From the IMG/VR virus record IMGVR_UViG_3300021426_000065, positions 167,173 to 179,225 of that record: a stretch of DNA of 12,053 nucleotides. One strand, written 5' to 3'. Made by a program: the position numbers and the translations under genes. Within the stretch, counting starts at the first letter, position 1, and each line of letters starts with the position of its first letter. Positions 1 to 12,053 of the stretch are shown piece by piece. A model generated the notes under the pieces. It was not told where the DNA came from and ran no database searches. It saw only the letters and a list, made by a program, of their open reading frames with translations. Source of the DNA: a virus. Taxonomy: Duplodnaviria > Heunggongvirae > Uroviricota > Caudoviricetes.

Positions 1-131
1 TAGGCACAGGTTACAGAAGAGATTTATTTATGACGGATTCTAATAATAATCCAATTACTAATGATACTAAAATGGAGATATATACGCCTTCAAAAGAATT
101 AGAAATTGATTGGGAAGGGGAATCTAAATGA
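1..131 (+). CDS. 3' end of an upstream gene, possibly a replicative (DnaB-like) helicase; partial
   Basis: Open frame from position 3: GTGYRRDLFMTDSNNNPITNDTKMEIYTPSKELEIDWEGESK, ending TGA 129-131, which overlaps the primase ATG (ATGA). The helicase call rests only on its position before a primase and a loose resemblance of GTGYRRDLFMTD to phage helicase C-termini. Confidence 0.45.
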   Translation, partial: GTGYRRDLFMTDSNNNPITNDTKMEIYTPSKELEIDWEGESK

Positions 132-1255
132 TAGCTACGCTAGGCGATTTAGATACAGAATTGGATTTAATAGAAATGACTAAAAGAGACATTATGGAAT
201 CTATTACATTAGATGACGTAAAGACTTTTTTAGAAAGTTTGGGAGTTAATCAGATAGCCATGTATCCTGAAAAAGGATATTTAGTATGCCCAACAATTTG
301 TCATAATCCACTTCACGCGGCGGAATCTATGAAATTATATTGGTATCAGAATAATAAGATTTTCCGCTGCTATACTGAATGCAATGAAGCGATGTCCATT
401 TTTACTTTATATAAAAAGTTTATGGACATTAATGAAGATAGAAAAATCTCTGATGACGAAGCAGAGATGTATGTAAAGCATTGCTTAAAACAAATAGTAC
501 ATGTTAATCAGAGAAAAAAATACAAAGATGATTTAGATTTAGAAAAATATAAATATACAAAAAATATTCCTATATTAGATGAATATCCAACGGAAATATT
601 ATCTTACTTTACAAAATACTATCATCCACTATGGTTAAAAGATGGTATTACAAAAGAAGCAATGGATAAGTTTCAAATTAGTTTTTGTATTGGACAAAAT
701 AAAATTGTAATCCCGCATTTTGATATAAATGGCCGTCTAGTTGGTATTCGCGCGCGTTCTATTGAAGAACGTGATATTGAAGAGTATGGAAAATATATGC
801 CGATAAAAATTGGGCCAACAATGTATACACATCAACTTCAATTTAATTTATATGGAATATATGAACACCAGATTGGCATACAATATCGTAGAAGCGCGAT
901 TATCGCAGAAGGAGAAAAATCCGTTTTATTGGATGACGGATATTATGGAGATTTAAGTAATTGTGTTGCTTGCTGCGGTTCTACTTTTAATAAATATCAC
1001 ATTAGTTTATTAACTGATATATTAGGAGCTAATGAGATTATCGTCGCGCTTGACAAAGAATATGAAAATTGCCGCGACGAAAAAGCAAAAAAGTATAAAG
1101 AAAAAATAGTTTCTATGTGTAGAAAATATAAGAATCAAGCGAATTTTTCATACATGTGGGACTTTGATAATGTATTAAAAGAAAAAGATTCCCCGTTTGA
1201 TAGAGGTAAAGATATATTTGAACATTTATATAAAACAAGAGTTAAAGTAAAGTAA
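128..1255 (+). CDS. dnaG: DnaG-like phage DNA primase (N-terminal Zn-binding domain plus TOPRIM domain), 375 aa
   Basis: CPTICH...CYTEC zinc-binding motif; IVIPHFDINGRLVGIRAR primase core motif; TOPRIM IIAEGEKS and IIVALDKE. Purine-rich SD-like GGAAGGGG upstream; ends TAA; no internal TAG. Confidence 0.85.
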   Translation: MIATLGDLDTELDLIEMTKRDIMESITLDDVKTFLESLGVNQIAMYPEKGYLVCPTICHNPLHAAESMKLYWYQNNKIFRCYTECNEAMSIFTLYKKFMDINEDRKISDDEAEMYVKHCLKQIVHVNQRKKYKDDLDLEKYKYTKNIPILDEYPTEILSYFTKYYHPLWLKDGITKEAMDKFQISFCIGQNKIVIPHFDINGRLVGIRARSIEERDIEEYGKYMPIKIGPTMYTHQLQFNLYGIYEHQIGIQYRRSAIIAEGEKSVLLDDGYYGDLSNCVACCGSTFNKYHISLLTDILGANEIIVALDKEYENCRDEKAKKYKEKIVSMCRKYKNQANFSYMWDFDNVLKEKDSPFDRGKDIFEHLYKTRVKVK

Positions 1256-1272
1256 AGGAGAATGAATATGAT

Positions 1273-3045
1273 ATGAAATATAAATTAAGAAATAATTATC
1301 CGGTAAATCCAGCGGAAGCATTACAAGCAATTCTAATTGACCGCGGCGTAAAAGATATAAATAAGTTTTTAAATCCATCTTTTGCATGTGAATTAAATCC
1401 ATATGATTTAGAACATATTGAAGAAGGAGTAGAAATGCTGCTGCGTCATCTTCGCGCGAATAGTAGTATTTTATTCGTAGTAGATGCTGACTGTGATGGA
1501 TTTACAAGCTCTGCAATTTTATGGCTTTATATAAAAAATATTTTCCCACAAGCAGATTTAAATTTTGTTGTCCATGAGCATAAGCAACATGGTTTAAGTG
1601 ATATAATTGATAGTATTGAAGATGACCCGGTTTATAATTTAGTTATTTGCCCAGATAGCGCAAGCTACGATATAAAGGAACATTCAAGATTAGAGCAATT
1701 AGGAATTGATTGCCTGGTTCTTGACCACCACGAACAATTATATGATGATAACGGCAATCCAGTGGTTTCAACCGCGAAGAATACGATTATTATTAATAAT
1801 CAATTGTCTCCAAAATATGAGAATAAGTCTCTATGTGGTGCGGGAGTAGCATATAAATTTTGTGAGGTTTTAGATGATACTCTTGGAGTAGAACTTTCAC
1901 ATAATTATTTAGATTTAACGGCGCTTGGAGAAATTGCCGACGTTATGGATAGAACAACCGCAGAAACAAACTATTTAATGCTTGCTGGACTAGCAAATAT
2001 TCAAAATAAGGGGTTCCAGACTTTACTTGAAGCATAGGCTTACTCCTTAAAAGAAAAAGCGGTATATCCATGGCCCGGTTTAAACCCAATTGATATTGCT
2101 TTTTATATTGCCCCTCTAATTAATGCTATTACGCGCGTAGGTACACGCGCGGAAAAAGAAACAATGTTTTATTGTTTTATTGAACCGGATAGACTAGTAG
2201 CAAGCACGAAACGTGGAGCAAAACTAGGAGACACAGAAACAGCCGCGGAGTAGACCGCGCGAGTAGGAAAAAATGCGAAGTCGCGGCAGGATAAGCTAAA
2301 AGAAAAAGCTATTGATTTAATTGATTTTAAAATTCAAAAAAATGATTTACTTTCTAACAACGTAATTCTTGTAGAATTAGATTCTTCTGATAATATTCAG
2401 CAAGAACTTACTGGCTTAATTGCTATGGCGATTGTTTCTAAATATCATAAACCTGTTATGATTGGCCGCCGCAATAGTCGCGGCGAAGTACAAGGTAGTA
2501 TTCGTAGTGATGGAAACTTTAATGGACTACCAAGTTTCAAAGCATTTCTTGAAAATAGCGGGCTATTAATGTATGCCGCTGGACATGATAATGCTTGTGG
2601 TTGGGGAATTAAAAGTCAAAAAATTGATTCATTAATTGATTATTGTAATAGTCATTTAAATCCAGAAGATTTTGAAAATTGTTATACAGTAGATTATATT
2701 TTAGACGGTAGGCAAGGAAACGCGCAGTTGCTTTATACATTAGCTGAACATCCAGAATACTTTGGTAATCATATAGATGAAATTAAGTTTGTTATTACTG
2801 ATATTGCTCTTGCCAATGTCATGGCCATGGGCACGAATAAAGATAGTATGAAAATCTCATACAATGGCGTTGATTATGTAAGATTCAAAGACGCGGATTT
2901 TGTTGATGAAGTTATGAATAATAGAATGAAAACATTAACTGTGTATGGCCGCGCAAATCTGAATACATTTATGGGAAAAACTTCAATATAGGTTTTTATA
3001 GATGATTATGAATTTAAAACAGACAATAGTAAATATGAATTCTAA
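1273..3045 (+). CDS. recJ: RecJ-like single-stranded DNA exonuclease (DHH/DHHA1), 590 aa with TAG read as Gln
   Basis: Motifs DADCDG, LDHH, SLCGAGVAYK, LGEIADVM, FYIAPLINAITRVG, GSIRS, AAGHDNACG all lie in one frame. In-frame TAG at 2035, 2251 and 2989; the PLINA motif falls in the gap between the two standard-code ORFs. Ends TSI(Q)VFIDDYEFKTDNSKYEF-TAA. AAGGAG at 1255-1260. Confidence 0.92.
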
Positions 3046-3160
3046 AAAATGCTGTGATAATTGTATTTATTACAGTTGGTATTATGATTACTGTAAATTA
3101 TGGGATGTTGAAATAGATTCACGATATATATGTAATAATTATAAGGAGCGAGAAAAATGA
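3035..3160 (+). CDS. Small Cys-rich hypothetical protein, 41 aa
   Basis: MNSKKCCDNCIYYSWYYDYCKLWDVEIDSRYICNNYKEREK. Overlaps the recJ end by 11 nt and its TGA overlaps the next ATG (ATGA). Cys pattern CxxC-x9-C-x12-C. No clear SD site. Confidence 0.6.
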   Translation: MNSKKCCDNCIYYSWYYDYCKLWDVEIDSRYICNNYKEREK

Positions 3161-3369
3161 TTTGCACTGATTGTATATTCGCTTATACTGACCCGAATGA
3201 TGATGAAGATGTTTATAGTTGCCCATTCTCTTTTCAGTATGCGTTCCATAGTAATGAAAAATGTCATTATCCGAAAATGTATGCTGGAATGATAAGAAAA
3301 TTAAGGCCAAAATTAAATCTATATAAGCATATACGAACTGCGATAGTGGAAACACTTGACGAAGATTAA
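3157..3369 (+). CDS. Small Cys-rich hypothetical protein, 70 aa
   Basis: AAGGAG SD at 3143-3148, 8 nt before the ATG. CTDC...C...C pattern; ends TAA. Confidence 0.75.
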   Translation: MICTDCIFAYTDPNDDEDVYSCPFSFQYAFHSNEKCHYPKMYAGMIRKLRPKLNLYKHIRTAIVETLDED

Positions 3370-3384
3370 AAATTATGCTATAAT
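3356..3384 (+). promoter_or_regulatory. Consensus sigma-70/sigma-A promoter with extended -10, upstream of dnaE
   Basis: TTGACG (3356-3361), 17-nt spacer, TG at 3376-3377, TATAAT (3379-3384). SD GAGGTG at 3404-3409 precedes the GTG start at 3415. Confidence 0.85.
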
Positions 3385-3414
3385 AATTACAGAATAATAG
3401 AAAGAGGTGGTTGT

Positions 3415-6400
3415 GTGAGTTTATACCCTGGTTCTTTGCATAATCACACCGATTATAGCAATGAGACACTTCGTGATTGTATAAATAAAGTAAATGCCCT
3501 AATTGATACAGCAATTCAATTAGGGCATGAATGCGTTGCAATTACAGACCATGAGACAATTTCAAGTTATATTAAAGCAGAAAAATATTATAAGAAAATT
3601 AAAGAACAGCATCCAGATTTTAAATTAATTCGCGGCAATGAGATTTATCTAACACGAAATGATTTAAACGCGAAAAACTTTGATAAAACCCGCGATAGAT
3701 ATTTTCACTTTATTCTTTTATGTAAAGATTTAGAAGGTTATCATCAAATTTGTGAATTATCTACAAGGGCATGGAAGCGGTCATATATTAGTCGTAGGTT
3801 GCGGCGGCGTCCAACTTATTATAGAGACTTAAAAGAAATAGTAGGAAAAAATCCGGGACATTTGATTGCTTCAAGTGCTTGCTTAGGTTCGTAGCTAGAT
3901 AGATTTTTACTTCAATATATGGATACCAATGATATTAATTTTTATGAAACAGCAAAGAATTGGTGTTTATATATTCAAAATATTTTTGGTGCTGGAAATT
4001 TTTATTTAGAGATGCAGCCTTCAAATGGGAAAGAACAGGTATTCGTAAACAAACAGTTATTAAAAATTAGTGAAGAATTAAATATTCCATATATTATCAC
4101 AACTGATAGTCATTATCTACGACCAGAAGATGCGTTTATTCATGAAACATTTTTAAATGCACAAGATGGTGAGCGTGAAGTTAAAAGTTTTTATGAAACA
4201 ACTTATATGATGACGGATGAAGAGATTCGTTCATTTTTCCCATATTTAACAGAAGAACAAATTGAGGCCGCGTATAAAACTATTAGAGAAATAAAAGATA
4301 AATGTGAAGATTTTAGTATTTTAAAGCCATTGGAAATTCCTCAACTTCCATGGAGAAAATTTAAGCGGCGGCAACCAGACGAAGTTTTTGCTTTTACAAG
4401 ACTAATGCCAGCATTAGAAAAATTTGTTAAATCTCAATATTATGCCGATAATCAATTAGCATTGGCGCTTATTGAAGGTATTCACGAGCATGAAGATTTA
4501 CAAAATCAAGCGGCATATGATGCTCTTAATGAGTGTCTAGAAATGACCTGGATTTCAAGTGAAGTAAATAAAGCGCAGTGGTCTGCATATTTCTTAAATC
4601 TTCAAAAGATTATAGATGAATGTTGGAACGCGGGAACATTAGTTATGCCCGCACGTGGCTCTGGTGGCGGTTTCTTACTTTTATATGCGTTAGATATTAT
4701 TCAAATTAATTGTCTGCGCGAAAAAACGCCCACGTTCCCATGGAGGTTCTTGAATCCAGCGCGTGTTAGCGTCCTTGATATTGACGTTGATATTTCTGGT
4801 ATTAAACGCGCACAAGTATTGGAACATTTAAGAGATTTCTACGGAGAAAACCGAGTATCAAATGTTGCGACTTTTAAGTTAGAGAAATCAAAATCTGCGA
4901 TATTAACCGCATGCCGCGGTCTTGGTATTGATGTAGATAATGCACAGTATGTTTCTTCATTAATTGGCGCGGAGCGTGGACAACTATATACATTGAAACA
5001 AATGTATTATGGTGATGAAGAAAATGGTCTTCAACCGAATCAGATGTTTATTAATGAAGTAAATAAATATCCAAAATTGTGGGAAGTTGCAAATCGTATC
5101 GAAGGATTGATTTGCGGAATGGGTATTCACGCGGGTGGTGTTGTATTTAAAGATAAAGATTTTACAGAATCTTCTGCCTTAATGCGTGCGCCCGATGGAA
5201 CAATCGTAACTCAATTTGAGCTTCATGATTTGGAAGATGTTTCAGAAATTAAGATGGATTTACTTTCAGTTGAAGCCGCGGATAAAATTCAAGTTTGCTT
5301 GGAAATGTTAGTTAAAGATGGTTATATTAAAGAATATCCAACTTTAAGAGAAACATATGAACATGCATTAAATGTATATCAACTTGAACGCGAAGATCCT
5401 AAAATGTGGGATATGGTACATGACCACAAAATTATTTCACTATTCCAGATGGAAAAAGATAGCGGTATACGCGGTATTGGATTAACAAATCCACGTAATG
5501 TAGATGACCTTGCAACCTTAAACTCCGTTATTCGTCTAATGGCTGCGGAGAAAGGCGCAGAATCACCACTTGATAAGTATGCGCGATTCCGTGAACATCC
5601 TTGGATGTGGGATAAAGAAATGCGCGAATATGGATTGACAGAAGAGCAAATGAAATTAATGCATAAAGAACTTGATATTTCAAATGGTCTTTCTATTACA
5701 CAGGAACAATTTATGAAACTGGTTCAGTTACCAGAATGTGGCGGCTGGGACTTACAATTCGCAGATAAGTTAAGAAAAAGTATTGCAAAAAAGAATCCAA
5801 AAGAATACGAAGAATTAACTGAAAAGTTTTTTAAAGGCATTAAAGAAAAAGGATGCGATGAGCGTTTTTGCCATTATGTATGGGATGTTCAGATTGCATT
5901 AAGCCGCGGCTATGGCTTCAATGCGAGTCACACGCTTGCTTATTCTATAATTGCGCTTCAAGAAATGAATCTAGCATATAAGTATCCAATCGTATATTGG
6001 AACACAGCTAATCTTATCGTAGATAGTGGCGGTGTGCAAACTGTCAATTTTGAAGATGATAATGATGAAGCAATGATTGAAGTAGAATTGGCGCCGGATG
6101 ATGACGCGGTTGATACCACGGCGGAAGATGATGATGAAGAATTAGAAGAGTGGGAAGAGGCAAATAAAGACATTACAACGAATGAAGAAGATAAGAAAAA
6201 GAAAAAGCAAAAGAATATAGATTATGGACGTATCGCGTCTATAATTGGTAAATTAGGTGGATACGGGATTCAAGTTTCACCGCCAGATATTAATAAATCT
6301 TCTTATACATTTACTCCAATCGCGGAAACAAACACAATCCTATACGGACTACGCGGCATCGCACGCATATCCGGAGAAAAAATTACTGAAATTATGGAAC

Positions 6401-7401
6401 AGCGCCCATACTTATCTTTAAGGGACTTTTTAGAAAAGAATAAATTAAATATTATACAGATTGTAAATTTGATTAAATCTGGGGCATTTGATGAAATTGA
6501 AAAAATGCCGCGAGAAGAAATAATGCGGAAGTTTCTTGAATCAACTATTGATAAAAAGGTAGATTTGAATTTAAGAAATATGCAGGCATTGATTACAAAA
6601 GATTTAATTCCAGAAGATATGGTGTTTTATAAGAAGTTATTCTTGTTTAATAAGTTCTTAAAAGATAATAAAGATGGTATTTATTATAGATTAAATGATG
6701 CGGCAATTAATTATATTACAAAGAATTTTGACGCAGATTTAATTGAAAATGGTATGCAGATTTCTCAAAAGGTTTGGGATAACATTTATAAGAAAGCAAT
6801 GGACCCAATGAGAGAATATATAAAAACGCATAAACAAGAAATGCTACAAAAATTAAATGACACGATTTATAATGAAGCCGCGGAAAAATATAGCGGTGGT
6901 AATATAAGTAAATGGGAAATGGATAGTATTAGTTTTTATTATCATGAGCATGAGCTTGCCACTGTGGCCTCACAGTATGATGATTTCTTTACTTTACCAG
7001 AAGAACCAGAAATTGAATATAGTTTTACTGGTACAAATGGACAAGAAATTAGAGTATATACTTTACATAAGATTATTGGTACAGTAATTGATAAAGATAA
7101 ATTACATAATACAGTAACGTTATTAACTCCAACCGGTGTTGTAACTGTTAAAGTATATAAGAATCAGTTTGCGATATATGATAAACAGTTATCGCAACGT
7201 GGTGAAGATGGCAAGAAACACGTTATTGAGAAGAGCTGGTTTAGTCGTGGCACCAAGTTAATGGTACAAGGAATTAGAAGAGAAAATAACTTCATTCCTA
7301 AAAAACGAAAGAACTCAGTATTCCCGGTTATTGCAAAAATTACATCAATAAATGATGATAATTTAACATTCCAGTTTGAACGTGCGGAGGTAGATGAATA
7401 A
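3415..7401 (+). CDS. dnaE: DNA polymerase III alpha subunit (DnaE-type, family C), 1328 aa with one TAG read as Gln
   Basis: PHP motifs HNHTDYS, AITDH, GNEIY, HFILL, SSACLGS(Q)L, TTDSHY; polymerase motifs ARGSGGG, LDIDVD, HAGGV, KMDLL, FQME, GYGFNASHTLAYS; C-terminal OB fold. The single in-frame TAG at 3892-3894 joins ORFs 3415-3894 and 3919-7401. GTG start with SD; ends TAA. Confidence 0.95.
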
Positions 7402-8480
7402 TGATTGGACTTGTTGATTATGATTTCTATTCCGCCTCTGCTATAACAAAATTAATTCCTAACATAGAAATAATGAAGCTTGCAACATACTATAAGGCGG
7501 AAAGAAATATTTTCTGCCGCCTTATAGATTTAAATGAAACGGAATTAACAAATTATGATAAGATATATTTTTTCAGTGAAAGTGAGCGGCCAATTCAAGT
7601 TCCTGACGCATTTAAAAAAACAACAAATATAATTTTTGGTGGCACCAATTTTACTAAAAATTATATTCCATTTGAAGACCAAATTATTGATTATACAATT
7701 CCGCGGCCAGCAATATACAAAGAAATACTTAAAAAGAAATATCAAGAAGGAATTAAATCACATGTAATTACGCATATATTGGACGATAGTTATTATAGGA
7801 TGTTCGCAGGCGACAAGGTATTGCCAATTCCGCCAGTAAAAACAAAAAAGCGTATTTTTATATTTGATAAAGATATATTTCATCCTGGATGGGAAGATGT
7901 TCTTAATAAAGTCGCAGAACGTAATCCAGCAAAAATCTTAACTATTCATCCCGCGCGATGTAAGACCTTAACATAGTATTTTACTTTACGTGGAATTGAA
8001 AAAATGGGTCGCGCGAATGAAATCATTCTTGACTTGGATATTCCACTTGATGAAGTACATTATATGTTAAAAAATTATAAAAATAAATTTTTAGCTGATA
8101 TTACAGAATCTTCTAATGTGTCTATTACGCTTGGTGGTGATTTTAGATATTCAAAGTTTTATTTAGAAGATTTTATATATAAAATGAATATATTATTTTC
8201 TTTTTGGGCTTGCAAAATCCCATTGAAAATTAAATATGAATAGCCATCACTTGGTTATGTAGACCCATTATTCCATCTTTCTAAATTGGTAGAAGGGTGG
8301 ACAAAAGGGCCATCAAAAAAAAATAAATCTTTGGCCGAGCGAACTCTTGTTTAGCAAAGCGGCAAAATCGGACCGGCGCGAGAAGCACGCAATTTATTAC
8401 AAGAAAAATACCCCGCAGCAAAAGATTTATTTAATCATAATTTTACAACACTATCTGCTAAGGGGGTTTGGAGAATATGA
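7401..8480 (+). CDS. Hypothetical protein, 359 aa (TAG=Gln); N-terminus resembles phage radical-SAM/Fe-S oxidoreductase-like proteins but lacks CxxxCxxC
   Basis: One frame from ATG 7401 (TAATG overlap with the dnaE stop, GGAGG SD) through TAG 7974, 8241 and 8352 to TGA 8478-8480, which overlaps the next ATG. IGLVDYD...PNIEIMKLATYYK...YDKIY...GGTN matches my recollection of the IGLIDVD...PNLALMK(L/I)S phage family. The CDS is solid; the family call is tentative. Confidence 0.75.
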
Positions 8481-8692
8481 TAGAAGAAATTATTGCAGAA
8501 AAAGAGCGATTGGATAAAGAATTAAAAATCGCCCTTGCAACTATGGAAAAGAAAAGTACAATAAAAGAAATCCAAGCAAAAATGCGTGTGAATTAGAGCA
8601 GATGCCCGCATTTTGATGCTAGATATAATTTCGTATGGGTTGATGATACTTGCCCATATTGTGGGAAAAAACATGTTGGGAGGCCAGAATAA
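8477..8692 (+). CDS. Small protein with an N-terminal helix and a C-terminal zinc ribbon, 71 aa (TAG=Gln)
   Basis: MIEEIIAEKERLDKELKIALATMEKKSTIKEIQAKMRVN(Q)SRCPHFDARYNFVWVDDTCPYCGKKHVGRPE. TAG at 8594; CPH...CPYCG. ATGA overlap upstream; its TAA directly abuts the next ATG. Confidence 0.8.
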
Positions 8693-8905
8693 ATGATAGT
8701 AAAACTATATACATTACCGAACTGCGGAATATGCCATATGGTAAAAACTAAATTGTAGAATAAAAATATTTTATTTGAAGAACATGACTTCCAAGAAATT
8801 GCTGACGTTATCCATTCTGATCACGCCCCAGCGCTTGAAGTTGAAAATAATATTTATAATAGTCCAACTGAAATAGTGCAATGGATTAATAATTACGAGG
8901 AGTGA
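8693..8905 (+). CDS. nrdH: NrdH/glutaredoxin-like redoxin, 70 aa (TAG=Gln)
   Basis: MIVKLYTLPNCGICHMVKTKL(Q)NKNILFEEHDFQEIADVIHSDHAPALEVENNIYNSPTEIVQWINNYEE. CxxC after beta-1 (LYTLPNCGIC), a cis-Pro-type AP motif and glutaredoxin size. TAG at 8756; GGGAGG SD. Missed by the ORF track. Confidence 0.88.
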
Positions 8906-8910
8906 TTTTA

Positions 8911-10833
8911 ATGGATATTAAAGTTAGATTAAGTAAAAATTTCTAGACTTTATATAATAGATTAAGTGAAAAATACGGCGAAGAAATGGCCTATCTAAAT
9001 GGCTTTGGAGATAAACAATTATCTTATACTGATTTTATAGATAATTTTATAGATAAAGATACTGTCGCGGATGCTTCTGTTGATGGTAATTCAAATGTCG
9101 GCAATAAAGATATGCGTACTTTAATGAATGAGATGCCTAAGCCACATCGGAAACTATTAGCTTTTAATAAAATTTATTATGAAATGAATAAGCGTTATGG
9201 CTTTAAGGACGCAAATGATTGGCTAGAAAAAGAATGGACGAAAGCGCTATACATGCATGATGCTGATACAAGCACTTATGTACATTATTGCTTTGCTTAT
9301 GATTTAAAAGATGTCGCAGAAAAAGGACTATTCTTTTTAAACAATTTTAATGCAGAGCCTCCACGGCATTTAAGCACATTTGTTGATTTTGTAAAAGAAT
9401 TTATTAGTTTCGCGGCAAATCGTAGTTCCGGTGCAGTAGGACTTCCAAATATTATTCCTTATATGTATTATTTCTGGAAGAAAGATTGCGACACTGGATA
9501 TGCAACTAAATCTCCCGAGTATTATGCTAGACAGCAAATTCAGCGATTTGTATATGCTGTTAATTAGCCTTACGTGCGAGATGGAATGCAATCGGCCTTT
9601 ACAAATTGCTCTGTTTTTGACATGGCTTATCTTGAAGCATTATTCGGAGGAGCACAGTTCCCTGACGGGTCTTTCATGATTGATAGTCTTAAAGAAATTC
9701 AAGATTTCCAAAAGGTATTTATGGAAACAATCGCCGAAATTCGTCAACATAATATGTTTACTTTCCCCGTATTAACGATTAGCTTACTTCGTAAAGATGG
9801 AAAATTTAAAGATGAAGAATTCGCGCGCTGGGGCATTGAACATAATAGGAAATGGAGCGATTCAAACTTATTTATTGATGATAGTGTTAATTCATTGAGT
9901 AATTGTTGCCGCTTAAAGAGTAATATTGAAGATTTAGGTTATTTTAATAGTATCGGTGGCACAGCATTAAAAGTTGGTTCTGTTAAAGTATCCACTGTAA
10001 ATTTGGCTAGGCTCGCACTTGAATATCCAGGAGATGAGGATTTGTATCTCGCGGCTTTACATGATTTAGTTGAACTTGATTGTAAGGTGTTAGATTGCGT
10101 GCGCCATATTATTAAACGCAATGTAGAAAAAGGATTGCTACCAAATTTCTCCAAGGGTATTGTAGATTTTGAACATTTATATAATACAGTGGGTATTATT
10201 GGTATTTATGAAACAATGAAAACATTTGGCTACACGCGCGAAGACGAACTTGGCAACGTATATTATACAGAAAAAGCTGATGCTTTCGGCAAGCGCATTT
10301 TTGAGATGCTGCATGCTACAAAAGATAACTTTGCTATTGATAAAGATTATAAGATTAATGTGGAGCAAATTCCAGGTGAATCCGCCGCGGCAAAAATGCA
10401 ATTAGCAGATGAATTCTTTTATCCAGACACGGTTGTAAAAGATTTGCCACTATATGGGAATCAATTCATTCCACTTGGTATTAAAACCACTATGATTGAG
10501 CGCATTCGTATTGCTTCTCTGTTTGATTCATATTGTAATGGTGGTTCTATCGCTCACCTAAACATTGATGCTCCATTTGATAGTTTTGAAAAAGCGTGGA
10601 ACGCTGTTAATTATATTGCCGACCAGGGTTTAACTTATTTTGCCTTTAATACAAAAATTCAAGCTTGTGAAAAAAACCATGCTTTCTATGGTAAGAAATG
10701 CCCCATTTGTGGCGGCGATGTCGCGACTGAATATACACGTATCGTAGGTTTTTATACGCCTATTAAAACTTGGTCCAAAGAAAGAAAGGCCGAATTTAAA
10801 ATGAGGCAATGGGAGAAAATTAATGAAACTTAA
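8911..10833 (+). CDS. nrdD: Anaerobic (class III) ribonucleoside-triphosphate reductase, 640 aa (TAG=Gln)
   Basis: GAGGAG SD 8 nt before ATG 8911. TAG at 8944 and 9565, the second inside YAVN(Q)PYVRDGMQSAFTN. Motifs HYCFAY, SSGAVG, FTFPVLT, SNCCRL, IPGES, Zn site CEKNH...CPICG and glycyl-radical TRIVGF. Ends TAA. Confidence 0.95.
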
Positions 10834-11305
10834 AGGAATAATTGATTGTGATTTTACAAATTATAAAGAACCAGTATTAACGCTAGAATTTCCTAAATGT
10901 AATTTTAAATGTGATAAATTAAATGGTCGCCAAGTTTGCCAAAATAGCGGCTTGGCAGCCGAACCAGATATAGATATTCCTTATGAAAAAATTTGGGAAC
11001 TATATCAACAAAATCCTTTAACCAAAGGTTTTTGTTTTCAAGGTTTGGAACCATTTGATAGCCCAAACGAATTAAATGAAATTATACATTTTATTAGAGA
11101 TGAAAAAAAGTGCAATGACCCAATAATTATTTATACAGGATATGGTCGCGGCGAAGCGTTCTTAATAGAGTATACTTTAAGACATATATTTACTAATATT
11201 ATAGTAAAGTGGGGCCGTTTCGTTCTTGGTGATGAACCACATTATGATGAAGTATTAGGAGTCAATCTAGCAAGTAATAATCAATATGCGGAGAAAGTAT
11301 CATGA
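10823..11305 (+). CDS. nrdG: Anaerobic RNR activating enzyme (radical SAM), 160 aa
   Basis: Directly follows nrdD (11-nt overlap). C-NFK-C-x8-C-QN motif, GFCFQGLEPF, IYTGY, IIVKWGRF and LASNNQY, typical of NrdG. Confidence 0.9.
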   Translation: MKLKGIIDCDFTNYKEPVLTLEFPKCNFKCDKLNGRQVCQNSGLAAEPDIDIPYEKIWELYQQNPLTKGFCFQGLEPFDSPNELNEIIHFIRDEKKCNDPIIIYTGYGRGEAFLIEYTLRHIFTNIIVKWGRFVLGDEPHYDEVLGVNLASNNQYAEKVS

Positions 11306-11499
11306 AAAAGCATTTGAATCCAGATAAAGAACTTGTAAATATTATTATAGAAGGATTAAAAAATAATCAAAGTTATTGTCCTTGTATTTATAATAGTTTA
11401 AATAAGCCAGAATATAAATGCCCATGCCAAGATTTTAGAGAAAAAACACAAATTGGTGAAGCATGTCATTGCGGCTTATATATAAAAGATGAAATGTAA
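11302..11499 (+). CDS. ftrB: Ferredoxin:thioredoxin reductase catalytic (beta) subunit-like protein, 65 aa
   Basis: YCPC...CPC...CHCGLY is the FTR catalytic-chain signature (4Fe-4S ligands plus redox-active disulfide). ATGA overlap with nrdG; GGAG SD; ends TAA. Confidence 0.88.
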   Translation: MKKHLNPDKELVNIIIEGLKNNQSYCPCIYNSLNKPEYKCPCQDFREKTQIGEACHCGLYIKDEM

Positions 11500-11501
11500 T
11501 C

Positions 11502-11532
11502 GCGGGAGAAAATTTCTCCCGCACCTTTTTAT
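11502..11532 (+). terminator. Rho-independent terminator after the RNR operon
   Basis: GCGGGAGAA-AAT-TTCTCCCGC perfect 9-bp stem (11502-11522) starting 2 nt after the ftrB stop, followed by ACCTTTTTATTT. Confidence 0.85.
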
Positions 11533-11561
11533 TTGACTTTTTATCCATTTTCTGTTATAAT
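11533..11561 (+). promoter_or_regulatory. Consensus sigma-70/sigma-A promoter with extended -10
   Basis: TTGACT (11533-11538), 17-nt spacer, TG at 11553-11554, TATAAT (11556-11561). SD GAGGTG at 11580-11585 precedes ATG 11590. Confidence 0.85.
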
Positions 11562-11589
11562 ATAATAAAGAAATTATGAGAGGTGTGAT

Positions 11590-12053
11590 ATGAAAGTCGG
11601 AATTATTGTAGTATTAATAATTTGTATTATTGTTCTGATAATAAAACTTACATAGAAAACAGTTTTAGATGAAAGCCGCAAAAATTAGCTTGAATAGGAA
11701 GTTAATAATCTTGAAGAAGAGTTGGATTCATTAGAAAATGAAATCCAAATAAAGTAGAACTCCTATCATGATTTGATTAATAATAAGATTAAGAATTTGG
11801 ATAATCTTCTTGCGGAGCAAGAAAAGTAGCGGCAAAAAGATTTTGAAGATAAGTGGTTTGCGAAAGATGCAACCGCGGCGGAATAGTTTGCCAATACAGA
11901 AACCTATTATAAGTAGGAAGCCGCGTAGCTAGAAGCAAACTTATAGTAGGTTCAAAAAGATATTGATAACAAAATTGAAATTCTTCAAAATAATTATAAT
12001 TAGGAAGAAGAAAAATTTAAAGCACTTCTTGGACCGCTTCAACAATATGATAA
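11590..12053 (+). CDS. Membrane-anchored coiled-coil protein, 5' part (at least 154 aa, TAG=Gln), runs off the window
   Basis: MKVGIIVVLIICIIVLIIKLT(Q)KTVLDESRKN(Q)LE(Q)EVNNLEEELDSLENEIQIK(Q)NSY... An N-terminal hydrophobic helix followed by heptad-like E/Q/K/L-rich sequence. The frame has 11 TAG and no TAA or TGA. It has its own promoter and SD. Entirely missed by the ORF track. Confidence 0.88.

Follow-up and report, generated by a model that had tools for sequence, protein, structure and literature searches.

In this paper we ask how the codon TAG is read in a phage of the ruminant gut. The question is raised by a stretch of 12,053 nucleotides (hereafter the window; positions 167,173 to 179,225 of IMG/VR record IMGVR_UViG_3300021426_000065) in which genes of replication and nucleotide metabolism contain TAG in frame. 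The phage genome, of about 179 kb, is circularly assembled and has a G+C content of 36.7%, and the window is its replication and nucleotide-metabolism end. A megablast search of GenBank phages with the window found no match, and the closest cultured relative of its polymerase is YorL of Bacillus phage SPbeta (37% identity). These comparisons place the phage in an uncultured lineage separate from the published code-15 phages. The window was compared with 80 related IMG/VR loci and the whole genome with two complete relatives.

In-frame TAG codons in the window

The genes and candidate signals of the window are the following.

128..1255 (+): TAG-free ORF, 375 aa; ends in TAA
1273..3045 (+): RecJ-like exonuclease, 590 aa, with DHH, DHHA1 and RecJ_OB domains; TAG at 2035, 2251 and 2989; ends in TAA
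3002-3160: TAG-free ORF, 52 aa; ends in TGA
3157-3369: TAG-free gene; ends in TAA
3356..3384 (+): promoter-like site preceding the polymerase gene, extended -10 sigma-70 type (TTGACG, 17 nt, TG-n-TATAAT; 11 of 12 consensus matches, a consensus match only)
3415..7401 (+): PolIII-alpha-type DNA polymerase (DnaE; SPbeta YorL-like), 1328 aa, with Pfam domains PHP, DNA_pol3_alpha, finger and HHH_6; TAG at 3892; ends in TAA
7401..8480 (+): ORF7401, 359 aa, without known family; TAG at 7974, 8241 and 8352; ends in TGA
8468..8692 (+): Zn-ribbon-like ORF, 74 aa; TAG at 8594; ends in TAA
8693..8905 (+): NrdH/glutaredoxin-like gene, 70 aa, Glutaredoxin domain; TAG at 8756; ends in TGA
8902..10833 (+): anaerobic ribonucleotide reductase NrdD, 643 aa, NRDD domain (E 6e-91); TAG at 8944 and 9565; ends in TAA
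10823-11305: NrdG-like TAG-free gene; ends in TGA
11302-11499: FTR-like TAG-free gene; ends in TAA
11502-11522 (+): terminator-like hairpin
11533-11561 (+): promoter-like site 3' of the hairpin (TTGACT, 17 nt, TATAAT; a consensus match only)
11590..12053 (+): window part of the last ORF, the richest in TAG of the window genes; TAG at 11653, 11686, 11695, 11755, 11827, 11884, 11914, 11926, 11944, 11947 and 12001

A preliminary description of this DNA had reported 22 in-frame TAGs in seven genes, with TAA and TGA absent in frame, and had counted 12 gene ends, of which seven are TAA and five TGA; an exact recount gave the same figures. The gene ends take in the 52-aa ORF at 3002-3160 and an upstream gene ending at 131. 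Counted over the 11 coding frames, the stop triplets in frame comprise 22 TAG, 0 TAA and 0 TGA, whereas those off-frame comprise 164 TAG, 364 TAA and 289 TGA. At these off-frame proportions, the chance that all 22 in-frame stops would be TAG is about 0.2^22. Translation table 11 splits the TAG-bearing genes, but with TAG as a sense codon the pieces of RecJ, DnaE and NrdD fuse to the lengths given above. Pfam domains are then continuous over the TAGs, namely NRDD (residues 89-636), PHP (8-202) and RecJ_OB (478-578).

In the last ORF, the 11 TAGs of the window part make up 61% of its glutamine codons, and a tandem TAGTAG lies at 11944-11949, where it had been described. This ORF crosses the contig junction and reaches 310 aa with 13 TAGs, ending in TAA at genome position 613. 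Its product has a membrane helix at the N-terminus and a coiled coil, and from motifs in the translation we read its C-terminal domain as GIY-YIG-like. The hairpin and promoter-like site (11502..11561), by consensus match only, may mark this TAG-rich ORF as a separate transcription unit.

TAG as a sense codon across the genome

Coding density under the two codes, proposed earlier as a check, agrees with recoding: ORFs cover 64% of the genome under the standard code and 87% once TAG is read as sense, and the mean ORF length rises from 170 to 305 aa. Both complete relatives are recoded too, with the same rise in ORF coverage. Reading TAA as sense also lifts the coverage, to 81%, with a mean ORF length of 179 aa against 305 aa for TAG. 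Because of this, coverage alone discriminates weakly in an AT-rich genome, and it is mean ORF length and homology, not coverage alone, that tell candidate codes apart.

In total, 452 in-frame TAGs are found in 145 ORFs, which end in TAA (99) or TGA (46). Routine termination at TAG had been named as one observation that would speak against recoding. We find no excess near the gene ends: the last ten codons of the 145 ORFs hold 5 TAGs where 13 are expected. TAG is not a terminator in this genome, which uses TAA and TGA only. If TAG is counted as glutamine, it accounts for 25% of the glutamine codons and raises the glutamine content from 2.7% to 3.65%. TAG reaches its highest density, up to 27 per 1000 codons, in structural genes, and replication genes contain few TAGs.

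Glutamine at the TAG positions

The preliminary description had assigned TAG to glutamine (genetic code 15) and suggested aligning homologs at each TAG column. Across the 80 IMG/VR loci, glutamine clearly outnumbers any other residue at the window TAG columns, with 210 of about 440 aligned codons, followed by Thr (41) and Glu (36), with Ser at only 4. The per-column log-likelihood is best for Gln, 16 nats over Glu, the next residue. Genome-wide, the 391 TAG columns aligned to the two complete relatives hold Gln 96 times, TAG 53 times and Glu 31 times; by likelihood Gln leads the next residue by 232 nats and Ser by 304 nats. The TAGs of the two complete relatives, in turn, mostly face Gln in the phage genome.

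Some columns are almost invariant, and others favour Gln. The TAG at 9565 falls on NrdD residue 222, in an NQP motif whose context had been said to fit glutamine; this column is Gln in 79 of 79 relatives, and the residue is Q in the T. maritima NrdD structures 4u3e and 4coi too. In RecJ, the column of TAG 2989 (residue 573) has Gln in 29 of 30 relatives and TAG in one, that of TAG 2035 has Gln in 21 of 28, and that of TAG 2251 has Gln 18 and Glu 12; in the best PDB match for RecJ (8y30), residues 327 and 573 are both Q. The Zn-ribbon column of TAG 8594 is Gln in 15 of 17 and TAG in the other two. Other columns are variable: TAG 8944 in NrdD (Thr 36, Gln 19), TAG 3892 in DnaE (Gln 11, Ala 11, Glu 6), TAG 8756 in NrdH (Asn 6, Gln 4, His 3) and those of ORF7401 (Asp, Glu and Lys, with Gln or TAG in some relatives). 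About half of the window TAG columns are of this variable kind, and each of them is little informative alone. Judged from the columns as a whole, TAG is shown to be a sense codon for glutamine in this phage genome.

A suppressor tRNA split by an intron

A tRNA with a CUA anticodon had been expected elsewhere in the genome. Default ARAGORN did not find one in the window or the genome, and its very lax mode gave hundreds of false calls, which were disregarded. With introns allowed, ARAGORN reports a tRNA(cta) with a 177-nt intron at genome positions 117710-117978, so the expected gene is present. It lies in a tRNA island 49 kb upstream of the window and has its own sigma-70-like promoter. The intron splits the anticodon between U35 and A36. 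The spliced tRNA is 92 nt long, and ARAGORN calls this form an intact tRNA(cta). The program's label for it is 'Pyl', which is derived from the anticodon.

The intron matches the Rfam group I family Intron_gpI (RF00028) over its full length (model positions 1-253) at 49.3 bits, 0.7 bit below the gathering score of 50, with an E-value of 4e-11 in a 1.65-kb scan; an Rfam scan of 16 kb missed it. In the Rfam alignment, the 5' splice site lies in a P1 helix with a U.G wobble (exon U), and the last base of the intron is G. Once joined, the exons are identical to the intronless alleles found in other phages, which read exactly GGTCTCTAAAACC over the junction. These features suggest that the CUA anticodon would exist only after group I self-splicing. 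Contigs from four metatranscriptome runs hold only an intronless relative allele at the tRNA locus. BLAST of the tRNA with its intron against five large relatives gave a single weak match. The two complete relatives show why: one has an intronless tRNA(CUA), and the other has an intron of about 300 nt and is mis-parsed by ARAGORN. The phage genome also has a tRNA-Leu(UAA) with a classic intron of 726 nt, inside which lies an HNH endonuclease ORF.

The preliminary description had also raised the possibility that the phage encodes its own release factor or aminoacyl-tRNA synthetase. This was not borne out for the domains searched: neither the RF-1 domain (PF00472) nor the GlnRS/GluRS catalytic domain (PF00749) has a match in the 179-kb genome, while control genomes do match. 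As the phage is without its own GlnRS/GluRS, a host enzyme must load the glutamine. From the glutamine at the TAG columns we infer charging of tRNA(CUA) by GlnRS, or by GluRS with an amidotransferase.

A family of long-armed tRNAs

The acceptor end of the spliced tRNA is of the glutamine type (A1.C72 mismatch, G2:C71 and G73), and its variable region is 21 nt long. This extra arm ends in a 7-nt loop, C-U-C-U-G-A-A, that copies the anticodon loop of tRNA-Gln(CUG). The triplet YUG (U35, G36) is absent from the anticodon loop of tRNA(CUA) and is found only in the loop of the extra arm.

This tRNA is one of a phage family that numbers at least 45 distinct long-arm tRNA(CUA) sequences. The acceptor end in this family is of the Gln type, and the 7-nt loop of the extra arm (17-25 nt) reproduces a Gln anticodon loop, with CUG or sometimes UUG. 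The first scan pattern fixed the arm-loop motif, and only the second, anticodon-only scan is unbiased for it; in that scan CUG or UUG is kept in the arm loop of about 12 of the 17 members without the exact motif. Pairing in the family cloverleaf reaches 91%, compared with 73% for shuffles, and compensatory changes are found in all three extra-arm pairs. At the acceptor end the 1:72 pair is weak or mismatched in 40 of 45 members, G73 is present in 38 of 45 and G2:C71 in 37 of 45. Neither a spare Gln-anticodon arm nor an intron-split suppressor was described in the literature covered by a full-text search, which is not proof of absence.

These observations lead us to a tentative proposal, which we hold to be quite possible though somewhat short of probable. 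The amber suppressor of this phage and of many other TAG-recoded phages might be a tRNA with two anticodon arms, of which the working arm reads UAG and the second (CUG or UUG) recruits the host's Gln-charging enzyme or swaps into the anticodon position; here the working anticodon would arise only through group I self-splicing. As part of our main explanation, which does not depend on this proposal, the group I intron probably splices itself out and forms the CUA anticodon, and host GlnRS, or GluRS plus an amidotransferase, probably charges the product. The spare arm could supply the G36 contact that is lost in CUA. The charged suppressor would compete with host RF1, and the uneven density of TAG may have regulatory value.

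Alternative explanations

The explanation that best fits the evidence as a whole, and that we consider very probably correct, is that TAG means glutamine, that TAA and TGA are the stops, and that TAG is decoded by the phage's intron-split tRNA(CUA), charged by the host. That the TAGs are real stops, in pseudogenes, split genes or genes with inefficient read-through, or through assembly errors, is hardly credible. The genome is indeed a metagenome assembly and the table 11 pieces remain sizeable ORFs, but the in-frame stops are TAG only, and they hit essential single-copy genes such as those for DNA polymerase and NrdD, whose domains continue across them. Independent assemblies from other samples have some of the TAGs in common and otherwise CAA or CAG at those positions. 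The equal coverage rise in the two complete relatives and the presence of a matching tRNA(CUA) argue further against real stops.

A different residue at TAG (Ser, Glu, Lys or pyrrolysine) is very improbable. Serine is brought to mind by the 21-nt variable region and G73 of the spliced tRNA, which resembles a type II tRNA, and SerRS does not read the anticodon; the 'Pyl' label points to pyrrolysine by anticodon, and in relatives Glu, Lys, Asn or Thr stands at several of the TAG columns. The columns nevertheless oppose this reading, with 4 Ser against 210 Gln in the window, pure Gln where the column is invariant (NrdD 222, RecJ 573), and every other residue well behind Gln by likelihood in both window and genome. 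The acceptor end also lacks G1:C72 and has a weak or mismatched 1:72 pair like tRNA-Gln. Serine as the meaning of TAG, the reading that the long arm and G73 had prompted, was thus ruled out by the codon columns. Since these two features also suit SerRS, a minor serine fraction at TAG may occur as far as the alignments go. We know of no bacterial lineage in which TAG is glutamine, which counts against the idea that the host does the decoding, by its own sense TAG or its own suppressor, and that the split gene of the phage is a relic without function. This idea draws on the fact that we only infer that the phage tRNA is spliced and charged, and on the finding by Borges et al. (bioRxiv 10.1101/2021.08.26.457843) of suppressor tRNAs in just 40% of TAG-recoded phages. 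It too seems very unlikely, given that the tRNA family is a conserved one in which each helix shows compensatory changes, that the intron retains both a core structure of group I type and exact features at the splice sites, and that recoded relatives have intronless alleles.

Comparison with known systems and significance

Lak megaphages are code-15 recoded gut phages. TAG-to-Gln recoding has been validated by metaproteomics in crAss-like phages (Peters et al. 2022, PMC9523058), and further code-15 gut phages are the clades of Borges et al. (bioRxiv 10.1101/2021.08.26.457843) and phAss-1 (PMC10607447). Such recoding is therefore already published for many clades, and our phage is a further case. 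Like the published code-15 phages, it has in-frame TAGs in conserved genes facing Gln, a low G+C content, TAG rare as a stop in relatives, its own tRNA(CUA) and the densest TAGs in structural genes. Unlike them, it also has TAG in early-type genes (DNA polymerase, RecJ, NrdD), no RF2 or aaRS was found in its genome, and its suppressor gene is intron-split. Borges et al. describe a 'code-change module' of suppressor tRNA, aaRS and release factor (bioRxiv 10.1101/2021.08.26.457843); the phage genome differs in having no matching release factor or aaRS domain.

The tRNA and its intron can be compared with better known examples. The phage intron resembles the group I introns of cyanobacterial tRNA-Leu(UAA) and Azoarcus tRNA-Ile in its anticodon-loop site, U.G wobble, terminal G and end-to-end match to RF00028 (just under the threshold, as given above). 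It differs from them in that its host gene is a stop-codon suppressor, its site lies inside the anticodon triplet (35/36) and it is only 177 nt long. The supE-type amber suppressor of E. coli is a tRNA-Gln with a CUA anticodon and an ordinary short variable loop. The phage tRNA has in common with it the CUA, the insertion of Gln, a weak first acceptor pair, G2:C71 and G73. Where supE has G3:C70, most members of the phage family have C3:G70; many members have a mismatched 1:72, and in place of the short loop the family has the extra arm with a second, intact Gln anticodon loop. In work on allo-tRNAs, an engineered pseudo-anticodon arm in the variable arm can raise charging by an anticodon-reading synthetase (Mukai 2020, PMC7590224). 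The phage arm is likewise a hairpin in the variable region and imitates an anticodon arm; the engineered arm is synthetic and made for HisRS fusions, whereas the phage arm is natural, recurrent and Gln-anticodon-specific, with a putative function.

Under the standard code about a quarter of the coding sequence is lost or fragmented, including DNA polymerase, RecJ, NrdD and nearly every structural gene, so gene catalogues of this rumen phage clade need code 15. As TAG is found in replication as well as late genes, suppression must act early, which limits a simple model of recoding as a late-gene switch in this lineage. The intron-split suppressor is a concrete example of how suppressors of recoded phages escape tRNA finders. 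If the two-arm reading is true, it would explain how suppressors are loaded with glutamine by host enzymes, and the two-arm or intron-split design would account in part for the roughly 60% of TAG-recoded phage genomes in which no suppressor has been detected. How a host synthetase may charge a tRNA with an altered anticodon is a question for which the spare Gln-anticodon arm, recurrent as it is, offers a directly testable hypothesis.

Coding capacity and TAG codons

The virus record is 179,225 bp long, with the window as its final 12 kb. Its first and last 144 bases differ at a single position, which closes the assembly into a circle, and the CheckV completeness is listed as 100%. The preliminary description had claimed that TAG is read as a sense codon, and a comparison of coding density over the whole genome bears this out.

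ORF coverage and mean ORF length of the whole genome under four readings
Table 11: 64%, 170 aa
TAG as sense: 87%, 305 aa
TGA as sense: 69%, 171 aa
TAA as sense: 81%, 179 aa

Reading TAA as sense produced many short, spurious ORFs, as expected at 37% G+C. ORFs of at least 100 aa contain 452 in-frame TAGs (9.1 per 1000 codons), which make up 25% of all Gln codons, and the Gln content rises from 2.7% to 3.65% once TAG is counted as Gln. We see no TAG excess near the 3' ends of ORFs (5 in the last ten codons, 13 expected), which argues against TAG serving as a terminator anywhere. Between 10-kb bins, the frequency of TAG ranges from 0.3 to 27 per 1000 codons, with its peak in the structural genes.

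On the plus strand of the window, recognisable genes appear under table 11 only as fragments, which TAG read-through fuses into seven ORFs.

Window ORFs with TAG as sense
1273-3045, plus strand, RecJ-like ORF, 590 aa
3415-7401, plus strand, PolIII-alpha-type polymerase, 1328 aa
7401-8480, plus strand, ORF7401, function not recognised, 359 aa
8468-8692, plus strand, Zn-ribbon ORF, 74 aa
8693-8905, plus strand, NrdH-like ORF, 70 aa
8902-10833, plus strand, NrdD, 643 aa
11590-12053, plus strand, last ORF, open-ended in the window

All 22 in-frame TAGs were located, including the tandem pair at 11944-11949, and genes and counts match those described exactly. A recount also showed that neither TAA nor TGA occurs in frame in any of the 11 coding frames, and that the 12 gene ends comprise 7 TAA and 5 TGA, as had been claimed; the sequence observation is thereby confirmed in full. 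Off frame, TAA (364) and TGA (289) are both commoner than TAG (164). The TAG density per 1000 codons is 0 in the 375-aa, NrdG-like and FTR-like ORFs, 0.75 in the polymerase and about 42 in the last ORF.

The last ORF spans the contig junction and continues at genome positions 145-613, giving a complete product of 310 aa with 13 TAGs. Its membrane helix and coiled coil are followed by a C-terminal domain whose motifs suggest a GIY-YIG-like domain, an arrangement that is unusual for a nuclease domain. In the 375-aa ORF (window 128-1255), possibly a primase, Cys/His motifs occur together with an acidic EGEKS...DxD-like stretch, and Pfam gave no match at E 0.01. Between recJ and the polymerase promoter (window 3002-3369) lie two small Cys-rich ORFs of 52 and 70 aa with an ATGA overlap, the second matched in only 2 of the 80 related loci described below.

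The amino acid inserted at TAG

An IMG/VR scan with NrdD provided 80 related loci (66-99% NrdD identity, up to 10 kb on each side). Each window gene was aligned to their stop-to-stop translations, and the codon facing each window TAG was scored.

Residues of relatives facing window TAGs
NrdD 222 (TAG 9565): Gln 79/79
RecJ 573 (TAG 2989): Gln 29/30, TAG 1
Zn-ribbon 43: Gln 15/17, TAG 2
RecJ 255 (TAG 2035): Gln 21/28
All window TAG columns: Gln 210, Thr 41, Glu 36, Asn 21, Asp 21, TAG 20, Ser 4

Serine was treated as a serious candidate because of the long variable arm and G73 of the suppressor tRNA. For a likelihood test, an empirical substitution matrix was derived from these alignments and all columns received equal weight; Gln came out best, with Glu 16 nats behind. 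Against two complete relatives, Gln faces 96 of 391 TAG columns genome-wide, with Glu in 31, Lys in 28 and TAG in 53; here Gln was best by 232 nats, with Ser 304 nats worse. ORF pairs with at least 80% identity have Gln in 13 TAG columns and TAG in one, and the TAGs of both relatives most often face Gln in the present genome.

In solved structures, the Q of the NQP motif of T. maritima NrdD faces TAG 9565, and Q faces TAGs 2251 and 2989 in the best-matching RecJ structure. The polymerase TAG sits in a variable column, where the Thermus enzyme has E. Together, the columns, the likelihoods and the structures support the proposed reading of TAG as Gln in this phage, and Ser, Lys/Pyl and Glu are rejected as its main reading.

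A suppressor tRNA split by a putative intron

In its default mode ARAGORN places 17 tRNAs in an island at 111.6-123.6 kb of the genome, none with a CUA anticodon. Allowing introns adds two genes.

tRNA genes found with introns allowed
116477-117288, tRNA-Leu(UAA), 726-nt insertion in the anticodon loop per ARAGORN, with an HNH endonuclease ORF inside
117710-117978, tRNA(CUA), 177-nt insertion between U35 and A36

The suppressor tRNA predicted to lie elsewhere in the genome is thus present. When its exons are joined, the 92-nt sequence is called as an intact tRNA(cta) whose CCA is encoded, and TTGACT, 17 nt and TATAAT precede the gene. The Rfam model for group I introns aligns over its full length with the insertion (49.3 bits, E 4e-11; threshold 50), the alignment has a P1 helix with the last exon U facing G, and the insertion has a terminal G. 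In other phages, intronless alleles have GGTCTCTAAAACC spanning the exon junction, and one of them (L167) has a 5' half nearly the same as that of the present gene. The exon boundaries are thus well supported, and splicing is predicted. Among tRNA-locus contigs from four metatranscriptome runs, only the intronless allele of a relative was found.

The tRNA-Leu(UAA) insertion has a weak partial group I match (17.3 bits). Also within the island, at 6081-6180 and 5718-5827 of the stretch L001, in which this tRNA-Leu lies at 6477-7288, are sub-threshold Rfam matches to cow-rumen-3 RNA (60 bits against a threshold of 87) and to YrlA (33 bits against 69).

A phage-encoded release factor or aminoacyl-tRNA synthetase had been considered possible, and neither an RF-1 domain nor a GlnRS/GluRS catalytic domain has a match in the 179-kb genome. 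Charging of the tRNA(CUA) would therefore fall to host enzymes, and host RF1 is presumably outcompeted at TAG.

The long-arm tRNA(CUA) family

The motif CCUCUGAAG is common to the variable regions of three relatives whose acceptor and T stems differ. An IMG/VR scan with this motif fixed gave 61 stretches, of which about 50 are CUA tRNAs, either intronless or with a 174-177-nt intron; fixing only the anticodon stem-loop and T loop gave CUA tRNAs of both short-variable and long-variable type. CUG and UUG are the Gln anticodons, and about 12 of 17 long-arm members without the exact motif have one of them central in a 7-nt hairpin loop. In 34 aligned members, cloverleaf pairing is 91% against 73% in shuffles, 20 of 24 pairs show both-sided changes, and the three extra-arm pairs are paired in every case, with compensatory changes. 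Of 45 members, 40 have a weak or mismatched 1:72, 38 have G73 and 37 have G2:C71, an acceptor end that fits tRNA-Gln; short-arm CUA tRNAs are mixed at these positions.

Between the extra hairpin and the T stem lie 5-7 unpaired bases, a stretch that, to our knowledge, does not follow the hairpin in Ser, Leu and Tyr variable arms. This is the pattern that would be expected from the addition of a further anticodon arm beside an ordinary one. Such an arm might recruit GlnRS, restore the G36 contact lost in CUA, or swap with the working arm.

One complete relative (G002, the record of L031, 91% NrdD identity) has the same suppressor type at 101724-102120 with an intron of about 300 nt at the same site, which ARAGORN mis-calls as tRNA-Leu(aag). 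The other (G001) has an intronless allele at 51768-51854, so intron presence is polymorphic within the clade. Short-variable and long-arm tRNA(CUA) genes are adjacent in some phages, for example at 1226-1366 of L120 (IMG/VR 3300045988_146396).

Relatives, host and known systems

Both complete relatives are also recoded, their coverage rising from 58% to 89% and from 60% to 88% with TAG as sense, and the same signature is seen in most loci with at least 79% NrdD identity. TAG becomes scarce both in frame and as a stop in the more distant loci, a pattern that fits the published model of TAG depletion preceding recoding. Several 20-kb loci of relatives, the replication modules L036, L043 and L088, have zero TAG in frame or as a stop; replication-module TAG avoidance therefore varies among close relatives of one clade.

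The sequence is present in sheep, bovine and goat gut metagenome runs, and GenBank phages gave no DNA-level match. Among cultured phages, the nearest polymerase is that of the Bacillus phage SPbeta, YorL (37% identity), and the genome has near-consensus sigma-70 promoter-like sites with extended -10 boxes. Together these suggest that the host may be a Firmicute.

As had been stated, TAG-to-Gln recoding is known in gut phages, and it is documented in Lak phages. It is also reported for crAss-like gut phages, with peptide evidence (PMC9523058), for the clades of Borges et al. (10.1101/2021.08.26.457843) and for phAss-1 (PMC10607447). Borges et al. found suppressor tRNAs in only 40% of TAG-recoded phages, and the split gene of the present phage is an example of one that default tRNA finding misses. 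Among the papers searched by keyword, none describes a natural Gln arm of the pseudo-anticodon type; closest to it comes an engineered His pseudo-anticodon arm (PMC7590224). Apart from the optional release factor or synthetase, the original interpretation is supported. Recoding in the present phage is a further instance of a documented phenomenon, and the main point of interest is the decoding tRNA, which lies outside the window.

Follow-up and report, generated by a model that had tools for sequence, protein, structure and literature searches.

Uneven use of the recoded stop codon TAG among genes of a rumen phage, and a possible dependence of two nucleases on suppressor tRNA supply

Timing by recoded stop codons has already been published for phages by Borges et al. 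(10.1101/2021.08.26.457843), and what we describe here is a new phage family. In their code-switch model, a host assumed to have the standard code is infected by a phage that carries a suppressor tRNA; the early genes can be read in the standard code, recoding is found in structural and lysis genes, the use of recoded codons in the replication machinery varies, close relatives differ in code, and a homing endonuclease located within an early gene and a transmembrane protein are among the preferentially recoded families. Stop-codon recoding as a phage expression clock has been published as a hypothesis, for which experimental support is scant.

The phage studied here has a 179-kb genome from the ruminant gut (rumen) and uses code 15 (TAG = Gln). 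The window that we analyzed is a stretch of 12,053 nucleotides (IMGVR_UViG_3300021426_000065:167173-179225), and the features described within it lie on the plus strand. The phage resembles those of Borges et al. in a host presumed to use the standard code, a suppressor tRNA, the split between early-compatible and late-recoded genes, variable use in replication genes, a small number of preferentially recoded families, and close relatives with different codes. Unlike in those phages, the strongly recoded genes are those for a membrane-anchored GIY-YIG protein and for RuvC, both predicted to be DNA nucleases; rather than in a lysis cassette, they are found in a nucleotide-metabolism operon with a host-type promoter of the replication class. 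Also unlike in those phages, the TAG share (the fraction of Gln codons that are TAG) equals the neutral compositional expectation, and the suppressor tRNA is split by a predicted group I intron. RF2 and aminoacyl-tRNA synthetase genes were not found in this genome, again unlike in those phages, nor were other release-factor genes or one for GlnRS.

The phage phAss-1 and its proposed Phassvirus group (PMC10607447) are gut phages that recode TAG, have DnaE, and are predicted to infect Clostridia; TAG is found there chiefly in virion genes and in "several DNA-processing enzymes," and that paper gives no gene-by-gene TAG share and no promoter analysis. Code 15, a DnaE-type polymerase, anaerobic ribonucleotide reductase genes, and tRNA-Sup-CTA are common to phAss-1 and our phage, whereas the genome sizes differ (136 kb versus 179 kb). 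The phAss-1 ortholog of the TAG-rich GIY-YIG gene is 326 aa long, has the same transmembrane/coiled-coil/GIY-YIG layout and 8 TAGs, and is annotated as fragments; in the conserved half, the two orthologs are only 34% identical. The long-arm tRNA(CUA) of phAss-1 has a variable-loop sequence identical to that of our phage but is intronless and directly adjoins the GIY-YIG gene, whereas ours is intron-split.

In Streptomyces, genes containing the rare codon TTA depend on bldA, a developmentally regulated tRNA-Leu(UAA). As in that system, the supply of one tRNA would here set gene-specific timing, and the codon is avoided in genes needed earlier. The bldA system differs in that it concerns a sense codon in a cell, where no release factor competes and the code does not change; genes usually have a single such codon, and yield therefore does not depend steeply on decoding efficiency.

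Two states of TAG use across the genome

The residues facing this phage's TAGs in 74 related loci were Q in 559 cases, K in 162, E in 157, and S in 32, and in the reciprocal comparison Q accounted for 193 of approximately 530. Judged from these alignments, TAG is read as Gln in this phage. The contig has a 144-bp terminal overlap; the promoters of the phage are of the sigma-70/sigma-A type, and the relatives point to the Bacillota as the host group. The gene set consists of simple ORF calls, and some N-terminal TAGs may lie 5' of the true starts.

The 450 in-frame TAGs are unevenly spread among genes (χ2 = 216.7, df 54, P value = 2 × 10−21). The per-gene share TAG/(TAG+CAA+CAG), a calculation that the earlier note had called for, is 0.10 in the early module, 0.09 in the replication module, and 0.37 and 0.32 in the structural blocks, and TAG use is a two-state property of single genes. 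Near-avoidance characterizes three sets of genes. The first consists of approximately 45 small early genes with perfect TTGACA-17-TGnTATAAT promoters; the second takes in most genes for replication and nucleotide metabolism, whose promoters are of the TTGACT type; the third is a TAG-free virion block with the candidate major capsid protein and the candidate major virion structural protein (0 TAG each). Free use characterizes the remaining, mostly large, late proteins, in which TAG makes up approximately 0.35 to 0.5 of the Gln codons. A genome-wide scan separated two promoter classes with distinct extended consensus sequences, class 1 early and class 2 replication; genes adjoining class 1 promoters have 0 TAG whatever their size, and the GIY-YIG gene is the only gene adjacent to a class 2 promoter with more than two TAGs.

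Early genes are thus readable in the standard code and structural and lysis genes are recoded, the exception being the candidate capsid and major virion proteins. Recoded stop codons in late and lysis genes, which the earlier note cited as enriched there in other recoded phages, occur here as well, with 3 TAGs in TerL, 2 in the portal gene, 6 in Dit, 5 in the endolysin gene, and 146 in the gene for a giant protein of 5,369 aa. Because of these 146 TAGs, late suppression must exceed approximately 0.99 per codon. Yields that scale as s^n (s, suppression efficiency; n, number of TAGs, up to 146) imply near-complete late suppression without a phage release factor or synthetase, leaving it to be explained how the phage overcomes host RF1.

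Neither conservation nor composition alone, either of which the earlier note had named as able to overturn its reading, explains the TAG share: off-frame TAGs stay at 2.8 to 4.5 per 100 codons across modules, GC content did not correlate with TAG share, and across gene families ortholog conservation did not correlate with TAG share either (Spearman −0.16, P value = 0.46). In the plateau of late genes, TAG takes 0.39 to 0.56 of the Gln codons, and composition predicts 0.33 to 0.42; in free-use genes, TAG behaves like any other synonymous codon for Gln and lies at compositional equilibrium. In the orthologs of the GIY-YIG gene, the TAG share is equal in the variable (0.35) and conserved (0.33) halves, which is what a neutral synonymous codon should show. 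Because the TAG share is not above the neutral expectation, it does not demonstrate positive selection for TAG, and the signal that needs explaining is avoidance elsewhere, not enrichment in the TAG-rich genes.

The contrast between genes in the window

A sigma-70-type promoter with an extended −10 element (TTGACG-17-TGnTATAAT, 3356-3384; 11/12 matches with the TG present, from the genome-wide promoter scan) precedes the gene for a DnaE-type DNA polymerase III alpha subunit (3415-7401; 1,328 codons; Pfam PHP, DNA_pol3_alpha, finger, and HHH_6). The earlier count of about 1 TAG among 54 Gln codons in DnaE was borne out (1 TAG, at 3892, codon 160; 34 CAA; 19 CAG). Relatives that are 96 to 99% identical have CAG at codon 160, so the TAG there is a recent C-to-T change, and 65 DnaE orthologs contain a mean of 0.01 TAG per 100 codons. 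Downstream lies a 359-aa gene of unassigned function (7401-8480) with 3 TAGs (7974, 8241, and 8352) among 8 Gln codons; TAG is present in 65% of its 40 orthologs, at a pooled share of 0.19. A 74-aa ORF (8468-8692) and a glutaredoxin/NrdH-like gene, together spanning 8468-8905, have 1 TAG each. The gene for the anaerobic ribonucleotide reductase NrdD (8902-10833; Pfam NRDD, 306 bits) has one or two, at 9565 (codon 222) and at 8944, the latter perhaps 5' of the true start; relatives mostly have Q at these positions (21/27). The genes for an NrdG-like activase (10823-11305) and a ferredoxin-thioredoxin-reductase-beta-like protein (11302-11499), which span 10823-11499, are TAG-free, as is the primase gene (128-1255), all three in agreement with the earlier note.

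The boundary was also located correctly in that note. It consists of an intrinsic terminator (11502-11531; a 9-bp GC-rich stem at 11502-11522 with a 3-nt loop, then a T run; −15.8 kcal/mol) and a near-consensus sigma-70-type promoter (TTGACT-17-TGnTATAAT, 11533-11561; motif match in the genome-wide scan), which is of the host type, as had been stated, and belongs to class 2 like those of the replication genes. Behind it, the first 154 codons of the 310-codon GIY-YIG gene occupy 11590-12053, where the ORF runs off the contig end; the rest lies at genome 146-613. We counted 11 TAG and 7 CAA among the 18 Gln codons of the window part, as had been reported, and 13 TAG, 14 CAA, and 0 CAG in the full gene (13/27), a significant difference from DnaE (Fisher test, P value = 1 × 10−7 for the window part and 6 × 10−7 for the full gene). 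Its TAG density, 4.19 per 100 codons, is the genome's highest only because the gene is Gln-rich (8.7%); its TAG share of 0.48 is the same as in approximately 15 late genes.

Two claims of the earlier note about this boundary did not hold. The step in TAG use had been placed exactly at the terminator and promoter, but 8 more in-frame TAGs lie between DnaE and the terminator. A gradient between transcription units had also been claimed, but the 359-aa gene with its 3 TAGs lies before the boundary, and 4 of the 7 genes after the promoter are TAG-free. The operon behind the promoter ends at a strong terminator at genome 3396-3419, with no other strong one before it, and its genes contain 13, 0, 1, 0, 0 (dUTPase), 7 (RuvC), and 0 TAGs in order; the TAG-free dUTPase gene and the TAG-rich RuvC gene overlap. 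The TAG contrast is thus between genes, not between transcription units, and the GIY-YIG gene and the gene for a RuvC-type resolvase five genes downstream are free-use genes inside an otherwise TAG-avoiding operon.

The comparison of orthologs in recoded and non-recoded relatives, also proposed in that note, bore out the contrast. In recoded relatives, the median TAG share was 0.40 for the GIY-YIG ortholog versus 0.03 for the rest of its neighborhood (n = 31; Wilcoxon test, P value = 1 × 10−6) and 0.46 for RuvC versus 0.02 (n = 32; Wilcoxon test, P value = 9 × 10−7), P values that overstate the support because the relatives are phylogenetically nonindependent. Together, the two genes held a median of 75% of the neighborhood TAGs in 10% of the codons. 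An equivalent promoter precedes the GIY-YIG ortholog in 18/18 relatives inspected, recoded or standard-code, and standard-code relatives have the same gene behind the same promoter with 0 TAG. This family is a clean natural test of an expression clock: within one operon, behind one conserved host-type promoter, a TAG-free dUTPase gene can be set against TAG-saturated GIY-YIG and RuvC genes, the pattern recurs in approximately 30 recoded relatives, and standard-code relatives with the same gene order are built-in controls.

Suppressor tRNA and the timing of translation

A suppressor tRNA(CUA) gene (genome 117710-117978) lies behind a perfect class 2 promoter, the class of the replication genes. 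Standard aragorn misses it, finding it only with introns allowed, and the Rfam tRNA model matches in part (13.9 bits); the gene is split in the anticodon by a predicted 177-nt group I intron. This intron scores 49.3 bits against RF00028, whose gathering score is 50 (E value = 1 × 10−11); the core elements (P3-P8) align, and there are a U.G at the predicted 5' splice site and a terminal G. A joined form of the tRNA in RNA run X8 is from a relative and could come from an intronless gene.

From the two-state use of TAG, we think it probable that the GIY-YIG protein and RuvC are made later, with a sharp threshold. TAG would be readable only by the phage's own tRNA(CUA), which would have to be transcribed from its class 2 promoter, self-splice its 177-nt intron, and be charged, and which would compete with host release factor 1, the factor that ends translation at TAG. 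Full-length yield would scale as s^13 for the GIY-YIG protein and s^7 for RuvC versus s^0 or s^1 for their neighbors, so that tRNA supply would gate the full-length GIY-YIG protein and the two nucleases would appear later, and in a more threshold-like manner, than their operon neighbors. We infer the delay itself from this codon pattern. It would arise from tRNA accumulation, intron splicing, and charging; nothing points to later transcription of the tRNA itself, whose promoter is of the same class as that of the gated gene. The two may therefore be present at the same time, and any delay could be brief.

The earlier note had likewise proposed that suppressor tRNA supply gates the membrane protein. 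The s^13 yield and the phage's own tRNA(CUA) favor this part, but gating must be dispensable, given that standard-code relatives have the TAG-free gene behind the same promoter. Its companion claim, that replication and ribonucleotide reductase genes need only slight suppression, fits most of these genes, which are nearly TAG-free, but DnaE (1 TAG), RecJ (3), and NrdD (1 to 2) need suppression themselves, so suppression cannot be absent while replication genes are translated.

An account without any timing seems unlikely to us, even though several observations fit it. In this account, TAG density mirrors selection on translational efficiency: suppression would already be efficient whenever class 2 promoters fire, as the tRNA has that promoter, and the TAG-rich protein would be made approximately as early as DnaE. 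Abundant or dosage-critical proteins would purge TAG, and low-copy enzymes, the two nucleases among them, would drift to compositional equilibrium. The shared promoter class, the TAGs in DnaE, RecJ, and NrdD, and the standard-code relatives that need no gating all agree with it, and the TAG-free capsid and major virion candidates in the late block point to an efficiency cost as the driver of avoidance. Moreover, the TAG share of the GIY-YIG gene (0.48; pooled over orthologs, 0.34) equals the neutral expectation of 0.33 to 0.42, and TAG positions turn over, being kept only in the two closest relatives. However, primase, DnaE, RecJ, dUTPase, and the NrdG-like activase, presumably low-copy enzymes of the same class, have pooled TAG shares of only 0.00 to 0.02 in dozens of relatives, so copy number alone does not sort the genes. 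Class 1 early genes are all TAG-free at any size, and 13 TAGs would impose the s^13 dependence during tRNA build-up even if they were merely tolerated.

The later, threshold-like production that we favor does not require that the TAGs were selected for it; they may be kept for timing, or may simply be tolerated in two enzymes that would be required late and in low quantity. That they are a selected safety lock, holding back translation of the GIY-YIG protein and RuvC until the intron-split tRNA matures, is improbable. If it were so, DNA-cutting enzymes would be cotranscribed with replication and nucleotide-supply genes and replicating DNA would be protected early; before the switch, translation of that mRNA would stop after 21 residues, leaving a transmembrane peptide with a possible activity of its own.

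The TAG-rich gene product

The predicted product of the TAG-rich gene is anchored in the membrane by an N-terminal transmembrane helix. A long coiled coil follows (approximately 140 residues; 11 TAGs), then a small helical domain that is conserved, and at the C terminus a GIY-YIG nuclease domain with the other 2 TAGs. The domain matches Pfam PF01541 (41 bits; cutoff, 22.6), as well as PHROG homing-endonuclease families. An AF2 model of a 93%-identical ortholog (pLDDT 86.8) gave as top Foldseek matches in the PDB the I-TevI catalytic domain (1mk0 and 1ln0; E value ~6 × 10−5, TM 0.8); UvrC was also matched, and 2wsh was a weak match. Comparison of 16 orthologs showed no variation in the GIY, YIG, Arg, Glu, and Asn motifs; codon 259, a TAG here, occupies a position where Gln is likewise invariant.

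It is highly improbable that the contrast arises artificially, whether through base composition, through a Gln-rich coiled coil with little sequence conservation, or through a spurious ORF, with TAG acting as a genuine stop and a 21-aa peptide as the only product: 11 of the 13 TAGs do lie in the fast-evolving coiled coil of an AT-rich (GC 0.30), Gln-rich gene, but its off-frame TAG count is average (10 in 310 codons), conserved and variable ortholog halves have similar TAG shares, TAG share is uncorrelated with conservation across gene families (RuvC is 63% conserved and TAG-rich, dUTPase 45% conserved and TAG-free), and the frame beyond the TAGs encodes a GIY-YIG domain with invariant motifs and one TAG on the invariant Gln.

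Two other identities were considered for the protein and rejected. An Rz-like spanin (phrog_214) matched the transmembrane and coiled-coil part with an E value of only 1.5 × 10−3, and the endolysin gene of this phage lies approximately 72 kb away on the other strand. An I-TevI-type homing endonuclease is at odds with a gene that is syntenic, with its own promoter, in 34/34 relatives covering the region, and with a nuclease domain that comes last in the protein, after the membrane anchor and the coiled coil.

In T4, denA, the gene for the GIY-YIG nuclease EndoII, adjoins nrd genes, and the breakdown of host DNA that supplies nucleotides begins with this enzyme. The protein described here is like the phage nucleases I-TevI and EndoII in its catalytic fold and motifs. 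Unlike them, it is not associated with an intron or intein and lacks a DNA-binding domain at the C terminus; its gene belongs to the syntenic core and has a promoter of its own in all relatives, and the protein has an N-terminal membrane anchor and the long coiled coil.

Distribution of in-frame TAG codons

The window is the final 12 kb of one viral contig of 179,225 bp whose first and last 144 bp are identical but for one mismatch, and the assembly therefore closes on itself. The open reading frame (ORF) cut at window 12053 resumes at the contig start, giving a complete gene of 310 codons. Many related contigs occur in IMG/VR (74 loci), and the sequence is present in public runs from sheep, goat, and bovine gut metagenomes. 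Compared with cultured phages by blastn, the DnaE gene matched only in short patches of 67 to 76% identity, to the DnaE of Enterococcus and Lactobacillus phages.

An earlier note on this DNA had described a steep contrast in TAG usage, and a recount upheld its figures. DnaE has one TAG (window 3892, codon 160) beside 34 CAA and 19 CAG codons, the primase, NrdG, and FTR-beta-like genes have zero TAG each, and the gene from window 11590 has 11 TAG and 7 CAA codons among its 154 in-window codons (13 TAG, 14 CAA, and 0 CAG in full). The contrast between DnaE and this last gene, here called the GIY-YIG gene, is far beyond chance (Fisher test, P value of about 1 × 10−7). The intrinsic terminator at 11502-11522 (−15.8 kcal/mol, with a T run behind it) and the near-consensus promoter with an extended −10 element at 11533-11561 (TTGACT-17-TGnTATAAT) were likewise confirmed. 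The step in TAG usage does not fall exactly at this boundary, as the note had placed it, since eight more in-frame TAGs, which it omitted, lie between DnaE and the terminator. In the 359-aa gene overlapping the DnaE stop codon, TAG accounts for 3 of 8 Gln codons. The TAG within DnaE is CAG in 96 to 99% identical relatives and TAG in none of 65 orthologs; it is either a recent C-to-T change or a polymorphism.

To assign a meaning to TAG, we compared translations of our own ORF calls, in which TAG was masked, with the 74 related loci. The residues opposite this phage's TAGs were Q (559), K (162), E (157), TAG (126), and only 32 Ser, and, reciprocally, this phage most often has Q at its relatives' TAGs. 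The TAG at codon 259 of the GIY-YIG gene sits in the nuclease domain on a Gln invariant across 16 orthologs. Ser, Leu, and Tyr, considered because of the long variable arm and the G73 of the tRNA(CUA), were rejected, all three being rare opposite TAG and Gln dominant.

With TAG read as Gln, a simple ORF caller gave 192 genes with 450 in-frame TAGs, which were very unevenly distributed (χ2 = 216.7, df = 54, P value = 2 × 10−21). The TAG share, that is, the TAG fraction of Gln codons, was 0.10 in the small genes at 41.8 to 72 kb and 0.09 in the replication and nucleotide metabolism genes at 124 to 178.7 kb; it was 0.37 and 0.32 in the virion blocks at 3.4 to 40.9 kb and 72 to 111 kb. About 15 genes form a plateau at 0.39 to 0.56, the GIY-YIG gene (0.48) among them. 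Base composition alone predicts a share of 0.33 (position specific) to 0.42, and the plateau therefore indicates that TAG-rich genes use TAG as a neutral synonymous codon and that it is the TAG-poor genes that avoid it. This avoidance is accompanied by a higher CAG share (Spearman correlation, −0.65), which fits an exchange of CAG and TAG by one transition.

The earlier note had allowed that composition or conservation alone might explain the TAG fraction; both were tested, and neither does. Conservation fails between genes, where the median identity of gene families was uncorrelated with TAG share (Spearman correlation, −0.16, P value = 0.46), and within the GIY-YIG gene, where the TAG share was 0.35 in the variable coiled coil versus 0.33 in the conserved half. 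Local composition fails as a cause because off-frame TAG frequency is flat over the modules and GC content is uncorrelated with TAG share.

The late block also holds genes with zero TAG, those of the candidate major capsid protein, the major virion structural protein, and their neighbors, and an efficiency cost may be a second cause of avoidance. Within the TAG-rich virion block (L002:11439-15345 and L002:7619-8629, a locus of this genome, minus strand), an uninterrupted run of six head genes and the gene of the major virion structural protein are devoid of TAG. Several TAG-free genes of this block encode Gln almost only by CAG (10 CAG and 1 CAA in the candidate capsid protein). Genome positions 10489-26598 (L001/L002, minus strand) hold a single 5369-codon ORF with 146 in-frame TAGs; because it lies between a Dit-like gene and the head genes, it probably encodes a tape-measure or other giant virion protein.

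TAG usage within one unit and across relatives

The note had read the gradient as one between transcription units, but the pattern goes gene by gene, with TAG-free and TAG-rich genes within one unit. Between the promoter at window 11533-11561 and a bidirectional terminator at genome 3396-3419, there is no strong sense-strand terminator, and the seven genes of this unit carry 13, 0, 1, 0, 0, 7, and 0 TAGs. The fifth encodes dUTPase, and the sixth encodes a RuvC-type resolvase, its start codon overlapping the dUTPase stop codon.

Orthologs in relatives show the same per-gene pattern, with mean TAGs per 100 codons of 0.01 for DnaE (65 orthologs), 0.05 for dUTPase (48 orthologs), 2.47 for the GIY-YIG gene (34 orthologs), and 1.68 for RuvC (51 orthologs). 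In recoded relatives, the median TAG share was 0.40 for the GIY-YIG gene versus 0.03 for its neighborhood (n = 31) and 0.46 versus 0.02 for RuvC (n = 32), with paired Wilcoxon P values of about 1 × 10−6 in both cases that overstate the support because the relatives have common ancestry. Jointly, the two genes hold a median of 75% of the neighborhood's TAGs within 10% of its codons. Individual TAG positions are conserved no further than the two closest relatives. Standard-code relatives have the GIY-YIG gene behind the same promoter with zero TAG (e.g., L015 and L058, whose DnaE is about 77% identical); L068 is a further example, and its genome also has a TAG-free Dit gene. Standard-code members of the same phage family include these three and the more distant L041, L052 to L057, and L060, and their GIY-YIG, RuvC, and Dit orthologs have no TAG.

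The product of the GIY-YIG gene had been called a membrane protein, which holds for a transmembrane helix at residues 4 to 20 but leaves out its C-terminal nuclease domain. In an AlphaFold model of a 93%-identical ortholog (pLDDT, 86.8), an unbroken helix extends to residue 163 and is followed by a small conserved helical domain and then by an alpha/beta domain. The last matched Pfam GIY-YIG at 41 bits (cutoff, 22.6), its top structural matches were the I-TevI catalytic domain and the UvrC nuclease domain, and its catalytic motifs are all invariant across 16 orthologs. A spanin reading of the N-terminal half was rejected, the match being weak and the context unfitting. The gene belongs to the syntenic core and has a promoter of its own in every relative; it is therefore not a mobile homing endonuclease. 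It lies among RNR and dUTPase genes, and we conjecture that its product, as a membrane-tethered DNA nuclease, may serve host-DNA breakdown or incoming-DNA exclusion. The published gut phage phAss-1 (OQ749652.1) has an ortholog of the same layout with 8 TAGs, annotated there as fragments; it adjoins NrdD and NrdG and lies directly upstream of a tRNA-Leu and two tRNA-Sup-CTA genes (L088:5776-6034, in the phAss-1 locus).

Suppressor tRNA and its putative intron

Standard aragorn found no CUA tRNA, and the Rfam tRNA model gave only a partial match at the site (13.9 bits). The absence of a suppressor tRNA, which we first suspected, was overturned once aragorn was allowed introns: a 92-nt tRNA(CUA) lies at genome 117710-117978 (L006:17710-17978), with a 177-nt interruption after U35. 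The insert scored 49.3 bits against the Rfam group I intron model, just below the threshold of 50 (E value = 1 × 10−11); a P1 U.G pair coincides precisely with the predicted splice site, and the terminal base of the insert is G. The loop of the tRNA's long variable arm recurs in a relative's RNA contig and in the intron-less phAss-1 homolog, although the arm stem differs. In one RNA contig, the tRNA exons are joined precisely where predicted; this contig belongs to a related phage that has other flanks and another variable-arm stem, and it could equally represent an intron-less gene, as in phAss-1. A search for the tRNA plus intron in the DNA of five complete relatives gave one weak intron match only, within a tRNA-Leu(UAA). 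Neither a release factor (PF00472) nor a Glu/Gln-tRNA synthetase (PF00749) is present in the phage genome.

The variable-arm loop, CTCTGAA, resembles the anticodon loop of tRNA-Gln(CUG). This phage's own tRNA-Leu(UAA), at genome 116477-117288 (L006:16477-17288), has a 726-nt insert between U34 and A35; an ORF of 164 aa within this insert shows an HNH-like Cys/His pattern. At the same site, relative G002 has a 198-nt ORF-less intron that is 67% identical to the putative intron of the suppressor tRNA, and an intron-less form of tRNA-Leu(UAA) also occurs in a DNA run of the source sample. The tRNA island has two sub-threshold Rfam matches, to cow-rumen-3 RNA (L006:16081-16180; 60.2 bits versus a threshold of 86.7) and to the Y-RNA-like YrlA (L006:15718-15827; 32.9 bits versus 69).

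Promoter classes and the predicted timing of TAG-rich genes

A genome scan yielded two sharply defined sigma-70-type promoter families. Class 1 (43 copies; TTGACA-17-TGnTATAAT with an upstream A/T tract) is concentrated at 40.9 to 58 kb before small TAG-free genes, and class 2 (24 copies; TATTTGACTTTT...AAAATTATGnTATAAT) at 60 to 71 kb, in the tRNA island, and in the replication module; promoters of either class are nearly absent from the virion blocks. Class 1 is probably active earlier than class 2. The suppressor tRNA gene has its own perfect class 2 promoter about 13 nt upstream. The GIY-YIG gene promoter is also class 2, and this is the sole class-2-adjacent gene with more than 2 TAGs. 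Two more consensus promoters with 18-nt spacers, ending at 40918 and 59940 on the minus strand, precede TAG-plateau genes, the former heading a virion block. In the class 1 region (genome 40.9 to 58 kb, L003), about 40 perfect TTGACA-17-TGnTATAAT promoters are densely packed, every one preceded by an A/T tract, and a conserved leader, A[AC]ACCAGAAAGG, occurs 14 times, confined to this region.

The note had proposed that suppressor tRNA supply gates the TAG-rich protein. If host RF1 competes at each TAG, the full-length yield would be s^n, where s is the suppression efficiency per TAG and n is the number of TAGs. Calculated yields are 50% for DnaE and 0.01% for the GIY-YIG protein at an s of 0.5 and 90% and 25%, respectively, at an s of 0.9. 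The 5369-aa protein with its 146 TAGs would need an s of about 0.99, and suppression would therefore have to increase from zero when infection starts to near completeness at late times. Multi-TAG genes would then have a late, steep onset despite cotranscription with TAG-free neighbors, as follows from the sequence together with standard knowledge of amber suppression. The stronger claim, selection of TAG as a timer, is weakened because the TAG share is not above neutral, because the tRNA has the same promoter class as the gene it would gate, and because standard-code relatives keep the gene and its promoter without TAG.

The TAG scheme of this phage is the same as that of Borges et al. (10.1101/2021.08.26.457843), who reported that the standard code suffices for early genes, that structural and lysis genes are recoded, and that the replication machinery is recoded to a varying extent. 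They also reported that a few families are preferentially recoded, including a transmembrane protein and a homing endonuclease within an early gene, and that codes differ among near relatives. In phAss-1, TAG occurs in virion genes and "several DNA-processing enzymes" (PMC10607447). Set against this literature, our finding adds a new and well-resolved case of a phenomenon already known. Its value as a test is that TAG-free and TAG-saturated genes alternate within one operon, that the recoded genes are two nucleases, and that the suppressor tRNA is split by a putative intron and is under the same promoter class.

What the first reader, a model, noticed from the sequence alone, without database searches (positions are those of the whole stretch)
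8693..11499. Self-contained redoxin-dependent anaerobic RNR module: NrdH + NrdD(CCRL) + NrdG + FTR
Seen: four tightly packed genes closed by one terminator; the NrdD finger loop reads SNCCRL (Cys332-Cys333, 9904-9909). Established: formate-using class III RNRs (T4, E. coli) have MGCR here. The CC-type enzymes use a redoxin instead: Neisseria bacilliformis NrdD uses thioredoxin, and Methanosarcina barkeri NrdD uses NrdH re-reduced by a ferredoxin:disulfide reductase (Wei, Stubbe and colleagues). Inference: the phage carries the whole chain, host ferredoxin -> FTR -> NrdH -> NrdD, drawing on ferredoxin electrons for dNTP synthesis independently of formate and NADPH. This is the best candidate for an under-described system here. 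nrdH is invisible under code 11, so the module would be missed in standard annotation.
Basis: partly seen in the sequence, partly recalled or inferred. Interest (0 to 1): 0.8.

Follow-up and report, generated by a model that had tools for sequence, protein, structure and literature searches.

The report
Phage anaerobic RNR with mini-FTR
A rumen phage that reads TAG as glutamine carries a thiol-dependent anaerobic ribonucleotide reductase, its activase, a small glutaredoxin-like protein and a 65-residue iron-sulfur-type disulfide reductase. Together they probably let host ferredoxin pay for DNA-precursor synthesis; the cassette is common in gut phages but has never been tested.

Summary
Four translationally coupled + strand genes (8693-11499) end at one terminator. 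They only read correctly with TAG as Gln; a 99%-identical phage has CAG, CAG and CAA at the three TAG sites.

NrdD is the Thermotoga maritima type (NrdDh/NrdD2; E 4e-150). It has the invariant bottom Cys127, Cys332-Cys333, Glu485 and Gly613. The "NrdH" is a Grx-fold CxxC redoxin but is not a member of the NrdH family. The NrdG is a PFL-activase-like radical-SAM protein with an unusual CX3CX8C motif. The 65-aa protein is a true FTR/FDR-fold protein with six invariant Cys.

Across 114 loci, redoxin-NrdD-NrdG is near-universal. The mini-FTR is present in 63% and was gained or lost at least 14 times. Five complete relatives lack it entirely, so the module is not "self-contained".

In Clostridia genomes the same mini-FTR sits beside thioredoxin (19 of 31 loci), sometimes with a ferredoxin. 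This supports the chain ferredoxin -> FTR -> redoxin -> NrdD.

Clostridium phage c-st (2005) already carries the same four genes. This scan has reported the same module on at least five other genomes. Nothing is tested biochemically. It is a new variant of a known kind, of moderate interest.

The parts
8693..8905 (+). Small glutaredoxin-fold redoxin (NrdH-like by position), 70 aa, with a C11-G-I-C14 active site, cis-Pro46 and a TAG(Gln) at codon 22
   Evidence: PF00462 scores 28.3 bits against GA 22.9. The homologous gene lies directly upstream of nrdD in 111 of 114 loci. C11, C14 and P46 are invariant in 39 diverse homologues. The TAG is CAG in L001.
8911..10833 (+). NrdD, the class III RNR catalytic subunit of subclass NrdDh/NrdD2, 640 aa, without an ATP-cone
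   Evidence: PF13597 scores 306 bits. T. maritima NrdD (4COI/4U3E) matches at E 4e-150 over residues 3-634. The profile scores 582 bits against TmNrdD but only 48 bits against formate-type 8P23. Y126, C127, S330-L335, E485, G613, C586, H590, C597 and C600 are invariant.
9904..9909 (+). Codons for Cys332-Cys333 of the SNCCRL loop, which aligns with T. maritima SCCR (residues 328-331) and T4 MGCR
   Evidence: Aurelius 2015 (PMC4493059) reports that the C329A and C330A mutants of TmNrdD are inactive.
10823..11305 (+). NrdG-like radical-SAM activase, 160 aa, with the non-canonical cluster motif C26-x3-C30-x8-C39-Q-N and the GLEP motif (residues 74-77)
   Evidence: PF13353 scores 21.5 bits, just under GA 22, but 46 of 51 family members match it (best E 4e-10). 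The AF2 model has pLDDT 97.4 and its best PDB fold match is PFL-activating enzyme 3CB8 (TMq 0.61). The gene lies downstream of nrdD in 113 of 114 loci.
11302..11499 (+). Mini ferredoxin:disulfide reductase (FTR catalytic-subunit fold), 65 aa, with motifs C26-P-C28, C40-P-C42 and C55-H-C57
   Evidence: PF02943 scores 41.8 bits against GA 22. All six Cys are invariant. The AF2 model has pLDDT 93.8, and its top 13 PDB fold hits are all FTR or FDR structures (4TPU TMq 0.69). The best sequence hit in the PDB is M. acetivorans FDR 4TPU at E 2e-5.
11502..11532 (+). Intrinsic terminator-like hairpin (9 bp, 6 GC pairs) plus T run, which closes the operon
3356..8692 (+). Upstream genes packed without gaps ahead of nrdH, probably in the same transcript. 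These are a promoter-like site at 3356-3384, dnaE at 3415-7401, orf359 at 7401-8480 and a 74-aa Zn-ribbon-like ORF at 8468-8692
   Evidence: The dnaE-orf359-orf74-nrdH order is conserved in 38-39 loci.

Best explanation
The four genes form a redoxin-dependent class III ribonucleotide reductase system at the end of the phage's replication operon.

Proposed mechanism:
- NrdG, a radical-SAM activase, installs the glycyl radical on Gly613 of NrdD.
- NrdD reduces NTPs using the Cys127/Cys333 pair with Glu485 as the base, as proposed for the N. bacilliformis and T. maritima type, and ends each turnover with a disulfide.
- The 70-aa Grx-fold redoxin (CGIC) re-reduces that disulfide.
- The 65-aa FTR/FDR-like [4Fe-4S] protein re-reduces the redoxin with two electrons taken one at a time from reduced host ferredoxin.

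What is shown here: the gene identities, the signature residues, the predicted folds, the conserved synteny, and the association of this mini-FTR family with thioredoxin and ferredoxin genes in Clostridia.

What is inferred: every electron-transfer step, cluster binding, and the ferredoxin donor.

The FTR is an optional booster, not an obligatory part. About one third of related phages lack it and must rely on a host reductase for the redoxin.
For: NrdD:
- It matches TmNrdD at E 4e-150 with all signature residues aligned: YC127FAY to Tm C125, C332-C333 to Tm C329-C330, and NVE485Q to Tm E495. These residues are invariant in 12 diverse phage homologues.
- TmNrdD is inactive with formate and needs a protein component larger than 10 kDa. 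N. bacilliformis NrdD uses thioredoxin (PMC4493059).

Synteny and selection:
- Of 114 loci, 111 have the redoxin, 113 have NrdG and 72 have the FTR, all in the same order and strand.
- All four genes show amino-acid conservation over saturating synonymous change.

FTR:
- Pfam score is over threshold, six Cys are invariant, the model is confident, and only FTR and FDR structures are retrieved. One of these is the natural glutaredoxin-FDR fusion 7PWE.
- In a sample of 399 genomes of the class of a host-like genome, 82 carry this mini-FTR. In 31 loci examined it lies directly beside a WCxPC thioredoxin in 19 and beside a 2x[4Fe-4S] ferredoxin in 3. A further FTR-ferredoxin pair is seen in L125.

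Own genome and precedent:
- The only redoxin is this one, there is no other RNR, and there is no Trx, TrxR-type flavoprotein, ferredoxin or flavodoxin.
- Clostridium phage c-st has grx-nrdG-nrdD-FTR-like genes in a different order.
- M. barkeri uses ferredoxin -> FDR -> NrdH -> NrdD (title and table cited in PMC9176816).
Against: - No biochemical data exist for any component.
- The FTR is absent from 37% of related modules and from five complete relatives, and it was lost or gained at least 14 times. The redoxin-NrdD pair therefore works without it.
- crAss001 carries a mini-FTR but no NrdD, so the FTR is not specific to RNR.
- In cellular genomes its usual neighbour is a classical thioredoxin, not this Grx-like redoxin.
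- One relative (L026) has a real NrdG-FTR fusion, which points at the activase instead.
- T. maritima, the closest characterised NrdD, has no FTR-B gene (control).
- The mini protein lacks about 40 residues of FTRc, the variable subunit and the rubredoxin domain of archaeal FDR. Its competence is assumed.
Confidence: 0.6

Rival explanations
1. The mini-FTR is a general thiol-redox auxiliary gene. It reduces host thioredoxin(s) or other disulfides from ferredoxin and sits next to the RNR genes only as part of a nucleotide/redox gene neighbourhood. The phage redoxin would then be recycled by a host reductase.
For: crAss001 has the mini-FTR in a tRNA array and has no NrdD. Cellular homologues pair with classical thioredoxin, not with NrdD, in 19 of 31 loci against 2 of 31. 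One third of modules and five complete genomes lack the FTR. Between L014 and L016 it is a clean presence/absence cassette.
Against: Within this phage clade the FTR, when present, is always just downstream of nrdG on the same strand, usually with overlapping stop and start codons (72 loci). In c-st it is again inside the RNR cluster despite a different gene order. The phage's only thiol redoxin is the one next to NrdD.
Confidence: 0.2
2. The FTR-like protein works with the activase NrdG. It would deliver or gate the electron needed to reduce the radical-SAM cluster, or stabilise the unusual CX3C-Xn-C cluster, and would not act on the redoxin.
For: The FTR gene is translationally coupled to nrdG (ATGA overlap). 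L026 encodes one uninterrupted 250-aa NrdG-FTR protein with no stop and no TAG. NrdG has a non-canonical and variable Cys spacing (X4 to X12). The phage encodes no flavodoxin or ferredoxin for activation.
Against: There is only one fusion among 72 FTR-positive loci, and a single-base change at the ATGA overlap could create it. In c-st the FTR follows nrdD, not nrdG, and several loci have 280-370 bp inserted between nrdG and the FTR gene. By established knowledge, the FTR fold uses its cluster together with an adjacent disulfide for two-electron disulfide reduction and is not a low-potential one-electron carrier. All known relatives and gene neighbours are thioredoxin-type substrates. FTR-less phages keep the same NrdG motif.
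Confidence: 0.1
3. The NrdD is an ordinary formate-dependent enzyme, and the redoxin and FTR genes are unrelated passengers.
For: Most characterised class III RNRs, including phage T4 NrdD, use formate (PMC4390871).
Against: The profile scores 582 bits against TmNrdD, only 40-48 bits against formate-type structures, and does not find T4 NrdD. TmNrdD showed no activity with formate. The CC pair and Glu485 are invariant. The redoxin gene is upstream of nrdD in 111 of 114 loci.
Confidence: 0.05

Closest known systems
Thermotoga maritima NrdD (PDB 4COI, 4U3E), subclass NrdDh (Aurelius et al. 2015, PMC4493059), which by my recollection equals NrdD2 of Wei et al. 2014; and N. bacilliformis NrdD with thioredoxin
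   Same: The two align over the full length (E 4e-150). They share the bottom Cys, the CC pair in x-C-C-R-L, the Glu, the SIGG segment, the Cys/His zinc site and the glycyl-radical loop. Neither has an ATP-cone.
   Different: The loop reads NCCR instead of SCCR or MCCR. The 14-residue insert that follows the motif in T. maritima is missing. Position Tm Tyr227 is Phe here, as in NrdDh groups other than NrdDh1. The phage gene is flanked by its own redoxin and, in two thirds of cases, by an FTR-like gene, which T. maritima lacks (control).
Methanosarcina barkeri class III RNR system: ferredoxin -> ferredoxin:disulfide reductase (FDR) -> NrdH-like redoxin -> NrdD3 (Wei et al. 2015, Biochemistry 54:7019; not held in the library and known to me from its abstract)
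   Same: The logic and parts list are the same: a class III RNR, an activase, a small redoxin and an FTR-family [4Fe-4S] disulfide reductase in one gene cluster. The mini-FTR is closer in sequence to archaeal FDR (4TPU, E 2e-5) than to plant or cyanobacterial FTRc (E 0.07-0.4).
   Different: The catalytic subunit here is the NrdDh/NrdD2 type, not NrdD3. The reductase is 65 aa with no rubredoxin domain. Its third motif is CHC, as in plant FTR, where 4TPU has CYC. The system is encoded by a virus, and the FTR is optional.
Clostridium phage c-st genes CST074-CST077 (NC_007581; also phage D-1873)
   Same: The same four functions sit in one cluster: glutaredoxin, NrdG, NrdD (Thermotoga-like) and a 63-aa CPC/CMC/CHC protein annotated as 'weakly similar to FTR catalytic chain', followed by a dUTPase.
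   Different: The gene order is grx-nrdG-nrdD-ftr. NrdD is 978 aa, about 340 aa longer than here; I did not examine what the extra sequence is. NrdG has CX5CX2C instead of CX3CX8C. The phage uses the standard genetic code. FTR identity is 45%.
Mini-FTR next to thioredoxin (with or without ferredoxin) in Clostridia genomes, and the Desulfotalea psychrophila Grx-FDR fusion (PDB 7PWE)
   Same: It is the same 65-70 aa protein family (E 1e-15 to 1e-20 against the phage profile). Its partner is a thiol redoxin, and sometimes a 2x[4Fe-4S] ferredoxin is in the same cluster. 7PWE shows that the FDR domain and a Grx domain can work as one protein.
   Different: The cellular partner is a classical WCxPC thioredoxin with no RNR nearby. 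In the phage the partner is a 70-aa Grx-like CxxC protein tied to NrdD.

Membership tests
Class III RNR catalytic subunit NrdD, subclass NrdDh / NrdD2 (thiol-dependent) | NRDD domain and full-length homology to a structurally characterised NrdDh enzyme | tested here: met
   PF13597 scores 306 bits. TmNrdD matches at E 4e-150 over residues 3-634. The profile scores 582 bits, against 48 bits or less for formate-type structures.
Class III RNR catalytic subunit NrdD, subclass NrdDh / NrdD2 (thiol-dependent) | Adjacent Cys pair in the (S/M)CCR motif | tested here: met
   S330-N331-C332-C333-R334-L335 is invariant in 12 diverse homologues and aligns with Tm SCCR. The residue before CC is Asn rather than Ser or Met, which is a variant.
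Class III RNR catalytic subunit NrdD, subclass NrdDh / NrdD2 (thiol-dependent) | Bottom-face Cys (Tm C125), preceding Tyr (Tm Y124), and active-site Glu (Tm E495 / Nb E438) | tested here: met
   Y126-C127 and E485 are aligned and invariant.
Class III RNR catalytic subunit NrdD, subclass NrdDh / NrdD2 (thiol-dependent) | C-terminal glycyl-radical loop and zinc site | tested here: met
   The R-I-V-G613-F loop and C586, H590, C597 and C600 are invariant.
Class III RNR catalytic subunit NrdD, subclass NrdDh / NrdD2 (thiol-dependent) | Turnover with a thiol redoxin and not with formate | not testable with these tools
   Needs an anaerobic enzyme assay.
NrdG, glycyl-radical activase (radical SAM) | Canonical CX3CX2C cluster motif | tested here: not met
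   The motif is C26-x3-C30-x8-C39. In the family the second spacer is 8 (87 loci), 4 (16), 10 (6), 7 (2) or 12 (1). The three Cys are invariant.
NrdG, glycyl-radical activase (radical SAM) | Family HMM match, SAM-binding GGEP-like motif, and activase-like fold | tested here: met
   PF13353 matches 46 of 51 members (best E 4e-10), though the window copy scores 21.5 against GA 22. G74, E76 and P77 are invariant. AF2 pLDDT is 97.4, and the top PDB fold hit is PFL-AE 3CB8 (TMq 0.61, prob 1.0). TIGR02491 scores only 22.5 against a cut-off of 126.
NrdG, glycyl-radical activase (radical SAM) | Encoded next to nrdD | tested here: met
   113 of 114 loci.
Ferredoxin:thioredoxin reductase catalytic subunit / ferredoxin:disulfide reductase (PF02943) | Family HMM score over the curated cut-off | tested here: met
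   41.8 bits against 22, covering profile positions 19-89 of 106.
Ferredoxin:thioredoxin reductase catalytic subunit / ferredoxin:disulfide reductase (PF02943) | Six Cys in CPC...CxC...CHC (four cluster ligands plus the redox disulfide) | tested here: met
   C26, C28, C40, C42, C55 and C57 are invariant in 71 and in 62 sequences. All six align with the Cys of 4TPU and of plant FTRc. The middle residues vary (CMC is commonest; the third motif is CHC, CYC, CQC, CCC, CDC, CNC or CLC).
Ferredoxin:thioredoxin reductase catalytic subunit / ferredoxin:disulfide reductase (PF02943) | FTRc/FDR fold | tested here: met
   AF2 pLDDT is 93.8. Foldseek ranks 1-13 are all FTR or FDR structures (TMq 0.63-0.70, prob 1.0), and the next hits have E above 3.
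Ferredoxin:thioredoxin reductase catalytic subunit / ferredoxin:disulfide reductase (PF02943) | Accessory parts of the known enzymes: the variable subunit (plant/cyanobacterial FTR) or the rubredoxin domain (archaeal FDR) | tested here: not met
   There is no PF02941 in the genome. The protein is 65 aa and consists of the core only.
Ferredoxin:thioredoxin reductase catalytic subunit / ferredoxin:disulfide reductase (PF02943) | [4Fe-4S] binding and ferredoxin-dependent disulfide reduction | not testable with these tools
   Needs spectroscopy and an assay.
NrdH-redoxin (TIGR02194) | Family HMM score over the cut-off; by my recollection also the CVQC and WSGFRP motifs | tested here: not met
   It scores 25.7 bits against 85.75. 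The best NCBIfam match is YruB-type TIGR02196, at 33.5 bits against 88.55. The active site is CGIC and I see no WSGFRP-like motif in the 70 aa. It is a Grx-fold redoxin: PF00462 scores 28.3 against 22.9, and C11, C14 and P46 are invariant.
M. barkeri-type NrdD3 system | NrdD of the NrdD3 subtype | not tested
The enzyme is clearly T. maritima-like, which the literature places in a different subtype.

The most novel reading that the evidence does not exclude
The FTR-fold mini-protein is a physical partner of the activase NrdG. This reading rests on the natural NrdG-FTR fusion in L026 and on the non-canonical CX3C-X(4-12)-C cluster motif of this NrdG family. The protein would couple host ferredoxin to glycyl-radical generation, or to both activation and turnover. 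That would be a new role for the FTR fold and a new way of activating a glycyl-radical enzyme.
Probability: 0.1. Interest if true: 0.75.

Novelty: new variant of a known kind. Interest (0 to 1): 0.5.

Why it matters
If the chain works as inferred, a large group of gut and rumen phages of Clostridia makes dNTPs with electrons from the host's reduced ferredoxin pool, rather than from formate or NADPH.

It would be the first link between an NrdDh/NrdD2-type reductase and an FDR-type reductase. So far that link is known only for NrdD3 in a methanogen.

The 65-aa protein would be about the smallest working [4Fe-4S] disulfide reductase. The same mini-FTR next to thioredoxin in about a fifth of the sampled Clostridia genomes suggests an under-studied thioredoxin-reducing system in gut anaerobes.

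The natural presence/absence pairs, such as L014 and L016, offer a ready test of what the gene contributes.

Tried and rejected
- blastn of the module against GenBank phages found no match. Only protein-level searches find relatives.
- The Wei et al. 2014 and 2015 papers are not in the held library. Their content is cited from other papers and from my memory.
- Two literature searches for a phage FTR-NrdD link and two broader FDR/FTR searches found no paper that interprets the module. The crAss001 paper only lists gp5 as an auxiliary gene.
- Longer FTR-family representatives (124-198 aa) were scanned for fused redoxin or radical-SAM domains and gave nothing informative.
- The look-up of encoding contigs for distant FTR representatives returned mostly very short contigs.
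- I compared the CxxC motif of the redoxin between FTR-positive and FTR-negative phages and saw no clean split. CPKC and CPRC dominate both groups, while CGIC, CPIC and CPSC are mostly FTR-positive, which may only reflect phylogeny.
- I rejected the idea that NrdD's very high identity (90-95% against 40-70% for its neighbours) reflects recent transfer. Synonymous divergence is the same for all four genes.
- Expression: contigs from RNA libraries of the source sample cover 8762-8981, 9235-9476 and 9676-9842 at 95-99% identity. DNA carry-over cannot be excluded and nrdG/FTR are not covered in those runs, so this is not counted as evidence.
- I did not build a phylogeny against NrdD1 and NrdD3 references because no such sequences were available.
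Full report
**What is in the sequence**

The window is the last 12 kb of a 179,225-bp virus record rated 100% complete. It is AT-rich (30-37% GC) and every long gene is on the + strand.

Under table 11 the region 8693-11499 is broken. nrdH stops at codon 22 and nrdD splits in two. With TAG read as Gln it gives four clean genes:
- a 70-aa redoxin, 8693-8905
- NrdD, 8911-10833
- NrdG, 10823-11305
- a 65-aa FTR-like protein, 11302-11499

TAG = Gln is directly supported. In locus L001, whose four proteins are 98-100% identical, the three TAG codons of nrdH and nrdD are CAG, CAG and CAA. NrdD residue 219 is Gln in all 12 aligned homologues.

The genes are translationally coupled, with a 5-nt gap, an 11-nt overlap and an ATGA overlap. 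Each start is preceded by a GGAG-type site. A 9-bp hairpin with a T run at 11502-11522 ends the unit, and a near-consensus promoter-like site follows at 11533-11561.

There is no comparable promoter just upstream of nrdH. dnaE, a 359-aa ORF and a 74-aa Zn-ribbon-like ORF run into nrdH without gaps, and the nearest strong promoter-like site is at 3356-3384. The RNR genes therefore look like the distal end of the replication operon and not a separate module.

**The catalytic subunit**

NrdD matches PF13597 at 306 bits and the T. maritima enzyme (4COI, 4U3E) at E 4e-150 over its whole length. A profile of 12 phage homologues scores 582 bits against TmNrdD. It scores only 40-48 bits against formate-type structures (8P23, 9D3X) and does not retrieve T4 NrdD.

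Signature residues align as follows:
- Y126-C127 with Tm Y124-C125
- S-N-C332-C333-R-L with Tm S-C329-C330-R
- N-V-E485-Q with Tm E495
- R-I-V-G613-F with the Tm glycyl loop
- C586/H590/C597/C600 with the zinc site

All are invariant in the phage alignment.

Aurelius et al. (PMC4493059) place TmNrdD in subclass NrdDh, defined by the SCCR motif, where T4 has MGCR. They report no activity with formate, but activity with a cell-extract component larger than 10 kDa. C329A and C330A are dead. N. bacilliformis NrdD (NrdDh3) uses thioredoxin. They also note that two Clostridium phages and some unclassified phage sequences belong to NrdDh.

This phage enzyme is thus a member of the thiol-dependent subclass, with small differences. 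It has Asn before the CC pair, lacks the 14-residue Thermotoga insert, and has Phe at Tm position 227.

**The other three proteins**

- **Redoxin.** It passes PF00462 (28.3 against 22.9). Its family has invariant C11, C14 and the cis-Pro46 typical of the thioredoxin fold. It fails every curated NCBIfam cut-off, including NrdH (25.7 against 85.75). It is NrdH-like by position and probable role, not by family.
- **NrdG.** It is weak by HMM (PF13353 21.5 against 22; TIGR02491 22.5 against 126). However, 46 of 51 family members match PF13353. The AF2 model is very confident (pLDDT 97.4), and its best structural match is pyruvate formate-lyase activating enzyme, followed by viperins and QueE. Its three invariant Cys are spaced CX3C-X8-C, followed by Q-N. 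Across the family the second spacer is 4 to 12 residues, not the canonical 2.
- **The 65-aa protein.** It passes PF02943 (41.8 against 22) and has six invariant Cys in CPC-x11-CPC-x12-CHC. It is closest in sequence to the M. acetivorans ferredoxin-dependent disulfide reductase 4TPU (E 2e-5; all six Cys aligned). It folds with pLDDT 93.8 into a structure whose 13 best PDB matches are all FTR or FDR structures, including the Desulfotalea glutaredoxin-FDR fusion 7PWE. It lacks the flanking roughly 40 residues of FTRc. The genome has no variable subunit, and the protein has no room for a rubredoxin domain.

**Comparative survey**

Searching with NrdD gave 80 IMG/VR loci and 33 loci in GTDB genomes. 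The GTDB loci are mostly Clostridia bins, some on contigs of 250-360 kb and so probably prophages.

Iterated HMMs on code-15 ORFs gave these counts across the 114 loci:

| Gene | Position | Loci |
|---|---|---|
| Redoxin | directly upstream of nrdD | 111 of 114 |
| NrdG | directly downstream of nrdD | 113 of 114 |
| Mini-FTR | after nrdG | 72 of 114 |

All four genes keep their amino acids over equal, near-saturated synonymous divergence, so all are under purifying selection.

The FTR is optional:
- Five relatives rated 95-100% complete have no PF02943 match anywhere.
- On a tree of 91 distinct NrdDs, presence or absence needs 20 changes by parsimony, and at least 14 are forced by well-supported branches.
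- L014 and L016 differ by a clean indel of exactly this ORF.

The phage itself encodes no other redoxin, no other RNR, and no ferredoxin, flavodoxin or flavin disulfide reductase.

**What the mini-FTR does elsewhere**

The family has 1,112 clusters at E <= 1e-3 among 1.84 billion representatives, and the 150 best-scoring are mostly 60-130 aa.

In 399 genomes sampled from the class of one host-like genome, 82 carry a close homologue. In 31 such loci the 65-70 aa gene lies directly beside a WCxPC thioredoxin in 19, with a 2x[4Fe-4S] ferredoxin in 3, and beside nrdG or nrdD in only 2. Another relative sits next to a small ferredoxin.

This is independent guilt-by-association for the role of ferredoxin-dependent reduction of a thiol redoxin. 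It also suggests that the phages borrowed a host gene.

Among cultured phages:
- Clostridium phage c-st has glutaredoxin, NrdG, NrdD and a 63-aa "hypothetical, weakly similar to FTR" gene in one cluster, in a different order.
- crAss001 gp5 is the same kind of protein. It sits in a tRNA array, and the genome has no NrdD.

**Mechanism and rivals**

The best-supported reading is host reduced ferredoxin -> mini-FTR -> Grx-like redoxin -> NrdD Cys pair. NrdG generates the glycyl radical, and the FTR step is an optional add-on (confidence about 0.6).

Rivals:
- The FTR is a general thioredoxin-system auxiliary gene, not specific to RNR (0.2). Support comes from crAss001, the cellular Trx pairing and the frequent loss.
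- The FTR serves the activase (0.1). Support comes from the coupling to nrdG and one true NrdG-FTR fusion in L026. Against it stand the c-st gene order and the known chemistry of the fold.
- The enzyme uses formate after all (0.05).

None of the electron-transfer steps has been measured.

**Comparison with what is known, and novelty**

The parts are known kinds:
- NrdDh/NrdD2 with a thiol reductant
- FDR -> NrdH -> NrdD3 in M. barkeri (cited in PMC9176816; the original paper was not readable here)

What is new is the combination:
- an NrdDh-type enzyme with an FDR-type reductase
- a bare 65-aa form of that reductase
- on phage genomes, as a frequent but dispensable cassette

In the held literature I found no paper that interprets it, and PHROGs lists the family as unknown function.

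The gene set has been in GenBank since phage c-st. This scan has already reported the same module, with the same reading, on at least five other genomes. Those are AI notes and are not independent evidence.

I therefore class it as a new variant of a known kind, with moderate interest. The core chain is the best explanation, but "self-contained", "independent of NADPH" and "NrdH" are overstated.

Noticed in passing
window 10898-10939 (NrdG residues 26-39); family in L001-L114: The NrdG family here has three invariant Cys spaced CX3C-X8-C instead of the canonical radical-SAM CX3CX2C. The second spacer varies between relatives: 8 in 87 loci, 4 in 16, 10 in 6, 7 in 2 and 12 in 1. Phage c-st NrdG instead has CX5CX2C.
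   Followed up: partly
L026:5106-5858: One relative encodes a single uninterrupted 250-aa NrdG-FTR fusion protein, with no stop or TAG between the domains and CMC as the middle motif. It is the only such case among 72 FTR-positive loci.
   Followed up: partly
L121, L153, L154 (and L131-L156 generally): In Clostridia genomes, 65-77 aa mini-FTR genes lie directly next to WCxPC thioredoxin genes (19 of 31 loci) and sometimes a 2x[4Fe-4S] ferredoxin. About 21% of 399 sampled genomes of the class have a homologue. This looks like an under-described ferredoxin-linked thioredoxin system.
   Followed up: partly
L098, L103, L107, L108, L110, L111, L114, L021, L056: In several relatives nrdD is interrupted. 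One has a continuous 950-aa ORF (intein-like). In others the gene is split by 0.3-1.3 kb inserts that carry ORFs (intron or homing-endonuclease-like).
   Followed up: no
L029:5358-5930; L067:3180-3980: Some FTR-like ORFs appear extended or fused. L029 has CCC...CPC...CDC followed by a roughly 110-aa C-terminal domain. L067 has a roughly 200-aa N-terminal extension that resembles a homing endonuclease, though this may be an artefact of calling the longest ORF.
   Followed up: no
window 8468-8692: A 74-aa ORF with a coiled-coil N-terminus and a C-P-H...C-P-Y-C zinc-ribbon-like end, with one TAG, lies directly before nrdH. It is conserved there in 39 loci together with the 359-aa ORF at 7401-8480. 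It matches no Pfam, PHROG or NCBIfam family.
   Followed up: no
L001:4921-5175 versus window 10823-10833: The 99%-identical phage L001 has about 255 bp between nrdD and nrdG, where the window has an 11-nt overlap. Its nrdD also has lower synonymous identity (same-codon fraction 0.87) than its nrdH, nrdG and FTR genes (0.92-0.97).
   Followed up: no
L116 (Bacteroides phage crAss001) 2271-2468: crAss001 gp5, annotated as a putative ferredoxin-thioredoxin reductase, is a 43%-identical mini-FTR embedded in the tRNA array of a genome with no NrdD. It overlaps a tRNA-Ser annotation by 9 nt.
   Followed up: partly
window 65258-66151 of G000 (outside the window): The phage genome carries a second radical-SAM-type ORF (297 aa, canonical CX3CX2C motif) far from the RNR genes.
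   Followed up: no
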